Positions 1 through 64,000 of a stretch of 64,000 nucleotides of DNA are shown here, one piece after another. The position numbers and the translations under genes were made by a program. The DNA lies in contig BTWA01000012.1 in assembly GCA_045863295.1 (NCBI GenBank), positions 86,633 through 150,632 of the forward strand, in the 5' to 3' direction. Below the pieces are notes generated by a model that saw nothing but the letters and a program-made list of their open reading frames with translations, was not told the origin of the DNA and did no database searches. The stretch comes from Candidatus Hydrogenedentota bacterium (GTDB taxonomy: Bacteria > Hydrogenedentota > Hydrogenedentia > Hydrogenedentales > SLHB01). Numbering within the stretch: the stretch's first letter is position 1; every line of letters begins with the position of its first letter.

Positions 1-501
1 GCTGTGTGTGTCCCCGACGATTCGAATGACGACGCTCTGTTGTTGTACTGGCGAGAAGAACCGGCGAGATGGCGGTACTTGAGACCCTCTAGCGAAGGCT
101 ATGTAGATCTGGATGAGTACAAAAAGAACACGATCGATCTGCGCTATCCTTGTTTCTCTCCGGAAGGTGCAATGCTGGTTTTCACGCGAGTGGAACGGGG
201 CAAGAACCAAAGTACCTTGCATGTGATGGACATGAACACGGGTACGGCAAGACAAGTGTATGGGCAGGGGAATTGGATTGAATCGCCTTGCTTTCTACTT
301 GGGGAGGAGAAGATCATTTTCATTGCCGTGGAGATGGAGGGAGGGCAGGCATGCCGCCAACTTTGGATGGTAGACACGGACGGTACGAACGCCAAACGGT
401 TGGACGCCGGGATCGGAACTACTGCGTCAGAATCGATGGCTACTCCGCCTCGGAAGCCCGGGAGGGTTGCGGGACCAAAAGTAGTAGTCCTCCGCCAATG
501 A
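1..501 (+). CDS. C-terminal part of TolB-like / PD40 beta-propeller protein (partial, starts before window)
   Basis: PD40-like units 'YPCFSPEGAMLVF' and 'SPCFLLGEEKIIF', plus 'LWMVDTDGTNAKRL'. Overlaps the 3' end of the convergent MFS gene. Confidence 0.6.
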   Translation, partial: AVCVPDDSNDDALLLYWREEPARWRYLRPSSEGYVDLDEYKKNTIDLRYPCFSPEGAMLVFTRVERGKNQSTLHVMDMNTGTARQVYGQGNWIESPCFLLGEEKIIFIAVEMEGGQACRQLWMVDTDGTNAKRLDAGIGTTASESMATPPRKPGRVAGPKVVVLRQ

Positions 502-1684
502 GGAACAAAACGATCAGGCTCAATACACCGGACTGCACGCGCCCGCTGACCTGCGTGAATATACCAACCAATAGCGGTCCAAGCACGGCGGCAAATTTGC
601 CGAAAATGTCGTAGAAGCCAAAGAACTGCGCTGCCTTCGTCTTCGGCACGATGGCTGCAAAATAGGACCGGCTTAACGCCTGTATGCCTCCCTGCGCCGT
701 GCCCACCAGAATCGCCATGATCCAGAACTCGGTGGCGCTGGTCACAAAGTAGGCGAAGACTGTGACACCCAGATAGATGACGAGACCGAACAGCAGCATG
801 TTTTTGCCGGTAAACGTTTTGGCCAGCATGCCGTAGATGATGGCGGAGGGAAACGCCACAATCTGAGTAACAAGGAAGATCATCAGCAATGTGTTGTCTG
901 TCAGACCAATGTCCTTGCCAAACACCGTCGCCATTTTGATGATTGTATGCACGCCATCGATATAGCAGAAATAGGCCAGCAAGAAGAGAAAGACATGCCG
1001 GTAATGCCGGATTTCGGATAGGGTCTTGAACAGTCGGGCAAAGCTCTCCGTCACCGGATTTCCCGAACTCTCCAAGAAATGCTTTTGGCGGACGTTTAAC
1101 AACAGGGGAACAGTCAACAGCAACCACCAAGTAGCCGTAATTACAAACCCGATGCGTGTCGCCGTCACAGTTTCAATTCCTAACTGAGGCGCCATCCGGA
1201 CAATTCCCAACACGAGGATAAACGGCAATACACTTCCGATGTAGCCCCACGCGAACCCGGATGCGGAAATCCAGTCCATGCGTTCGTCATCCGTCACATC
1301 CACCAAAAACGAATCGTAAAACACGACTGCCCCGTAAAACCCAATCGAAGACACGGCATAAATGATCGCGCACGTCAGCCACGCGCCTTCCTGAACCGCC
1401 ACCAGGGCCAGCGTCGAAACAATGCCAATGGCAAAAAACGCCATAAACAGGCGCTTCTTGAAGTCCTTCAAATCCGCCATCGCCCCAAGCACAGGCGCCA
1501 CCAGCGCCACGCACAACGAGGCCGCTGTGTTGGTGTACGCCCAATATGCTGTCGAAGTCTCGCTGTCCAGCCCCTGAGCCGCCACGTTCTTAAAGAAAAT
1601 GGGGAGGACCGTCGCCGTTATGATTAGGGTATACGCCGAATTCCCCACATCATAGAGAATCCAGCTCCGCTCTTGCTTGGTCAT
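440..1684 (-). CDS. MFS transporter, ATG22/UMF1-like family
   Basis: 414 aa with about 12 hydrophobic segments; N-terminal 'WILYDVGNSAY', 'LVAPVLGAMAD', 'GGIQALSRSYF', 'QFFGFY'. Confidence 0.85.
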   Translation of the reverse strand: MTKQERSWILYDVGNSAYTLIITATVLPIFFKNVAAQGLDSETSTAYWAYTNTAASLCVALVAPVLGAMADLKDFKKRLFMAFFAIGIVSTLALVAVQEGAWLTCAIIYAVSSIGFYGAVVFYDSFLVDVTDDERMDWISASGFAWGYIGSVLPFILVLGIVRMAPQLGIETVTATRIGFVITATWWLLLTVPLLLNVRQKHFLESSGNPVTESFARLFKTLSEIRHYRHVFLFLLAYFCYIDGVHTIIKMATVFGKDIGLTDNTLLMIFLVTQIVAFPSAIIYGMLAKTFTGKNMLLFGLVIYLGVTVFAYFVTSATEFWIMAILVGTAQGGIQALSRSYFAAIVPKTKAAQFFGFYDIFGKFAAVLGPLLVGIFTQVSGRVQSGVLSLIVLFLIGGGLLLLVPQPSRASEAE

Positions 1685-1941
1685 GCAAACGCCCCTGAAG
1701 TTATTGCGGAATTGTGACTACCTAAATTGTGGTAATCAAGCGGACCATCACCCGGTGGACGCCAATAGGCCACAATACGCCTCCCAATAAGCAACCGACC
1801 GAAGTCCGGACCATTGAATGCAATTTGATCCTTCTCTACAATCCCATTGGACAGTTAGGTACCGGCTGGGTCCAAGAGAGGCGCCGGGAGCCGTAGCGAC
1901 TCACTGGAGTCCGCCCATCAGGTGCAGATACCGGGAACGGA

Positions 1942-3888
1942 ATGAGAATCCGAACAAAAACCGGGCTGGTGTTTGTTGGCGTCGTCGCGCCTTTGGTCTG
2001 CGCGGTATACGCGATTTCACAAATCATACTGCTGCGTCACTTCTCTCAAATCGAAGTGGCCGACGCCCGACGCACCATAGTACAGGTGGAAAACGTCCTC
2101 AAAGCTCGTGTGGAAGACCTCTCTGTACGGGTTGCGGACTGGGCGAATTGGGACGAAACGTACCGCTTCTTGCAAGACGCAAATCAGAGTTTCGTCGTCC
2201 AAAACCTGAATTCGGAGTCATTTGTCTACGGGTTGAATGTAAATTTTGCCGTTTTTCTTGACACGGAACGTCGTGTAGTGCGCGTGGCTGGATTCGATTT
2301 GGAATCCGGCGAACCCATGGATCCCCCCGCAGAATTCCTGCACTCCCTCACTCCTGAAAACCCGTTACTGACGGCAAGGCCTTCGGATTCGCCTGCGGCC
2401 GGATTTGCCTTTCTTGATGCCGGATTGCTGATGGTATCCGGATTGCCCGTATTGAAGAGCGATTTCACGGGGCCGCCCACGGGGTACCTTGTCTTTGCCG
2501 TGCTGATGGACAGTCGGTACGTACGCAGTCTGGGTGATATGTTGGGACACACCATTGAAGTCTTAGCACCCGGAGCCGGGATCAACCAAGGTGAGTATGA
2601 TGCTCTCTTCGCGGAATTTAAGGCGAACAATGCCCCGCCGGTTTCGGTTCTGGACGACCGGCAAATCGCCGCATATTCATTTCTCACAGATGTTCACGGA
2701 AATCCGGGGTCCATACTACGAGTAAGTGTGCCTCGAGATACCTATCCACAAGGCGTGCGCGCTCTGAATTTGCTGATGTTTGCACTGATTCTCGTGGGCG
2801 TATCCGTTTCCGTCGCCTCAATGCTGTTATGGGATCGTTTTGTACTGGCACGAATCGCGAGACTGAGCGCGGAAATTGCCGCGATCAGTCAAAGACGCAA
2901 CACAGCGCAACGCGTCACCGTAAGCGGTAACGATGAAATCACCTCCTTCGAAACCATGATTAACGAGATGTTGGAAACCGTGCATTCGGCAGAATCCGCA
3001 CTAATGGAGAACGACGCCAGGCTTCGTGCCATTTTATACACGGCGGTGGACGGTATAGTTACAATCGATGGAACGGGCGCTATTCAAAGTCTCAATCGGT
3101 CCGCGGAAGTCACTTTTGGATATGCACCCAACGAAGTCATCGGCCGGCGATTCGACATCCTTGTGCCGGACATCGATCCAGAACCACATACAAACCAGCC
3201 GGCAATGAATATGCAAGAGTATCTTGGATCGGGCCGGGAGGTTGTGGGACGCCGCAAGAATGGCGAATCATTCCCATTGTATCTGGCCGTGAGTGAAGTA
3301 CCCTTAAAGAACATGCACATATACTCCGCAATCATGCGGGACATCACGGTCGCGAAACGCAATGAAGCAAAACTAACGGAATTGGCCACAATTGACTCGC
3401 TCACAGGATTGAACAATCGAAGATATTTCCTGGAAAGACTAGAATTCGCCGTGGAGTCCAAGAAGCGATTCGGCCATGCCATGTGTGCGGCGTACCTCGA
3501 CGTTGACGAGTTTAAACAGGTCAATGACCACTTCGGCCATGCCGTAGGCGACGACGTTCTGGCGGCTCTGGGAAAGATCATTCAGGCCGAAGTGCGGAAA
3601 ATCGATATCGCCGGCCGTTTGGGCGGCGACGAGTTTTGTATCGTGTTCATTCAAACTACGGCCAAAGCGGCATTATTAAGTGTGGACCGTATCCGGAAAG
3701 CCATAGAGGCCGTATCCTTTGGGCACGATGCCGCACGGCCTGTCCGAGTGACCATTACGGCGGGGCTAGCCGATATGCCGCAGGGTGAATGCAGCGCCAA
3801 ATCACTTCTGGAAGCGGCGGATTCGGCCTTGTATAAGGCAAAAGAACTTGGCAAGAATCGTTGCGGTGTCTTCAACGAGCAATCATAG
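1942..3888 (+). CDS. Membrane diguanylate cyclase (TM-CHASE4-TM-HAMP-PAS-GGDEF)
   Basis: CHASE4 'DWANWDETYRF'; HAMP 'GNDEITSF'; PAS ending 'MRDIT'; 'DSLTGLNNRR'; intact 'RLGGDEF' with an RxxD inhibitory site (RKID). Confidence 0.92.
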   Translation: MRIRTKTGLVFVGVVAPLVCAVYAISQIILLRHFSQIEVADARRTIVQVENVLKARVEDLSVRVADWANWDETYRFLQDANQSFVVQNLNSESFVYGLNVNFAVFLDTERRVVRVAGFDLESGEPMDPPAEFLHSLTPENPLLTARPSDSPAAGFAFLDAGLLMVSGLPVLKSDFTGPPTGYLVFAVLMDSRYVRSLGDMLGHTIEVLAPGAGINQGEYDALFAEFKANNAPPVSVLDDRQIAAYSFLTDVHGNPGSILRVSVPRDTYPQGVRALNLLMFALILVGVSVSVASMLLWDRFVLARIARLSAEIAAISQRRNTAQRVTVSGNDEITSFETMINEMLETVHSAESALMENDARLRAILYTAVDGIVTIDGTGAIQSLNRSAEVTFGYAPNEVIGRRFDILVPDIDPEPHTNQPAMNMQEYLGSGREVVGRRKNGESFPLYLAVSEVPLKNMHIYSAIMRDITVAKRNEAKLTELATIDSLTGLNNRRYFLERLEFAVESKKRFGHAMCAAYLDVDEFKQVNDHFGHAVGDDVLAALGKIIQAEVRKIDIAGRLGGDEFCIVFIQTTAKAALLSVDRIRKAIEAVSFGHDAARPVRVTITAGLADMPQGECSAKSLLEAADSALYKAKELGKNRCGVFNEQS

Positions 3889-3920
3889 AAGCCCCGTAGG
3901 GTAGACCTCTGAATATTCGC

Positions 3921-4091
3921 TCATAAAGGCTGCTTTGGCACAAGTACTTGCGCTGATGTCGCGTTTCCGTCTTCAACATTCGTTGACACTTTGGGGAGAT
4001 ACGATTCAGGCGGTGCGTTCGTTGAAGTGAAGACGAGGAAGAGAAGGGCTAAAAGCAATGCAAGGCCTATCCGCTTTGCCAAAGTGTTCAT
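3921..4091 (-). CDS. Putative small exported/membrane peptide (56 aa)
   Basis: ATG at 4091 gives MNTLAKRIGLALLLALLFLVFTST..., a basic N-region followed by a hydrophobic helix. Starts 38 bp after the sulfotransferase stop on the same strand; RBS is weak. Confidence 0.4.
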   Translation of the reverse strand: MNTLAKRIGLALLLALLFLVFTSTNAPPESYLPKVSTNVEDGNATSAQVLVPKQPL

Positions 4092-4129
4092 GAGAACAGT
4101 AATCCCTGAACCCTCGGCAGAGTTGCCGT

Positions 4130-5143
4130 CTATTCGCGCAACAAAACATCGCAGACCAGACGGGCCTTGCTCAGCACTCCCCGGAACATGCCGCCCTTCT
4201 GCGCCTGCGCACGGAGCCCCACGATGAGTTTGCGTTGCAGCCGGTAGCGCGTGAGGCCTGATGCGCGGCTGGCGACGCTCTTTCCTTGGACCTGTTCCAG
4301 TGCTTCCCAGAAACTCGCCGGAGGATATCCCCAGACGGTCAGATCCTCTTCGGCCAGCCGGTCGACAATAGCCCGCATCATCGAGAGTTTCAACGGATCG
4401 GCCACCAATTCCGATGCCCACTTTTCGATAGATCCGGTCTGTGGCCGATCGTGCTGCGTGACGCCAATGGGATCTCCCAGACCGTCTGAGTGCGCGGTTC
4501 CCGGCCGTTCGCCGTAATTGACCATCGCCGGTTCATACGGCACGCCGATGTAGGCACAGATTTCCTGCATCCAAAGTTCGGGTTTCCGAACCAAATCCTC
4601 GTACCGCACATGAAATACTTGCGGATAGTCCCTCCGCAGAAAGTCCGCGATGGCGGGAACATACCGGTTCAACAAAGGATTGTAATTCTGTGCAGCCTGA
4701 TAATTTCCATCAAAAAACGAATTGGCATACGATGAAAATACCGCCAATGGATGCCGAGTCAGTACAACGTACTTCGCATCCGGAAACACCTTGGCGATAA
4801 ACGGCAAAATGAGCGCGTACGCAGGCGTCTTGTCCAGGCAAATGTGCTTTCCGCTCCCCGCAATATACGCTCCATATAGAGTGTCGCAATATGCGCGGCA
4901 TGCTTTCCAATAGTCTGATTCGCCACCGGGCAACTTGCTGATGAATAGCTTTTGTGATTCCGCCGCCAGTACATGGTCATATGGGGCTTTGTCCACGTTG
5001 GCCCATACCCCCAAGTGCGCCAACGGGGTCAGCAAGTGCGGCTCGGGGCCGCCATGAATAAGGGAATGGCCTTCCAGCATGCGTTCCAGCATCGTGCTCC
5101 CCGATCGAGGGGCACTTATCACGAAAACCATGGGAACACTCAT
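4130..5143 (-). CDS. PAPS-dependent sulfotransferase (Sulfotransfer_3-like)
   Basis: 5'-PSB loop 'APRSGSTML', 'DKTP', 3'-PB 'LTRHPLAVFSS', 'VRYEDLV'. Confidence 0.9.
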   Translation of the reverse strand: MSVPMVFVISAPRSGSTMLERMLEGHSLIHGGPEPHLLTPLAHLGVWANVDKAPYDHVLAAESQKLFISKLPGGESDYWKACRAYCDTLYGAYIAGSGKHICLDKTPAYALILPFIAKVFPDAKYVVLTRHPLAVFSSYANSFFDGNYQAAQNYNPLLNRYVPAIADFLRRDYPQVFHVRYEDLVRKPELWMQEICAYIGVPYEPAMVNYGERPGTAHSDGLGDPIGVTQHDRPQTGSIEKWASELVADPLKLSMMRAIVDRLAEEDLTVWGYPPASFWEALEQVQGKSVASRASGLTRYRLQRKLIVGLRAQAQKGGMFRGVLSKARLVCDVLLRE

Positions 5144-5345
5144 TGAATAAACGGCCCTTCCTAGTCGTCAACAGAGTAGCTGGAAGCGTAGTCACTGGGG
5201 CGAAGCATTTCAAATTGCACAGTGTTTCAATCGGCAGTGCAGAAGATCCCGTGGCTTTTGATATAGTCTGTCGCTTGTGACCGGAAAAGGCCATTGCCGA
5301 TCCGGGAGTCCTGGTAACTTCAAGCATTGAACGGGCGGATGTAGT

Positions 5346-8300
5346 GTGAAAAATGTAAAACGTGTCGTCGTCAAGGCCGCCGTGTTTGGACTAAAGCTGG
5401 CTGTCGTTGTAGGCCTCTTTGTGTTCATTTTCCGGCCAGAAACCTTTGGATTTCGCGCTGACCTCTTCAAGAATATTACTCCGTGGACGATTGTCGAGAC
5501 GTGCAAGCAACTCGATCCGGTCAACGTTCTTTTGTGGCTCGGCTTTGCTTCCATCGCCAAACTGACCGGAATAACCTGCGGTATTCTCCGGTGGAACCTT
5601 TTACTGAGAGGGCAGGGTCTCAAACTTCCTATGCTCTATTTGGCGAAATGTTGGTTCTGGGGGCGGGCCATTGGTTTGTTCCTCCCGGGCACCGTGGGAT
5701 TGGACGGATACAGGCTTGTCGAGTCGTCCACCTTCACGCGCGAACCCATTAAATGTACATCCGTCATCGCCGTGGAAAAGCTTACCGGGTTCATTGCATT
5801 GTTTGGTCTGGTCTTTTTGACGGTTCCACTGGGACTTCGGGTATTCAACTTCAATCTTGCCATGCTGACTCTGGTCCTACTCTGCCTCGCAGCATTCGTG
5901 TCGGTCACACTCATGTTGCTCATGAATCCACGAGTCATACAGGTATTGGCGGCAGCATTTCCCGTGCCAGCGCGTATCCGGGACAAAGTAAACAAGTTGG
6001 GCTTTGCCGTAACGGCCTACAGCGGTCAGCGCGCGAGATTGTTACTCGCTCTGTTGCTTGCCTTTGGCGTGCATCTTGGCATTTGTTTTATGTATTTCGG
6101 CACGGCCATGGCCATCAAAGCGCCAAACACATCGTTGCTGGATATTCTGTTTGCCAGCCCACTCGTGATTGTCGCCTCGGTTTTCGGACCCACAGTGAGT
6201 GGCGCGGGAGCCCGCGAACTTGTGTTTGGCGCGCTGCTTGGAGATAAGTCCGGCATGGCGAATGCCGTGCTGTTCGGCCATCTGGGGCTCTGGATTGGCG
6301 AAGTCATCCCTCTGATAGTTAGCCTTCCGCTGCTGCTCACGTCTACTCGTCCCAAACGCGACGTGTTACTGGAGGAAGTGGCAGACCTCCGTCATGCCAT
6401 TGATGAGGCGGATCAATCCGTTCACTTGCCCGAGGCCGACGTAATGCGTTATCGAAATACCATCCTGAGTACCTTGCTTGCTGGTCTTGCGGCTGGCGGA
6501 ATCGGCGGTGCATGCATCGGCTTTGTGGAAGCTTCCTGGGTAGCCAGCACATTGAGCGGCTTGTCCGAATTGGGTGCGTTCTGGTGGGGGACAATTGTCT
6601 ACGCCGTCCTATTTGGTGGACTCGGACTGGGGGTCGGTGCCGCACTGCTATTCTTCTATTTGATTGCCGACCGCCTGGGACCGGCTTCCGTTTCTTTTGG
6701 CATCACTTTGGGCACCATTCTAGCCGTGGGTGTCTTAATTATCGGCCGCTGGCGTTACCAGCGCGATGTGCTTATCGAACACGCCCTCAGCCGAAACGAA
6801 AACCTCGCTGTATTCGGCGCCGCATTGGCCGTCTTTGCCGTTGGATTTGCTGTTGGAGGAGGAATCGCATTCGCGTTGCGCAATCGTACACCTCTCTGGA
6901 GTAGAGCGCTCGCGACAGGTGCCCTCATCGCCGTAATTGCCGCCGCATTCTTTCGATCAGCCATGTACGTACCTGAGGCGGAACAACGGCAGTTTGATCC
7001 ACTGCCCTCGGCACAAGGCCCGAATATCATTCTCGTAGCTATCGACACACTTCGAGCGGATTACCTGCGCGCCTACCGTCCTGACGCCAAGGCCTACACG
7101 CCGAACATAGATGCGTTTTTGGGCGATAGCGTCTTGTTTGCCAGCAGTTTCGCGCAATCCTCATGGACCAAGGCTTCGTTCGGCACCATTTTTTCAGGAA
7201 TGCACCCCCAAGCCCACAAAGCAGTCACCAAAAGCGCCTCGTTGCCCAATGACGTCGAGACTCTGGCCGAAGGATTGTTTGCAGGAGGCTATTACACCCA
7301 GGGTTTCCCCAACAACGCCAACATCTTTAGTGTGTTCAACTACGGCCAGGGATTTGTCCAGTACAAAGACTTACTGCCTGACCGGTACTGCGGAGCCACT
7401 GAGTCGGCCGCCCGCCTTTCCCTGTATGAAGTCGTCCGGCGAGTCGTGGAAACTATAAACGCGAAAGTTCTTGGCGGACGCATTGTAATCAGCAACTTCT
7501 ATCAGCCGGGTGAAGTGATTACGAAAACCGCGTTGGAATGGATCGACGGAGACGAGCGTCCGGCCGGAGCACCATTCTACCTCTTCTTACACTACATGGA
7601 CCCGCACGATCCATTCCGGGATCCGGAAAGGCCTGGCAAAGGCTATGCACGTGTGCAACGTCCCAACCCCGATCCGGAAAAATTTCGCGAAGCGTTTATC
7701 CGGTCATACAACTATGAAATCGAATACCTGGATGAGCAACTGGGGAAATTGTTTCAAGGGCTGAAAGACAGGGGTATCTATGACGATGCTCTTATCGTGT
7801 TTACTAGCGACCATGGCGAAGAATTTTGTGAGCACGGAGGTTTTTGGCACGGGCTTAGTCTCTACGAAGAACAAATCCGGATCCCATTGGCCATAAAGCT
7901 CCCTGGCAACAGGCACGCCGGCGCTCGACAGACACAAATCGCAAGACATATCGACATCGCGCCAACGATTCTACTTACCGCTGGCCTGCAGCCCTTGCCC
8001 GCCATGCAGGGAGAGCCTCTATTTTCCTTTGACGGCAATCCCGTGGATAACAGCGTGTCCGAGACCTACGCCCACCTCGATTTCGAAGGAATCCAGCTGA
8101 AGGCCGTCCGGACTCCGGAATCGAAGCTAATTACGTCCAACGAAAACAAAAGGAAGTATGCCCCGATTGAACTGTTTGATCTCCAAACGGATCCGGCTGA
8201 GAAAAACAACTTGGCAGGCAAAAACGTACCGTCGGAACAACAACTGCTGGACCTGCTGGATCAATTTCAGGAAACTGTCTCAATCGTAGGTGTCGCAAAC

Positions 8301-8366
8301 GAACAGACAACGACGGTGGACAAGGCGACAGAAGAAGCGCTTCGCAGTATTGGCTATGGCGAATAA
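5346..8366 (+). CDS. Fusion of LPG-synthase-TM/flippase-like domain, extra TM bundle and C-terminal sulfatase-fold (alkaline phosphatase superfamily) domain
   Basis: N-terminal 'RWNLLL...FLPGTVGLDGYR...VEKLTG...GAGARE' pattern typical of LPG_synthase_TM/UPF0104. C-terminal 'PNIILVAIDTLRAD', 'QSSWTKAS', 'YMDPHDP', 'SDHGE', 'ELFDLQTDPAE', 'LRSIGY'. Confidence 0.85.
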   Translation: MKNVKRVVVKAAVFGLKLAVVVGLFVFIFRPETFGFRADLFKNITPWTIVETCKQLDPVNVLLWLGFASIAKLTGITCGILRWNLLLRGQGLKLPMLYLAKCWFWGRAIGLFLPGTVGLDGYRLVESSTFTREPIKCTSVIAVEKLTGFIALFGLVFLTVPLGLRVFNFNLAMLTLVLLCLAAFVSVTLMLLMNPRVIQVLAAAFPVPARIRDKVNKLGFAVTAYSGQRARLLLALLLAFGVHLGICFMYFGTAMAIKAPNTSLLDILFASPLVIVASVFGPTVSGAGARELVFGALLGDKSGMANAVLFGHLGLWIGEVIPLIVSLPLLLTSTRPKRDVLLEEVADLRHAIDEADQSVHLPEADVMRYRNTILSTLLAGLAAGGIGGACIGFVEASWVASTLSGLSELGAFWWGTIVYAVLFGGLGLGVGAALLFFYLIADRLGPASVSFGITLGTILAVGVLIIGRWRYQRDVLIEHALSRNENLAVFGAALAVFAVGFAVGGGIAFALRNRTPLWSRALATGALIAVIAAAFFRSAMYVPEAEQRQFDPLPSAQGPNIILVAIDTLRADYLRAYRPDAKAYTPNIDAFLGDSVLFASSFAQSSWTKASFGTIFSGMHPQAHKAVTKSASLPNDVETLAEGLFAGGYYTQGFPNNANIFSVFNYGQGFVQYKDLLPDRYCGATESAARLSLYEVVRRVVETINAKVLGGRIVISNFYQPGEVITKTALEWIDGDERPAGAPFYLFLHYMDPHDPFRDPERPGKGYARVQRPNPDPEKFREAFIRSYNYEIEYLDEQLGKLFQGLKDRGIYDDALIVFTSDHGEEFCEHGGFWHGLSLYEEQIRIPLAIKLPGNRHAGARQTQIARHIDIAPTILLTAGLQPLPAMQGEPLFSFDGNPVDNSVSETYAHLDFEGIQLKAVRTPESKLITSNENKRKYAPIELFDLQTDPAEKNNLAGKNVPSEQQLLDLLDQFQETVSIVGVANEQTTTVDKATEEALRSIGYGE

Positions 8367-8481
8367 CCCCAAGTGAACTGCTGTAGTAACGCCCTAAGCC
8401 CCAGGGTTTCTATTGTAACCTGTTGTGTCGGCATGTTTTACGAATATGCAGCATGTGAAAAGGAAATCTTCTTACAAGTGG

Positions 8482-8510
8482 TTGCAAATTCCGCTCTATC
8501 TGTCTATCAT
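8482..8510 (+). promoter_or_regulatory. Putative sigma70 promoter of the PKD lipoprotein gene
   Basis: TTGCAA (8482-8487), 17-bp spacer, TATCAT (8505-8510). Confidence 0.4.
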
Positions 8511-8695
8511 TTCCCAAGTGGGCTTGGGGGAGCATGATGCCGTATCTCGCTGTCAGTCAAGAAATCTCTATTTGCCTGACGATTGCAACATCATGCTCGC
8601 CGTGTGGTAATATGATGCAGCTATGATTGGTCGGGGGTCTGGATACGGAACGCGTAACTCTTTGGGAACGCGCATCGTAGGGAGAAGCCCAGCGC

Positions 8696-10405
8696 ATGCA
8701 GAAATTTAGCAAGCCGGTAGTTTTTTGCACCTTGGTACTGTTGGCCCTTGTCAGCAGTGGGTGCCCGTTCCTTACGCCCCCGAATTATCTTCCATCATTC
8801 CTCGTCACTCCTGACCTGCTCGTTTTCGGGAAAGGCGTGAATACGTTGACCTTTACCGTGGCCAAGTCGTGGACTTCCACCACGGTACCGCAGTTCACGG
8901 TCACTCCAAACCAGCCTTGGATATCGGTTACTCCGACTACCGGAACCAGCAGCGGGCCAAGCAATAAGGTTACAATTACAGTTACCTTGAATCGGTCTCT
9001 GTTGGGCGGGGGAGAGAATTCCGGCCAGATTGTCGTTTCAGCGCCCGGTGTCGCTCAGACAGTGGTTGACGTTACCGCGGACTCCGTACTTTCGGCCAAC
9101 TTCGTTGCCGACAAGACTAGCGCGGCGGTGAACGACACTATTCAGTTTACCGACCTGTCCTTGATCACGCCCGAATCTGGACCAATCATCGCGTGGGAAT
9201 GGGATTTCGGTGATGGTAGCCAGAGCACCCAGCGCCACCCTCGCCATGAATATGCTCTGCCCGGCCTGTACTCGGTTGAATTGACTGTTTCCACCGCGAC
9301 TGTGACCAATACTCGCCGTCGAAGCAACTATATTCTGGTCACCGGACAGAAACCGATAGCGTCTTTTACCGCCACGCCTCGCACAATCGATTCCGGTGAT
9401 TCGGTGCAATTTACGGATTTGTCCGTGCCAGGATCTTCGCCCATTATTTCCTGGCTGTGGGATTTCGGCGACGGAGGCAACAGCACGCTCCAGAATCCGT
9501 CACATATCTATAGCGCCTTTGCAATCTATACAACCTACACGCTGTATAATGTGACACTGACAGTGTCCAATATCATTGGCTCGAATTCGAGACTGGAACC
9601 CAACTTCATCCAAGTGAATCACACCACGTCTAAGGCTCAATTTGGAGCAAACCCAACTGAGCCGGCAGACGGAGAGACCGTGTTGTTCCAAGATATGTCG
9701 GAAGTCCCGGAATCGGCAACCACAGTCAAATATCTTTGGGAATTTGGTGACGGTGGGGTCAGCACGCTTCAGAATCCCACTCATACGTATGCTTCAACTG
9801 GGGCCCCTGCTGCCTACGACGTAAAACTTACAGTCGAAGCAGACGGCGTGTCCAGTTCGGTGGTCAAGAGCAGCTTCATCAAGACGGGTCCGGACGCTGC
9901 GAAGTTGGCCCAGCATGTAAACGCGGACGATCCAAGTTACTCGTTCAGTATTGTTGAAACGATATCGGCATCGACCTATACGGCCAGTTTGGTTCAATTC
10001 ACTTCGCAGAAATGGCCAACTCCGGCTGGAAACGAATGGACTCATTGGCTTGTGCTCGTGGAACCAGCCAACCGCACGTTGGACACGGCGTTGCTGTATA
10101 TTGGCGAGGCCGAAGGCGAGCCTGACGTGGAAAAGCAATACGTAGATGCCGCCATTGCGGCCCAGACTCCTGTGGCGGTGGTATACCAAGTACCCAATGA
10201 GCCGAACGACGGCTCGGAAGATCTGGTATACCCGATGGTCAAGAGTATCGTTGCGGCCATGGATACCGTTGACACCCTTGTGGCCTCTGATCCGGTGGAC
10301 GGTTACATCATCAGCGGCAATGACTTACCGCTCTGGACCACCAGTCTCATCGGCGATTATGGGGACGCCCGAGTCAAAGGGGTCGAGGAGAATGTCGCAC
10401 CCTGA
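8696..10405 (+). CDS. Lipoprotein with BACON-like domain, three PKD domains and a degenerate C-terminal PqaA-like domain
   Basis: Lipobox 'LVSSGC'; 'QPWISVTPTTG' (BACON-like); three PKD motifs (WEWDFGDG, WLWDFGDG, YLWEFGDG); C-terminal 'FTSQKW..WTHWL..QVPNEP..YPMVKS..AMDTV'. Confidence 0.8.
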   Translation: MQKFSKPVVFCTLVLLALVSSGCPFLTPPNYLPSFLVTPDLLVFGKGVNTLTFTVAKSWTSTTVPQFTVTPNQPWISVTPTTGTSSGPSNKVTITVTLNRSLLGGGENSGQIVVSAPGVAQTVVDVTADSVLSANFVADKTSAAVNDTIQFTDLSLITPESGPIIAWEWDFGDGSQSTQRHPRHEYALPGLYSVELTVSTATVTNTRRRSNYILVTGQKPIASFTATPRTIDSGDSVQFTDLSVPGSSPIISWLWDFGDGGNSTLQNPSHIYSAFAIYTTYTLYNVTLTVSNIIGSNSRLEPNFIQVNHTTSKAQFGANPTEPADGETVLFQDMSEVPESATTVKYLWEFGDGGVSTLQNPTHTYASTGAPAAYDVKLTVEADGVSSSVVKSSFIKTGPDAAKLAQHVNADDPSYSFSIVETISASTYTASLVQFTSQKWPTPAGNEWTHWLVLVEPANRTLDTALLYIGEAEGEPDVEKQYVDAAIAAQTPVAVVYQVPNEPNDGSEDLVYPMVKSIVAAMDTVDTLVASDPVDGYIISGNDLPLWTTSLIGDYGDARVKGVEENVAP

Positions 10406-10550
10406 CGCGACCGAGAATTGAATTTGACGGGGGCAGGTGATCAATGAACCTGCCCCCGTTGTTTTTGCGATTGGTGTGGGAATCCCCGGTTGCAACGTGA
10501 ACTGCCCTCGTGGAATACTCCCCCTATCTGGTGACTTGTCCATCACGGAA

Positions 10551-12995
10551 ATGGAATCTGCCGTGAGATACCTTTTGATAGCAGCCTGTGGCTTCCTCAT
10601 AGTCACTGCGTCGTATGCAAAGCCTCCTGAATCGGTAAGCTACAACGCTCACATTAAGCCCATATTAGCAAACAAGTGCTTCGCCTGCCATGGGCCCGAC
10701 GCCAAGGCAAGGAAAGCAACACTTCGTCTGGATACCCAAGAGGGATCAAGATCCGCCCTACCTTCAGGGCTTAAGGCAATCGTGCCCGGCCGCCCGGAGG
10801 AATCGGAGATGCTGCGGCGCATCATGCACGCTAACCCCGAAATTAAAATGCCTCCCGCCGAATTTGACAAGCCGGTTACGGAACAGGAGAAGGCGTTACT
10901 TTCCGAGTGGATTCGATTAGGTGGGGAATACGAGCAGCATTGGGCATTCATCCCTCCGTTAAGGCATGTACCACCGGGGCTGGAAAATGGGAATCCAGTC
11001 GACGCCTTTGTCCGCTCCAAGCTCGCGATAGAGGGAATTGGGCCTTCTCCTGAAGCCGACAGATCCGTGTTACTTCGAAGGGTCTACCTGGATATCGTCG
11101 GCTTGCCGCCACCCGAGGAAAAGTTGAATCAATACTTGGCTGACCAGGACCCGGGCGCGTACGAGCGGATCGTCGACGAGTTGCTTGCGTCACCCCATTT
11201 TGGCGAACGTTGGGGGCGCCATTGGCTTGATGCCGCGCGATACGCCGATTCCAATGGATACAGCATCGACGGACCCCGCACAATTTGGCCCTATCGCGAC
11301 TGGGTCATTAACGCAATTAATTCGAATATGCCGTTCGACCAGTTTGTTACGGAACAACTTGCTGGCGACTTGCTGGAGGATGCCACCCGGGAAAACCGCA
11401 TTGCCACAGGGTTCAACCGCAATACCATGATTAATCAGGAAGGCGGAGTGGACAAGGAAGAATTCCGCATTGAGGCGGTATTCGACCGGGTAAACACGGC
11501 CGGCACGGTCTTTCTTGGTCTGACCATGGCCTGCGCGAGGTGTCACGATCACAAATATGATCCCATTTCGCAGCGCGAGTACTTCGAGTTATTCGCGTTC
11601 TTCAACAGCGACGACGAAGTTGACTTGCCGCTTCCAACGACGCAACAAGCCGCAATAAAGGAGAAAATTGATGCGCGGGTTGCGGAGGCCAACGATACCC
11701 TCAGTTCCTATCTCGCCGAAGCAGACAAGGCGGCCTTGCCAACTTGGGAAGAGTCCCTGACACTCAAGGAAATACGCACGTTCAGTCCCCAATTGCAAGA
11801 GGCGCTCTACACCCAGCCTACGGGGCGTACTCCTGACCAGGTGACACTTGTACGCGACCAGTTTAAAAAAACCGATCCCGGTGCTCAGGCGATTGTCTCG
11901 GAAATCGAGAAGATCCGGGCAGAAACCCCTGACATTATTACCACCCTTGCATTGACAAATCGTAAAGATATTCGCCCTACGCATCTCTTCGTACAAGGCG
12001 ACTTCACACGAAAGGCGGAGGAAGTCTTCTCCAGCGTGCCCGATGTGTTCGGAGATGACAAGACCAACCGCAAAAACCGCCTGGATTTGGCTCAATGGCT
12101 GGTCGATCGCAATAATCCGTTGACGGCGCGGGTTACCGTGAACCGGTATTGGCAGGCGCTTTTTGGCAAGGGCCTTGTCGAAACTGAAAATGATTTCGGC
12201 ACGCAGGGATCTCCCCCAACACACCCCGAGCTCCTGGACTGGCTTGCCGTGGAGTTTATGGAGGGCGGTTGGGATGTCAAGGCACTAGTGCGATTAATTT
12301 GCACGTCGCAAACGTATCGGCAATCGTCGAATGCACGCCCGGACCTGGCGGAGAAGGATCCCACAAACAGGCTTCTTGCCCGGCAGAATCGGTTGCGCTT
12401 GGAGGCCGAGATCGTTCGCGACATAGCGTTGGCCTCGTCGGGCCTGATGCACGACAAAGTAGGCGGTCCCAGTGTATTTCCACCCCAGCCCGATGGCGTC
12501 ATGGATTTAGGACAGGTTAAGCGTGAATGGACTCCGAGCGGTGGACCAGATCGGTACCGTCGTGGCATGTATACGCATTTCTGGCGTGCCACTCCCCATC
12601 CCGGGTTGATGGTCTTCGATGCGCCGGACGCGCAATTCGCGTGCACAAGGCGTGTGCGCTCGAATACTCCGCTACAGGCGTTGACCTTGCTCAACGACGA
12701 AGCGCATTTTGAGTGTGCTCGCGCCTTGGCCCGGCAAACCTTTTTTTGGGAAGGCGCCTCCGACACCGATCGTATACGGCGGATGACCAGGATTTGCTTG
12801 GGCAGGGAGCCGAACGCCGTCGAGACCGAGTTGATGCTCACCCTACTGGAGCGCCAAAGAAATCGCTACTCAAATGCGCCCGATCAAGCCCGGGCGGTTT
12901 TTGCCACCGATGCGGCCATCGCAGCGGAAGGCGCCGCTTGGACCATGGTGGCCCGCACCATCTTAAACTTGGACGAGTTCATTACACGGGAATAG
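10551..12995 (+). CDS. PSCyt1-DUF1549(PSCyt2)-DUF1553(PSD1) planctomycete-type cytochrome c domain protein
   Basis: Signal peptide; CxxCH motifs CFACH and CARCH; 'HWAFIPP', 'GERWGRHWLDAARYADS', 'RVTVNRYW', 'PPTHPELLDWLA', 'NTPLQALTLLN', 'NLDEFITRE'. Start ATG 10551 (or GTG 10563). Confidence 0.9.
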   Translation: MESAVRYLLIAACGFLIVTASYAKPPESVSYNAHIKPILANKCFACHGPDAKARKATLRLDTQEGSRSALPSGLKAIVPGRPEESEMLRRIMHANPEIKMPPAEFDKPVTEQEKALLSEWIRLGGEYEQHWAFIPPLRHVPPGLENGNPVDAFVRSKLAIEGIGPSPEADRSVLLRRVYLDIVGLPPPEEKLNQYLADQDPGAYERIVDELLASPHFGERWGRHWLDAARYADSNGYSIDGPRTIWPYRDWVINAINSNMPFDQFVTEQLAGDLLEDATRENRIATGFNRNTMINQEGGVDKEEFRIEAVFDRVNTAGTVFLGLTMACARCHDHKYDPISQREYFELFAFFNSDDEVDLPLPTTQQAAIKEKIDARVAEANDTLSSYLAEADKAALPTWEESLTLKEIRTFSPQLQEALYTQPTGRTPDQVTLVRDQFKKTDPGAQAIVSEIEKIRAETPDIITTLALTNRKDIRPTHLFVQGDFTRKAEEVFSSVPDVFGDDKTNRKNRLDLAQWLVDRNNPLTARVTVNRYWQALFGKGLVETENDFGTQGSPPTHPELLDWLAVEFMEGGWDVKALVRLICTSQTYRQSSNARPDLAEKDPTNRLLARQNRLRLEAEIVRDIALASSGLMHDKVGGPSVFPPQPDGVMDLGQVKREWTPSGGPDRYRRGMYTHFWRATPHPGLMVFDAPDAQFACTRRVRSNTPLQALTLLNDEAHFECARALARQTFFWEGASDTDRIRRMTRICLGREPNAVETELMLTLLERQRNRYSNAPDQARAVFATDAAIAAEGAAWTMVARTILNLDEFITRE

Positions 12996-13000
12996 TCTGC

Positions 13001-14434
13001 ATGCACGTCGATCAGGCCAAAATGTTACACCAGATTACTCGCCGCCATTTTTTCCGGGATTGCGGCGTGGGTCTGGGTTCCATCGCATTGGCCAATATCG
13101 TGGGATCTCCAAAGTCCGGCGCGGCACCGTTTCTAGCCAACCTGCACCATGCGCCAAGGGCAAAGAACGTCATTTTTCTGTTCATGGCCGGTGGGCCAAG
13201 CCAACTGGAACTGTTTGATTATAAGCCGGTATTGCAGAAGTACAACGGACAGCCCATTCCTGCTTCCTATATGGAAGGCAAACGCTTTGCCTTTATGGAT
13301 ACGTTCGCAAAAGAAACCCCCAAACTACTGGGCACCCGGCGTCAATTCAAACAACATGGTCAATGCGGTGCGTGGGTATCGGAGTGTCTGCCTCATACAG
13401 CCTCCATCGTAGATGAAATTGCCTTCATAAAGACCATTGCTACTGACCAGCCGAATCACGCGCCGGCGAAGATTTTCATGAATACCGGTTCCGCGCAATT
13501 TGGCAGGCCCAGCATGGGTGCCTGGATCGATTATGGTATCGGAAGCGAATCGAGCAGTCTGCCCGGCTTCATCGTGCTTCAATCCGGTCCACGTGGGCCT
13601 CGCGGTGGAGCGCCGCTTTGGGGAAGCGGCTTTTTACCCAGCGCGCATCAGGGAGTTCCCCTCCGGTCGACAGACGATCCCATTCTAAACCTTAGCAACC
13701 CCGACGGCGTGAGCGAAGGCGCGCAACGCGATGTTGTGGACACCGTAAACGCCTTGAATCGAGAACATTTGGAGGTGACAGGCGATTCCGAGATCGCGGC
13801 GCGAATTTCCTCCTACGAAATGGCGTTCCGGATGCAGACCAGCGGGCCGGAATTGCTCGACTTTTCTGGTGAATCCGATGTGATAATGAATGCCTACGGG
13901 GCTAAGCGAGGCGAGCCTTCATTTGCCTATAATTGCATTCTCGCCCGGCGGCTTGTGGAGCGAGGCGTACGGTTCGTACAGCTTTATCACACCAATTGGG
14001 ATCACCACGGAAGCAAGACCGAAAATCTGACGACTCACTTGGATGAAGTCTGCCACGACGTGGACCAGGCAAGTGCGGCGCTGGTGATGGACTTAAAGCA
14101 ACGCGGTCTGCTTGAAGATACGCTGGTCATTTGGGGTGGCGAGTTTGGCAGGACGCCGATGGGCGAAGTCCGCGACACAATTGGTCGCAATCATCATATA
14201 CAGTGTTCCACTATGTGGATGGCGGGCGGAGGTGTAAAATCCGGTTTCACACTCGGCGAAACCGATGAACTTGGATTCAACCCCGCAGTCGATCCCGTTC
14301 ACGTGCATGATATCCACGCAACGATTCTCCATATCCTGGGAGTCGATCACCTCAAATTGACCTACCGGTTTCAAGGCCGGGAGTTCAGACTGACCGATGT
14401 GGCCGGAAACGTCTTGCATCCGCTTATCGCCTGA
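13001..14434 (+). CDS. DUF1501 domain protein with Tat-like signal
   Basis: 'TRRHFFRDCG' twin-arginine motif; 'AKNVIFLFMAGGPSQLELFDYKP', 'ARRLVERGVRFVQ', 'WDHH', 'GEFGRTP'. Starts 5 bp after the DUF1553 stop. Confidence 0.9.
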   Translation: MHVDQAKMLHQITRRHFFRDCGVGLGSIALANIVGSPKSGAAPFLANLHHAPRAKNVIFLFMAGGPSQLELFDYKPVLQKYNGQPIPASYMEGKRFAFMDTFAKETPKLLGTRRQFKQHGQCGAWVSECLPHTASIVDEIAFIKTIATDQPNHAPAKIFMNTGSAQFGRPSMGAWIDYGIGSESSSLPGFIVLQSGPRGPRGGAPLWGSGFLPSAHQGVPLRSTDDPILNLSNPDGVSEGAQRDVVDTVNALNREHLEVTGDSEIAARISSYEMAFRMQTSGPELLDFSGESDVIMNAYGAKRGEPSFAYNCILARRLVERGVRFVQLYHTNWDHHGSKTENLTTHLDEVCHDVDQASAALVMDLKQRGLLEDTLVIWGGEFGRTPMGEVRDTIGRNHHIQCSTMWMAGGGVKSGFTLGETDELGFNPAVDPVHVHDIHATILHILGVDHLKLTYRFQGREFRLTDVAGNVLHPLIA

Positions 14435-14437
14435 GGC

Positions 14438-16057
14438 CTACCGGTTTCGTTGCCACGCAATCGTCAATGGAAGCGCGGCAAAAGGCGCCAGCGGCACCAT
14501 GAACCAAAATGCCACCAACCACGAGTTCTCCAACGGAATGTAACCTCGGAAATATAATGCGCATGAGGCCAGCACCAGTGCGGCTAACAGGGCAGCACCG
14601 GCTTTCGCCGCAGTCAGAATTCCTCGCCACAAGGCAACCCCATACGACCCAACTAAACCAACAAACGCGACCGCGGTGAGTGCAATCGCAAACGTCGAAA
14701 TCACGGGAGACGACGTGTCGCCGCCCTGTACATCGTATAACTGGCCAACACGATAATAATGAACAGCGGCCGCAAAGCCCGCCAACCAAATCGCCACACC
14801 GGCCACGCGACCGAGCCAGAATATGCTCCAAACCGCAAGCAGCACCGTAAACGCATAAAATCCAAGCATCAGCAGTCCGTCGGCGTATGAACCCTCCGTG
14901 ACGGTCGTTTCGCGAAGGTCTGACACGACCGTGGGATGCAACGGGCTGTCCGGAAAGAGAATCCAGTGCCCAAGAACATACGTGACAATCAACATCGCGT
15001 ATCCGATGGCCAGTGCTTTTACACTGGCGGCAATACGAGCCGCCCCGATGGACCTGTTGGCAATCGGTTTCGCACCCACAAACCAGTCGTACATCGCGTC
15101 TTGCCTTGTCAGCAAGTATCCCATGAGACAGGCTACCGCTCCCGGTGCAAGTCCCAGCATGATTAGAAGAAATTGAAACCGAAGATGCATGCCCGTTAGC
15201 GATGAATTCATGGCCACGGAGAGAATCAGACCCGCCGCCACGGAAACCCACGGATAAAGATAAGTGCCTCTGCGCCATTCGTACCAGCGTTGGGCCGCCT
15301 CCTTCGAGGCAAAATCATGCTCCGGCCGTTCGAACCGCGCGATGGTGCCTGCCGTGCGCATCCAGAATCCCACGCGATCCTCCGGCACCTCGTTGCGTGC
15401 CCTCCGAGCAGCCATGACAGCAGTGGCCCACCAGACGCCAACCAGACTGCAACCCGCCATGGAAATCGAAGTGACCGGCAGAACAAACAACTCCGGTTCG
15501 CGCCGGATAGACAACGTCGATCCCGCCGCACCAAATACAATGGCGGCGAGGGGAGACGTTAGTAGAGCTATACCCAAGCCAATGACAATACCGGTACCTC
15601 CACCGAAGGCCATCGCGAGAAAGACCACCGCCTGAAGCATCGTTACCCAGATCGCCGCGGCAAAAAGCTGCGGCCAAAACACAAACTCCGGATAAATGAG
15701 ATACCGGCACATCAGGCCCGACGCCAACGTGAGCATCAGCAGCGCCGCCAGCTTATATCCCATTTGAGTTGATACCAGCACCCACGTCCGAACCGGATGG
15801 ATAAACATCCGGCGCGGATAATCGAACCGGATCACGTTCCGGTTCTCGTTTAGAAACAGAATGGCCGTCGCTCCCAGAAGCGGCAGATACGCAACGGAAA
15901 AAGTAAGGGAATCGCTGCGCGCAAATATGCGCATGGTCAGATCGAGCACAAAGTAAAGCATCAAGCCATACACAGCCATGATCGCCGCTATGACTGCCAA
16001 TCCGCTTATCGTGTTGCGGCACTGTTCCCACAGAATGGTATGAATCTTGCCCAACAT
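14438..16057 (-). CDS. Polytopic membrane protein, probable ABC exporter permease
   Basis: 539 aa with many TM segments; starts 3 bp after the ABC ATPase gene on the same strand. Confidence 0.65.
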   Translation of the reverse strand: MLGKIHTILWEQCRNTISGLAVIAAIMAVYGLMLYFVLDLTMRIFARSDSLTFSVAYLPLLGATAILFLNENRNVIRFDYPRRMFIHPVRTWVLVSTQMGYKLAALLMLTLASGLMCRYLIYPEFVFWPQLFAAAIWVTMLQAVVFLAMAFGGGTGIVIGLGIALLTSPLAAIVFGAAGSTLSIRREPELFVLPVTSISMAGCSLVGVWWATAVMAARRARNEVPEDRVGFWMRTAGTIARFERPEHDFASKEAAQRWYEWRRGTYLYPWVSVAAGLILSVAMNSSLTGMHLRFQFLLIMLGLAPGAVACLMGYLLTRQDAMYDWFVGAKPIANRSIGAARIAASVKALAIGYAMLIVTYVLGHWILFPDSPLHPTVVSDLRETTVTEGSYADGLLMLGFYAFTVLLAVWSIFWLGRVAGVAIWLAGFAAAVHYYRVGQLYDVQGGDTSSPVISTFAIALTAVAFVGLVGSYGVALWRGILTAAKAGAALLAALVLASCALYFRGYIPLENSWLVAFWFMVPLAPFAALPLTIAWQRNR

Positions 16058-16060
16058 GGC

Positions 16061-16951
16061 TCACACCGCCTTGGCGCGCGCTTGCGCCGCGCTGTGAGCT
16101 ATGAAGATCTCATCCAACGATGGCGGCGAAAACTCGACCCCATTCAATCCCGCCTGCGCCGCGGCCGCGCGAAGCGCATCCGGTTCGCCGTAACAGACCG
16201 CTTGCCACTGAGAGTCCTTCTGCTCCCACAACAGCACGCCATCGAACATCGGCGGCTGTGTCGCAGCCCGCACCACGACGCGCGCGTGTTTGCCCATCAC
16301 GTCCTTCTTGGGACTATCGAGGACAATACGGCCCGTGTGCACCATCACAACCCGATCGGAGGCCAACTCAACCTCGTCCAGCAAGTGGGAAGAAAAAAGG
16401 ACCGTGCGTCCCTCATCGGCCACGGTCCTGAACACCGCCGCCAATATGTCCCGCCGCACGATTGGGTCGAGTCCCCCCGAGGGCTCATCCAATACCAGTA
16501 GTTCGGGCCGGTGCGCCAAGGCACAAAGCAGCCCTGCTTTGGCTGTTTGCCCAAGAGAGAGCGTCTTAAGTTTCGCCGTTGGATCGAGTTGAAACAGCTC
16601 CCGCAACTCCTCCGCATACCTCGCGTCCCACCGGGGATAGAATCCCTTCGTATACCGCATGAGCTCGCTCACCCGCATCCATCCCGGCATATCCCGGTTT
16701 TCGGAAAGATAACCGATGCGCCCAAGCACCTCTTCCGGATGCCTCGTGGGATCCAATCCAAATACGCGCACGGTACCCTCTTGCGCGCGCAACAGCCCGA
16801 GCACATGTTTGATCAGCGTCGTCTTGCCCGCGCCGTTCTCACCCACAAGACCGATGACTCCCCCGCCAGGAATCGATAAACTGACACCGTCCAGCGCGAC
16901 GGTCCGGCGGTACCGGCGGCGCACATTCTCGATTTGAATCAGATCAGGCAT
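16061..16951 (-). CDS. ABC transporter ATP-binding protein (ABC-2/DrrA-like)
   Basis: Walker A GENGAGKTT, signature LSLGQ, Walker B LLVLDEP, H-loop SSH. Confidence 0.93.
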   Translation of the reverse strand: MPDLIQIENVRRRYRRTVALDGVSLSIPGGGVIGLVGENGAGKTTLIKHVLGLLRAQEGTVRVFGLDPTRHPEEVLGRIGYLSENRDMPGWMRVSELMRYTKGFYPRWDARYAEELRELFQLDPTAKLKTLSLGQTAKAGLLCALAHRPELLVLDEPSGGLDPIVRRDILAAVFRTVADEGRTVLFSSHLLDEVELASDRVVMVHTGRIVLDSPKKDVMGKHARVVVRAATQPPMFDGVLLWEQKDSQWQAVCYGEPDALRAAAAQAGLNGVEFSPPSLDEIFIAHSAAQARAKAV

Positions 16952-17144
16952 TTAGTACCCCCTACATGCATGGCCCGGCGACAAAGGCACAAGTATTCCG
17001 CCCTATCGCTCGCGATTCAAGAGCAATGATGCCCCCCGGCCCCAACCATCCGCCCATTGCGAATTGAACCCGGCTTTGGCGTAGAATTCCTTGGAAATCA
17101 CGCAACCGAATCCGCTCCAATCCAACAACGGAAACACCCCGGCC

Positions 17145-18164
17145 ATGAAAGAGATCGTAGACCTGCGCAGCGATACCATCACCCGGCCCACCCCCGGTAT
17201 GCGCGAAGCCATGGCTAAAGCGGAAGTGGGGGACGACGTCTTCGGCGAGGACCCCACCGTCAATACCCTGCAACAACGCTGCGCCCAGTTGCTGGGCAAG
17301 GAAGCCGCGCTGTTCGTGCCCTCCGGCACCATGGCCAATCTACTGGCAGCCTGTTCCCAGACCACCCCAGGAGACACCGTCATCCTTTCGCGCGACGCCC
17401 ACATGTTCCACTACGAGTCCGGCGGCGTCGCCCGCATCGGCGGGCTCATGACCAAACTAATTGACTCGCCCATTCTCGATCCCGATGCCGTCACGGACGC
17501 GATCAACCTCTCCGATGACGACCACTTCTCGCACACCACCCTCATCGAAATCGAGAACACAATGAACCGAGGGGGAGGCGCAGTCTATCCGCTCAAGACC
17601 GTGCAGGCGTTGGGCGCCATCGCCCGCGAAAACGGGATCCGCCTTCATTGCGACGGCGCCCGGCTGTTCAACGCAGTCATTGCGGAAGGCGTCAGCCCGG
17701 TCGAATACGCCGCGCCCTGTGACACCGTCAGTTTCTGTTTTTCAAAAGGCCTCGGGTGCCCCGTCGGGTCCATCCTCGCCGGCTCGCGCGAGACCATCGT
17801 GAAGGCTCACCGCTACAGGAAAATGGCGGGAGGGGGCATGCGCCAGGCGGGCGTCCTCGCCGCGGCGGCCCTATACGCGCTCGACCATCACATCGACCGC
17901 CTTGCGGACGACCATCGCCGGGCAAAACAAATTCGAGAAGCCATGGCCGCAATTCCCGGCGTCTCATTCCCCCTCGACAGCCCCACCAACATGGTCTTTT
18001 TCGACGTACCCGCCGCCCCGCGCATCGTGACAAGAGCCGCCGAACAGGGGGTCCTCGCGTTCGACGTGAGCCCAACCCGCATCCGTGCCGTCTTTCATTT
18101 AGATGTGGATGATTGTGATATGAATTGTGCCATCGAAGCCTTTCGGCGGGCCGTTAACTGTTGA
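17145..18164 (+). CDS. ltaE: Low-specificity L-threonine aldolase
   Basis: 'DLRSDT', 'VGDDVFGEDPTV', 'SGTMANL', 'HCDGARLFNA', PLP lysine in 'CFSKGLGCPVGS', 'GGGMRQAG'. Confidence 0.93.
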   Translation: MKEIVDLRSDTITRPTPGMREAMAKAEVGDDVFGEDPTVNTLQQRCAQLLGKEAALFVPSGTMANLLAACSQTTPGDTVILSRDAHMFHYESGGVARIGGLMTKLIDSPILDPDAVTDAINLSDDDHFSHTTLIEIENTMNRGGGAVYPLKTVQALGAIARENGIRLHCDGARLFNAVIAEGVSPVEYAAPCDTVSFCFSKGLGCPVGSILAGSRETIVKAHRYRKMAGGGMRQAGVLAAAALYALDHHIDRLADDHRRAKQIREAMAAIPGVSFPLDSPTNMVFFDVPAAPRIVTRAAEQGVLAFDVSPTRIRAVFHLDVDDCDMNCAIEAFRRAVNC

Positions 18165-18171
18165 ATGAAGT

Positions 18172-18204
18172 AAAAAGCCCCGTTGCAAATGGTTCGGCGG
18201 GGCT
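18172..18204 (-). terminator. Intrinsic terminator between convergent ltaE and nucleoside permease
   Basis: Stem AGCCCCG...CGGGGCT (18176-18204) with an A-run at 18172-18176 that gives a U-tract on the minus strand. Confidence 0.65.
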
Positions 18205-18226
18205 GTAGGTTTGCCATTCAGTTTTA

Positions 18227-19447
18227 CTACGCAGCCGATTCCACATTCGGTTTGCGCTTGTCCCAGAATGTCAGAGCAAACACCACGGTCACGGCAAATG
18301 CCATTGCTGCGGGCACCAGCCAGATCTGATTCCAATTGTGCAACACGGTTCCATCTGATTCCGTTTTCGAAAACATGTCCACAATCGGGCCGCAGACAAA
18401 ATTACCGATCAACATGCCAATGCCGTAAGTCACCAGCGCGATAAACCCCTGAGCGCTCGCGCGAATTTCGCGCGGCGCGGCCTCGTCCACGTAGATATGG
18501 CCGGTCATGAAGAAGAAGTCATAGCAGATGCCGTGCAACAGAATGCCGCCATACAACATCCACACGGCACTGTCCACGTTGCCATAGGCAAACAGCACAT
18601 ACCGGGCCACCCACGCCAACATGCCGATGATCAACATCCACTTCACGCCAAGTCGCACCAGCAGAAAAGGCATGATCAGCATGAAGCCCACTTCCGACAT
18701 TTGCCCCATCGTCATCTTTTCGGCTGCTTTTTCCATACCGATTTCATTCAAGAAGGGATTCGTGAATGTGTAGTAGAAGGCAAGCGGGATGCAAATAAGC
18801 AGCGAACTGATGGTGAACACGGCGAAGGCCGGACGTTTCATCAGGGTGATAGCTTCCAATCCAAGGAGGTCCGAAACATTAACCTGTTTGCCGGCACCTT
18901 TAGGTGGCGTACTCGGAAGAAAGAAAAGGGAGTAGATGCCCATCAAGACGGAGAGACCCGCCGCAAGATACATAGGCGTGACCGAGGATTCGACGCCCAT
19001 GCGACTAATAATGATGCCTGCGACAATCCAGCCCAATGTACCGAATACGCGAATTCCGCCGAATTGTTTCTCGACATCGGACATTTGGCTGAACGACACG
19101 GCATTGACCAATGCCAACGTCGGCATATAGCACATGGTGTAAGCCAGCAGGAGCACAAAAAATGGGATAAACGACGTCTGGGTGGACGCAAGATACATCA
19201 GAATTGCGCCTAGAAAATGCATGGCCGCCAGCACTTTTTCGCCGGGGAAGAAGCGGTCGGCTATCATTCCAACAAAGAGCGGAGAAATTATCGCAGCCCA
19301 CCCGGTTGTAGTGTACACCCATCCGATCTGCGTGCCGCTGAAATTGATTGAACCCAAGTAGGTGCCCAGTGTAACGAACCACGCCCCCCAGATAAAAAAC
19401 TGCAAGAACATCATCACCGACAGCCGGATTCGAATTCCCATGTTCAT
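18227..19447 (-). CDS. Nucleoside:H+ symporter family MFS permease (NupG/YegT-like)
   Basis: 'RLSVMMFLQFFIWGAW', 'IADRFF', 'IRVFGTLGWI', 'GQMSE', 'LHGICYDFFF'. ATG at 19447 with AAGGA upstream. Confidence 0.9.
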   Translation of the reverse strand: MNMGIRIRLSVMMFLQFFIWGAWFVTLGTYLGSINFSGTQIGWVYTTTGWAAIISPLFVGMIADRFFPGEKVLAAMHFLGAILMYLASTQTSFIPFFVLLLAYTMCYMPTLALVNAVSFSQMSDVEKQFGGIRVFGTLGWIVAGIIISRMGVESSVTPMYLAAGLSVLMGIYSLFFLPSTPPKGAGKQVNVSDLLGLEAITLMKRPAFAVFTISSLLICIPLAFYYTFTNPFLNEIGMEKAAEKMTMGQMSEVGFMLIMPFLLVRLGVKWMLIIGMLAWVARYVLFAYGNVDSAVWMLYGGILLHGICYDFFFMTGHIYVDEAAPREIRASAQGFIALVTYGIGMLIGNFVCGPIVDMFSKTESDGTVLHNWNQIWLVPAAMAFAVTVVFALTFWDKRKPNVESAA

Positions 19448-19618
19448 GGCGTGGCTCGTCCTTATTCGATTGGATTGAATTGCGGTACCGCCGCTCAATT
19501 CGACGCGGCCGTGATACACCCCCAAAGTCGGAATGCCGCTTCCACTCACGGCCGCCAACGGCTCCCCGTCATGGTAGGAAATGCCCGGCGATCGTTTCAA
19601 GCGATTCTGGAGCCAAAA

Positions 19619-20971
19619 CTACCCAAATACGCGTTCCACCGCGCTCATGATCCCCGATGCCGTCGCCACGCGCGGCTCAACCGCGGCCTCCAGCAATTGT
19701 TCGAGTTCATTCAAGGTGGCGAAATCCATGGGATCGGCCATGGCCACGATAACCTGACCCACAATCCGGCAAATGGGCAGGCACTTGTGTGACTCGCAAA
19801 ACACCCTAGGAATACTCTTCGCCAATGCAACGTCAAAACTGCGGGTTTCGAATGAAGCCCGTGGTACGGCCATCTGGTCCGACAGGGCATTCGCGATCAG
19901 TTCCTCGTCCGCGAATCCCAACCGAACCAGCGTCATACCCAACCGCTCTTGGCCCTTGCGCTGCTGCTGCAGTGCCATCTGCAGTTGCTCGTCCGTGATG
20001 ACACCCGCTTCCACCAACAAATCGCCGATGCGGCGCCCAGTCACCACCTTGGGCGGCGACAAAAGCACGGTCTCGTTCTGCGGCGAAGTCTCGCCCCACG
20101 AGATGGACGAATCGGTTCCCTTCTCCGGGACATCACCTGCCGCGATGTTCCCATCCACCAGCGTGCCCGCCAATTCGGACAAGAATGCAAGGCAATCGGT
20201 TTGGCGTTTCTTCGGATTCTTGCGTAGCGCTCGCAACAACACCCCGTTCAGTTCGTCGCTGCAATTTGGAATGGGAGGGGGATCCTGGTTTTGGATCTGA
20301 TTCAGGATTGCACCGCGATAAAACGGCGGGTGGCCGCGAAGCAATTCGTAAATCGTGGCCGCCAGCGAGTACAGGTCACTCCGCTGGTCCAACGACATTC
20401 CCAAAAGCTGCTCGGGACTCATAAACAAGATCGTGCCGCTCGTCACATGGCCGGATATGCGATCCCTCGCTTCTTGCGCGGTGCGCGCAATGCCAAAGTC
20501 GGCCAACCGAACCCGGTTTCGCCCATCGATCAAGATGTTTCCCGGTTTGATGTCCCGATGGAGCACTTCCTGTTCGTGTGCATGATGCAATGCCTGACAA
20601 AGTTGCTCCGCCCAAGGAAGGATCTCAGCGGCCGCGAATGGCGCCTGTCGTTCACGCAACAGTCCCGCGAGATTGCCTCCCTTCACGTATTCCATCGTGA
20701 TAAACCGGTGTTCGCCCGCATCCCAAAACGTGTGAATGGCCACAATGTTGGGGTGCCGCAACCGTCGCGTTAACAGAACTTCGCGTTTCAGGTCAGAAAT
20801 GGCCTGCGGATCATCGGTGAAGGACGGGTTGAGGATCTTTACCGCAACTTCCTCATTTTCGAGATGGGCATCCTGCGCCTGCCATACCATGCCTACCGCG
20901 CCACTGCCAAGAGGTCGAACAAGATGGAACCGGTCGGCAAGCACAGTGCCGGGTTGAAGTGGATTTCCCAT
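19619..20971 (-). CDS. Cytoplasmic Hanks-type Ser/Thr protein kinase with C-terminal MshEN (T2SSE_N) domain
   Basis: GSGAVG, VAVK, HRDIKPGN, DFG and SPE motifs intact; C-terminal tandem MshEN motifs followed by 'VIVAMADP'; no TM segment. Confidence 0.9.
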   Translation of the reverse strand: MGNPLQPGTVLADRFHLVRPLGSGAVGMVWQAQDAHLENEEVAVKILNPSFTDDPQAISDLKREVLLTRRLRHPNIVAIHTFWDAGEHRFITMEYVKGGNLAGLLRERQAPFAAAEILPWAEQLCQALHHAHEQEVLHRDIKPGNILIDGRNRVRLADFGIARTAQEARDRISGHVTSGTILFMSPEQLLGMSLDQRSDLYSLAATIYELLRGHPPFYRGAILNQIQNQDPPPIPNCSDELNGVLLRALRKNPKKRQTDCLAFLSELAGTLVDGNIAAGDVPEKGTDSSISWGETSPQNETVLLSPPKVVTGRRIGDLLVEAGVITDEQLQMALQQQRKGQERLGMTLVRLGFADEELIANALSDQMAVPRASFETRSFDVALAKSIPRVFCESHKCLPICRIVGQVIVAMADPMDFATLNELEQLLEAAVEPRVATASGIMSAVERVFG

Positions 20972-21217
20972 GGGTCCTTTCTTCAGGGAGTGGCCCGCTA
21001 AAGCTAATAATCTGACCGATTTTGTAAAGAGTAATTCTATTTGCGCTCTTTCACTTTTTCAACCTTGCGGCCCCGATTCTGCCATCAAGCCCGATTTCCC
21101 CGATTAGAATGAATGCCACGAATGCCCCTTCGTCTAGTTCAGCGAGTCGGAGCGGAAACAGATCGGCGACGCTTCCCCGGCGCCCAATCTGTTGCATACA
21201 TTTTGGAGGAAGCACAA

Positions 21218-23953
21218 ATGAGTTACCACCGTCTATTTCAGGCGACGCTTCCGGTAGCTGTCTTGATCCTGGCAGGGGCCGTAAGTGCGGCGCAAGAGGC
21301 CGGCCTATTGCACGCCCGTGTCAGCTACGAGGGCGGAGGAGGGCTGGTTAAAGGACCCGATGATTCCGAATGGAGTTACGCGGTGACTAATTCGCTGATC
21401 CTGCCAGGCGACACCCTTTGGGCCGACAAAGGCGGCACCATGGAAATCGAATTCGCGGGGGGAAACTTTCTGCGAATGGCCGACGGCAGTAAAATCGAAG
21501 TCAAACAAGTCTCGCCCAGCCTTTCGCTTAACGGCTGGCTCGGGTCTTTTTACGTTCAGCGCGTGAGCCGGAGCACCGGCGATGTCACATTCCGCACTCC
21601 CGCGTCCGTAGTCGACGTAAAAGACGACTCGCACGTCCGGGTGGACGTGCTCGAAGACGGGTCTACCACGGTGTCCGTGCGTTGGGGGCGCGCTTATGTG
21701 CGAACCGACGTCGGCTCCCCGGTCCTTCTGACCGGCGGCATGCGAACCTACATTGATCCTGGCCTATTGCCTTCCACCCCCATGCCGTTCGACAAGGCTG
21801 CCGAAGACGACTTCGATGCGTGGTGCCGTGAGAGGGCACGCCTGCTCGCTTTGGGCGATTCCGCTGTTCCTACGACAGTAGCACCTGCGCCCGCCACACT
21901 GGGATTTCGTGACCTCACCGCGTACGGCGAGTGGGTGACTCTGGACAATACGCCTTACTGGCGGCCAACCGTGGTTGTGAACTACGTCCCGTACCGCTAC
22001 GGTCACTGGAGCTACGTCCCGGCCTACGGTTACAACTGGGTCGGCGATTATCCGTTTTGCTATGTGACGTCTCACTACGGCCGTTGGTCCTACAAGCCGG
22101 CCTATGGCTGGTTGTGGTGCTATGACTCTGCGTGGAGTCCGGCATGGTGCGTTACTGTGCGCACGGGCTCCCGTTATATGTGGTGCCCGGTGGATTTCTA
22201 CGGGTATCCGGTCAGCTACGGCTCGGCTTCGTTCACTGTGGGTGGCGTCCATTTCAGCATCGGTGCCAGCACATACTGCAACGCCGCGGACCTATACTAC
22301 GGTCCCTGCGCCACATACCCTGTTTACGGCAACTATGCCAATGATTGCGACGTGACCAACGTAAACATCTGGAACATCTACACCGGCGACTACTGGAACC
22401 GCCAAGGCCGGCACCGCAATCCGTATTCAAATCTGAATTCGCCAATGACGGTGCGAAATTATGCGCCCCAACGCGTCATTCGCGGACCGGAATTGCGAGG
22501 CAATCAGTCGGAATTGGCCTCCGTGCGCCACCGGTCGCTGGAATCCAGCATGTCCCGCACACAGTTTTCATCCGCGCAGGCCACCGGCGGACGTGCGATC
22601 CGCACGGGCACCCAGTCCAGCAATCGTTCATCCCAGGTGCGTACCGCGTCCATTGAGCGCAACGTGTTAAATGAAACAACCAACACCATCGAACGGGTAC
22701 AGCGCCGCTCGAGCAACAGTATCAACGCGGGCGCATCGGTCGTCGGATCGACCGCACGCGCCGGATCCACCGACAGGGTCTCGCGTTCAGTCCGGCGCAC
22801 CAACACCGATTCTTCCGACAACCCCTTGCCGCTCGGCGAACGAATCACTACGTTGCCAGGTACAACAGATTCGAGTGACGGACGCATAGTGCTACGCGGT
22901 CGAGGTCGCGCGTCAGAGGATACGCAGGAAGACCGGCAGAACACCGAGATTTCGCGCACCATTCCGCGAGACAGTACCTCCGTGAGCGCCCGCGAACGCC
23001 GGATTACGATTGACCCCAACGAAGTCAACGCCAACCAGAATGAGCCAGCGACAGACGATGCGCCAAGTATTCGGCACACCGAACCGGACAGTGCATCAAG
23101 TAATGACGACGGCGAATCGGGCAGGGTTCGCCAGACCACGCCACGTGACAATGATCGGGAAGACGGTATATCGCGCCAAGTTCGCGATATAGTCCGCAAC
23201 GACGACTCCGGCGCCAACAACAGGTCCTCAAGCCAGACCGACGACTCACCGCGCGTTCGCCAGACTGTCCCTCCAGCGGAAACAGGAAACAACACAAATC
23301 AAGAGGTCAACCGGGTTACTGAAATCTCGCCCAGAATTCGCGAGACGGTACCCGACGTGGACAACTCGTCACGGGAACGTTCACAGCGTTCGTCTCGGAT
23401 AACCGAAGTGCGGCCCACGCTGCCTTCCTCGGTTACTCGTTCAACCGACGATCAACCCAGGCTTCAGACCCGGCGGACCTTGCCAAGCACGTATACCTCT
23501 CCAAGGTCCATCGGCCCGTCAACGCCTCAAGCATCCGTCACGACTCGCTCAACCAACCGTGAAATCTCGTCCCCACGGATTTCTACGCCGTCGGCACGTA
23601 TTCAGTCGCCTCGGATGGATACCAACTCCACACCAGTGAATCGGTATTCGCCTCCGGTTCAATCAAATCGCGTGACACAGTACTCGGCACCGGTTCAACG
23701 GCAGGCGCCGTCCCCGCGTATTTCGACGCCCTCGGCCCAGCCTCGCATCTCGACGCCACAGGTCTCACCGCGGATTACCACACCGTCGGCGCAGCCAAGA
23801 ATCTCTGTCCCGCAAGTGTCGCCTCGTGTGCAAGCGCCATCAACTCCGAGAATCACTGCGCCGAGTAGCCCGTCATTCAATCGCTCGGTCGGTGTTCCCA
23901 GTTCCAGGTCCAGCGTGAACAGCAACAGTGCGACACGCGGACGCTCGCGGTAA
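21218..23953 (+). CDS. Secreted FecR-like + DUF6600 protein with long Arg/Ser/Thr/Pro-rich disordered tail
   Basis: GGAGG RBS and ATG at 21218; signal peptide ending AVSA-A; 'GDTLWAD..MEIEF' (FecR-like); DUF6600-like 'YGEW..YWRP..PYRYGHW..HYGRW..WSPAW'; roughly 500-aa low-complexity tail. Confidence 0.8.
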   Translation: MSYHRLFQATLPVAVLILAGAVSAAQEAGLLHARVSYEGGGGLVKGPDDSEWSYAVTNSLILPGDTLWADKGGTMEIEFAGGNFLRMADGSKIEVKQVSPSLSLNGWLGSFYVQRVSRSTGDVTFRTPASVVDVKDDSHVRVDVLEDGSTTVSVRWGRAYVRTDVGSPVLLTGGMRTYIDPGLLPSTPMPFDKAAEDDFDAWCRERARLLALGDSAVPTTVAPAPATLGFRDLTAYGEWVTLDNTPYWRPTVVVNYVPYRYGHWSYVPAYGYNWVGDYPFCYVTSHYGRWSYKPAYGWLWCYDSAWSPAWCVTVRTGSRYMWCPVDFYGYPVSYGSASFTVGGVHFSIGASTYCNAADLYYGPCATYPVYGNYANDCDVTNVNIWNIYTGDYWNRQGRHRNPYSNLNSPMTVRNYAPQRVIRGPELRGNQSELASVRHRSLESSMSRTQFSSAQATGGRAIRTGTQSSNRSSQVRTASIERNVLNETTNTIERVQRRSSNSINAGASVVGSTARAGSTDRVSRSVRRTNTDSSDNPLPLGERITTLPGTTDSSDGRIVLRGRGRASEDTQEDRQNTEISRTIPRDSTSVSARERRITIDPNEVNANQNEPATDDAPSIRHTEPDSASSNDDGESGRVRQTTPRDNDREDGISRQVRDIVRNDDSGANNRSSSQTDDSPRVRQTVPPAETGNNTNQEVNRVTEISPRIRETVPDVDNSSRERSQRSSRITEVRPTLPSSVTRSTDDQPRLQTRRTLPSTYTSPRSIGPSTPQASVTTRSTNREISSPRISTPSARIQSPRMDTNSTPVNRYSPPVQSNRVTQYSAPVQRQAPSPRISTPSAQPRISTPQVSPRITTPSAQPRISVPQVSPRVQAPSTPRITAPSSPSFNRSVGVPSSRSSVNSNSATRGRSR
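23709..23870 (+). repeat. Degenerate in-frame 27-bp (9-aa) tandem repeat
   Basis: Encodes PRISTPSAQ-PRISTPQVS-PRITTPSAQ-PRISVPQVS-PRVQAPST-PRITAPS; alternating units suggest an 18-aa duplication. Confidence 0.7.
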
Positions 23954-23974
23954 GATCGAAAGGAGGTACATGCC

Positions 23975-24895
23975 ATGTGCCCGCTAAAGGTGTACTCGAC
24001 CCAAAAAATGGTTAAATTCACGGCATTGCTACTTGTGGCGGTTGCGGTGATGGGCTGTCCCATGTCTCCAGGTGGGCAGACCGACTACGACCTTGGATTT
24101 GAAGATGGATTCGCCGAAGATGCCTGGTACTGGGATGGATATGACGACGGCTGGTTTTCCGTGGACGCGACGAGTTACTACGACGACAGCGAAATCCCAT
24201 ACCTGGATTCGCCTCCCTATGATGCAGGCTATTGGGATGGCATCTGGTATGCCTACAACGACGGCTATTTCGTCGACTACCACTATGCGTTCATCATCGG
24301 TTTCAGTGAAGGATACGACAACGCATATTGGTCCGACTACCTCGACTTTCTTGACGACGATCAACACATCGAGTTTCGGAACGGCGGATGGGGAGATGGT
24401 TACCACGACGGGTATTCCGAAGGCCGTGTTTTCGGTGCCAATGACTATGAGCAGGGATTGCCATTCGATTGGTTTGACGCACTGCTCGACTACGAATCCG
24501 GTACGGACCTCTATTTTGAAGAAGTGGATGTCGGAACGGGCATCTACGGTCCGGTCGAATTGTACGAATACGGCGCGAATCCCAACGCGAAGTCGGCCGC
24601 GAGGTCGAATCGAATTCGATTCGACAAAGCCCAGCCCGCCATTCGTGACTACGGTGTACCCAAGGCTGTCGATGTCGACAATCGGTCAATCTACAGACCG
24701 CTGGATAGTGTGGCGCAAAATGACCTGAACGTTATGCCTGACGAAAGTCTGCGAGACGCGACTCCACTGCGCCTTACGACCTCGTGGCTGGATCGCGTGA
24801 ACACCTACCTGGGCACAAAGGTGAACAGCGGGCAAAAATCCGAAACCTCAGGATCGGTAACGATTAGAAACCGCACGAAGACAGCCATACCGTAG
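23975..24895 (+). CDS. Lipoprotein rich in Asp/Tyr/Gly/Trp with GxxxG repeats (hypothetical)
   Basis: AAGGAGG RBS; lipobox 'VAVMGC'; repeats YDLGFEDGF, YWDGYDDGW, YDAGYWDGI, IIGFSEGY, WGDGYHDGYSEG. Confidence 0.75.
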   Translation: MCPLKVYSTQKMVKFTALLLVAVAVMGCPMSPGGQTDYDLGFEDGFAEDAWYWDGYDDGWFSVDATSYYDDSEIPYLDSPPYDAGYWDGIWYAYNDGYFVDYHYAFIIGFSEGYDNAYWSDYLDFLDDDQHIEFRNGGWGDGYHDGYSEGRVFGANDYEQGLPFDWFDALLDYESGTDLYFEEVDVGTGIYGPVELYEYGANPNAKSAARSNRIRFDKAQPAIRDYGVPKAVDVDNRSIYRPLDSVAQNDLNVMPDESLRDATPLRLTTSWLDRVNTYLGTKVNSGQKSETSGSVTIRNRTKTAIP

Positions 24896-24918
24896 ATTCC
24901 AAATGGTCCCGTTAACGG

Positions 24919-24956
24919 CTCACCCCTTGACGTCAACTCAAGGGGTGAGATTTATT
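24919..24956 (+). terminator. Intrinsic terminator between convergent lipoprotein gene and thiL
   Basis: Perfect 12-bp stem CTCACCCCTTGA/TCAAGGGGTGAG with a 7-nt loop, followed by ATTTATT. Confidence 0.7.
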
Positions 24957-24986
24957 CAGGTAAGCGTTGCCCACTGAGCGGGTCAG

Positions 24987-25961
24987 CTACGATTTGAAGT
25001 GGTCAAATCCGCTCGAGTCAACAGCCTGGCCATCCAGCCTCACGCCGTTCCACGAGTCCGTAAATTCTCCAATGATGTGAACTTCGGTGCGAAACTCCCT
25101 GCGAAAGGCATCCATTACCTCGCCCGCGGCGTCCGCATCGAGAGCGAATGCCAATTCATAGTCCTCGCCTCCGGTCAAGGCCAATTCAAGCGCGTTCAGC
25201 CCATGGCTCTGACAATAGCCGTCAAGTTCGTTAGCCAAAGGAATCAGGTCCGCCCGCAAATTGACGCCGACTGCATGGTTCGTCATATGCCCGCAATCCT
25301 GCAGTAGTCCGTCGGTGATGTCTATCAGGGCATGCACCGAAGCATGGTTGCAGAACCACTGACCTTCCTCAATGAGCGCACGCGGATACAAGTGCGCATG
25401 TATAAGTGCATCGGACTCCTGCCCATTTCGCAACGCGTGCAGGCCGCCGGCAGATCCCCCCAAACGGCCCGTGACCGCAAGCAAATCGCCAACTCGCGCG
25501 TCTCGCCGCGTGATATAGCGCCCCGTGTTTGCATGGCCTATCACGGAAACATCTATGGAGATTCGGCTGTGACTCCGGGTGGTATCCCCACCTACAATAG
25601 CCGCGCCATGAGTGCTTACCGCGCTCGAAAGGCCGTGATATAACTCCTCCACAAAAAGAGCCGTGGTATCGCCGGGGCAGGCCAACGACACCAGACAAAA
25701 CAACGGCGCCCCGCCCATCGCGCCAATGTCGCTCAAGGCCGCGGTGGCTGCCTTCCAGCCGATCGCATTGGGCGGACTATAGGCCCGATTGAAGTGCACA
25801 TCTTCGACAAAGAGGTCACTGGTGGCAAGCAACAGGTGATCGAACAGCCGAATCACGGCACAATCGTCGCCGATACCTTCTTCCACAGTGTTTGTCGTGG
25901 GCAACAGCTTCCGGATATGTTCGATGAACCCGAACTCGCCGATGTCGTTCAGTGTCCGCAT
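24987..25961 (-). CDS. thiL: Thiamine-monophosphate kinase
   Basis: 'IGEFGFIEHI', 'GIGDDCAV', 'EDVHF', 'SDIGAMGG', 'VGGDT', 'IDITDGL', 'GGEDYEL'. Start ATG 25961. Confidence 0.93.
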   Translation of the reverse strand: MRTLNDIGEFGFIEHIRKLLPTTNTVEEGIGDDCAVIRLFDHLLLATSDLFVEDVHFNRAYSPPNAIGWKAATAALSDIGAMGGAPLFCLVSLACPGDTTALFVEELYHGLSSAVSTHGAAIVGGDTTRSHSRISIDVSVIGHANTGRYITRRDARVGDLLAVTGRLGGSAGGLHALRNGQESDALIHAHLYPRALIEEGQWFCNHASVHALIDITDGLLQDCGHMTNHAVGVNLRADLIPLANELDGYCQSHGLNALELALTGGEDYELAFALDADAAGEVMDAFRREFRTEVHIIGEFTDSWNGVRLDGQAVDSSGFDHFKS

Positions 25962-25966
25962 ACGCG

Positions 25967-26845
25967 TCAATGAGCCTCCAACCGGCGCCACGCATCCGGA
26001 ATGGCACCCACGATATCGCGGGCTATCATGCCACGTTCGGTCATACGCTCGGCGGCAATGTCGCCGGCCAGTCCATGTAGGTATACGCCTGCGATTCCAG
26101 CGTCTTCGACCGAAAGGCCTTGCGCGACAAGTCCGCCAATCAACCCGGCAAGAACGTCGCCGCTGCCGCCGGTGGCCATGCCGCTGTTCCCGGTGGGGTT
26201 GATCCAACAGCCGCCGGCCGGAGTCGCTACAATTGTTCTATGTCCCTTGAGTACCACAACGCATTTATACTCGCGTGCAAAGTCCACAGCTGTAGATTCC
26301 CGCCTCGACTGGACCGCTGCGACGGATGCGCCCGTAAGCCGCGCCATTTCCCCAGGGTGCGGCGTGATGATGACCGGCGACTGGATCTGACGAAGTAGCG
26401 AAGTGGCCACGCTCACACAATTCAATCCATCCGCGTCTATGACCACCGGAACCGGACATCGTACAAGGAACGAATGGATGAATCGCCGCGTGTCGGCATG
26501 TTGGGAAATGCCCATTCCCACGACAACGGCATCCATGTCTTTGGCCCGGCCAATCGCTGGAGACGCCGCTTCGTCGGAAAACGATCCGTCGGCGTTTTCC
26601 GGAAGGCCGAATGTCATTGATTCCAGCGTGCCGGAAGCGATGATGGCGGCGGAACTCTCCGGCGCCCCCACGGTAACGAGACCTACCCCTGATCGGCCGG
26701 CTGATTCTGCCGCCAGACGTGCTGCACCAGTCATACCTCGGCTGCCTGCCAGAACAAACAAATGCCCGTACACACCCTTGTGTGCGTCAGGAAACCGTTT
26801 TGGAAGGCGCGGGACAATACTGTCTTTTGTCAGTTCATTTGCCAT
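25967..26845 (-). CDS. nnrD: Stand-alone ADP-dependent NAD(P)H-hydrate dehydratase
   Basis: 'HKGVYG..LAGS..GAA', 'VIDADGLN', 'ITPHPGEMARL', 'VLKG', 'ATGGSGDVLAG'. No YjeF_N epimerase domain. Confidence 0.9.
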   Translation of the reverse strand: MANELTKDSIVPRLPKRFPDAHKGVYGHLFVLAGSRGMTGAARLAAESAGRSGVGLVTVGAPESSAAIIASGTLESMTFGLPENADGSFSDEAASPAIGRAKDMDAVVVGMGISQHADTRRFIHSFLVRCPVPVVIDADGLNCVSVATSLLRQIQSPVIITPHPGEMARLTGASVAAVQSRRESTAVDFAREYKCVVVLKGHRTIVATPAGGCWINPTGNSGMATGGSGDVLAGLIGGLVAQGLSVEDAGIAGVYLHGLAGDIAAERMTERGMIARDIVGAIPDAWRRLEAH

Positions 26846-26948
26846 ACCCATGAATACCCCGGAGCAGAGAGACGTGCCTGCATCGTAAGGGGTGCCCATG
26901 GCACAATCAAGTTGCATTCCGTTATCTGCGAGTGCCAAAGTGCTTGAT

Positions 26949-28190
26949 ATGCAAGCAAACGGCACAGGTACCCCGAATAGGGCTGCAAACGCGGCGATTG
27001 CCACTCTATGTCCGCATTTTGGAGAATGTGGCGGTTGCCAGATGCAAGAATTGCCCTACGAAAATCAGTTGGGCCGCAAACAGCAGGCACTCGAGGCCCT
27101 GTTGTCTGGGTTCTGGGACGGCGGAATAGACATAATCCCATCACCAGCAATCTGGCATTATCGAAACAAAGTCGATCCCGCGTTTGACCGCATGCACTAT
27201 CCCGAAGCGCCTCCAAAGGATTTCGTGAGAGATACTGCCCTCGGGTTCAGGCGCAAAAATCGTTGGAACATTACGCTCGACATTCAAACTTGCCGCATTG
27301 GACCGGAAGGGTTGGATGAGCTCATGAGAGCGGTGAGAGTCTGGTACAGGAAAAATCAATTGCGCCCCTTCAACGCAAGATCCGGGCAGGGATACCTGCG
27401 GTTTCTTGTTGTGCGTGATGGCAAGCGCACCGGACAGAAAATGGTGGTCCTCATTACGGCCCCCGGCCAAACTCCGGGCGATGGCTTCGTTGAGGCGGTG
27501 CAATCTTCATTTAACCCGACTTCAATCATCTGGGGCACGAACGCAGCAAAGGCGGAAGTCGCCATTGCCGACTCATTCACCGTGCTGTCCGGCGAACCGT
27601 CTATCGACGAGGAGTTACATATACCAGACGTACTCGGGGAGGTGAAGTTGAAATTCTCTCTCTCTCCGTTCAGTTTCTTTCAGACCAATTCCCTTGGCGC
27701 GGAGCTATTGTACGGGATCATTCGAAAGTGGGTTCGAGATGCAAACGCTGGATTTCTGTATGACCTCTACGGCGGTTCAGGAGCCATTGGATTGGCATGC
27801 GCCGATATTGTTGAGGAAATCGTGACTGTGGAAAGTGTGGCTTCCGCATCCTCCGATGGACAAGTAAACGCAAAAACGAACATGGTTCAAAACATGCGGT
27901 TCGTCAGGCAGGAAGTGGAGCACTATTTGCGGCAACCCAACGGCGAAAGCCTGATTCCGGATGCAGTCGCCGTACTCGATCCGCCGCGCGCGGGACTGCA
28001 CCCCAAAGCCCTCGCCGCATTTCTGGATTGGAGACCGCGGGAAGCAATCTACGTGTCATGCAATCCCGAAGCGTTTGCGCGTGAACTTCCCGCCTTTCTG
28101 CACCAGTATCAAATTAAAGATGTTGCCGCGGTCGACATGTTTCCGCACACTCGCCACGTGGAACTGTTGGCAAGATTAGCTCGCAAGTAG
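26949..28190 (+). CDS. RlmD/TrmA-family RNA (uracil-5)-methyltransferase (no TRAM domain)
   Basis: [4Fe-4S] motif CPHFGECGGC, 'YRNK', 'SFFQTN', 'DLYGGSG', 'DPPRAG', catalytic 'YVSCNP', 'DMFPHTRHVE'. Confidence 0.9.
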   Translation: MQANGTGTPNRAANAAIATLCPHFGECGGCQMQELPYENQLGRKQQALEALLSGFWDGGIDIIPSPAIWHYRNKVDPAFDRMHYPEAPPKDFVRDTALGFRRKNRWNITLDIQTCRIGPEGLDELMRAVRVWYRKNQLRPFNARSGQGYLRFLVVRDGKRTGQKMVVLITAPGQTPGDGFVEAVQSSFNPTSIIWGTNAAKAEVAIADSFTVLSGEPSIDEELHIPDVLGEVKLKFSLSPFSFFQTNSLGAELLYGIIRKWVRDANAGFLYDLYGGSGAIGLACADIVEEIVTVESVASASSDGQVNAKTNMVQNMRFVRQEVEHYLRQPNGESLIPDAVAVLDPPRAGLHPKALAAFLDWRPREAIYVSCNPEAFARELPAFLHQYQIKDVAAVDMFPHTRHVELLARLARK

Positions 28191-28203
28191 CCCAGACGCA
28201 CAG

Positions 28204-28938
28204 TCAAAGCCGGAAGCCGCATTGCGCAAGCGCCTCGTCGGCCAACCTGTCCCACCCCCGATTCGAGGCCGGACTTGCTGGGCTCGGATGGGGCATTACA
28301 CCAATGCATACATCCGATTGAATGAGCGCCTCCGTGGCACGCTTGCGGGCAAATTGCCCCACACCAATGACATACTTCGGATTCAGTACCGCGATCATTT
28401 GGCGTAAGGCTTCGTCGCACATCGCAGTCAACGCACGGCGTTCTTCCACAGGCAGTCTATCGGGAGTAAAGTTTTTCCCGCTCGTTTCGATAAAGGCCAG
28501 AGGACAGTAGTTCATAACAAAGAACCGTTCAAAAAAACGGTCCGGAGTGTGAAATCGAGCGCGAGCCCAGCCCCAAAGCCGGCTGCCGCTCACCTCACGG
28601 CGCCCGCAGTTAAATCCCTCCACCGGACGCTTCGGATGCTCTGGACGGGGCTTTTGCACCTCCGCTTCAATGCACAACCATTCGCGCACCAGCACTACGT
28701 CGCCAAACGGGATCCCCGTTTGAGCCATGCCAAAAGGCCCCGGATTCATGCCCAGTAGTACCGCTTCTTTTTCCCCGGCCCCGTAGCGTTCAAGATACTG
28801 TCGATGCGCCTCCCAGGCATATTGCAGGGGGTTGTACACATACGCCACCGGTTCACCAAAGCTAAGACGGTCCATATTGCAGGCGAGAAGGCGGCTTATC
28901 GAAACCAGATTGGAGGCGGAATTCCTCGGCGGGCTCAT
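28204..28938 (-). CDS. SMUG1-family (family 3) uracil-DNA glycosylase
   Basis: 'YVYNPLQYAW', 'GMNPGPFGMAQTGIPFG', 'EVSGSRLW', 'NYCPL', 'HPSPASP'. Confidence 0.92.
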   Translation of the reverse strand: MSPPRNSASNLVSISRLLACNMDRLSFGEPVAYVYNPLQYAWEAHRQYLERYGAGEKEAVLLGMNPGPFGMAQTGIPFGDVVLVREWLCIEAEVQKPRPEHPKRPVEGFNCGRREVSGSRLWGWARARFHTPDRFFERFFVMNYCPLAFIETSGKNFTPDRLPVEERRALTAMCDEALRQMIAVLNPKYVIGVGQFARKRATEALIQSDVCIGVMPHPSPASPASNRGWDRLADEALAQCGFRL

Positions 28939-29026
28939 GATCCTCCTTCGGCGTCAGTTCTGGGCATACTCTCAATCCAGTAGGTTTCAATCCTTCGTAC
29001 TGCCATGAGCTACGATTTCGAATAGA

Positions 29027-29074
29027 CAAAGAATACGGGCGGGAATCGGAGACTACTTGATTCCCGTCCGCATT
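29027..29074 (-). terminator. Putative terminator/hairpin downstream of the aminotransferase
   Basis: Imperfect 16-bp inverted repeat 29032-29047 / 29059-29074, followed on the minus strand by CTTTG. Confidence 0.45.
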
Positions 29075-29168
29075 AGATAAATTCGGTTCAAGAGAGAACG
29101 AAGATTATTCCAATGGTGACCTCGTAACCATGAAGCGGGATCGAGCTCTGAGAAATATCCTGTCCTCT

Positions 29169-30377
29169 TTAGGAGCGAAGCTCGGAGACGTTATCCTTCA
29201 CCTTTTGAATGATGCGAATTACGTCCTGCATGTCCGACTCCGACGTCAGAAGAATCGAATGGTGAAACCACATGCCGCTTTTGTAACAAAGGTCTTCCGT
29301 CACAGGACAGTGGACCATGGAGTAATCAAAACCCTTCACCTGTTTCATAAATGGCTGCTTGTAGAGCGGCACCGGATATCCTGCTCCTATGGGAAGACCC
29401 TCGGCCTTGCACGCCTCGCAGAATTTCTCTCGGCTGCAACCAAAAGCCACCTCATCGATCCGGAGAGGGTAGAGGTGGTAGGCCCGGCGTGTCATGCCGG
29501 GGTTGCCGGGTTGTGGGGTAATCCCCTCGATCTGGCTCAGTGCCTGCGTCAGAATCGTGGCGTTCTTGGCTCTCACGTGCAGTTGCTCTACAAGCCGGGT
29601 CAATTGACCCGAGAGAACGGCCCCTTGGAACTCCGTAAGGCGCGCATTTGTACCCAAGTGCCTGTGTTCGTACCACACCCCGCCTTCCCAACGGCCGCAG
29701 TTCGTCATCGATCGGCAAATATCCGCAAAATCCTTGTCATTGGTTACAATGGCGCCGCCCTCCGCGGCAGAGATGTTTTTCGACTGTTGAAAGCTGAAAA
29801 CACCCGCTTTACCCAGTGTACCCGTGCCCTTGCCTTGCCATTGGCTACCCCACGAATGACACGCATCCTCGAAGAACAGTATGCCGTGCTTGTCCGCTAC
29901 AGCCTGTACAGCCGCTACATCGCATACCGAACTGCCGAAGTGTACAGGCATTATTGCCTTGGTGCGCGGCGTGATCGCGGCCTCAATCAACGCCGGATTC
30001 AGGCACCAGGTATGATCTACATCCACAAATACAGGAGTTGCACCGACCCGTGCCACTGCGCTGGCCGTCGCATAAAAGGTATAGGGAGGTACGATTACTT
30101 CATCACCCGCACCGATTCCCGCCGCTTGAAGTATAATCTCCAGCGCTGTCGTCCCGCTTGTGCAGGATACGCAATAGAGCCCCCCTTGGACAGCCGCATA
30201 CTCGGCCTCAAACGACTTGACATGTTTGCCGTACCACCAATCGCCGGACTCGAACACTTCGTACAAGCGGTTCCGCTCGGCATCGTCGAAAATGGGCCAT
30301 TTCGGCCACGATTTGCTGGCTGGCCGGACAGGGTCGCCTCCCAAAAGGGCAAGCTTCTCATTGGCTACTATTGACAT
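29169..30377 (-). CDS. DegT/DnrJ/EryC1/StrS-family PLP-dependent aminotransferase
   Basis: 'SGTTAL', 'GDEVIVP.YTFYAT', 'TKAIMPVH', 'EDACH', PLP lysine in 'FSFQQSKN', 'EGGAI'. Confidence 0.92.
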   Translation of the reverse strand: MSIVANEKLALLGGDPVRPASKSWPKWPIFDDAERNRLYEVFESGDWWYGKHVKSFEAEYAAVQGGLYCVSCTSGTTALEIILQAAGIGAGDEVIVPPYTFYATASAVARVGATPVFVDVDHTWCLNPALIEAAITPRTKAIMPVHFGSSVCDVAAVQAVADKHGILFFEDACHSWGSQWQGKGTGTLGKAGVFSFQQSKNISAAEGGAIVTNDKDFADICRSMTNCGRWEGGVWYEHRHLGTNARLTEFQGAVLSGQLTRLVEQLHVRAKNATILTQALSQIEGITPQPGNPGMTRRAYHLYPLRIDEVAFGCSREKFCEACKAEGLPIGAGYPVPLYKQPFMKQVKGFDYSMVHCPVTEDLCYKSGMWFHHSILLTSESDMQDVIRIIQKVKDNVSELRS

Positions 30378-30487
30378 GGATGTACTCTCCAAATGGGTTA
30401 ATAACAGGGCTCATATTCTACAGTCCGCCCAATAGAGAATTCCATTCGTCCGAGACGACGAAATCGCGATGTTCTATTTCCGGACGG

Positions 30488-31636
30488 CTATCTGGCCGGC
30501 GCGGCGCGTAGCGATGATGGCATTCCCGGCGTCTTTACACGTACCCCAGTATCTGTGACCAATCCGTTCGTCACTTCAAATATCCAAATCTCACGCGCGG
30601 GGTGACACTGCACAAGAACGAACCGGCCATCGGACGTAAACGCAACGCCTTCCGGGATCGCGCCCGTAGGCACGACCTGTACCTTCTCAAATGTCCGGCC
30701 TCGACGCGCCAACAATACAAGTTCACCATTCTTACTCAGGCCCGGAGTGCCCGGGGCAAGGTTTGAACCCGCCATCATGACCGCCGCCAAAAGTTTGCCA
30801 TCTGGACTCAGTTCAATGGACTCGGGCACCGACCCAATTTCAACAAATTCCGTGACTCGAGGCGGCTCTGCCCTGAGGTCGACGACACTCAGTGCATCCA
30901 TGTCAGGGAAACCATATCCGGTCCCGCCCGTCAATGCCAGTTCACCGTCCGGCGTGATGAGACAGCGGTACGGCTCGCCAAACACGGAGAACTTTCTCTC
31001 CGTCGGCACCAAATGACCGCCTTCTATGCGGATCAGCGCTAGAAATCGTCCCTTTTGAACGCTCGCAATAGCGAAGCGGCCGTCCGGGCTGATCGCCACG
31101 TCCGACACGCTCTCTTCTGGCTTGCACACGCTCACCGTCTCTTTCACCGATACGTTTTTGCCGTTTATCGCCAACAAGGAAAGTGTGCCGGCCGCGCGGT
31201 TGGCCACGATTGCAAAGTTTCCATCCCGGCTGATTGAAATGCCGGAGGGCTGTTGATCACTGTGAATAGTCTCGATTACCTTCGGCTCCGCCTGTGTCAA
31301 GTCGAGTACATGAATCACATCAGAGGGAATGTATCCAGTATCTGATTGCACGTCTGCCTTGATGGAATCGCATATGAGGGCAATCGAGCCATCCGGAACA
31401 ATCGCGATATTCGATGGCGGACCGATTACGCTGTTGCTGATTCCTTCCACATGCCTCACAGATGGCGGATACGACGAAAAATCCAGAAGCGTAATGGAGT
31501 CCGGAGCGGCATTCGGCACAGCGCGAGGCTTACCGCTCGTAAGGTCGATTTTGTTCTCGTTGCCCGACAATACCAACTGAGCATCAGAAGATGCGATAAC
31601 TGCACAAGCGACTATTATAAACGGTAGTTTGCTCAT
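30488..31636 (-). CDS. Secreted YncE/lactonase-like beta-propeller protein
   Basis: Signal peptide from ATG 31636; repeated blades PSNIAIVPDG, PSGISISRDG, VAISPDG, PESIELSPDG, PEGVAFTSDG. Confidence 0.8.
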   Translation of the reverse strand: MSKLPFIIVACAVIASSDAQLVLSGNENKIDLTSGKPRAVPNAAPDSITLLDFSSYPPSVRHVEGISNSVIGPPSNIAIVPDGSIALICDSIKADVQSDTGYIPSDVIHVLDLTQAEPKVIETIHSDQQPSGISISRDGNFAIVANRAAGTLSLLAINGKNVSVKETVSVCKPEESVSDVAISPDGRFAIASVQKGRFLALIRIEGGHLVPTERKFSVFGEPYRCLITPDGELALTGGTGYGFPDMDALSVVDLRAEPPRVTEFVEIGSVPESIELSPDGKLLAAVMMAGSNLAPGTPGLSKNGELVLLARRGRTFEKVQVVPTGAIPEGVAFTSDGRFVLVQCHPAREIWIFEVTNGLVTDTGVRVKTPGMPSSLRAAPAR

Positions 31637-31790
31637 ACTTGGTCCCCTGAGTTGTACCCACACCATCCTACTCAAGCCATGACCTCGTGACAACACGCTG
31701 GTCGTCTGCAATCTCCACCTCCACGTGGTTCAAGGTCTCTCACATATGCTACGATCCAGGAACTAGCGAGATACGTCTCAAGGAGTGTGC

Positions 31791-33158
31791 ATGTCCTCAG
31801 AATCGATGCCATGGGTGGATCGCCCAAAGGTGATTCCAGGCCCCAAACGCCTGTTTCCGCCAATGAATCTTCGTGATCTCGCAAAAGACACGTTCGGGTA
31901 TCTGACCCATCTCAGAGAAACGTACGGACCTATCTCGGTGATATCCACCGGCGTACTAAACATTTACTTCATGAATGACCCGGAAATCATCCGGGAAGTT
32001 CTGGTTACCAAAGACGCTGACTTCCAAAAAGGCCTCAGTTTCCGCGTAGCTAAGCGCTTATTGGGCGACGGTCTACTTACCAGCGAGGGCGAGTTTCACC
32101 GGCAGCAGAGGAGACTCGCACAGCCCGCATTCCATCGGCAGCGTATTGCCAACTACGCCATGATTATGGAAAATTACGCCCGGGCAAAAGCGGAATCCTG
32201 GTCCAACGGTGACATCGTAGACATGGACCTGGAAATGATGAAACTCACCCTCTCGGTGGTTGCAAAGACGCTCTTCGATGCAAATGTCGAAGAAGAGGCG
32301 AGAGCTGTCGGTGATGCACTCTCAGCGGCAATGGTGATATTCGATCGTACGGCATGGCCCATGGAACCACTGGTTCACCGGTTGCCACTTGAGTCGAACC
32401 GTCGATTCAACAAGGGAAAGCAGGACCTCGACAACATTGTATACCGGATTATTCGCGAACGGCGCGCCAGCGGGGAAGACCGGGGCGATCTCCTTTCCAT
32501 GCTCCTCGCAGCACAAGACGAAGACGATGGCCACAGCATGACGGACCTGCAAGTGCGTGATGAGGCAGTCACCATTTTTCTTGCCGGCCATGAAACCACT
32601 GCCAACATCCTCGGTTGGACCTGGTACAACATTGCGCGCAATCCCGAAGTCGAAGCCCGAATTCACACCGAAGTCGATGCGGTCATACCCAAAGGGTTGC
32701 CAGCGTTCGAAGCATTTGCACAACTACCCTATACCCGCGATGTCTTCAGCGAAGCGTTGCGCATGTATCCGCCGGTTTACTTGGTCGGCCGCCAGGCGAT
32801 GCGCACCACAACCGTTGGCCCTTACCGGATACCCAAATGGTCCATCATTCTCATCAGCCAGTTTTTTATGCACCGCGATCCCCGGTTCTGGGATCGCCCG
32901 AACGAATTCGAACCGTCCAGATGGACCGATACCATGCGCGAGAGGCTTCCAAAATTTGCCTATTTCCCGTTTGGCGGCGGACAACGCTTCTGCCTGGGCG
33001 ATCAGTTCGCCTGGATGGAAGGCGTCCTCATTCTCGCCATACTCGCACACAAATGGAAAATGCGCCTTGTTGACAGTGCACCCATCGAACCCCACCCACA
33101 GGTTACGCTACGCCCGTCCAAGCCAATTCGTATGCAGCTTGAGGCACGCAACCCCTGA
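31791..33158 (+). CDS. Cytochrome P450
   Basis: AAGGAG RBS; I-helix AGHETT; ExxR (EALR); heme ligand motif FPFGGGQRFCLG. Confidence 0.95.
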   Translation: MSSESMPWVDRPKVIPGPKRLFPPMNLRDLAKDTFGYLTHLRETYGPISVISTGVLNIYFMNDPEIIREVLVTKDADFQKGLSFRVAKRLLGDGLLTSEGEFHRQQRRLAQPAFHRQRIANYAMIMENYARAKAESWSNGDIVDMDLEMMKLTLSVVAKTLFDANVEEEARAVGDALSAAMVIFDRTAWPMEPLVHRLPLESNRRFNKGKQDLDNIVYRIIRERRASGEDRGDLLSMLLAAQDEDDGHSMTDLQVRDEAVTIFLAGHETTANILGWTWYNIARNPEVEARIHTEVDAVIPKGLPAFEAFAQLPYTRDVFSEALRMYPPVYLVGRQAMRTTTVGPYRIPKWSIILISQFFMHRDPRFWDRPNEFEPSRWTDTMRERLPKFAYFPFGGGQRFCLGDQFAWMEGVLILAILAHKWKMRLVDSAPIEPHPQVTLRPSKPIRMQLEARNP

Positions 33159-33451
33159 TCCAGTAGATTCGCGCAAAGCGGTGCACGATGAAATGGGGCA
33201 CCTCAAGCCATAACACGTCTGACTAAAATAGGGCCGTCGAATGCCGAACCTCGCGTTCCGGCTCCGAGAAGACCTTTCGAACCGCCGCTGCCAAATCGCC
33301 AAAGGCTATGGGTTTCAAGAGTAGAGCAGGATAAAGCCAGTATTGTTCCATTCCAACTATTGTGGACAGGAATTTGCCGGGTTGACGCGTATTCATGAAA
33401 AGTATTCCTCACTGACGTCCATTTGAGACGACAGGAATTCGATGATTACGT

Positions 33452-35476
33452 CTAGAAATCCGCCAGACCGTTTCCGTTCAGCGAGGACATGGGGTCGGAA
33501 CTGTCTCCACCGGTATGAGCGGGGATCAGCGAAAGGCCGTTACCCGCTGCTGACTTAAATGTAAGTGTTTTCTTGGAGACAGGAGCCATCCGTTGCACAC
33601 GCACGCTGTCGCAAATGGGTTCTTCCGAGTCATCCCGGTGGTGTAAGTGGGATGTTTCACCACCCACGAGTGAAAGCAATGTGGAAGCTACACCCGCGAG
33701 CTTTCCAGCCTCAGAAGACGGTATCTCACTGGCCAATGCAGTCTCCTCGGAGTTGGCCGCGTTGCTTTGAGTAACGTGGTCGATCTGCGAGACGGCCGTG
33801 TTGATCTGCTCGATTCCCACGGAAGTCTCCTTGGATGCCGCGGCAATTTCCGCGATCAACTGCGCTACGGAAGAGGCACTGGATTGTATGTTCGCAAACG
33901 CTTCGGTTACTGTCTCGCTCACTGCGACCCCGTGATGGGCACTCTTTTGAGATTGCTCCAAAAGCGCTGCGGTGTTCTTCGCCGCCTCTGCACTCCGTTG
34001 CGCGAGGTCCCTTACCTCATGGGCTACCACGGCAAATCCTTTGCCTGCGTCGCCCGCACGGGCGGCTTCCACGGCGGCATTGAGTGCCAACAGGTTTGTT
34101 TGAAACGCGATATCATCGATCGATTTTACAATCTTGGCCGTCTTATCGGCCGATTGTTTAATCTCGCCAATGGCGGAAGACAGCAGGTGTATCGATTCAT
34201 TCCCATCGGCAATCAATTTCTTGGCTTTGTCCATGAGACGGTCGGCCTCAGCGGCATGGTCCGCATTCTGGCGCGTCATGGAAGCCATTTCCTCCAACGA
34301 CGCCGAGGTCTCCTCCAACGACGACGCCTGCTCCGAGGCCCCTTCCGCAAGATACCGGCTCGACTCGGCTATCTGATCCGCAGCCGCATCTACTTGACGG
34401 GATCCATCCGAAAGGGCGGTCACGGCACTGTGCAAGGGCCGGGCGATGCCGCGAACAACGGCGTATACCGCTGACAAGAGGACGAGCAACATTACCAATC
34501 CAATCCCAATAGTGGTCCACATGATCCCGTGTGCCTTGGCCAATACCTTTTCAAAGGGGGCAACCACGGCAAAGGACCATGGCGTGGTAGTGTCGCCAAT
34601 GTGAATCGGAACATAGGACACGTAACTCGGTTCGCCCGTCAGTACGGACGCAATCTGCCCCTGGATTTCTCGGCCTCCACGTACAGCCTCGACAATGTCG
34701 TCTGTCGCGCCATACGCCTTCATATTCTGACCCGCAAGCTCGGTCTTCGGATGTCCCACAAACGTACCGTCGTTCGCTACCAAAAACGCATACCCTGTGT
34801 CATAAGGCTTAATCTCACCCACCAGGGCCGACATTTTCGTCAGTACAAGATCAATACCGACAACACCCACCACCCGGTCACTTTCAAGGATCGGCACGCA
34901 AACACTGGTCATTAGACTGTTATCAGCGTCCGGTTCTACATAGGGCGACATGATGCACTCATTGCGAGTCTCTTTTGGGATCACGTAGTAGTCTTCCGCT
35001 AGATACTCCGCATAGGATCCAGTACTGCCGGTCAGCGTTATGCTATCGCCTTCGCGTTTCGCGTAGGGCATGAAACCCCCTTCTTCGCCATACTCCTCGC
35101 TGCCGGCAAAATGGGCATCTTTTCCATCAAATTGGTTCGGCTCGAATTGTACCCACGCTCCGAAGTAGAACTCCTTGGATGCGACGACGTTGGAAAGCGC
35201 GTCCAAATAGCTCTGCCGGTCGATGGTTTCGCGTCGGCCAATTGCCCCTTCAAATACATTGCCTAGCGCACGGGCGGCTGACAGGGCATCCGTAAGTTCC
35301 GTCGCAATCCGTTGCCCATTATGAAAAGCGATCTCGCGCGTCTTCTCGTACGCCTCCGCCCGCAACACGGTGCGCGCTCGGAAAGACACAAACCCGATCA
35401 TAAGGCTCGTACCAACAATTGCCACACCGGAAAGCTGCAACAATGTCCGAAACTCCAAACGCATTTCCTTAAGCAT
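33452..35476 (-). CDS. Methyl-accepting chemotaxis protein with dCache sensor
   Basis: Two TM helices flanking a Cache domain ('MSPYVEP', 'GVVGIDL', '[16 protein letters not shown]'); hairpin tip '[30 protein letters not shown]'. Confidence 0.93.
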
Positions 35477-35654
35477 GGCCCGTCCCCTTAATTCCTGGTA
35501 GTGCTACTGGCATCCAATTGACTAGCCGAATAGACGCACACCGGTTCCCAATGTACATAGCTGCTTTCCGGTACCACCCGCACTCGACTTGATCGCGGAT
35601 TTACCGGGGTACAGTCGCCGGCACTACAGCCGGCTCAGACATCAGTGATGGAAC

Positions 35655-35670
35655 AGCAGCTTTCGTGCCA
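35655..35670 (-). promoter_or_regulatory. Sigma54 (-24/-12) promoter upstream of the MCP gene
   Basis: Minus strand TGGCACGAAAGCTGCT has exact GG-N10-GC spacing and lies just downstream of a sigma54 activator gene. Confidence 0.7.
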
Positions 35671-35843
35671 GAATGCACAATTCAGCGTAAGGTGCTTTGT
35701 GGCAATGACTTGAGGAAATACAGTCCGCCCGAATCAAAGCGAAAGGGGTGTAAAAAAACTTGTCGCTAGAGAAAGATACGTTTACAAATATCCGGCCTCG
35801 ATCCGACTTGTCGCCTGAAAACCTCTGCAACCGAAGCGCAGGT

Positions 35844-36362
35844 TCACGGAACGACGCCCGGTCGCCGCTCGCGGAGCGTAATCGCCTGACGGCTCATGCC
35901 CAGAAGGGATGCCGCAAGAGTCTTGTTCCCGCCGGTTCGCTTCAGCGCTTCCGCAATTAACTGATCTTTGACCTCTTCCATGGTGGGGAGTTTCGCCCCA
36001 AACGCCAGACGCTCCCCGTTGCGTGGGACCGTGCCGCGTGGAACAGAATGTGAGGTGGAAGAAGGACGATTCAAGATGCGTTCTTTGAACACATCCATGG
36101 AAAGTACCGGCGTCTTGTTCAGACTCACCGCGTCATAGACCATTCCATGCAATTCGCGTACGTTTCCAGGATAGTCGTATGAAGTCAGTAGAGAGATAAG
36201 TTCCATCGGGCAATGAGGTACTTTCTTGTCAAGTTGAAGGGACGCTTCCGCAAGAAAATGCGCCAGAAGGATCGGAACGTCGTCAAGGCGTTCACGTAAC
36301 GGAGGTATGGAAATGCGGTGGGTCGACAAGCGGTAATAGAGGTCCTTGCGAAACTGTCCGGA
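35844..36362 (-). pseudogene. 5'-truncated sigma54-dependent (NtrC-type) transcriptional activator
   Basis: Frame reads SGQFRKDLYYRL-STHRISIPPLRER...YDYPGNVREL...Fis-type HTH. An in-frame stop lies 4 codons upstream (36372-36374). REC, Walker A, GAFTGA and Walker B are missing. Confidence 0.85.
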
Positions 36363-39300
36363 TTGTTGATTTCATGAGCTACACCGGCAACCAGCGTGCC
36401 CAGTGAGACCATTTTGTCCGCATGAACAAGCTGCTGTTGACGCAACAGGGCCTCTTCTGCAGCACGTTTCCTTTCGGTAATATCCAAGGCTGCGACAATA
36501 ATCCCGTGTTCAAATGTCTGTTCGTCAACAAGCGCGGCGCTGACAAAAACATCTATCACCTCGCCATTGCGGCGTGACCACTGGGTTTCCACCCCGCCCG
36601 ATCCCTGTTCTCTCGAAAGAGTAAGCTGCCGCATTCTCTCCGCGCCAACGCGTTCAAACTCCTCATCAGTCAGATAGAACATCCGGGCGTTACGGCCGAC
36701 AAGTTCGTCGTGGGAATAGCCGGTCATGTGGCAAAGCGTTTCGTTGGCTTCCAAAATTATGCGATCCTTGATGAGTGCAATACCTGCGGGCGCCGCCCGG
36801 AAAATACTGGTTAACTTGGACTCGCTCAACCGCAGTGCCTCTTCCGCTTGAACTCGTGCAGTTATGTCACGGTCGACGCCCCGGAATCCCTGCAGTTCGC
36901 CCGACTCACTCACAATAGGAACAGCATTGCTTTCCAGGTAACGCCAAGTGCCATCTTTGTGGCGCCAGCGTGTCAACACAGCTTGCCATCCGCGCTTTTC
37001 CGCAATCCATCCCGCCAAAGATTGTCCGATGGCCGTGCGATCATCGTCGTGCATCAGCTCAAGACCCACTTTGCCTTCGATCTCAGATGGCAAGTACCCC
37101 AAAATCGATTGGACGGCCGGATTAGAATAGGTATGCACACCGTCTACATTCATTGTCCAAATCCAGTCGCGCGATGTATCCACTAGAGCACGTATCATCT
37201 CCGTTCGCTCGCGGAGTTTCTCATCCAACCGCCTTTGTTCAGTGACATCTCGCTGTACACCCCAAGCTCGAGTCAACAGGCCGTTTTCGACAAATCCCAC
37301 GAAACTGTTGATAAAATGGTGAGTCGCGCCGCTTAAGTCAACTCCCGAAGATTCCACATTTTCAATGCGAAACCCGGATCGGAGATACTGACGAAGATAA
37401 TCCACATTCCGCGGATCGGCTGCCATCATGTCCTTCAGCCGCATGCCTGTCATGGCTTCGGGATTAGGAAATCCATACATTCGGGCGAATGCGTCATTGC
37501 ACTCCGCGAGAAAAGTCCGCTCCATGACCAACTCAAAAAGCGTATCCTCCGGCAAGTGGCTATCGATCGGAGGCTCGGCCTCCAATCGGTATATGCCATC
37601 GGAAGTGTTGTTAAAAAATGCTCGGTACCGCTCCTCGCTCTCATGAAGGCGTTGTTCGGATAGTATGCGCTCAGTAATATCCACGGTGACGGTCAAAACC
37701 ATGGGTGGCTCCCCCGCAAGCAGCCGGCAAGAGTAGAGGGACTGGCGAACCTGTCCATCGGGACGGCGTATCGCGGATTCCACATTATGAACGAATCCAA
37801 CATCACGCAACTTGTCCATCACCCGATCGGAACGTTCATCCACCCGGATAAGCCCTACCTCTTTCATGGTGCGGCCAATCGCTTCGTCCGCGGAGATACC
37901 TGTGAATTCCGTGAATGCTTGGTTTACGAGAACATAACGTCCGTCCAAATCGTTCACAACACAGGGAAAGGGAACCAAATCAAATAACGTGCGAAACTGT
38001 TCCTCACTCTTCTTCAATGCAAGTTCGGCTTGTCTACGTTTGGTAATGTCACGAACAAACGCCAACAACTGTATCTTTCCGTCCTGATTCATCCGGGTAA
38101 GGCTTACTTCTGCGTTGAATTCAGTGCCGTCATGGCGGATGTGAAGCCACTCGAACGATTGTGGTGTGCCGTTCAGCGCGCTCGCGATGAACTCCATAGC
38201 CTTGGTCTGGGAGTTGCGGCCATCCGGTTGAACCACCGGGGAGAGCTGCCACGGCACCTGACCAATGATCTGTTCCCGTGTACAACCGAATATCTCAAGG
38301 GTGCGTGGATTGCACTCCACAAATCGGCCATCCTCCAATACAAAGATGGCATCATTGGCCGCCTCGAACAACGTCCGGTATTGCAATTCGCTTTGCAGCA
38401 CCGCCTGTTCCGCCTGCTTGCGTTCCGTTATATCCCTGCCTTCAGGTATCAATAGCACCACGTTGCCGGATTCGTCCTTGACCGGTTGCAGCGAAAAATC
38501 GATTGTGTGTGTCTTGCCTTCAGCGTCGATGTGAGTTGTCTCAAACCGTACAAACTCCCCCAACGCCGCTCGTTGAACGGATTCGCGAAGCAAATCCTGT
38601 AAATCAGGAGAGTGCTCCCACCAGGGCGTTTCCCAGAAGGGTTTGTCAATGACATCGCTCTCCACCAGACCCCTGAACTTCAACGCGGTCTCGTTTGCCG
38701 CCAGGATTCTCCCGTCCGGCGACAACATTCCAATTAGCTGAAACGTCTGATTGAAGATGGCTTTGAAGCGGAGATCGCTCTCTCGTTGTTTGTCATATTC
38801 GATCCGCAGTTCGGCGGTGCGCGCCGCCACAATTCTGGACAACCGCCTGTTCCAGTAAGCAATGAATGCGATGACAATTGCGGAAACCGCCAACACTTTC
38901 CATAGGTTGCCGTAGTTGAACTCGCGCGTGTAGTGAATCGGAGCCCACCGGGAAAGTATTTCCTCCCGCTTGGAATCCGGAATGGTTGCAAGAGACTTGT
39001 CCAGAATCCGCGCCAAAACCGGCCAGTCTCTGCGAACGGCCAAGCTTAACTCGTATTCATAGGGCGTCTCGCCCGAAAAGCGCAAGTTCTCCAACGAAAG
39101 CTTAGCCATGGAATGACTTGCGGGTAGAATTGCCTCCACGCACGCATCCACATCGCCATCCACCAGCATCGTCAACGCTTCCTCCGTCGATCGCGCCGGC
39201 ACAAGGTTGATGTCAGGATAGTCTGTAGCAATCCATTCCTGAACAGCATATCCATCCACTACGCCAATGCGTTTTCCGCTCAACTTGTTCAAACCGGAAA

Positions 39301-40564
39301 CGAATGGCGTGTCCTCCCGCGTAATGATCGCCAGCGGTAAATGAGCAAAGGGCTGAGTGAACTGCAGGTAACCGGTGCGGGCAGGCGTCGATACAATCCC
39401 GCTTACCATGTCACAGCCGTAGTTCCGGGCATTTTCAAGCGTCTCCGCCCACGTAGCGCTTTTCACTATCTTGAACTGGATCCCGGTGACAGCGCCAATC
39501 TCAGAGAGATAGTCGGCCGCAACACCTTGGTGGGTCCCATTAGAGTCCAGGAATTCGAACGGCGTATACGCGGGATCCACGCCAACATGGACGACGGGAT
39601 TGTCTTTTATCCATTTGCGCTCTTCGGGAGTAAGCACCGCCGCCGCAAGTTGGTAGGATCCCTCGTCCAGATAGGCGTTCCACGTCTTCAAATAACCCTG
39701 AATTTCGCTTTTCGGAATGGCTGCGATCGCCTTGTCAAGGGCACTGCGAAGTTCCGGCCAATCCTTTCGTACAAAAAATGCGGCGGAATACCCTTCCCTG
39801 TACATTCGAAAAAGTTGAATATCTGTTATCGAATGCCGATCAAGGAGGTAGGTAACCTCTGAATGCACATCAAAAAAACCGTCCGCTTCTCCACGCAACA
39901 CTAGATTCAGGCAGTCCAGCATGGTCTTTCCGAATACAAATGAATTGCCCTCCAACACTTCCAAAGACGGATTGTTCAGATCCCATCCCTCACACAACGC
40001 GATTGTGCGCCCGGACACGGAGTCGGGATGTTCTTGAGCCAAGGATGAGTCTTTCTTGACAAACAGCGAAAAGGGTAGAAATAGAAAATCTTCCGTCTTT
40101 GAATAGTGCACTTCGTAATTCGCGTCCAAAGGGTCATTCAGCGTTGTACAGTCGGCTTCGCCCTTTGCCACCTGCTCCAAAAGTTGACCGTAACCTACTC
40201 CTCGAAACGCTATCCGCACCCCCAGTAACTCCTGTATGCGCATCGCAATATCGGGAATTGCGCCAATATATTCGCCGCCATCGCTCAGAAATCCGAACGG
40301 AGCCGCCTCGGAGTAACTGGTAATTTCAATTTCGGGATGCGCCGTTAACCACCTCCGCTCTTCCGCCGTGAGTTCAATACCCTGCGCGAACACTCTCTCC
40401 ACGGACAAAAGCAAAAACAATAAGAGTGAAATGGTTCGCAATGTAAGACATGAATTCTTCGGGGAGGTCGAATTACTGAGACGAAAACGATTGGTGTGAA
40501 AGGCTGTGTGCGGGTGCTGCACGATGAATTCTCCCGATGCCAGGTCGGACCTACCGGAAGTCAC
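36359..40564 (-). pseudogene. Sensor histidine kinase (2 x PBPb, TM, 6 x PAS/PAC) truncated right after the H-box
   Basis: Two family-3 solute-binding domains; six PAS/PAC units ending DIT/DVT; 'KMVSLGTLVAGVAHEINNP' then non-homologous read-through to a stop at 36185. No HATPase domain. Confidence 0.85.
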
Positions 40565-40814
40565 GTTGTATTCCCCAATTCACAAAACAGCAAAAAAATA
40601 GAAGTTGTGTTTCCATTTATCGCGGTCGATGCGAACCAAAATTAATATGCGGGAAATGACGACTCCGTGCAACATTTGTACTTGACGAAGTCTCCCCGAA
40701 TGCGACCGGCTCGCAGGTTCCCCATCGCTGGAAACTTCTCCGGAAAACCACCCCTTGTTACGGGACCCCGCTTCAACATATAATTCGGCGTTTGCCGGGC
40801 CGAGGGGAATTCAC

Positions 40815-41504
40815 GTGAAATCTGTAGTTGTCATACCCACATACAACGAAGCGGAAAACGTCAAGCCGCTCATTGAATCCATACACCAGCACGTTCCGGA
40901 AATGGACATTGTCATCGTTGATGATGGCTCGCCCGACGGAACGGCGGACATTGCCGCGGCGATGGAGGGGGTGTACGTTATTCGCCGCTCGGGAAAACTT
41001 GGATTGGGCACGGCGTATGTCACAGGATATAAATACTGCCTCGAGAAAGGCTACGACCGAATCGGCGGTATGGATGCCGACTTCAGCCACAATCCGTCCG
41101 TTCTCCCCGCGCTCTTCGGTTCCCTGGATCACTTCGATATGGCCGTCGGCTCAAGGTATATTCGCGGAGGCGGCACCCGAAACTGGGGATTACACAGGCA
41201 ATTGCTCAGCCGGACAGCAAACCTGGTCGCGCGGACGCTGTTGTCATTTCCTGCAAAAGACGTCACATCAGGCTTCCGGGCCTACCGGCGCGAAGTGCTG
41301 GAGTCCATTGATCTGGACACCATCAAATCCGAAGGCTACGCATTCGTGGTCGAATTCATGTATCGGTCAGTGCGCCGAGGGTTCAAGGTGGGGGAGACGC
41401 CCATCATCTTTGAAGATCGAAGATATGGAACCTCAAAGATGAATTCGTCCGAGATACTCGGTGGAGTCATGAACCTGCTGCGTCTGCGATTTCAGAAATT
41501 CTAA
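40815..41504 (+). CDS. Polyprenol-phosphate mannosyltransferase-like GT2 (DPM1/Ppm1 family)
   Basis: GAGGGG RBS and GTG; 'VIPTYNEAEN', 'VDDGSPDGT', 'KLGLGTAY', 'MDADFSH', 'DVTSGFRAY'. Confidence 0.9.
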   Translation: MKSVVVIPTYNEAENVKPLIESIHQHVPEMDIVIVDDGSPDGTADIAAAMEGVYVIRRSGKLGLGTAYVTGYKYCLEKGYDRIGGMDADFSHNPSVLPALFGSLDHFDMAVGSRYIRGGGTRNWGLHRQLLSRTANLVARTLLSFPAKDVTSGFRAYRREVLESIDLDTIKSEGYAFVVEFMYRSVRRGFKVGETPIIFEDRRYGTSKMNSSEILGGVMNLLRLRFQKF

Positions 41505-41555
41505 ATCCCGAAATATCCTGAGTCATGCATAAAAGTTTTGCAGCGGGATGGTCAC

Positions 41556-42230
41556 TCAGATCTCGCCAAATCCCTCGAACACCAGCCCGGCCTTGACCGT
41601 CACAGTGCCATCCGCACTCTTTCCCGAAAGCGATAAATATAACAACTTCCATTCATTTTCGCCGTCGCCGATCTGAGGCAAATCGCCCTGAACAGCCTCC
41701 GCCGGCTGCAAGCTCAATATGGCAGGATGGTGAGCCTTCCGATCTTCCATGCTCTTATCGACCATCTCGTCATGCGACGCGGAAAAATCAACTTCGGTAT
41801 CCAGGTCCGCCTTGACCAGCACTGCAAAAAACGGATGTGGAGCCACGCCCATGTGATCCCCATCTTGCGGTATTTTGCCCATTCGCAAGGTGTAAACGCC
41901 TTCATCGATCTCCACATCTTTGAAATCGCGTTGGCCTTTCCCCACCCGAGCTACGCCAATCAGCGTCAATTCCTTGACGTCATTCAGCGTGCCATCCTTC
42001 TTCCCGGCCGCCGTGACCACAGGAATGTCCTTGCGAAGCCAGAACTCCCATACCACACTGTTCTCGCTCTTAATCGTCATCACCTTTGATTCGAGGGTAG
42101 TCTTAATGGCATCGGTCACGTTCTCAGGAACCGCGGTCTCCTCGACAGACAGCTCAGCCGCCAGGGCGAAGGGTACGAAGGCTGCAAGCAGTATGGCCAG
42201 TATCCCGGTGAAAGGTGGTCGATAGTGCAT
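41556..42230 (-). CDS. Secreted hypothetical protein
   Basis: AAAGGA RBS and ATG 42230; signal peptide ending ALA-A; 'RDFK..GVYTLR..PQDGDHMG' and 'HHPAILSL' motifs; last gene of the molybdoenzyme cluster. Confidence 0.75.
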   Translation of the reverse strand: MHYRPPFTGILAILLAAFVPFALAAELSVEETAVPENVTDAIKTTLESKVMTIKSENSVVWEFWLRKDIPVVTAAGKKDGTLNDVKELTLIGVARVGKGQRDFKDVEIDEGVYTLRMGKIPQDGDHMGVAPHPFFAVLVKADLDTEVDFSASHDEMVDKSMEDRKAHHPAILSLQPAEAVQGDLPQIGDGENEWKLLYLSLSGKSADGTVTVKAGLVFEGFGEI

Positions 42231-42281
42231 GGTATCCTTTCTAACTTCCGGCAATTGACCTACCGGACTACGCCCGCATTC

Positions 42282-42310
42282 AAAAAACACAGGCCGGAAA
42301 CCGGCCTGCG
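42282..42310 (-). terminator. Intrinsic terminator after the DUF1326-like gene
   Basis: Minus strand CGCAGGCCGG-TTT-CCGGCCTGTG followed by TTTTTT. Confidence 0.75.
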
Positions 42311-42335
42311 CGGTCTAACAATATATCCATATGGA

Positions 42336-43007
42336 CTAACTACCCAGCGAAAACCTCCCCAAAAAGGCACCGCGCTTGTCCGCATTCGTCCATTTCATGT
42401 CCAACCCGTCGCCCTGATAACTGGCCACATTCGTAAATACAGGCAACGCATTCTCAATTGCAGTAAGCGGGGGATAAAAGGCACTTTCGTTGCCGCAAAT
42501 ATGATCCCCGTTTCCCAAGCAGCGCGTTGATACTTCGACCAAGCCTTCTGCCTTGATCTCTGCGCACCCTTTCTTCTCGCAACAGGAATACGCCGCGCTG
42601 ATATCCGCGCTGGTAACGGATATGACATCCTTCACCAGATCGCCGCCCAAGGTCGTAGCCATGGCGGCCAGCGCCTCCTGCTGCGCCTCATTCGCCTTGG
42701 CGTCCGTGATCAATACCGCCTTGGCTGGCAACGCATTTGCATAAGTACTGCCAAGCGTATTGCTGGCCCGAACCACCGCAATGACAGTCAGTCCGTCCAG
42801 CTTTTCGCCGTTCCACGTACCTTGCGATACGGTCCACGACAGTATAGCCTCGGTTCCAGCCAATCCCACCTCACTGTTCGCATAGCAGGGACCTGTGAAT
42901 ACGTCACACGAACGGCTTTCCAGATACATGCCCTGTACCGAATTCCCGGCCAAGGCCACCGGCAACGCGGCCAGAAACGACAGTAAAACAACACTCATCA
43001 CACGCAT
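42336..43007 (-). CDS. Secreted DUF1326-like Cys-containing protein
   Basis: GGAGG RBS and ATG 43007; signal peptide; 'GMYLESRSCDVFTGPC', 'WTVSQG..GEKLDGL', 'DAKANEAQQEAL', 'HICGNE'. Confidence 0.75.
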   Translation of the reverse strand: MRVMSVVLLSFLAALPVALAGNSVQGMYLESRSCDVFTGPCYANSEVGLAGTEAILSWTVSQGTWNGEKLDGLTVIAVVRASNTLGSTYANALPAKAVLITDAKANEAQQEALAAMATTLGGDLVKDVISVTSADISAAYSCCEKKGCAEIKAEGLVEVSTRCLGNGDHICGNESAFYPPLTAIENALPVFTNVASYQGDGLDMKWTNADKRGAFLGRFSLGS

Positions 43008-43027
43008 ATACCAAACCTCCAATTCAT

Positions 43028-43061
43028 GGGCAGGGCTTTCCACACCAGAAAAGCCCTGCCC
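43028..43061 (-). other. Intercistronic stable hairpin without U-tract
   Basis: Perfect 12-bp stem GGGCAGGGCTTT/AAAGCCCTGCCC between the small Cys-rich gene and the DUF1326-like gene, just upstream of the latter's RBS. Confidence 0.6.
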
Positions 43062-43101
43062 GGTCAACAGGAAGCCCTTGCAGCATTCCTAAGCCTGACC
43101 G

Positions 43102-43299
43102 TCAATTGCAGAAACAAGTACGCCCCTGCGCGCATTCCGACTTGCCTACCGGATTCTTGTCCGGACCATACGATTGATGCGTCTTGGTGCACCAAAATGC
43201 GTCCGATGAGAATGCCTCTTCCTCATACCCGGTCTGGTAATACATTTCCTTCGATCGCAGGTATTTACAAGGTAGATTCAAGGAAAAGGGCTGTTCCAT
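43102..43299 (-). CDS. Small Cys-rich protein (65 aa, 5 Cys)
   Basis: Strong AAGGAG RBS; starts 19 bp after the FAD-subunit stop; 'CKYLRSK...FWCTKT...GPD...C...RTCFC'. Confidence 0.75.
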   Translation of the reverse strand: MEQPFSLNLPCKYLRSKEMYYQTGYEEEAFSSDAFWCTKTHQSYGPDKNPVGKSECAQGRTCFCN

Positions 43300-43318
43300 T
43301 CCGGATTCTCCTTCAGGC

Positions 43319-44272
43319 TCACGCCATAGCAGCGAGGATTGCCCGCTTCACAGAAACCTTTACAAGCTGCACTTTGTAACCGTTTTTACTCATCGGCTTT
43401 GCGCCTTCTGCTGCCGCCTCGCCACACGCCGCTGCGGTTTCTTCAGTAATGGCTTGACCTTCAAGCGCCTTGGCCGCCGCAATGGACACCCAAGGCACCG
43501 GGGCTACATGACCCAACACCACGGACACACCCGTCGCTCTTCCGCCGCTCTCTCCAAATGCCACGGCCGCCGCCGCATAAGGCCAATCCAGTATCTGCCG
43601 GTGCCGTACTTCATAGATGCCATTCCGGACTCCATTGAATGGAATCCGCACATGCGTCAGAATCTCGCCGGGCTGGAGCACGGTCTCCGAGTCGTCGTCA
43701 CTCGACGGAACCTTGAAGAACTCAGCCAACGGCACGTCACGAGTTCCATTCACAACGGCAACGGCGCCAAGGGCGGTTAATGCCGGCGCCAAACTCGACG
43801 GATGCACAAATTTAGCCGCACCCTCGTTCCCGAATATGGCGTGATACCGATTGTCGCCAGATTCTACAAGTGCCGAACCGCTCACGAGCCCAAGGCCATT
43901 CCGGTAGTACCAGCATCGAGGCCGCTGGCATAAGTCGCCTCCAACCGTTCCCACCGACATCAACTGAGGGGATGCAACGCCTTGCGCCGCTTTGACCAAT
44001 GCCGGGAAATGTTTCTGGACGGTCGCATTCGCCACGAATTCCGATAACGTGGTCATCGCGCCCACGGTCACCATCTCCGGCGCGGTGTCAATGCCTTTCA
44101 GTTCTTCCACGTTGCGAAGACTAACGACGCGCACAGGCGACACGATTCGTTGTTTTAGACTCGTGACCAAATCGGTTCCGCCAGCCATCACAACGGCAAG
44201 ACCATTCGTATTCTTTAAGAGGTCGGTCGCCTCGGCTGTAGTCGACGGAGCCGCATATTCGAAGGCGTTCAT
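43319..44272 (-). CDS. FAD-binding subunit, xanthine dehydrogenase/PaoB (YagS)-like
   Basis: 'MAGGTDL', 'VGAMTTL', 'ASPQL..VGTVGGDLCQRPRC', 'LGHVAPVP'. TGATG coupling with the Mo subunit. Confidence 0.92.
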   Translation of the reverse strand: MNAFEYAAPSTTAEATDLLKNTNGLAVVMAGGTDLVTSLKQRIVSPVRVVSLRNVEELKGIDTAPEMVTVGAMTTLSEFVANATVQKHFPALVKAAQGVASPQLMSVGTVGGDLCQRPRCWYYRNGLGLVSGSALVESGDNRYHAIFGNEGAAKFVHPSSLAPALTALGAVAVVNGTRDVPLAEFFKVPSSDDDSETVLQPGEILTHVRIPFNGVRNGIYEVRHRQILDWPYAAAAVAFGESGGRATGVSVVLGHVAPVPWVSIAAAKALEGQAITEETAAACGEAAAEGAKPMSKNGYKVQLVKVSVKRAILAAMA

Positions 44273-46407
44273 CAGGCTACCCCTCCTTGCGCCAGAGCGT
44301 TGAGGACCGCATCGGGAGTCATCGGCATCGTCGGCACACGTACCCCGATTGCATTGGCCACTGCATTCGATAGGGCCGCTCCAGGCGAAATGACTGGCGG
44401 TTCGCCCAGCCCTATCACGCCGCGGCTATCGTATTTCGGCCCCGTCATCATCTTTACCTTGAGTGTTCCGATATCCGGCAATCCCGCCAGACGGTAGAAT
44501 TCCATGTCCGCGTTGAGCATGCGGCCCGTAGCCGGGTCATACACGGATTCCTCAAACAGTGCGTACGTAATCCCCATGATCAAACCACCCAAAACCTGGC
44601 TCTCCGCAGTTTTCATACTGATGATCAATCCACAGTCCTGCACAGCCGCCATCTCATTTACGGTGACAACCCCCGTCTCCGTATCCACGGAAACATCGGC
44701 GATCTGCACACCGCCTACGCCGCTGTCGTCCAGTTTCGTACCGTCGGTCGCGGGCTTGCCGCCCCGGCCAGTCACGGGCATCTGACCAAGCAGCGCACAC
44801 GCCTTTTCCCACGGCAGCCATTTGGCCGAATCTGTCCTGCGCAATACCTTGCCATCCGTAGCGATCAGATCGTCTACGGTGCACTGCAGGGCCGGGGCGG
44901 CCTTTTCAAGCAACTTCACAAGCGCGTTGTTCGCCGCATCGCGCGCCGCCGTGCTCACCCCGCCTATGGTTGTGCTGCCGCCCGAGGCCGCACCTTCCGG
45001 ATACTTGTTGTTGCCAATGTTCACCTGTACCTTGTCCAGCGGTAACCCCAGCGTCTCTGCAACTACAATCCCAATGGCCGTGCGCGTGCCGGAACCAAGG
45101 TCCTGCGTACTCATATTCACCGCTGCCGATCCATCGGGATTAATGACCACGTCGCTCTGGCAGTTGTGTCCGCCACCGCCCCACGTATGGATCGAAATCC
45201 CAAGTCCGCGCTTGACCGGGCCGGGCGTCTTGTCGCCGCGCAAATGCGCCTTCTCTTTGTACCCGATCATTTCCGCCGCCAGATCGAGCTCTTCCGCATA
45301 CACCTCTGGCATCGAAGTCAAAGGCAAATTCTTCTTGAAGAATTCGAGCGCGTCCATGCCTATCGCCGCCGCCGCGTCTTCCAGTGCAGCCATCGTCACA
45401 AAACACTGCTGCGGATGATTCGGCGCACGCCACGCACGCCGGGATCCACGGTTCGTACGCACATTCTTGTCCACGCGGCGAAAGTTTGGAATCGCAAACA
45501 CGTACGGCAAGCGTGCCAACGCGCCGCCACCACCCATGCCGCCCGATCCCCACGACACCGAATCCCACACCTGAATGTCGCCCGCCTTGCTGACCCCCAC
45601 ACTGACCTTCGCAAACCCGGACGGCCTCATCCCAGCAACCATCAATTCCTGATCACGTTCGAGGAACAGTTTGAACGGTTTGCCCGTCTCTTTGGATATG
45701 CGCGTGGAAATCTGATCCCACTGATCAGGACCGAATTTGGACCCAAATCCACCTCCCATGTATTGGCAGTCCACGCTTATCTTGCTCGCCTCAAGCCCCG
45801 ACGTGTCGCTCAATTGGCCGCCATAGCCCGTCACATTCTGCGTCGATGGATAAGACTCAAGCCGGTCACCAAGAAAATGGACAGTCTGCCCGTGTGCCTC
45901 CATGCAACAATGCGTGATTACCGCGCATCCGTATTCACCTTTGACCATAACATCCGCACCCGAAAGCGCCGCCTCTACAGTGGCGTCATCCGGTTTCACG
46001 TCAGATTGGTCCCGGCCCTCGGCCTTGGTCGGGTCGTTGTCATCCATCTGAGGGGGCTTAACCTCGTATTCCACTTTGATCGCGTGGATGGCCTCAGTGG
46101 CAATCTCCTCGCGCTCCGCCGCCACCACAGCAATTAAGGTGCCCGCGAATAACACCTCTGTTCCCGGTTGAGCCTCCACGATCACCGATTTCACCCCGGC
46201 CATGCCTTCGGCCTCCGAAACATCGATGGATTTCACGACGGCATTGCCAAAAGGCGCCCACAGCACCCGCCCGAACAACATGTCCGGCAGGTTCTTGTCA
46301 TAGGCGTATTTCGCTGCACCCGTCGCTTTCACCGGCCCGTCGAGGCGATTCACCCGTGTGCCGATAATCCTTAATGGCTGGCTGGTTGCCCAGGGATTCC
46401 TGCTCAT
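44272..46407 (-). CDS. Molybdopterin-binding subunit, xanthine dehydrogenase/PaoC (YagR)-like
   Basis: 'RLDGPVKATGAAKY', 'MGGGFGSK', 'AWRAP', 'QDLGSG', 'ASGGS', catalytic Glu in 'GLGEPP'. ATGA overlap with the Fe-S subunit stop. Confidence 0.93.
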   Translation of the reverse strand: MSRNPWATSQPLRIIGTRVNRLDGPVKATGAAKYAYDKNLPDMLFGRVLWAPFGNAVVKSIDVSEAEGMAGVKSVIVEAQPGTEVLFAGTLIAVVAAEREEIATEAIHAIKVEYEVKPPQMDDNDPTKAEGRDQSDVKPDDATVEAALSGADVMVKGEYGCAVITHCCMEAHGQTVHFLGDRLESYPSTQNVTGYGGQLSDTSGLEASKISVDCQYMGGGFGSKFGPDQWDQISTRISKETGKPFKLFLERDQELMVAGMRPSGFAKVSVGVSKAGDIQVWDSVSWGSGGMGGGGALARLPYVFAIPNFRRVDKNVRTNRGSRRAWRAPNHPQQCFVTMAALEDAAAAIGMDALEFFKKNLPLTSMPEVYAEELDLAAEMIGYKEKAHLRGDKTPGPVKRGLGISIHTWGGGGHNCQSDVVINPDGSAAVNMSTQDLGSGTRTAIGIVVAETLGLPLDKVQVNIGNNKYPEGAASGGSTTIGGVSTAARDAANNALVKLLEKAAPALQCTVDDLIATDGKVLRRTDSAKWLPWEKACALLGQMPVTGRGGKPATDGTKLDDSGVGGVQIADVSVDTETGVVTVNEMAAVQDCGLIISMKTAESQVLGGLIMGITYALFEESVYDPATGRMLNADMEFYRLAGLPDIGTLKVKMMTGPKYDSRGVIGLGEPPVISPGAALSNAVANAIGVRVPTMPMTPDAVLNALAQGGVA

Positions 46408-47027
46408 TTCGCACCGCCTTTCGCAGCGTCCAAGACAGCCGCCGTGATGCCCGCATACGTCCCGCAACGGCACAAATTGCCGCCCAGTCCAGCCTTTATC
46501 TCCTCAATTGAGGGGTTCGCGTTCGCCTTTAACAATGAAGCGCATGCGACGACAAAACCCGGCGTACAAAATCCGCATTGCTGTGCGTCGTGCTCGACAA
46601 ACGCCTTTTGAATCGGATGCAGGTTGTCGGGACTGCCCAGCCCCTCAACCGTTGTGATCGAGTGGCCTTGCGCTTCGATCGCCAGCATCGAGCACGAATA
46701 AACGGGCTTGTCATCCAGTAGTACCGTACACGCCCCGCAAGTGCCCCGATCGCAGACGCGCTTCGCCCCCGTGATATCCAGGTGATTCCGTAACGCGTCG
46801 AGCAATGTCACGCGCGGCTCCACGTTAACCGTGTGCTCGCTGCCATTGATGGATAGGGTGATGGGTACCGCATCAGGACCGGCCAGACCGGACCCCGCCT
46901 CCGCAACTGCCACTTGCGAGGTCATCTCCTCAATCAGTGTCGTGGCGGCCGCGCCAACGCCCATGCTCTTCAGGAATCCCCGGCGTGAAAAATCCGGGGT
47001 CCCCTTTCGCGAGTCGTCACCAGGCAT
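46404..47027 (-). CDS. 2x[2Fe-2S] subunit with Tat signal, PaoA (YagT)-like
   Basis: AGGAG RBS; 'FSRRGFLK' Tat motif; 'CDRGTCGAC..C', 'QCGFCTPG', 'NLCRC'. Confidence 0.93.
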   Translation of the reverse strand: MPGDDSRKGTPDFSRRGFLKSMGVGAAATTLIEEMTSQVAVAEAGSGLAGPDAVPITLSINGSEHTVNVEPRVTLLDALRNHLDITGAKRVCDRGTCGACTVLLDDKPVYSCSMLAIEAQGHSITTVEGLGSPDNLHPIQKAFVEHDAQQCGFCTPGFVVACASLLKANANPSIEEIKAGLGGNLCRCGTYAGITAAVLDAAKGGAK

Positions 47028-47237
47028 AACTCGACTCCTCCTACGGTAAGCCCAGCCCAGGTGGGAGGGGGAGTTCACCGGGGATACCCGGGCGCGCCTT
47101 GCATTGCGCCCGGTCCCGCGGCACATTAAGTTCGTGCCAATCACCCTACCACTCAAGCGAAGCATCTGCAACCTGAAGCCCGCAACTTGCTCGATTCCGA
47201 TCCAAGCCATACAATGATGACCGAACAGGACGAAACC

Positions 47238-48242
47238 ATGTCTCAAACCAACCCACAGCACTTTCTCGAAATGGCCTTGGCGCATGCCGCCTCGGGCAAT
47301 CCGTGCGCATTGGCCGTTGTCGTGCGCGCCAGCGGGTCCACGCCGCAGAAACCCGGAGCCAAAGCCCTGTTCGAAAAAGCAGGCCCTATCCATGGCACGC
47401 TGGGCGGGGGGTGTCTCGAAGCGGAATCTCGACAGCGTGCCTTGGAAGCCATCGAAAAGGGGGGAGCCTTCGCGTTCGACCTCAATCTGGATGACGACTA
47501 CGGATGGGACGACGGACTAATATGCGGTGGCAAAGTCCGCGTTATGGTAATTTCCGACCTAAGTCAATGCGTGCAGGCATTTGAAGGGGCGCTTGCCTCA
47601 CTAAAGCGCCGTGAAACGGGCGCACTACAATACCGGCTGGCACCTACCGTTACGGTCGAATGGATTTCCTGCACAGCATCCAACCCTCAGGAGTGGCGTG
47701 AAATCGACGGTGGCGAAATCTTTTCCGAATTTCTCGCCCCACAGCCGTCGCTCCTGATCGCCGGAGGGGGGCATGTCGGTCAAGCTGTGGCACGGCTCGC
47801 CCACTGGGCCGGCTTTGACGTGACCGTCGTCGACGACCGGCCAGCATTCGCAGACCCGGCGCTCTATCCACAAGGCGTACATACCCGTTGCGGCGATATT
47901 CCCACCGAGGTAGCGCGATTTGCGAAAGATGAGAATACGTACATTGTTATTGTTACACGTGGACACAGGCACGATGGCGTCGTGCTCAAGGAATGCATTC
48001 ACGCTCCTGCCGCGTATTTGGGTATGATAGGAAGCAAGCGGAAAGTGCATATCATCCGAAAAGGCTTTATCGAAGAAGGGATCGCAGCGCCCGAAACCTT
48101 CGATCGCGTTCGGTCCCCAATGGGCTTGGACATCGGTTCCGTTACCGTCGAGGAAATCGCAGTCAGTATTGTGGCCGAATTGGTTGCCGTGCGTCGTGGC
48201 CGGCTTGGCTCGGTCCAACCGATGGCAGTATTTGCAAAATGA
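47238..48242 (+). CDS. xdhC: XdhC/CoxI-family Moco sulfuration/insertion chaperone
   Basis: 'GSTPQKPGAK', 'GTLGGGCLE', 'GLICGG', 'GGGHVG', 'TRGH..D', 'YLGMIGSKRK', 'PMGLDIG..EEIAVSI'. Confidence 0.9.
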   Translation: MSQTNPQHFLEMALAHAASGNPCALAVVVRASGSTPQKPGAKALFEKAGPIHGTLGGGCLEAESRQRALEAIEKGGAFAFDLNLDDDYGWDDGLICGGKVRVMVISDLSQCVQAFEGALASLKRRETGALQYRLAPTVTVEWISCTASNPQEWREIDGGEIFSEFLAPQPSLLIAGGGHVGQAVARLAHWAGFDVTVVDDRPAFADPALYPQGVHTRCGDIPTEVARFAKDENTYIVIVTRGHRHDGVVLKECIHAPAAYLGMIGSKRKVHIIRKGFIEEGIAAPETFDRVRSPMGLDIGSVTVEEIAVSIVAELVAVRRGRLGSVQPMAVFAK

Positions 48243-48829
48243 TATACGCGGTAGTGCTTGCGGCCGGCTTATCCCGCCGCATGGGCAGCCAGAAATTGCT
48301 GCTGCCCTACAACGGCCGGCCTCTGGTCATGCACATAGTCCAGCAACTCCAAAAATCCAAAATAGACGGAATCATCGTGGTGACCGGATACATGGCCAAC
48401 GAAATTATGCGGGTGTTGCCGCAATCGGCCTGCAAATTCGTGAACAACGAACATTACCAGGAAGGTATGCTGAGTTCTGTCCGCGCCGGGCTCCGCGCGG
48501 TTCCCCTGGAGGCCGAAGCGTTTATGGTGGTTCTCGGCGATCAACCGTCGCTTCGAACACCTGTGGTAAACCAACTGATCGACGGGTATCGCGCCACGTC
48601 AAAATCCATCGTGGTACCCGCTCACAGAAACGATACCGGACACCCCATCGTAATCTCCACATCGCACCGCGATGCAATCCTTACGGAATTCAACGAAACG
48701 GGTCTGCGCGGATTGATCTACGGCAATCCGGATCAGGTATACAGACTCCCTGTCGAAGATGAAGGCGTGCTGCGAGATATGGACACACCTGAGGACTACC
48801 GGCGTGAGCTTGCAGCACTCAGCCTCTAG
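48239..48829 (+). CDS. mocA: Molybdenum cofactor cytidylyltransferase (MocA-like)
   Basis: 'VVLAAGLSRRMGSQKLLL', 'EGMLSS', 'LGDQP', 'GHP', 'DMDTPEDY'. ATGA overlap with xdhC. Confidence 0.85.
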   Translation: MIYAVVLAAGLSRRMGSQKLLLPYNGRPLVMHIVQQLQKSKIDGIIVVTGYMANEIMRVLPQSACKFVNNEHYQEGMLSSVRAGLRAVPLEAEAFMVVLGDQPSLRTPVVNQLIDGYRATSKSIVVPAHRNDTGHPIVISTSHRDAILTEFNETGLRGLIYGNPDQVYRLPVEDEGVLRDMDTPEDYRRELAALSL

Positions 48830-48848
48830 CCAAAGGCTGGAATACCCG

Positions 48849-49307
48849 TTGCCGAAAACCATTTCTCCCGTGGCGAAGTGGGGCACCTTCCTCGACACGG
48901 AATTGCACGGGCGATCCGTACAGCCGGTTCGACTGGCGCTTGTTCCGGTGACGGCCATTGCGCTCACCGGATGGATTGCCCTTCTAAACGGAATCGTTTT
49001 TGGAATCATTGGCCCGATCTTCACACTAGTGGCATTGGCTATGGGCGTAGTGTTCGCAAAGTGGCGTGGACTTCCTCGGATACTGCTCCGCGAGGAAAGT
49101 ATGACGATCAACATTTGGAACAGACCCCAGGAGATTGTCTTCAAGGACGTTGAAGTGTTGTGGTATAGGTATGATTCCATCCGGATTGAAATGACCGATA
49201 AACGTGTTTTTACCATTCCTCAACGACTCCTGACCCTGGCCGAGCGCATTGAGTTGGTCTACACCCTTCGCATTGCGTTGGATGGCCGGTTCATGGGCTA
49301 TTTCTGA
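48849..49307 (+). CDS. Small membrane protein (two TM helices plus soluble C-terminal domain)
   Basis: Fills the gap between mocA and the ABC-F gene; two hydrophobic helices; start uncertain (TTG 48849). Confidence 0.55.
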   Translation: MPKTISPVAKWGTFLDTELHGRSVQPVRLALVPVTAIALTGWIALLNGIVFGIIGPIFTLVALAMGVVFAKWRGLPRILLREESMTINIWNRPQEIVFKDVEVLWYRYDSIRIEMTDKRVFTIPQRLLTLAERIELVYTLRIALDGRFMGYF

Positions 49308-49326
49308 TTCCTGGGATTCTACTGCC

Positions 49327-51255
49327 ATGACTCAAGCTCCCACACCCGTAGTCTTATCCGTGCTTGCCGTCACCAAGGTATTCGGCATCCAACCCATTCT
49401 CGACAGCGCGTCGTTCACCGTCCATGAAGGCGATCGAATCGGGCTCATTGGCCGCAATGGCACCGGAAAATCCACCCTCATGAAACTGATCGCGGCCATG
49501 GATGTGCCCGATACCGGGAATATCACGCGTAAACAGGGGCTTCGAGTGGCGTTTGTTCAACAAGAGTGTCCGTTTCCGCTGGATGTATCCGTCGGAGAAA
49601 TTCTCGGTGGAATCGTGGGCGAAGTGCAGGCCTTGTTAACCCGTTATCATGAACTGGCGGACAGCATCGCCACGGTGCCACACGACTCTCCGGAACACGA
49701 CCGCATGGCGCTTGAAATGAGTGAACTCCATCACACCTTGGATGTGACAGACGCCTGGCACTCTACCGAACAATTCAATCGCATCAAGAATGCGTTAAAG
49801 TTGCCCGATTCAAGCAGAACCATCGGCACGCTCTCGGGCGGAGAGCGTCGGCGCGTGGATCTCGCGTGTGCTCTATTGAAACATCCTGATTTGCTGCTGC
49901 TCGACGAACCGACCAACCATATAGACGTCGATTCGGTCCAATGGATGGAATCCTTCCTCGCCACATACGAAGGCAGCTGCATCCTCGTCACCCATGACCG
50001 CTATTTTCTTGATCGCATCTGCACCCGCATCGTCGAATTGGAAAATGCGAAATTAACCGCCTATCCCGGCAACTATGGTGCCTATCTGGAGCGAAAAGCC
50101 CTGTTGGAAGAACAGGCCGCCCGGGAAGAAGCAAACCGCCAAGCCGCACTGCGCAGGGAATTGGCATGGATGCAACGGCAACCCAAGGCGCGCGCCACCA
50201 AAGCCAAGGCACGGGAAGACCGTTTTTATGAAATGGAGGCCGCAAAACCAGCCAAAATCAAAGCGACCTCCGCATTCCTGACTCAAGAACCCGAAAGGCT
50301 TGGCAAAACTATTCTCGACGTGGAAAAGATTTCGAAGTCAATTGCGGGCAAAGAGCTATTCCGCGACCTTTCATTCAAATTGCACAAAGGCATCCGAGTC
50401 GGCATCGTCGGACCCAACGGCGCCGGCAAAACTACGCTGTTGCGTGTTCTCATGGGGGATGACTCCACGGACAAGGGCAAGATCGTCACCGGTTTCAACA
50501 CTGCGTTCATATATGTCGATCAGACGCATGAAGATGTTCCCCCTGACAAAACGATTCTGGATTACGTCTCGGGAGGCGCCAGGGAAATCGAAGTCGCCGG
50601 GAACAAGATCTACCTGCCATCTTACCTGGAACGATTTCTATTCGACGGCAGCGCCCTGCGTATGGCCATGGGAAAACTAAGCGGCGGAGAAAGAAAAAGG
50701 GTCGATCTGGCAAAGAAACTCTTGCGCGGCGGTAATGTGCTCGTGCTTGATGAGCCGACCAACGACCTCGACTTGCAGACATTGCGCGTGCTCGAAGAAT
50801 TCGTCGCTGGGTTCGAAGGCTGCGGACTCATCGTGAGTCACGATCGCTATTTTCTCAATCGGGTCTGCACGCATTTGATCGTATTTGAAGGCGAAGGTGA
50901 GGTGGCCTGGATTGTAGGTGCGTGGGACGATTATTTGTTGTACAAGGCCAATCGCGAAACTCGGAAACAGGTCGAACGAAACACCGAACCCAAACAGAGC
51001 GTACCCGTTAAGGATCCCGACACCAATCAGCCCAGAAAACTCACGTATCAGGAACGAAAAGAACTGGGAGGAATGGAACGATCCATTGAATCGGCAGAGT
51101 CAGAAGTCTCCCGCATCGAAACAGCCATTTCGGCTCCCGGATTCTTTCAGGGCGATCAGACTGTTGTTCGTGAAACGCTGGCGGCGCTGGAAACCGCCAG
51201 GAAACGGGTGGAACTCTTGTATTCCCGATGGCACGAACTCGAATCGCTCGCCTGA
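49327..51255 (+). CDS. ABC-F family ATPase (Uup-like)
   Basis: Two NBDs (GRNGTGKS/LSGGE/LLDEPTNH and GPNGAGKT/LSGGE/VLDEPTND); linker 'ELAWMQRQPKARATK'; C-terminal coiled coil 'KLTYQERKEL...RWHELE'; no TM. Confidence 0.92.
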   Translation: MTQAPTPVVLSVLAVTKVFGIQPILDSASFTVHEGDRIGLIGRNGTGKSTLMKLIAAMDVPDTGNITRKQGLRVAFVQQECPFPLDVSVGEILGGIVGEVQALLTRYHELADSIATVPHDSPEHDRMALEMSELHHTLDVTDAWHSTEQFNRIKNALKLPDSSRTIGTLSGGERRRVDLACALLKHPDLLLLDEPTNHIDVDSVQWMESFLATYEGSCILVTHDRYFLDRICTRIVELENAKLTAYPGNYGAYLERKALLEEQAAREEANRQAALRRELAWMQRQPKARATKAKAREDRFYEMEAAKPAKIKATSAFLTQEPERLGKTILDVEKISKSIAGKELFRDLSFKLHKGIRVGIVGPNGAGKTTLLRVLMGDDSTDKGKIVTGFNTAFIYVDQTHEDVPPDKTILDYVSGGAREIEVAGNKIYLPSYLERFLFDGSALRMAMGKLSGGERKRVDLAKKLLRGGNVLVLDEPTNDLDLQTLRVLEEFVAGFEGCGLIVSHDRYFLNRVCTHLIVFEGEGEVAWIVGAWDDYLLYKANRETRKQVERNTEPKQSVPVKDPDTNQPRKLTYQERKELGGMERSIESAESEVSRIETAISAPGFFQGDQTVVRETLAALETARKRVELLYSRWHELESLA

Positions 51256-51291
51256 ATCTGGCATACTCTGGTGCGGAGTGCGAATCGTTTC

Positions 51292-52257
51292 ATGACCATC
51301 GAAACCCAAACCAAATCACCCGTTCAAACACGGCCAAAGACCGCAATCAACCTCGGCGGCCTTGCCATGAAGAACCCGGTTACCGTGGCCTCCGGAACCT
51401 TCGGGTATGGGCAGGAGTACAGCCGGTATTTTGATATCGGACGTTTGGGTGCCGTGACCACGAAAAGCCTGTCGCTCAAGCCACGCGCCGGCAACAAACC
51501 GCCCCGCCTGGTCGAAACGCCCGCCGGAATGCTGAATGCAATCGGCCTGCAAAACGTGGGTATTGAGGCGTATCTCGCCGAAAAAGCCCCTTTTCTGCGC
51601 AAGCACGGCGCAACAATTATTGGCAATATCTACGGATATTCGCCAGAAGAGTATGCGGAACTTGCCCGCCGCCTCGAAATAGAGGGCGCTGCCGATGCGA
51701 TTGAAGCCAATTTGTCATGTCCAAACGTGCATGACGCAAAGAACGCGAAAGGCGCAGTTCTGGTCTCGCAGTCCGCAGACGCCATCATGCTCTATACAAA
51801 AGCTATCCGCTCCGCAACCCAACTGCCTTTGTACATCAAACTGACACCCAATGTCGCAGACATTCGCGAACCTGCCCTGGCCGCGCAGGAAGCCGGCGCG
51901 GACGGAGTCTGTCTGATAAACACATTACTGGGTCTCGCTATCGACGCCGAATCCCGGCGCCCCAAGCTCTCAAATATCGTAGGCGGCCTCAGCGGACCCG
52001 CCATCCGTCCCATCGCCGTTAAAATGGTCTGGGACGCTGCCCGCGTGTTGCGCATCCCCATTATTGGCACCGGAGGCATCTGTTATGCGGAGGATGCAAT
52101 TGAGTTTCTGCTGGCCGGCGCGACCGCTGTCTCAGTCGGCTCAATGACGTTTCGTCAGCCGGATGCGCCGGTTCGCGTGCTCGAAGGTATCGAGGAATAT
52201 CTCAATCGCCACGGTATTGAAGATGTGAATGAACTGATAGGGGCCGTCGTTGTCTAA
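51292..52257 (+). CDS. pyrD: Dihydroorotate dehydrogenase class 1B catalytic subunit
   Basis: 'KNPVTVASGTFGYG', 'GMLNAIGLQN', 'NLSCPN', 'KLTPN', 'GGLSGPAI'. Confidence 0.95.
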   Translation: MTIETQTKSPVQTRPKTAINLGGLAMKNPVTVASGTFGYGQEYSRYFDIGRLGAVTTKSLSLKPRAGNKPPRLVETPAGMLNAIGLQNVGIEAYLAEKAPFLRKHGATIIGNIYGYSPEEYAELARRLEIEGAADAIEANLSCPNVHDAKNAKGAVLVSQSADAIMLYTKAIRSATQLPLYIKLTPNVADIREPALAAQEAGADGVCLINTLLGLAIDAESRRPKLSNIVGGLSGPAIRPIAVKMVWDAARVLRIPIIGTGGICYAEDAIEFLLAGATAVSVGSMTFRQPDAPVRVLEGIEEYLNRHGIEDVNELIGAVVV

Positions 52258-52309
52258 AGGCCCGACCCCGTGGCCGGACACCGAGTATACAACCGGGATT
52301 GCCAATACC

Positions 52310-53002
52310 ATGCCAAGCAAAACTGGGCTTATTATTCCGCTTGATGTCGACACACGTGAGGAGGCCTTGCGCATTGTCGATCAATGTGGAAACGTCCCCG
52401 GCTATAAAGTTGGATTTCAACTCTTTACTCGGACAGGTCCGGATTTCGTGCGCGAATTGAAAAACTCAGGCCATTTCGTCTTTCTCGATCTTAAGTTACA
52501 CGACATTCCAAACACCGTACAGTACGGGGCAGCCTCGGCGGCGGATTTGGGCGCTGATTTGACCACTGTACACGCGCTCGGTGGAAAAAAAATGATTGCG
52601 GCCGCGCGAATGGCCGTTGAAGGCACACCCACCCGCATACTTGCGGTTACCATTCTGACCAGCCATTCGGATGAAGTCCTGAAAAGTGACCTCGGATTGG
52701 ATGAGACGGCGGCGCAAGCGGTGCCGCGTCTCGCCGGCCTGGCCGTGGAAGCCGGCGCGCATGGACTCGTAGCGTCTCCCGTCGAAATTGGATTGATTCG
52801 GGAAAAAGTGGGGGCCAAACCCATCATCGTTACCCCGGGCGTTCGGCCGTCCTGGGCCGGCGCCGACGACCAAGCGCGTGTATTGACGCCCGCCGAGGCA
52901 GCGCGCGCGGGTTCGGACTACGTAGTGATCGGCAGACCCATTATCAAACACCCAAATCCGGCGAAAGCCGTTCAATTAATCCTGGAGGAGTTGAGTGAAT
53001 GA
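52310..53002 (+). CDS. pyrF: Orotidine-5'-phosphate decarboxylase
   Basis: 'LDVD', 'YKVG', 'FLDLKLHDIPNTV', 'VTILTS', 'TPGVRP', 'DDQAR', 'IGRPI'. Confidence 0.95.
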   Translation: MPSKTGLIIPLDVDTREEALRIVDQCGNVPGYKVGFQLFTRTGPDFVRELKNSGHFVFLDLKLHDIPNTVQYGAASAADLGADLTTVHALGGKKMIAAARMAVEGTPTRILAVTILTSHSDEVLKSDLGLDETAAQAVPRLAGLAVEAGAHGLVASPVEIGLIREKVGAKPIIVTPGVRPSWAGADDQARVLTPAEAARAGSDYVVIGRPIIKHPNPAKAVQLILEELSE

Positions 53003-53574
53003 CCACGGGGCAGGTTCTGGATATCTTTCGCGCGACCGGCGCGCTGCTGGAAGGACATTTCAAGTATACAAGCGGAAAACACGGTCCCCATTTCCTGCAA
53101 GCATCCAAAGTGCTGCAACATCCCAATTATTGTGAACGCATGTGCAAGGCAATTGCGGAATTGTTCAAAAACGACAACATTGAAATGGTCGTCGGTCCGG
53201 CCATGGGAGGGGTGATCCTGGCATACGAAACCGCCCGTCACCTCGAATGCCGCGCCGCTTTTACCGAGAAGACGCCCGACGGCGGAATGGCCATCAAACG
53301 CGGAATTCGCGTGCCTCAAGGAACCAACGTCCTCGTAGTCGAAGATATAATCACCACCGGCGGTTCTGTGCAGAAAACCATCGACCACCTGCGAAGTCGA
53401 GGCGCCCGTATTGCAGGTGTTTCCGTCCTGGTCGATCGAAGCGGAGGCGTCGCAGCTTTTGATGTGCCCTATCGTCCGTTGGCCTACCTCGCACTCCAGG
53501 CCTTTGACGCGGCGTCATGTCCTGCCTGTGCTGATGGCGCACCACTCATGAATCCCGACGATATGATCGTATGA
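52999..53574 (+). CDS. pyrE: Orotate phosphoribosyltransferase
   Basis: 'GALLEGHF..TSGKH'; PRPP motif 'VLVVEDIITTGGS'; ATGA overlap with pyrF. Confidence 0.93.
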   Translation: MTTGQVLDIFRATGALLEGHFKYTSGKHGPHFLQASKVLQHPNYCERMCKAIAELFKNDNIEMVVGPAMGGVILAYETARHLECRAAFTEKTPDGGMAIKRGIRVPQGTNVLVVEDIITTGGSVQKTIDHLRSRGARIAGVSVLVDRSGGVAAFDVPYRPLAYLALQAFDAASCPACADGAPLMNPDDMIV

Positions 53575-53602
53575 TCACTTCGAGTCGTAAGCCGTACTGC
53601 TT

Positions 53603-53631
53603 TTGAACCGCGCGGAACACGTTGTTATGAT
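53603..53631 (+). promoter_or_regulatory. Putative sigma70 promoter with extended -10
   Basis: TTGAAC (53603-53608), 17-bp spacer, TGn-TATGAT (53623-53631). Confidence 0.55.
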
Positions 53632-53794
53632 GACGTGCGCAGGTCAACCGCATCGGGTCGGCGGTGACCTCGCCGGGAGGGGCTGACGCCGGATTGAAAC
53701 GGGTCTCGTTCAAGCAACGAATACCATTTCGTTTGGCGCAAGCACCCGATGGTTTGCAGTGATGCGCCACAACAAGGGGTGTGATGCCGGCGTG

Positions 53795-54481
53795 ATGAAG
53801 CGGCTGAAAGCAGATCTTCATACACACGCGTGCGACGATCCATATGATGTATTGCCGTATTCAGCGGAAATGCTCATCGATGCCGTCGCAGAGGCGGGCG
53901 TGGATGTGCTCGCCGTGACGTGTCACGGGACCAACGTGTACGGAACTCGCATGGCCGAATACGCATTACGGCGACACATTTTGCTTGTGCCCGGCTCCGA
54001 ACTCTTTATCGAGGGAAGGCACGTTGTAGCATTGAATCCCTCAAGGGAACATATGGCCGCAAAGACCTTCGATGAATTGCGCCGCGCTGGTCGGCAAAAC
54101 GCCGCTTTTTTCGCGCCCCATCCGTATTATCCATCGCCGCGCAGTTTGGGAGGCAAGCTCAGCAGGAACGCAGATTGCTTTGATGCTGTGGAATACGCGT
54201 CGTTATACGCCACCGGACTCAATTTGAATCGCTTGGCCGTGCGTACCGCCCGCAAACACCGGCTGCCGATGATTGGGACCACGGATACGCATAGCTTGCC
54301 CTACTATTGTGAAACATATTCCTGGCTCGAAGCCGAACCAACCGTGGACGGCGTGATCGACGCCATCCGTCAGGGAAGAATCGAAGTTTCCACAAAACCG
54401 CGATCCTGGAGCAGAACCATTCACGCCGGCGCCCATGCCTTGGGCGGACTCGCGAAAGACTTGGTGGGACTCTATGAGTAA
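53795..54481 (+). CDS. PHP-family metallo-phosphoesterase
   Basis: 'DLHTH', 'AVTCH', 'PGSE', 'GRH', 'APHPY', 'GTTDTH'. Confidence 0.85.
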   Translation: MKRLKADLHTHACDDPYDVLPYSAEMLIDAVAEAGVDVLAVTCHGTNVYGTRMAEYALRRHILLVPGSELFIEGRHVVALNPSREHMAAKTFDELRRAGRQNAAFFAPHPYYPSPRSLGGKLSRNADCFDAVEYASLYATGLNLNRLAVRTARKHRLPMIGTTDTHSLPYYCETYSWLEAEPTVDGVIDAIRQGRIEVSTKPRSWSRTIHAGAHALGGLAKDLVGLYE

Positions 54482-54495
54482 CGGAATGGCCCGCC

Positions 54496-55743
54496 ATGAT
54501 TGATCGTATCGCGATACTCGGGGGAAGCAGCGTATACATCCCCGAATTCCTCTTGTCGATCATCTCGCATAATATAAACGTCAAGGAAATTGCACTGGTA
54601 GGGCGGCCCGGAAAAAAACTGGGCATTGTCGCGGGTTTTTGCAGCCGACTGCTCCGGAGAAGCGGATTCCCCGCTGAAATCGTCGCCACAACCGATGTCG
54701 AAGAAGGCGTGGCCAAGGCACGGTATATTGTTAATCACATTCGCGTCGGGGGAATGCAAGGCCGTATTCGCGACGAAGGGCTCCCGCCCCACTACGGTAT
54801 GATAGGGGATCAAAGCCTCGGCGCCGGCGGCTTCGCCAATGCCATGCGCACCTTGCCTGTCCTGATGGACCTGGTTCAACGAATTGAGAAGGCGACCCCT
54901 GACGCAACCATTATCAACCTGACCAGTCCGGTGGGCGTTTGCGTTGATGCTATCATACGAACAACAAAGCTGAACGTTATCGGCGTGTGTGATTTGCCGC
55001 ATACCTATACGCGCCGAATGGCTGAGTTGCTGCGAGTGGAGCCGGAACTGCTCTGGATCGATTACATTGGACTCAGCCAGATGGGCTGGATTCAGGATGT
55101 AAAAGTCGAAAACCGCAGTTGCATGAGCAAGCTCCTGGACCGGCTCGAACAAGAGAGGGAGGACGGGTACGACTACGACTTGATTGAATTGTTTCGCATG
55201 ATTCCAACGCGCCAAACCAGCCTGTACTTCCACCAGGACGAGATCCTGAAGAAACAGAAGGAATGTGGTCTGTATCGCGGGGAAATCCTGCACGAAGCCG
55301 AACAACAAATCCTAAAGTTGTATGAAGACCCCGACTTATGCGAGATTCCTGAGTTGACTCGGGCGAGAAACGCCAATTGGTACGAAGAAACCATTGTGCC
55401 GCTGATTCAGGCATTAGAATCCAAGAAGGAGCGCGAGACCATCCTCTGCGTTCGGAATAACGGCAGTATCCGGGATCTACCCGACGATTGCAGCGTGGAG
55501 GTACCCGTTCAAGTAAGTAAGAAAGGGATTACGCCGCGTAAAGTGGGCAATTGCCCGCGGTTCCTTCGCGGACTGTTCTTGGAAGTGAAAGAAAGCGAAC
55601 GGCTCACGGTGGAAGCCGTCCGCCATCGGTCGTACGAGTGCGCGTTGCAGGCATTGACCATTAACCCGTTTGTGCCGTCAATTGACGCCGCGCGAAAATT
55701 CTTGGATAGGATCATCAAAGACAACAAGATCGAGCTTCGCTAA
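54496..55743 (+). CDS. Family 4 glycoside hydrolase (6-phospho-beta-glucosidase-like), divergent active site
   Basis: Rossmann 'IAILGGSS', 'IRVGG..GRIRDE', 'GAGGFANAMRT', 'IGVCD', 'VRNNGSI.DLP.D..VEVP'. Confidence 0.85.
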   Translation: MIDRIAILGGSSVYIPEFLLSIISHNINVKEIALVGRPGKKLGIVAGFCSRLLRRSGFPAEIVATTDVEEGVAKARYIVNHIRVGGMQGRIRDEGLPPHYGMIGDQSLGAGGFANAMRTLPVLMDLVQRIEKATPDATIINLTSPVGVCVDAIIRTTKLNVIGVCDLPHTYTRRMAELLRVEPELLWIDYIGLSQMGWIQDVKVENRSCMSKLLDRLEQEREDGYDYDLIELFRMIPTRQTSLYFHQDEILKKQKECGLYRGEILHEAEQQILKLYEDPDLCEIPELTRARNANWYEETIVPLIQALESKKERETILCVRNNGSIRDLPDDCSVEVPVQVSKKGITPRKVGNCPRFLRGLFLEVKESERLTVEAVRHRSYECALQALTINPFVPSIDAARKFLDRIIKDNKIELR

Positions 55744-55783
55744 AGCGCCGAAGTTCGCTAAACCAAAGGGGAGATGCATAGCA

Positions 55784-57127
55784 ATGCGTATGTCGGTATG
55801 GAGTATCGCGGCCACGCTCATTGCAGTGACAGCTTTAGCACAGGTCACGGTGTCCGGCGGAAAAGGCGCGAAATTGGATAGCATCGCAGGCTCTGACACC
55901 GTGGTCACAGTTGTGCTGAAGGCGGGTGCGCGCGATCCCAACCTCAAGGTCACCGGCGTGTTCGACGATTATTTCTCCGTCGAAGCCACCTCCGGCGAAA
56001 AATACTCGTATAAATACGACGATGTCGCCTCGGTGGAAGTGCAGGGAGCCGTCATCCCCGTCCGTAAAGTCGACCTCCTTGAATCCAGGGGGCTTACCAA
56101 CGAACAGCGCGACATAGTCGACCGCGCCATGGCCCGGATCTCCGAAACCTTCACCACATCGCCCGACCAATCCCTAAAAATGCGGGCGGCCATGCTCCTG
56201 ATGGTCGCCGGAGACAGCGAAGCAAAGCAGGTCGGTGCGGACTACCTGGGCACGCTTCGGGAGAGCAATGATCTGCGCACGTCGCTGGCAGCTGTCGAAT
56301 ATTCGTTTCTGGCCGGAGCAGATGGCGATTACACTACCGTCGTTGCGAATGGTCTGGCCAGCGGCGAACGTAAGACAAAGGGAAAGGCCGCTATCCTCGC
56401 GGGCTTGACCGGCCTCCAGTCCGCGGTGACGCAATTGAATACCATGGCACAGGATCGCGCCGCAGAAATCGCCATTCCCGGCGTTCTTGGGCTCGCCCAC
56501 CTCGGCAACCGTGACAACTTGCCGCTCTTGCTCAGCATGATAAACGAGCGGAATGAAGATCGATCAGAGGCCGCAAAGAAGGCACTGGTTCTACTCGGAG
56601 GAGACGATGTCATTGAGTCGCTGGGCGACCTGCTGCCCAAATCGGAAGGCCTGTCGCAATTCCGTATTGCCGAGGCACTGCACCGGTTGGGGGATGAACG
56701 TGGAACGCGAAAGCTTGAGAATGACTACTTAAGCTCGCTTGTGTTGCAACATTCCGCCGCGGTCGTACTCGCGCAGGACGGCGACCCGAGGGCCATGCAA
56801 ATCCTTCGCGATCGGCTCGCCGACAAGCGATTCGATCCACTGCCCGAAATCCTTACGCGCCGCGCAGAAGCCGCGGCCGCACTCCTCAAGGCCGGTGACC
56901 GGACCAACATCGGAGTATTTCAGGAGCTGTTGCGCCTGGCCGATCCCGAAATCGAATTGAGTGTGTACCGCCATTTGTCCAAGCTGGGCATGCCGTCATT
57001 GCTGCCTATCTGCTTGCCGGGCGTGGAATCGCAGGAGCCCGCGCGTGCGCTCAACGCGTGCCAAGCCGTGGTGGCCATTGCAAATTCGGACTTTCGCAAG
57101 CGCGAAGAGATGATCCTCGCCTTGTAG
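55784..57127 (+). CDS. Secreted HEAT-repeat-like protein
   Basis: GGGGAG RBS; signal peptide ending ALA-Q; small beta domain followed by helical repeats (AAILAG, LGLAHLG, AKKALVLLG, IAEALHRLGD, AAVVLAQDGD, AAAALLKAGD). Confidence 0.7.
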   Translation: MRMSVWSIAATLIAVTALAQVTVSGGKGAKLDSIAGSDTVVTVVLKAGARDPNLKVTGVFDDYFSVEATSGEKYSYKYDDVASVEVQGAVIPVRKVDLLESRGLTNEQRDIVDRAMARISETFTTSPDQSLKMRAAMLLMVAGDSEAKQVGADYLGTLRESNDLRTSLAAVEYSFLAGADGDYTTVVANGLASGERKTKGKAAILAGLTGLQSAVTQLNTMAQDRAAEIAIPGVLGLAHLGNRDNLPLLLSMINERNEDRSEAAKKALVLLGGDDVIESLGDLLPKSEGLSQFRIAEALHRLGDERGTRKLENDYLSSLVLQHSAAVVLAQDGDPRAMQILRDRLADKRFDPLPEILTRRAEAAAALLKAGDRTNIGVFQELLRLADPEIELSVYRHLSKLGMPSLLPICLPGVESQEPARALNACQAVVAIANSDFRKREEMILAL

Positions 57128-57129
57128 GC

Positions 57130-57402
57130 ATGGTATCCAGGGTACACGTCATCGTTCGCGGAAGGGTACAAGGCGTCGGGTTTCGGCTCTCCGCGTATCA
57201 AGAGGCCGTCCGGCTGGGCCTGACCGGATGGGTGCGTAACCGCGCGGATGGCTGCGTCGAGGCGGAGATTGAGGGCGACAGCGGCGCCGTGGAAAACATG
57301 CTCGCTTGGTGTTCCCATGGACCGCCCCATGCCGATGTCGAATCCATCGAGGTGGATCCGATGTCCGGCCCGCCGGAATATGTGGACTTTTCGATTCGCT
57401 GA
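57130..57402 (+). CDS. acyP: Acylphosphatase
   Basis: 'VRGRVQGVGFR', 'LTGWVRNRADG.VE', 'GPPHADV'. Confidence 0.95.
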   Translation: MVSRVHVIVRGRVQGVGFRLSAYQEAVRLGLTGWVRNRADGCVEAEIEGDSGAVENMLAWCSHGPPHADVESIEVDPMSGPPEYVDFSIR

Positions 57403-57413
57403 TCGAATCACAA

Positions 57414-58250
57414 TCAAGGGGCGAGTCCCTGTTCGCGGAGAAACTGTACCATCGCCGCGAACACACGCCTGCGCTCGCGCACGTAGACATAATCAAATCC
57501 GTGAAAGCCGTTCTTAACCGGCACAAGCTGGGTCTTCGCGCCGACGCGCGTAAGCGCGTCGAATAGCCGCTTCGATTGGGCAAAAGGGACTATGTGGTCC
57601 CACGTGCCATGCACCAGCAACATGGGGCGGCATCCATTTTTGATCCAGGGAATGACGGAAACGGCCGAGTATTGCGAGGCGAGCGTTTCCCCGAAGTGCC
57701 GTCCGCCGAAGGATTTGAAATAGCGTTTGATGAGAATACCGCGTAGTCCCGGGCGCGGCTCCTCCAGAAACTGTTCAGTGGCCGTGGGTCCATACAGCAC
57801 GACGGCCGCCTTCACAGCGGTGTCCGCCGGTTCCAGCGTGCCATTGGTACAAGGGCGAGCCGCCAGCATGGCCGCCAGATGCCCCCCCGCCGATGCGCCG
57901 AAAGCTGCAATGCGCGCCGTGTCCACGCCAAACCGGCCGGCATTCCGCACGAACCAAGCGTGCGCCGCGCGGCAGTCATCTACGCAGTAGGGAAATGCGA
58001 ATCGCGGCATAAGCCGGTATTCAAAGGTCATCACCACGTAACCGGCTCGCGCGAACGACCGGCAAAACCATGCCTGCTGGTATCGCGAGCCGAACATCCA
58101 AGCCCCGCCGTGCATGACCAGCATTCCCGGACGGGCCGGTTCCCTGGGCGTGTCAGGCTCATATACCGTCGCCACCAAAGAAAACCCTTCCGGGCGCGCA
58201 AATTCGATGCCCCGGTGAGCCTTGTAACCTTTATGTCGTGTCACGATCAT
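57414..58250 (-). CDS. Alpha/beta hydrolase (HSL/BD-FAE-like esterase)
   Basis: HGGAW oxyanion motif, GASAGG nucleophile, 'HGTWD', 'HGF' catalytic His. Confidence 0.9.
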   Translation of the reverse strand: MIVTRHKGYKAHRGIEFARPEGFSLVATVYEPDTPREPARPGMLVMHGGAWMFGSRYQQAWFCRSFARAGYVVMTFEYRLMPRFAFPYCVDDCRAAHAWFVRNAGRFGVDTARIAAFGASAGGHLAAMLAARPCTNGTLEPADTAVKAAVVLYGPTATEQFLEEPRPGLRGILIKRYFKSFGGRHFGETLASQYSAVSVIPWIKNGCRPMLLVHGTWDHIVPFAQSKRLFDALTRVGAKTQLVPVKNGFHGFDYVYVRERRRVFAAMVQFLREQGLAP

Positions 58251-58367
58251 TGTTCATGGTTGCACGGCACGCGTGTGCCGGGCAAACCCATGGCCGGTTT
58301 CCGGCGATGCGGATCATTTGGTACACTGCGTGCAACAACTCTACGGCGATTGGAGCAAGGCATTTCC

Positions 58368-59321
58368 ATGGATTACAGCCGCCGTTCGGGACGCATCTCG
58401 AACTTTGTCATTGCACTCCTCCTATTTAATGTCCTGCTTGTTGCAGTCATTATCGGATTACTGGCCGGCAGCGGGTTTCTCGACCGCTTTTTGCCGGGCA
58501 AAGGGGGCGAGGGCACGTCCGTGGCCTCGTCGCCTCCACAACAGGCAAGCCCTGCGCGTGATCCGGCACCCGAATCCGAACCAGAAAAGGCGCCATCAGA
58601 CACGCGCCCGGCTGAACCCAATGTTGCCTCCCGCCCCATGGAATCCCATGCGGATACCGTGGGCGAGGCCGCGAATTCTTTGATCACGCCGCCTCCGCCG
58701 CCAGAGGGTGCGAACCAATCCGGCGCGGATGCGGCCACACCCGTGACCGCCGAAGGCGCCGTGCCAATGCTCGCGGATGGATCCAGCCCCCTCACTCGGA
58801 TACAACCCGGCATGACCTACAACGCGGTTGTGCAATTGCTTGGACGGCAGGGAACACTCGATGCAAACACGCAGGGGCTTGCCTACCATCCCATAGGGTG
58901 GTTTCGGTACCGGTGGAGTGATTCCGACGGCGGCGTTGTCTTGTCGCTATTCACGCCGGACGCATTCCTGATGCATGTCGAAGCATCGGGGATCAAGAAC
59001 ATGGAGCAATTGACGGACCAGCCGGGATTCAAGATACCGAAATGGCTGAACGACAATTTTCGGGAAGCCAATCTTCCGGTGAGAGCTGTTAATGCCGCAC
59101 TGGCCGGACAACAGACTGCTCTCGTGTACCAGTCGCAATTGGTCAACGAGGCCGGTCAGTTTGTGGGTACCGTAAACGGAACCTTGTACGTGGGCGACGG
59201 GGCGACCACCGTGGTGCCGGGCGACCAGCGGCCTTACCGGTACGCCATGGACGGGGCCTATCAGTTCTATATGCAGAACGGCGTTCGGGACGAGCGTTCG
59301 TTCGCGCTGGTGGAGTACTGA
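58368..59321 (+). CDS. Membrane-anchored hypothetical protein (TM, Pro/Ala linker, globular domain)
   Basis: ATG 58368; single TM; 'IQPGMTYNAVVQLLG' resembles BamE/DUF3862-type small alpha-beta repeats. Confidence 0.65.
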   Translation: MDYSRRSGRISNFVIALLLFNVLLVAVIIGLLAGSGFLDRFLPGKGGEGTSVASSPPQQASPARDPAPESEPEKAPSDTRPAEPNVASRPMESHADTVGEAANSLITPPPPPEGANQSGADAATPVTAEGAVPMLADGSSPLTRIQPGMTYNAVVQLLGRQGTLDANTQGLAYHPIGWFRYRWSDSDGGVVLSLFTPDAFLMHVEASGIKNMEQLTDQPGFKIPKWLNDNFREANLPVRAVNAALAGQQTALVYQSQLVNEAGQFVGTVNGTLYVGDGATTVVPGDQRPYRYAMDGAYQFYMQNGVRDERSFALVEY

Positions 59322-59325
59322 AGCA

Positions 59326-60138
59326 TTAGACGCCCGCGGCGTAATTGTGCGATTTCCAGTCTATGAGGCGCGTGTCGAAGACTGGTCCGTCCAGGCATAC
59401 GCGCACCATCTTTTCCCCTTCGGTTTCGCGCGTGGACTCCACCACGCAGCCGAGGCAAGCGCCATCGCCGCATGCCATCTGCGCCTCCAGGGACAAGTGG
59501 CAATCCGCGCCGCGGGACACCGCCGCATCAGCCGTGGTTTTCATCATAACCATGGGGCCGCACGCGTACACCCGGGAATCGGGGCCGGGAGCAAGTTTGA
59601 GCAGCATCTGCGAGGCGAACATTTTCTCCCCGGCCGAGCCGTCGTCGGTGGCGATGTGCACCTTGCACCCCATGGCCCGGAAATCTTCATCGCACAGTAT
59701 GAAGTCCTTCGTGCGCGCGGCGATGATGACTTCCGGCGTCACTCCCAGAGTTTTGATAATGGCTTCGGCCAACGCCGGAAACGTGGCCACGCCAATGCCG
59801 CCGGCAACAATGATGTGCCGCGCGAAACCGCCATCCAAGGTGAATCCGTTGCCCAGCGGGCCTTGCACGTGAACGGTCTGGCCGGGCACCATGCGGGAAA
59901 GCAACCGGGTGCCTTCGCCTTCCACTTTGTAGAGGATGTTGAAGGAATCCTCGAAGATACGTTCAAAACACATGGGCCGTCGCAGGAACGGATAGAGGCC
60001 CTCGGCGACTTGCAGCATGCAAAACTGCCCGGCGATCGCGTTGCCTGCAATCTCGGGCCCATGCAGCCGCATGCGGAACTGGCCGGCGGCCACTTCGTCG
60101 TTGTTCAGGACGGGACAATCGAGTAGATAACGCTTCAT
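59326..60138 (-). CDS. pyrK: Dihydroorotate dehydrogenase electron transfer subunit
   Basis: 'GQFCML', 'LRRP', 'GPLGNGF', 'AGGIG', 'TDDGS', 'ACGP', [2Fe-2S] motif 'MACGDGACLGC...C'. Confidence 0.92.
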   Translation of the reverse strand: MKRYLLDCPVLNNDEVAAGQFRMRLHGPEIAGNAIAGQFCMLQVAEGLYPFLRRPMCFERIFEDSFNILYKVEGEGTRLLSRMVPGQTVHVQGPLGNGFTLDGGFARHIIVAGGIGVATFPALAEAIIKTLGVTPEVIIAARTKDFILCDEDFRAMGCKVHIATDDGSAGEKMFASQMLLKLAPGPDSRVYACGPMVMMKTTADAAVSRGADCHLSLEAQMACGDGACLGCVVESTRETEGEKMVRVCLDGPVFDTRLIDWKSHNYAAGV

Positions 60139-60156
60139 GATCAGTGGAATTCCCGC

Positions 60157-61320
60157 CTATCGCCGGCCGCGATCGAGGGCCAACTGGCTGAGCAGGCTGT
60201 TCAGGCTGAGCCGGACGCGTTCCGCCATGACTTCGCCCACGCCCTCGACTTCCACCAGTTCCTCTTTTGGCGCACGAATAATCTGCTGCAACGAACCGAA
60301 CTTGTGTACGAGCGCCTCGATCATCTGCGGCGTCAGGCGGCGGGTCTGCGTGAGCACCCGGTAGCCTCGCGGGGACAAGTACGTGTCGATGCTCTTGAGA
60401 TTGGGTCCATACCCGAGCGCCTGACTGATATTGCCGAGGTTGATGAGTTCGTCCTGAGGGATTTCGTCGAGCTTTTCCTGAACAAGGTCCAGCGAGGAAG
60501 TCTTGGATCGGAAATAGTCCTTGACGACCAGGTCCCCTTCTTCAAGGGGGGTAATCAGTTCCTGCAATTGCATTCGAATCAGCCGTCCTTCGACGCCTAG
60601 TTCGAGAATGTAAGGTTCGATTTCCTTTACAACCCGCTCGACCATCACTGTGCGCTGTACCGCCTTGCACACGTCAAATATAGTTACCACGTCTTCGAAT
60701 TCGCGCGCGGTGAGGTCCGCAAGGGCCTGTTCGAGGATTCGGATATATTTTTCAAGGGTATTCAATGCCTGACCCGCCTTGTTCAGGAGGGTGGCGATAC
60801 TGTCCAACGCATGTTTTTGATCGTGTACATACAAAGTGACGCTCGATCGCCTTTCCGAAAGGCAAACCACCGTACACGGGGCTTGTTTTGCAAACCTCTC
60901 CGCCGCGCGGTGCCGTGTTCCGGTTTCATGGCACACAATCGATGAATCCGGTTTCAGGAACCGGTTTGCATACATGATCTTATGGCACTCTTCGTCGAGG
61001 ATGATTGCCCCGTCCATCTTGGAAAGTTCGTACAGAAGTTGAGGCGTGAAGTTGGCATTGATCGCCACCCCGCCTTCGGACAGATCGGCTAGCCGCTTAG
61101 GGGTGCCGATGCAGATGAGAGCGCCATTGCCCGCCTGGAGAATCGCAGCGATAGCTTCTCGAAGCCGGGTGCCGGGGGACACCATTTTCAAGGCTTCCAT
61201 CAAGACCGCTTGACGTTCTTCCTGCTTCTTTTTTCCCCGGGCCTTGGGGATGGTGGCAACCTGTTTCTTGGGTGCTTTTTTGTCTTTTGAGGTGGATTGG
61301 CTCTCGCTACTGTCGACCAT
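60157..61320 (-). CDS. disA: DNA integrity scanning diadenylate cyclase
   Basis: 'PGTRLR', 'LYELSKMDGA', 'ETGTRHR' (DGA and RHR catalytic motifs), linker domain, C-terminal HhH 'VEGVGE'. GAAGGA RBS and ATG 61320. Confidence 0.93.
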   Translation of the reverse strand: MVDSSESQSTSKDKKAPKKQVATIPKARGKKKQEERQAVLMEALKMVSPGTRLREAIAAILQAGNGALICIGTPKRLADLSEGGVAINANFTPQLLYELSKMDGAIILDEECHKIMYANRFLKPDSSIVCHETGTRHRAAERFAKQAPCTVVCLSERRSSVTLYVHDQKHALDSIATLLNKAGQALNTLEKYIRILEQALADLTAREFEDVVTIFDVCKAVQRTVMVERVVKEIEPYILELGVEGRLIRMQLQELITPLEEGDLVVKDYFRSKTSSLDLVQEKLDEIPQDELINLGNISQALGYGPNLKSIDTYLSPRGYRVLTQTRRLTPQMIEALVHKFGSLQQIIRAPKEELVEVEGVGEVMAERVRLSLNSLLSQLALDRGRR

Positions 61321-61915
61321 CGGCAGTCCTTCACGTTCCATAGATGCGGCGGCTGGTGTGTCCCGATGGTAACACGGCGAAGCGGGCGATTGCGACATGG
61401 GCACGGCTTTTCATGGCTGGTTGCGGTTTGTGGCGACACGTGCCCTTAATACGCCGTTCCGGATACAGGTTGCATGGCGAGTCATTCGCAGACTTCCTCC
61501 ACTTATTGGTCAAGCGTGTTGCATTCGCATCCGGAACCGAGTGAGAGCGACGGCAGGCGACTTCACGTCCGAATGTAGGAAATGCAAGGGGTGCAGACGC
61601 GATTTTTGGCGATACAAGGGGGGGTAGGGGGCACGCCCGGCGGTAGTGGAGAGACAGGGGGGGGCGGGCTGTCGTGTTCCTAATCAATGGATGCACTGTC
61701 TTTGTGTCCATCGTTGACGCGCGGTTGCAACGCACTTCGGGAGCGGGTTCCCAAGTAGAATGTGCCGGGGAAAGCGGGCGTCGATGACCCCTATAGTTTG
61801 GGGTTTTTGTTGCATTCTCTTAGTGGATTGAAACAAGGGTATATGATGGATTTGCACGGTTTGCGCATTTGGGGGATGGGGCGGAAATGATCGGGGCGGC
61901 GGGGACTGAACGCGT

Positions 61916-61943
61916 CCACAGATTACACCGATGTACACAGATT
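61916..61943 (+). repeat. Short 9-10-bp tandem repeat (CACAGATTA-like)
   Basis: CCACAGATTA-CACCGATGTA-CACAGATT. Confidence 0.45.
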
Positions 61944-62066
61944 CTAAGAGAATACTCTTTGATATGCAGGCCCGGCCTTGCGCGGGTGTTTACTTTGCAG
62001 TCAAGACGAAGAGGAGGCCATTCTGGTCATCTGGCGTGGCATGGAGGACTGAGTACAGTGTCAGTA

Positions 62067-62353
62067 GTCAGAAACCCTGCCACAACGAGTCAGCGATCAT
62101 GTTGTCTCCGTCATCGTACGTATAGTCATTCTCGCCCGTGATGTTCGCGGACTGGACACGGTCGGCGCTGATGAGCCGGTTTCGGCCGTCGTACTCATAT
62201 TCCCAGCATACCCCATCCTCGTGGTCGATGCGCTCGATGTTCCCACCGTCGGTCAGGGTGTACTCAAAACTCTGCTTGGTGGCCGCGCCGTCCAACTCGT
62301 TAAGAGGAGACCTGCCGGTCGCTATGCGTGACAGGGTCGGAAACCCTGTCACA
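62067..62353. repeat. 18-bp direct repeats, one embedded in a REP-like palindrome
   Basis: GTCAGAAACCCTGCCACA (62067-62084) vs GTCGGAAACCCTGTCACA (62336-62353), 16/18 identical; perfect hairpin GTGACAGGGT-CGGAA-ACCCTGTCAC at 62328-62352. Confidence 0.7.
62090..62305 (-). pseudogene. Orphan Rhs/YD-repeat fragment
   Basis: 'FEYTLTDGGNI..WEYEYDGRNRLISA..YTYDDGDNM'; no core motif and no toxin tip. Confidence 0.75.
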
Positions 62354-62362
62354 TGAGGTCAA

Positions 62363-62983
62363 TTAATGGCCCATATATGTATCGATACACATTTCAATCT
62401 GGCAAATACCTTCAGGAAGATTTTCGAGTCCCAATACTTGAATGGAAAACTCACCCATAATTAGATCCTCCCGATTTTGACATGCGCCGAACGGATAGTA
62501 CAGACAAATACTTTCCTCTTTACTACCCAACCTTACATACCAAGGAAAGCCTCGGCCCTCTTCTCCTCCTAAACTCTTTCTGTAGTAAATCAGTTTCGGG
62601 TCTTCTATGGAATCATACATCTTCGAAAAATTGTAGTTGTCCAGAATCGTCCAAAGATCGTCCCTTACCGACTTGGTAAATTCTATGCCATCTGATTTCT
62701 TAAAGCGAGGATCAATCTCAATTCTGGAGTCAAACGTCACGGGATGCTCGCTTAAATGTGCCATGATTTCTTCAATTTGATTAGTGGGACACTTTATCGC
62801 TAGGTATGGAAGATAGCTGCCTTTGGGAAGCGCAAATCTTAAATTCGCGGCGGAATGGCCGCTGCACAATTCGACGGTCGTGCCAATGCCGTGAGGTTTC
62901 TGCTCACAAGCGACTAGAGTTATCAAACTACAAGCCAGCCACAGGCAGGTCCTAATATTGATAACTGCAGATGAACGATTCAT
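62363..62983 (-). CDS. Lipoprotein, probable immunity protein for the Rhs toxin
   Basis: AAGGA RBS and ATG 62983; lipobox 'ITLVAC'; directly downstream of the Rhs gene; visibly AT-richer than the rest of the window. Confidence 0.7.
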   Translation of the reverse strand: MNRSSAVINIRTCLWLACSLITLVACEQKPHGIGTTVELCSGHSAANLRFALPKGSYLPYLAIKCPTNQIEEIMAHLSEHPVTFDSRIEIDPRFKKSDGIEFTKSVRDDLWTILDNYNFSKMYDSIEDPKLIYYRKSLGGEEGRGFPWYVRLGSKEESICLYYPFGACQNREDLIMGEFSIQVLGLENLPEGICQIEMCIDTYMGH

Positions 62984-63035
62984 CGTTAGAGTCGGTTCCT
63001 TGAATAATGGTTGTGTTACAGATAGATTCAAATGT

Positions 63036-64000
63036 TTACTTCTCGAAGATATTGAAGTCTGGATCCCACACAGGCTTGTCCAAGCAGCAATCTCGAGCTG
63101 CGTTACCACACTGATGTTGACAGTTATTGAAAGCAGGGCTGTAATCGCCAATCGTCCTGCTATTCTTCAAGCACTGCCATTTCTCCGCACAAGTTGCTAA
63201 CATGCATGATTTGTTGCCCATTCGACCAGTACTACGGTGCTTCATGTGCTTACATTCGCATTTGTCATGGACAGTTGGCTTGGCCTCGGGAGCCATTTCC
63301 CCACCTGCATCACGATGCGGCGCCAAAGTTTCGGTGTGGTAGCGAAAGTATTGGTGAGAAAACACATCCTTGTTAACGATCCAGCCAGGCCTGAGGTACC
63401 AATCAGCCAACGGTCGCCTGCAGAGCTTAATTGGGCACCCGGGTGCACTTCCAGACAGGCCACCGAATTGGTCGTATGAATTGACAGGATCGTTTTTGGA
63501 ATAGTTGAACAAATTGGGGCCATCTGCGTAACTGAATGGATCGCGGGTCAACCACCTGCTCAACTTGGGATCGTAGTATCTGTAGAATGTATAATAATGC
63601 CCAGATGCTGTTTTCATATCATGACTGGTGAAGAGACGCGATTCAACAATGCCACCTTGATAGGACACGCGCCCGTAAGGATCATAATCAAGGTCCGCAA
63701 TTGCGTTCTTGCCTGAATTGCTCAAGAGCCTGGTCGAACCAAGTATGTCATGGTGAAAATAGTAATATGTACCTTCTTTCATTTTTGCCAGCGTGCCTGC
63801 AATATACGTAGACAGAAGGTTGCCGGTATTATCTTCTTCATTAAGCAGCGACAACCCTGAATCCCATCGATACTTCGTAATATCTGATCCGATGGTTGTC
63901 TTTCGTCGATTCTTGTCTCCGCCATACTCATACGTCACCTCGCCCTCGCCGGGGAAGTCGCTGTCGACGTTGTAGAGCATGCTTCCGTAGCGGTAGGCGT
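63036..64000 (-). CDS. RHS repeat-associated core protein with Cys-rich C-terminal toxin domain (partial, starts beyond window)
   Basis: 'YYYFHHDILGSTR', 'YDPYG', 'RYYDPKLSRWLTRDP...NLFNY..NDPVNSYDQFG' core, then an about 140-aa tip; frame open to the window end. Confidence 0.92.
   Translation of the reverse strand, partial: AYRYGSMLYNVDSDFPGEGEVTYEYGGDKNRRKTTIGSDITKYRWDSGLSLLNEEDNTGNLLSTYIAGTLAKMKEGTYYYFHHDILGSTRLLSNSGKNAIADLDYDPYGRVSYQGGIVESRLFTSHDMKTASGHYYTFYRYYDPKLSRWLTRDPFSYADGPNLFNYSKNDPVNSYDQFGGLSGSAPGCPIKLCRRPLADWYLRPGWIVNKDVFSHQYFRYHTETLAPHRDAGGEMAPEAKPTVHDKCECKHMKHRSTGRMGNKSCMLATCAEKWQCLKNSRTIGDYSPAFNNCQHQCGNAARDCCLDKPVWDPDFNIFEK

Follow-up and report, generated by a model that had tools for sequence, protein, structure and literature searches.

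The window analysed here, a 64,000-nucleotide stretch of contig BTWA01000012.1 from a Candidatus Hydrogenedentota bacterium, contains two genes that are divergently transcribed, as an earlier note on this DNA had reported, and lie 202 bp apart, one encoding a PAPS-dependent sulfotransferase and the other a large membrane protein in which a flippase domain and an alkaline-phosphatase-fold domain are fused. A promoter scan returned four sigma-70-like sites against 2.8 +/- 1.6 in shuffled sequences, none of them inside the 202-bp intergenic region. The system does not begin at 3921 as previously proposed: this position belongs to a separate 56-codon open reading frame (3921-4091), and the sulfotransferase gene ends at 4130. 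The small frame was considered as a further component and rejected, no homologue being found in the compared loci or elsewhere in the genome. The features are the following.

4130-5143, minus strand: PAPS-dependent sulfotransferase, 337 aa (PF13469, E 7e-35)
4136-4189, minus strand: basic amphipathic C-terminal helix, sulfotransferase residues 319-336 (hydrophobic moment 0.57, net charge +3)
4730-4756, minus strand: RHPLAVFSS, residues 130-138 (R130, P132 and S138 invariant in 44 homologues)
5093-5116, minus strand: SAPRSGST loop, residues 10-17 (P12, R13, S14, G15 and T17 invariant in 44 aligned homologues)
5144-5345: divergent intergenic region between the two genes
5346-8366, plus strand: flippase / five-TM / Thr-nucleophile alkaline-phosphatase-fold fusion, 1006 aa
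5370-6353, plus strand: MprF subdomain-1-like flippase domain, residues 9-336, from the predicted structure
6429-6965, plus strand: five-helix membrane anchor, residues about 362-540 (conserved E395, Y419, R470/R473/D474)
7014-8300, plus strand: alkaline-phosphatase-superfamily catalytic domain, residues about 557-985, predicted periplasmic
7167-7169, plus strand: Thr608, predicted nucleophile
7809-7850, plus strand: D822-H823...H835 metal/catalytic motif

The sulfotransferase scores 121.7 bits against PF13469 (cut-off 27) and carries both motif sets, SAPRSGST, which we take to be the 5'-phosphosulfate-binding loop (5'-PSB), and RHPLAVFSS, presumably the 3'-phosphate-binding motif (3'-PB). Its nearest solved relatives are the sulfotransferase domains of CurM and the olefin synthase and the tyrosylprotein sulfotransferases, and with 91 bits for a cut-off of 500 it falls outside the NoeE subfamily. 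Neither a clear transmembrane stretch nor a signal peptide was found in the protein (top 19-residue hydropathy 1.48, in an internal segment), in agreement with the cytoplasmic location initially claimed, and the enzyme is soluble and probably membrane-peripheral. The C-terminal tail is conserved across 120 homologues and its helix is a candidate membrane anchor, at least one other amphipathic window of the same protein outscoring it. The gene was found in 120 of 135 Hydrogenedentota genomes, mostly as a single full-length match with 53-70% identity; one member of the same family, P0399, lies well under this usual range at 49%, and its extra length looks like a mis-called start. A search for longer forms detected no sulfotransferase fused to a flippase or Thr domain among 97 matches, in itself weak evidence.

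The fusion protein matches PF03706 (residues 16-299, E 1e-11) and PF00884 (residues 559-880, E 3e-39). Its length and both domains had been correctly recognized, but the two-part reading is to be replaced by three parts, including a PbgA-like anchor. The N-terminal domain occurs in 119/135 genomes of the phylum, essentially in single copy, and its predicted model superposes on residues 28-338 of MprF (6lvf) with Z 24.5, rmsd 3.3 and 293 aligned residues (VIA-align); the top six Foldseek matches are all MprF, and a profile search for a residue-level map onto MprF gave chance matches only. MprF (PDB 6lvf, 7duw, 9j8q) thus shares with the fusion the fold of flippase subdomain 1, where its translocation core lies (PMC8131360), as well as the joining of a flippase to a lipid-acting enzyme. 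Conversely, the fusion lacks subdomain 2 and the cytoplasmic aminoacyl-tRNA synthase domain of MprF, its C-terminus being of PF00884/alkaline-phosphatase fold instead of an aminoacyl-phosphatidylglycerol synthase. Several orthologues (loci L102 and L107) are not fused to a flippase domain.

Five hydrophobic helices at residues 373-540 form the anchor, whose best fold match is the TM domain of PbgA/YejM (Z 8.5, rmsd 3.7, 141 aligned), a moderate value for a helical bundle. The predicted catalytic domain has the alkaline-phosphatase-superfamily fold (Z 40.6, rmsd 2.6, 351 aligned with 6hr5), and anchor and catalytic domain together align with full-length PbgA over 452 residues (Z 32.9, rmsd 14.8, the domains being hinged). 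LtaP, LtaS, PbgA, EptA, EptC and BcsG also match structurally, all with Z 22-33, so that in the model these two parts resemble the architecture of lipid-donor transferases. From the helix parity of MprF and the Lys/Arg bias, with one exception loop, we infer that the catalytic domain faces outside, which gives the layout of LtaS, EptA and PbgA, a five-TM anchor followed by an extracytoplasmic catalytic domain, and argues against the cytoplasmic placement that would contradict the proposed pathway. The fused enzyme would therefore act after flipping, not before as in MprF.

Conservation at the catalytic site was assessed on 120 close homologues and a distant set of 41 rows. D567, T608, H754, D822, H823 and H835 are invariant in both (120/120 and 41/41), as in the Thr/metal sites of the LtaS/EptA/PbgA type. 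The stretch S-W-T-K-A-S (7161-7178) was read exactly in the earlier note and corresponds to residues 606-611; Thr608 aligns with, and replaces, the catalytic Cys/Ser of solved sulfatases. In the (C/S)xPxR formylglycine signature (PMC5066984), the Cys/Ser and Arg are both lacking, F612 occupying the Arg position in 119/120 close homologues. The reported loss of Arg is thus general, whereas that of Pro is partly strain-specific, this position being Ala in 87/120 and Pro in 33/120 close homologues and Pro in 40/41 distant rows. The second signature, G-Y-x-T-x3-G-K-W-H, is replaced by GYYTQGFPNNA, with N656 at the Lys113 position in 120/120. These failed signatures rule out a plain arylsulfatase: the fusion shares with formylglycine (S1) sulfatases the fold and the PF00884 match, but has Thr, Phe and Asn for Cys51, Arg55 and Lys113 and is membrane-anchored with a flippase. 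Residues 814-837 align without gaps with the catalytic domain of MCR-1/MCR-2, a weak match for a short query (E 0.14-0.5), and by sequence the active-site residues appear closer to phospho-transferases (EptA/MCR) than to sulfate-binding enzymes. As a whole, the catalytic domain scores higher with sulfatase-branch structures (Z up to 40.6, against 29.6 for LtaS and 24.9 for EptA), retains the C-terminal subdomain of that branch, and has hydrolases (sulfatases and phosphonate monoester hydrolases) as nearest solved relatives by sequence. The five-helix anchor, the Thr position, the D-H...H metal site and the fold are common to LtaS/LtaP, EptA/MCR and PbgA (YejM); the fusion differs in having its own flippase, the sulfatase-branch subdomain and links to sulfate-activation genes, and falls far under every NCBIfam cut-off for these families (LtaS, 33 vs 970 bits; YejM, 26 vs 825; EptA, 23 vs 561).

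Sulfotransferase and fusion are both present in 114 of the 135 genomes and both missing from 10. They lie within 5 kb of each other in 37/114 genomes, from seven families and in three orientations (divergent in 32/37, tandem upstream or tandem downstream), some with intervening insertions, and are split over different contigs in 75/114; no adjacency was seen in families f3 (0/20) and f8 (0/8). The sulfotransferase is the commonest neighbour of the fusion (24/61 loci) and no other gene is as widespread there, which places the pairing beyond chance; a Fisher p of 5e-8 and an independence expectation of 0.003 were set aside as overstated, since kin are not independent. The supposed pairing is thus conserved within the phylum, but as a picture of the system it is incomplete. 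The pair belongs to a larger module, whose other members, a GT4 glycosyltransferase and the PF01663 Thr-enzymes NPPb and NPPc, have the same distribution (119 of 135 genomes for the fusion, 120 for the sulfotransferase, 122 for NPPb, 119 for NPPc and 116 for GT4). All five genes occur in 98/135 genomes and none in 6/135, four of which keep APS kinase; this joint absence may reflect only one or two losses among kin. In orthologous metagenome loci, many of them short, NPPb lies directly downstream of the fusion in 10/25, and the sulfotransferase is carried by 0/25, so that the most general operon partners of the fusion are the cytoplasmic PF01663 Thr-enzyme and GT4, not the sulfotransferase; co-occurrence outside Hydrogenedentota rests on these short loci. 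In a quick tree, NPPb-adjacent members are scattered through the orthologue clade, in several of its subclades; the 97% support of this clade is only indicative, since the score of a fusion-derived profile had helped to delimit the groups.

Several links connect the module to sulfate activation. APS kinase adjoins the sulfotransferase in 12/114 genomes, with the order cysC-sulfotransferase-fusion in G003, G004 and G006, and another PF01663 paralogue, NPPa, adjoins ATP sulfurylase in 28 of the best 30 loci and, in L097 and L102, precedes a fusion orthologue by a few genes. Through these recurrent associations with ATP sulfurylase and APS kinase the module is connected to activated sulfate; NPPa has a distribution unlike that of the module (64/135 genomes). 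As a separate observation, ATP sulfurylase, APS kinase and sulfotransferases repeatedly have PF01663 or other Thr-type enzymes as neighbours, and an Atlas cluster of 61 proteins has ATP sulfurylase fused to PF01663.

PAPS is cytoplasmic and, to our knowledge, sulfation outside the inner membrane of prokaryotes is for this reason poorly explained. For phosphoglycerol and phosphoethanolamine, relays with a lipid donor are known; our literature search returned none for sulfate and no description of the fusion or the module. The module suggests an undescribed route by which lipid-borne sulfate could cross the membrane and be attached to the cell surface. Our best model, held tentatively and at somewhat less than an even chance, is that the pair is part of a conserved envelope-sulfation pathway with the fusion as its membrane-crossing core; the same reserve applies to its proposed course, in which a glycolipid is sulfated inside and flipped, and the sulfate passed through Thr608 to a surface acceptor. 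The inference of the earlier note, a lipid carrier sulfated inside and flipped to give up its group outside, is thereby partly supported. PAPS would be made by ATP sulfurylase and APS kinase, whose genes are present and whose biochemistry is established, and GT4 would build a glycolipid in the inner leaflet, to be sulfated by the PAPS sulfotransferase, by the cytoplasmic PF01663 Thr-enzyme co-transcribed with GT4, or by both. The MprF-type domain would flip the sulfated lipid, and the PbgA/LtaS-type anchor would offer the lipid head group to the periplasmic domain. There the sulfate could be bound as a covalent intermediate by Thr608, activated by metal, before its delivery to a glycan, a glycolipid or a protein at the surface. 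More speculatively, the same donor may also serve the secreted PF01663 enzyme and further Thr-type proteins of sulfatase fold. A still more tentative generalization would be a bacterial lipid-mediated sulfate relay (PAPS, glycolipid, MprF-type flip, threonine-sulfate, envelope acceptors), in which the Thr-type "sulfatases" and PF01663 "phosphodiesterases" located by sat/cysC form a large mis-annotated class of sulfotransferases.

A two-step sulfate relay operates in caprazamycin synthesis (Cpz8/Cpz4), where a PAPS sulfotransferase first loads a small carrier and the sulfate is then transferred by another, PAPS-independent enzyme; unlike the present module, it involves a soluble carrier, a beta-propeller His enzyme and no membrane crossing. 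A precedent is provided by Agl30 and Agl31 of Halobacterium salinarum, sulfatase-annotated alkaline-phosphatase-superfamily proteins that are required and sufficient in vivo for sulfation of a haloarchaeal surface glycan and have a dolichol-linked glycan as their proposed substrate (PMC11980604). One is single-pass membrane-bound and the other soluble, neither being fused to a flippase, and the text of that paper without its supplements names no donor or nucleophile (0 matches for PAPS or threonine). A further precedent is hexSDF of C. difficile, in which pairs of glycosyltransferase and MprF-like flippase are linked to a glycolipid (PMC10128005). Several observations count against a sulfate relay: the replacement of Arg55 and Lys113 by F612 and N656 together with the phospho-transferase-type D-H...H motif, the lack of a sulfotransferase in the 25 metagenome loci and of adjacency in f3 and f8, the discordant distribution of NPPa, the strongest sulfate link, and the flippase-less orthologues of L102 and L107. 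The dispensability of the C. difficile flippase HexF for making its glycolipid (PMC10128005) argues in the same direction.

The main competing explanation, which we consider rather unlikely, retains a (sulfated) glycolipid as cargo and acceptor but has the Thr608 domain add phosphoglycerol or phosphoethanolamine from a phospholipid, like LtaP or EptA; an anionic surface polymer would be primed or decorated, and sulfate would be added in the cytoplasm only, never through Thr608. The EptA/MCR-like D822-H823-H835, the loss of the sulfatase cationic residues and the structural matches from LtaP to BcsG speak for it. LafC of Listeria is presumably a PF03706 protein. The logic in Listeria, from glycosyltransferase (LafA/B) through membrane protein (LafC) to LtaP, is similar (PMC2764115). 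LafABC/LtaP and HexSDF both combine a glycosyltransferase, an MprF-like or 8-TM protein and a glycolipid-modifying enzyme but use separate genes and no sulfate. Against this stand the higher sulfatase-branch scores and the retained sulfatase subdomain, and phospho-group transfer alone leaves unexplained the PF01663 and Thr-type enzymes beside sulfate-activation genes and sulfotransferases.

It is improbable, in our view, that the sulfotransferase is a mere Hydrogenedentota add-on to an ancestral NPPc-fusion-NPPb-GT4 module making a non-sulfated envelope glycoconjugate, decorating its product or a related glycan and adjacent through shared regulation: this would account for the metagenome counts and for the NPPb-adjacent members in several subclades, but sulfate-activation links occur in metagenome loci too (NPPa in L097 and L102), and the divergence of P0399 also opposes it. 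PbgA serves mainly in LPS sensing and is the best match of the anchor, and with hydrolases as nearest relatives the outer domain could be a hydrolase or lipid sensor, for flipped-lipid turnover or PbgA-like binding, rather than a transferase. We regard this as more improbable still, since a flippase fused to an enzyme destroying its own cargo would seem uneconomical, and the invariance of Thr608 and the metal ligands fits catalysis with a covalent intermediate. Least probable is that the two are unrelated core genes kept close by inherited gene order. Their co-occurrence is expected when both are near-universal in the phylum, and they lie on different contigs in most genomes, but their adjacency outlives rearrangement and insertions in seven families, no other neighbour is as widespread, and both are missing together from genomes retaining APS kinase.

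The five genes form a defined set, with one copy of each in most genomes of a single phylum and an operon arrangement elsewhere, and one residue, Thr608, makes the question of a sulfate relay directly testable. Such a relay, if true, would be the sulfate counterpart of the phospholipid-donor system of EptA/LtaS and would provide Agl30/Agl31, sulfotransferases with a sulfatase fold, with a candidate mechanism and a candidate donor. Labels of "arylsulfatase", which lead to inflated estimates of how far these genomes degrade sulfated polysaccharides, would likewise be corrected. Even phospho-group transfer would reveal an undescribed phylum-wide envelope glycolipid pathway. The genome of the window also has genes with an FGE domain; of its 52 sulfatase matches 49 were examined, and at least 33 of these are of the Cys type. 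Myxococcota is the organism group named among the 20 distant fusion proteins looked up.

The PF13469 PAPS sulfotransferase (ST) and the protein joining a flippase domain to a sulfatase-fold domain (hereafter the fusion) are encoded by divergent ORFs separated by a gap of 202 bp, in the window C12:86633-150632 of a 6.3 Mb genome:

3921-4091, minus strand: 56-codon ORF, hydrophobic at its N-terminus, immediately 3' of the ST gene
4130-5143, minus strand: PF13469 sulfotransferase, 337 aa (ORF and domain search)
5346-8366, plus strand: fusion, 1006 aa, with PF03706 at residues 16-299 and PF00884 at residues 559-880 (ORF and domain search)

The earlier note had started the locus at 3921, a boundary that has to be moved since it takes in the unrelated 56-codon ORF, for which no homologue was found among the loci compared or in the host genome. 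Its placement of the SWTKAS motif at 7161-7178 was confirmed; in alignments to sulfatases of solved structure, Thr608 occupies the catalytic Cys/Ser position. On the plus strand beyond the fusion lie a probable lipoprotein (8696-10405) that combines one BACON domain with three PKD domains and an incomplete PhoPQ-related domain, and, at 10437-14434, a Planctomycete-type PSCyt1/DUF1549/DUF1553 protein with a DUF1501 protein after it.

AlphaFold models of the whole fusion (pLDDT 81, pTM 0.63) and of residues 1-548 (pLDDT 88, pTM 0.78) predict three parts. Flippase subdomain 1 of MprF superposes on residues 9-336 (Z 24.5, rmsd 3.3, 293 aligned). For residues 362-510 the best match is the PbgA/YejM membrane domain (Z 8.5, rmsd 3.7, 141 aligned), a moderate score where helical bundles are concerned. 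The catalytic domain is predicted to adopt an alkaline-phosphatase fold; sulfatase-branch structures come closest to it (Z 40.6), and PbgA, LtaP, LtaS and EptA match it too (Z 25-33). In the predicted model, full-length PbgA aligns with the anchor and catalytic domain over 452 residues. The fusion may work like an MprF flippase joined to an LtaS/EptA-type transferase, although it belongs to none of the MprF, LtaS/EptA or S1 sulfatase families. MprF is described as having, besides 12 long helices, two pairs that span half of the membrane; TM1-TM8 belong to subdomain 1, and the synthase is cytoplasmic (PMC8131360). By parity with it, the linker 332-372 would lie inside, and the five more helices that follow would therefore put the catalytic domain outside. 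Over 120 homologues, Lys/Arg per residue is 0.14-0.32 in the inside loops and 0.03-0.11 in the outside loops; only the conserved loop R470/R473/D474 (0.15), expected to lie next to the catalytic domain, departs from this. This one loop apart, helix parity and Lys/Arg density agree, and from them we infer the extracytoplasmic catalytic domain that the earlier note had proposed.

D567, T608, H754, D822, H823 and H835 of the fusion show no variation across the 120 close homologues or the 41 rows of a distant set (the query and 40 proteins of at least 880 aa among the 150 matches listed). At the positions of Cys51, Arg55 and Lys113, signature residues of formylglycine sulfatases, the fusion has Thr, Phe and Asn; the source of this signature also states that PF00884 proteins bearing Thr are not to be assumed sulfatases (PMC5066984). 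A Thr-type domain is not rare, being present in 6 of the 49 PF00884 proteins examined in the host genome. The MCR-1 catalytic domain aligns without gaps, as a weak match, with fusion residues 814-837, H835 falling at the MCR-1 histidine that we take to be H478.

Among the 135 Hydrogenedentota genomes, the N-terminal domain of the fusion is found in 119 and the ST in 120; 114 have both and 10 neither. In 37 of these 114 genomes, from 7 of the 13 families, the two genes are no more than 5 kb apart (32 divergent, 4 tandem downstream, 1 tandem upstream), with no such pair in f3 (0/20 genomes) or f8 (0/8), and the pairing put forward earlier is in this sense conserved. With flanks of up to 8 kb, the commonest neighbour of the fusion is the ST (24/61 loci), followed by a UDP-glucose dehydrogenase/epimerase pair (12/61). 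In families f10 and f11, further sulfatase-fold genes resembling the Thr-type paralogues of the host lie between or beside ST and fusion (L181:8183-10828 in G076; also L043, L061 and L077). Weak ST matches in G094, G096, G097, G101-G103, G105-G108, G116 and G072 fall mostly in frames of 1,800-2,660 aa, with an ST domain about 33% identical to that of the window; judged by size, these large frames are possibly CurM/olefin-synthase-type polyketide synthases.

Other genes belong to a larger module of fusion, ST, a glycosyltransferase (GT4) and two PF01663 Thr-enzymes (NPPb, NPPc), or, as for a third such enzyme (NPPa), to the surroundings of sulfate activation. In the host genome the genes of both kinds are present but scattered:

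C3:39661-42391 (equal to L171:6662-9392): ATP sulfurylase-NPPa
C3:40952-42391: NPPa
C10:1847-4706: NPPb-GT4
C18:32403-34460: NPPc

An APS kinase gene adjoins the ST in 12 of 114 genomes, in the order cysC-ST-fusion in G003, G004 and G006. NPPa, present in 64/135 genomes but only four families of the phylum, lies directly 3' of ATP sulfurylase in the host, as it does in 28 of the 30 best loci (L186-L215), and a few genes 5' of an orthologue (a metagenome relative of the fusion) in L097 and L102. L165 carries ST, a Thr-type enzyme and NPPa in tandem; L136 combines an APS kinase with three PF01663 genes and four sulfatase-fold genes of the Thr type. Two genomes without fusion and ST, from families f14 and f15 (L216, G001:C111; L217, G002:C4), have sat, cysC and two to three PF01663 genes clustered, and ATP sulfurylase-PF01663 fused proteins form an Atlas cluster of 61 members. 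NPPa is a candidate PAP/PAPS-handling enzyme or sulfotransferase; as it may simply recycle PAP, these links establish a sulfate context but do not show that the fusion itself transfers sulfate. A CobW-type metallochaperone GTPase directly after NPPa and 5' of the orthologue (L097:5371-6318, by Pfam; L102:1954-2913, by similarity) has a position consistent with metal supply to these enzymes.

A metagenome scan using distant fusions gave 79 loci, 25 of them with a catalytic domain of at least 440 bits. These 25 orthologous loci and the fusions form one clade (SH-aLRT 97) in a quick tree that is partly circular, its groups being partly set by the score of a profile built from fusions. The predicted cytoplasmic NPPb is directly 3' of the orthologue in 10 of the 25, usually followed by GT4; NPPc, with a signal peptide where complete, is often 5'; and in some orthologues the ORF does not include the flippase domain. 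In the phylum, NPPb occurs in 122, NPPc in 119 and GT4 in 116 of the 135 genomes, NPPb adjoining GT4 in 102/113, and the fusion adjoins NPPb-GT4 in G007 and NPPc in G091. All five module genes occur together in 98/135 genomes. Six others (G119, G121-G125) lack all five, APS kinase being retained in four of them; such absences represent few independent events.

Judged from its residues, the Thr608 site resembles that of phosphodiester-type transferases, a point in favour of transfer and to some degree against sulfate. We hold tentatively, at rather less than an even chance, that sulfate is relayed with the involvement of Thr608, a sulfated lipid being flipped and a glycolipid serving as substrate. 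Glycan sulfation in Halobacterium depends on two proteins of the alkaline-phosphatase superfamily that carry a sulfatase annotation, and the two confer this sulfation on Haloferax; the available text gives neither donor nor nucleophile (PMC11980604). That a sulfated glycolipid is instead the cargo, given a phospho-group outside, fits the look of Thr608 and is set against the sulfatase-branch structures closest to the domain; we consider it doubtful. In C. difficile a glycosyltransferase is tied to a glycolipid together with an MprF-like flippase, the flippase itself being dispensable for its synthesis (PMC10128005), and in Listeria LafA/B/C are coupled to LtaP (PMC2764115).

The ST was found in 0/25 orthologous metagenome loci, many of them short, and could be a phylum add-on to a non-sulfate module, which we regard as distinctly unlikely. 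Hydrolysis or sensing by the outer domain is more improbable still. Fusion and ST are on separate contigs in 75/114 genomes, as would suit two genes without functional link, a reading that seems very improbable. There is a real chance of new chemistry in the ST-fusion system. The accessible text of a Hydrogenedentota genome paper mentions sulfotransferase genes only in general terms (PMC10866078), and the literature searched, by its result listings and with most subscription papers outside it, gave no account of the fusion, the module or a lipid-mediated sulfate relay.

In L103, in the same operon as fusion, NPPb and GT4, the product of 5949-7403 scores above the cut-off for arylsulfotransferase PF14269/PF05935 with no single passing stretch, and perhaps amounts to no more than an NHL propeller. 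At its C-terminus the fusion (window 8340-8363) carries an L-x-x-(L/I)-G-Y tail, which recurs in NPPb, in further sulfatase-fold proteins of the Thr type and in an APS kinase (L136:18854-19396); it was found in L102, L107, L112 and L136 and on host contigs C10, C7, C33 and C59, in proteins on both predicted sides of the membrane.

Follow-up and report, generated by a model that had tools for sequence, protein, structure and literature searches.

A small four-cysteine protein encoded directly behind the FAD subunit of xanthine-oxidase-family operons, a candidate accessory component of a putatively Tat-exported enzyme

In bacteria of at least five phyla, the gene directly behind that for the FAD subunit of a xanthine-oxidase-family oxidoreductase encodes a small, unnamed protein whose four cysteines are invariant. 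Enzymes of this family comprise three modules (molybdopterin cofactor (Moco), two [2Fe-2S] clusters and FAD), and we put the chances at about even that the small protein, the product of a conserved fourth gene, is an accessory component of a member of the family exported by the Tat pathway. On our best reading it would be a new metal-binding accessory component of FeS-Moco-FAD enzymes.

The operon and its small gene

The window (the whole 64,000-nucleotide stretch of DNA that was analysed) carries the operon in the order FeS-Moco-FAD-small, with an XdhC-family gene running divergently from it. The features are:

46404 to 47027, minus strand: [2Fe-2S] (FeS) subunit with predicted Tat signal peptide (Pfam Fer2, Fer2_2, TAT_signal)
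44272 to 46407, minus strand: Moco subunit (Pfam Ald_Xan_dh_C, MoCoBD_1, MoCoBD_2)
43319 to 44272, minus strand: FAD subunit, xanthine-oxidase family by sequence, with PaoB/HcrB-type insert (PF00941, PF03450)
43795 to 43933, minus strand: insert of the FAD subunit, residues ~114-160 (alignments to 5y6q_B, 5g5g_B and 1rm6_B)
43102 to 43299, minus strand: 65-aa small protein with four invariant cysteines (homologue search, alignment, dN/dS)
43028 to 43061, minus strand: GC-rich 14-bp hairpin, located in the intergenic stretch that separates the small and DUF1326 genes (RNA fold)
42336 to 43007, minus strand: DUF1326 protein, secreted (PF07040 at E 5e-10)
41556 to 42230, minus strand: "p244", a secreted, beta-rich protein of a family without a name (alignment and AF2 model)
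47187 to 48242, plus strand: XdhC-family Moco-insertion chaperone (PF02625, PF13478)
48239 to 48829, plus strand: MobA/MocA-like nucleotidyltransferase (PF12804 at E 1.7e-39)

The FeS gene starts at the ATG at 47027, preceded by the ribosome-binding site AGGAGGAG, and the Moco gene likely starts at the ATG at 46407, an internal methionine of the translation whose codon overlaps the FeS stop codon (ATGA). The start of the MobA/MocA-like gene likely overlaps the XdhC stop codon, as read from the translation, and the PF12804 match begins at residue 86 of the long ORF. The DUF1326 gene likely starts with "MRVMSVV" at 43007, with GGAGG ahead and a Sec-type hydrophobic N-terminus next. A Sec-type N-terminus is also found on p244, which has a conserved Q-P-x-D-G-[DN]-H-x-G motif plus an H-P pair, no match in Pfam or NCBIfam, and an AF2 model (pLDDT 87.6) with no clear match among solved folds (best Z 3.9). 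The region around the hairpin (42995-43110, minus strand) folds at -47.7 kcal/mol (z -3.26), equalled by 0 of 200 shuffles, and has no U-tract 3' of the stem.

The small ORF begins 19 nt past the FAD stop codon, with AGGAG 8-12 nt before its ATG, and encodes 65 residues with five cysteines (C11, C37, C56, C62 and C64) and an N-terminus that is neither hydrophobic nor twin-arginine, in agreement with the original prediction of a gene with a strong ribosome-binding site, no signal peptide and five cysteines. A word-index search with the single protein recovered only the query itself, and an exhaustive search was required to find 122 representative relatives (E<=1e-3), typically near 70 aa long and nearly all of about 60-110 aa. 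C11, C37, G45, D47, C56, R60 and C62 are invariant in 83 aligned sequences, K17, T40 and P46 are conserved in at least 90% of them, and C64 is the unconserved fifth cysteine; the family motif reads C-[RK]-x-L-R-x-K-x-M ... W-C-x2-T-x4-G-P-D-x8-C-x3-R-x-C. The protein in the window carries every family-invariant residue as well as the conserved position behind the FAD gene. The median dN/dS is 0.11, and all 22 pairs compared stay under 0.5. Because it has 122 relatives, a position kept in five phyla and a low dN/dS, the small ORF is beyond chance and represents a genuine protein under purifying selection. None of the Pfam-A and NCBIfam profiles matches it at E<=0.01, the source annotations of its relatives all read "hypothetical protein", and its Atlas neighbours are unnamed clusters.

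The invariance of the four cysteines makes it plausible that they hold one metal ion or cluster. Their spacing is C-x25-C-x18-C-x5-C. Rubredoxin and zinc-ribbon mini-proteins are of similar size and likewise have four cysteines as their sole invariant potential ligands, but these lie in two CxxC (or CxxxxC) knuckles, whereas no CxxC knuckle occurs in the small protein. Its AF2 model (pLDDT 73) matches nothing in the PDB at E<=0.001 by Foldseek and no chain at Z>=2 by VIA, results that do not imply a different fold.

A search of 7446 candidate longer proteins with the family alignment brought up no FAD-small fusion at E<=1e-5, a negative that carries little weight. An apparent fusion of 374 aa (P0133) proved to be a frame-shifted gene call, the long open frames at small-gene loci are stop-free overlaps in GC-rich DNA, and P0004, P0023 and P0117 are repeat proteins with no relation to the family.

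Carriers of the small gene include Hydrogenedentota, Planctomycetota, Acidobacteriota, Verrucomicrobiota and one Haliangiales (Myxococcota) MAG, in FeS-Moco-FAD operons with a Tat signal. Within the Hydrogenedentota it occurs in 33 of 135 genomes, and the FAD gene lies immediately upstream in 28 of 29 loci, the remaining locus ending at a contig edge. A scan of genome contigs with a six-sequence alignment, which covers only the [LM]RSKEM[YF]Y subgroup, gave the linkage in 26 of 28 loci. The Planctomycetota have the gene in 88 of 301 genomes, in single copy (one genome with two matches), and all 29 loci examined have the order Moco-FAD-small. Among the Acidobacteriota, 69 of 301 genomes carry it, with FAD linkage in 28 of 28 loci examined. 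The DUF1326 gene comes directly after the small gene at 27 of 29 Hydrogenedentota loci, but only 8 of 29 Planctomycetota loci have a DUF1326 match among the downstream ORFs scanned (E<=1e-5), with unrelated genes elsewhere, and several Acidobacteriota loci lack both DUF1326 and p244. Since the genes further downstream vary in this way, the constant core is FeS-Moco-FAD-small.

In nine Planctomycetota genomes a related FeS-Moco-FAD operon, with a Tat signal where seen, lacks the small gene, so some close relatives can do without it. In one Limisphaerales genome (G139) the small gene lies 215 kb from the FAD gene, first in a small-DUF1326-p244 unit. A diverged copy is present in one genome of the Hydrogenedentota (G017), where the search for an FAD orthologue gave none at E<=1e-10.

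The enzyme, its FAD-subunit insert and known relatives

The enzyme is predicted to be exported by the Tat signal of its FeS subunit. This subunit matches PF10518 (TAT_signal) at 22.9 bits (cut-off 22.7), and all 24 aligned FeS orthologues keep the RR motif, as do all 14 further FeS N-termini recovered from 18 stretches. The signal was considered as a mark that separates operons with the small gene from those without it and was rejected, as both kinds bear it.

The FAD ORF encodes 317 aa and contains, letter for letter, the insert peptide quoted in the original prediction, LCQRPRCWYYRNGLGLVSGSALVESGDNRYHAIFGNEGAAKFVHPS. Matches past the cut-offs to PF00941 (FAD_binding_5, E 3.4e-36) and then PF03450 (CO_deh_flav_C, E 4.6e-11) assign the protein to the CoxM / XdhB / PaoB class of the xanthine-oxidase family. 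Its best solved match is the medium subunit of Methylobacillus aldehyde oxidase (5Y6Q chain B; E 1.5e-41, residues 1-315 aligned), which has an insert at the same place. Within the FAD domain, the insert comes after the GGxL motif and aligns with those of 5y6q_B, 5g5g_B (PaoB) and 1rm6_B (HcrB), and CoxM-type chains align to the FAD subunit in two pieces that flank it.

Each of these three solved chains has four insert cysteines in the HMMER alignments, and these cysteines reportedly bind a [4Fe-4S] cluster. We take the four aligned columns in the window FAD subunit to be the ligand positions. They read "CVAA", with a cysteine in one column of the four (the RC cysteine, C120), and the second cysteine of the quoted stretch, C115 ("LCQ"), falls outside them; all three alignments thus uphold the claim that only the first cysteine is retained and the other three are replaced. 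Judged by these alignments, the subunit has the extra insert of the PaoB/HcrB-type class and would lack its set of four ligand cysteines.

[quoted passage not shown] Its locus also lies near genes for an XdhC-type chaperone and a MocA-like protein (PMC3958847). The two systems differ in gene order, which is FeS-FAD-Moco in PaoABC (paoA-paoB-paoC; also found at loci L128-L130) and FeS-Moco-FAD in the window, and in the insert, where PaoB has four cysteines and the window FAD subunit is without three of them. The equivalog models for PaoA (NF008514, 187.3 bits against a cut-off of 322) and PaoC (NF041671, 264.9 bits against 1180) are not reached; among NCBIfam models, those for PaoC and XdhA match the Moco subunit with scores under their cut-offs. 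The window operon has the extra conserved small gene; paoABCD is not known to contain one. Among the papers listed on PaoABC and the PaoB [4Fe-4S] cluster, and on the xanthine oxidase family and molybdenum hydroxylases, no title or opening of an abstract describes such a small subunit.

HcrB, the beta subunit of 4-hydroxybenzoyl-CoA reductase (1RM6 chain B), is an FAD subunit with a cysteine-bearing insert of the PaoB kind that is more distant from the window protein (E 2.7e-27; TIGR03195 at 145 bits, where the cut-off is 404.55), and the reductase itself is cytoplasmic, with reversed electron flow. HcrB-like paralogues with a longer insert occur in Planctomycetota (L123-L127, L131 and L132), and the small gene was found at none of these seven loci.

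Candidate roles of the small protein

We infer that the small protein works on the enzyme or together with it. Its four cysteines would bind one metal ion or cluster, and most likely the protein would join the cofactor-loaded complex in the cytoplasm as a stoichiometric accessory subunit, placed close to the FAD end of the route that electrons take. The Tat signal of the FeS subunit would then carry it out together with the enzyme, a possible case of hitch-hiking. A complex prediction of FeS, FAD and small protein scored 0.00 in both runs, which had no controls and give no evidence either way.

A tentative alternative, which we rate as rather less probable, is that the protein serves maturation or proofreading in the cytoplasm, has a structural Zn or Fe site, stays attached to the immature enzyme or to the Tat signal of that enzyme until the cofactors have been loaded, and is not exported. 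Other Tat-exported molybdoenzymes have such helpers, and FdhE, NapD and the TorD/DmsD class are small, cysteine-rich or signal-binding, lack signal peptides and are encoded with the enzymes they serve, a possible functional analogy. The missing signal peptide of the small protein, the presence of an FeS-subunit Tat signal in every small-gene operon seen and the complex cytoplasmic assembly that the enzyme requires, with XdhC and MocA-like genes adjoining, all fit such a role, as does the retention of the small gene after cysteine loss in the FAD subunit, which would be expected of a general assembly factor. However, RR is also present in all five operons without the small gene whose FeS N-terminus was found, and in one genome the small gene is co-encoded only with two secreted proteins. 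Furthermore, FdhE has four CxxC pairs whereas the small-protein family has no CxxC, and the family has no Pfam or NCBIfam similarity to any helper family and no sequence or fold match to the helpers in the libraries searched.

It is unlikely, in our estimate, that the protein is a new kind of redox subunit whose Fe(Cys)4 or small Fe-S centre, held by the four dispersed cysteines, forms an electron exit beside FAD and which allowed the cluster of the FAD subunit to be lost. To our knowledge, no physiological electron acceptor is firmly established for periplasmic enzymes of the PaoABC type. If the small protein were such an exit, its prior presence would have let one large lineage discard the FAD subunit's [4Fe-4S] cluster, and the output would have been rewired, possibly towards the secreted DUF1326 and p244 that accompany that lineage; FAD subunits poor in insert cysteines usually also have DUF1326 and p244 behind the small gene.

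That the small protein partners DUF1326 and p244 instead of the oxidoreductase seems improbable. The near-constant DUF1326 neighbour in Hydrogenedentota and the isolated small-DUF1326-p244 unit of the Limisphaerales genome speak for it, but they are set against the scarcity of DUF1326 in Planctomycetota, the Acidobacteriota loci without either protein, the strong hairpin between the small gene and DUF1326 in the window, and the Sec-type N-termini of DUF1326 and p244, of which the small protein has none.

Cysteine loss in the FAD subunit

The small gene occurs whether or not the FAD subunit retains its four [4Fe-4S] cysteines. A four-cysteine FAD subunit precedes it at 18 of the 29 loci from Planctomycetota and at 4 of the 28 from Acidobacteriota, and of 105 distinct FAD sequences beside the small gene, 22 have four cysteines, 8 three and the other 75 at most one. 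On a tree of 125 FAD sequences, two changes suffice to explain cysteine loss: one falls inside a group that already bears the small gene, and the second affects a lineage that lacks it. The cysteine-poor subunits, together with L110, all lie on the same side of a branch (76 rows, SH-aLRT 93). In an earlier 97-row tree, the cysteine-poor group is nested among four-cysteine subunits that bear the small gene, with L090, a four-cysteine FAD locus with the small gene, as its sister (SH-aLRT 92). The nesting indicates that the small gene is older than the cysteine loss, and the loss of three cysteines in the window FAD subunit is a separate, later event common to one large orthologue group.

These results bear on the original prediction that the small protein is a fourth subunit supplying the lost metal centre in trans. 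Its first half stands in part: the gene is real and linked to the FAD gene, and a fourth component is our best explanation. The replacement does not stand, because the small gene predates the loss and also accompanies FAD subunits with all four cysteines, an outcome that the original prediction itself named as refuting it. That a metal centre in the small protein replaces the lost [4Fe-4S] cluster is accordingly the least probable of the explanations considered, even though the cysteine-poor FAD gene and the small gene are adjacent in the window, all cysteine-poor subunits seen in the FeS-Moco-FAD order have the small gene adjacent (or, in G139, elsewhere in the genome) and four invariant cysteines could hold a cluster: the gene also stands behind 22 distinct four-cysteine FAD subunits, L128 and L129 have lost all four insert cysteines and have no small gene, the FAD tree yields only two independent contrasts, with the small gene changing as predicted in neither, and the small proteins beside cysteine-poor and four-cysteine FAD subunits share the same invariant residues.

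Overall, the comparative data contradict the attractive account of replacement in trans. The cross-phylum lineage that has the insert and is without its ligands is a natural experiment on the purpose of the [4Fe-4S] cluster. The small protein, present in about a quarter of the sampled Planctomycetota, Acidobacteriota and Hydrogenedentota genomes, is a concrete candidate: it may be a subunit missing from the present picture of these enzymes, a module through which electrons leave them or a factor in their assembly.

Gene organization of the operon and its likeness to PaoABC

The small gene follows the genes for the [2Fe-2S] (FeS), molybdopterin-cofactor (Moco) and FAD subunits of a xanthine-oxidase-family oxidoreductase, and the closest named relatives are metagenome-assembled genomes (MAGs) labelled Candidatus Hydrogenedentota.

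Genes of the operon in the window
46404-47027, minus strand: [2Fe-2S] subunit with twin-arginine signal; ATG behind AGGAGGAG
44272-46407, minus strand: Moco subunit; start overlaps the FeS stop
43319-44272, minus strand: FAD subunit
43102-43299, minus strand: 65-residue ORF (small gene), 19 nt past the FAD gene; AGGAG 8-12 nt before the ATG
42336-43007, minus strand: secreted DUF1326 protein
41556-42230, minus strand: p244, a secreted protein that belongs to no known family

Upstream of the operon and divergently transcribed are genes for an XdhC-type chaperone and a MobA/MocA-like nucleotidyltransferase. Stop and start codons overlap (ATGA) both between the FeS and Moco genes (46404-46407) and between the XdhC gene and the likely start of the MobA/MocA-like gene (48239-48242), which suggests translational coupling in both units. 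The gene row and these divergent neighbors make the enzyme similar to PaoABC, the periplasmic aldehyde oxidoreductase described in PMC3958847. It is not a PaoABC equivalog, since its scores against the NCBIfam PaoA and PaoC models fall far under the cut-offs, and its gene order is FeS-Moco-FAD whereas that of PaoABC is FeS-FAD-Moco.

Separating the small gene from the DUF1326 gene is a 94-nt spacer that holds a 14-bp GC-rich hairpin (43028-43061, minus strand; the 116-nt hairpin region has a folding energy of -47.7 kcal/mol, z -3.26). As no U-tract follows, the hairpin is not a classic terminator. It may set the four-gene core apart from the pair of genes downstream. Past the DUF1326 stop, before p244 begins, comes a terminator-like stem of 11 pairs (8 GC) followed by TTTTTT (42287-42311, minus strand); transcription of p244 may rely on read-through or be independent. 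Members of the p244 family (alignment A6) are secreted, beta-rich proteins that share an invariant P-x2-G-x-H-x-G motif along with conserved Trp, Asp and Arg residues and an H-P pair; p244 has no match in Pfam or NCBIfam, and its confident AlphaFold2 model (pLDDT 87.6) has no clear fold match in the PDB (best VIA Z 3.9).

A conserved family linked to the FAD-subunit gene

The small ORF is a real gene. As originally predicted, it encodes five cysteines and its N-terminus is not signal-like. A word-index search with the protein returned no match besides itself; an exhaustive profile-free search returned 122 proteins at E<=1e-3, almost all of 60-110 residues, the three long matches being unrelated repeat proteins. 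Across an 83-sequence alignment C11, C37, G45, D47, C56, R60 and C62 are invariant, and conservation reaches at least 90% at K17, T40 and P46, the conserved proline sitting between the invariant glycine and aspartate; C64, the fifth cysteine in the window protein, lacks such conservation. The core of the gene has a median dN/dS of 0.11, with 22/22 pairs below 0.5 (Nei-Gojobori; locus pairs matched in core length and 75-99% identical in DNA). The family has no model in Pfam or NCBIfam and is annotated at source as “hypothetical protein” only; its ESM-Atlas neighbors, which come from Acidobacteriota and Planctomycetota, are clusters without names, and an AlphaFold2 model (pLDDT 73) found no match in the PDB. 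A search with the family alignment (A1) for fused or longer forms found no FAD-small fusion at E<=1e-5 among 7446 candidates. One candidate, P0133 (374 residues, annotated as an FAD-binding subunit, in the cluster of P0082), was rejected as a frame-shifted gene call that passes from the FAD gene into the small-gene frame.

The gene occurs in 33 of 135 Hydrogenedentota genomes; at the own-phylum loci from other genomes the FAD gene lies directly upstream in 28/29 (the remaining locus is cut by a contig end) and the DUF1326 gene directly downstream in 27/29. Profile searches found it in 88 of 301 Planctomycetota genomes, in single copy except for one genome with two matches, and once each in 69 of 301 Acidobacteriota genomes. 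Among the 28-30 best-scoring loci per phylum, which are not a random sample, the order Moco-FAD-small holds in 29/29 Planctomycetota loci, including those with FAD subunits just 33-40% identical to that of the window, and in 28/28 Acidobacteriota loci (one, whose genome is flagged unpublished, was excluded). A scan of GTDB representative genomes, covering the subgroup pattern [LM]RSKEM[YF]Y only, gave 28 loci from Verrucomicrobiota, Planctomycetota, Acidobacteriota, Haliangiales, Hydrogenedentota and one bin labelled Nitrospiraceae, with FeS-Moco-FAD-small in 26. The genes that follow vary (DUF1326 matches at E<=1e-5 in 8/29 Planctomycetota loci when downstream ORFs were scanned against Pfam), and the constant unit is therefore FeS, Moco, FAD and small. 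An RR motif is present in 24/24 aligned FeS subunits and in all 14 FeS N-termini found among 18 further upstream stretches.

In the Limisphaerales MAG G139 (L054/L075, L110) the six-gene cluster is split within one contig, with FeS-Moco-FAD (Cys-poor FAD subunit) standing alone and small-DUF1326-p244 adjoining a pyruvate-kinase-like gene ~215 kb away. The Hydrogenedentota genome G017 carries an orphan, diverged small gene (L016, 7974-8261; K17 to R, “EM” to “ET”) in a neighborhood that looks housekeeping-like by eye (rapZ/hprK/hpf-like), and no FAD orthologue was found in this 96%-complete genome at E<=1e-10.

Insert cysteines and the small gene

The insert of PaoB/HcrB-type FAD subunits carries four cysteines that reportedly ligate a [4Fe-4S] cluster. 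HMMER alignments recover all four in each of the three solved FAD subunits with this insert, 5y6q_B, 5g5g_B (PaoB) and 1rm6_B (HcrB); the window protein, whose translation contains verbatim the insert peptide on which the original prediction was built, keeps only the first (RC), as that prediction held, and reads C-V-A-A at the four ligand columns of a multiple alignment. It belongs to a Cys-poor lineage that spans at least five phyla. There the insert is retained with strong conservation (G-[DE]-N-[RK]-Y-H-A-I-F-G), and DUF1326 and p244 usually lie behind the small gene. Judged by sequence, the insert of this lineage has lost the capacity to hold a cluster by means of canonical cysteines. Three Hydrogenedentota loci (L018, L019, L021) have also replaced the first cysteine by Asp (“LPRDWYF”), leaving no canonical ligand. 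In a recurring three-Cys variant the fourth position is Ser (“GGGPS[YF]IVHPS”; L087, L091, L092, L108, L164, L169-L171, L117; eight with the small gene, one without), and the cluster may be Ser-ligated or lost.

The proposal that the small protein replaces the lost cluster in trans is not borne out: the gene also accompanies FAD subunits with all four Cys, a finding that the original prediction itself had named as its refutation. The gene stands beside four-Cys FAD subunits in 18 of 29 Planctomycetota loci (four more have three Cys, the fourth being Ser, and seven the first only) and in 4 of 28 Acidobacteriota loci (three Cys in 4, first only in 20); all Hydrogenedentota and Verrucomicrobiota loci and the Haliangiales locus are Cys-poor. 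Nine Planctomycetota genomes, picked by comparing listings by eye, have a high-scoring FAD match but no small-gene match, nor did the family HMM with filters off find the gene in their fetched loci; eight of these FAD subunits have four Cys and one has three. Among paralogous operons lacking the small gene, seven carry four Cys in an HcrB-like insert; of those in PaoABC order, one has four Cys in its insert and two have none (L128 and L129, from Planctomycetota G312 and G346; FeS-FAD-Moco then XdhC, with a quite different insert sequence). Therefore, all four combinations of gene and cysteines exist.

We inferred a maximum-likelihood phylogeny from 125 distinct FAD sequences (insert columns removed, identical sequences collapsed, quick IQ-TREE search, SH-aLRT support only, HcrB-like paralogues as the root; the X-containing L044 and the unpublished L176 were excluded) and mapped Cys state onto it; two changes suffice. 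A branch with support 93 separates the 75 Cys-poor sequences with the small gene, together with L110, from the rest, and in an earlier 97-sequence quick-search tree their sister is L090 (support 92), which has four Cys, the small gene, DUF1326 and p244. The second loss, in L128 and L129, falls in a lineage without the small gene and is independent. In neither of these contrasts, the only two independent ones, does the small gene shift in the predicted direction. The gene thus predates the Cys loss, and the two do not vary together.

Possible roles of the small protein

The gene for the small protein is tightly linked, across phyla, to that for the FAD subunit of Tat-exported enzymes, and the protein was kept long after the cluster ligands disappeared, which argues against a role confined to inserting or replacing that cluster. 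We infer its metal binding, localization and interaction, and our preferred reading, at roughly even odds, is that the protein acts as an accessory component of the enzyme and binds metal, most probably as a small subunit. It would bind the folded enzyme complex in the cytoplasm and be exported along with the enzyme, as E. coli PaoB and PaoC reportedly are. The main rival, a cytoplasmic assembly or proofreading helper, has precedents among other Tat-exported molybdoenzymes in FdhE, NapD and the TorD class, and we regard it as rather unlikely. Any reading, the accessory subunit included, is limited by the close operon relatives without the small gene, its relocation 215 kb from the oxidoreductase genes in G139 and the orphan copy in G017. 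The boldest reading, that an already-present small protein made the FAD-subunit cluster dispensable, we hold to be improbable.

The large lineage accompanied by the secreted proteins DUF1326 and p244 is of interest for having kept a PaoB-type insert without the canonical cluster ligands across its phyla. The small protein itself represents an unnamed four-Cys family, easy to test and tied to a common environmental molybdoenzyme.
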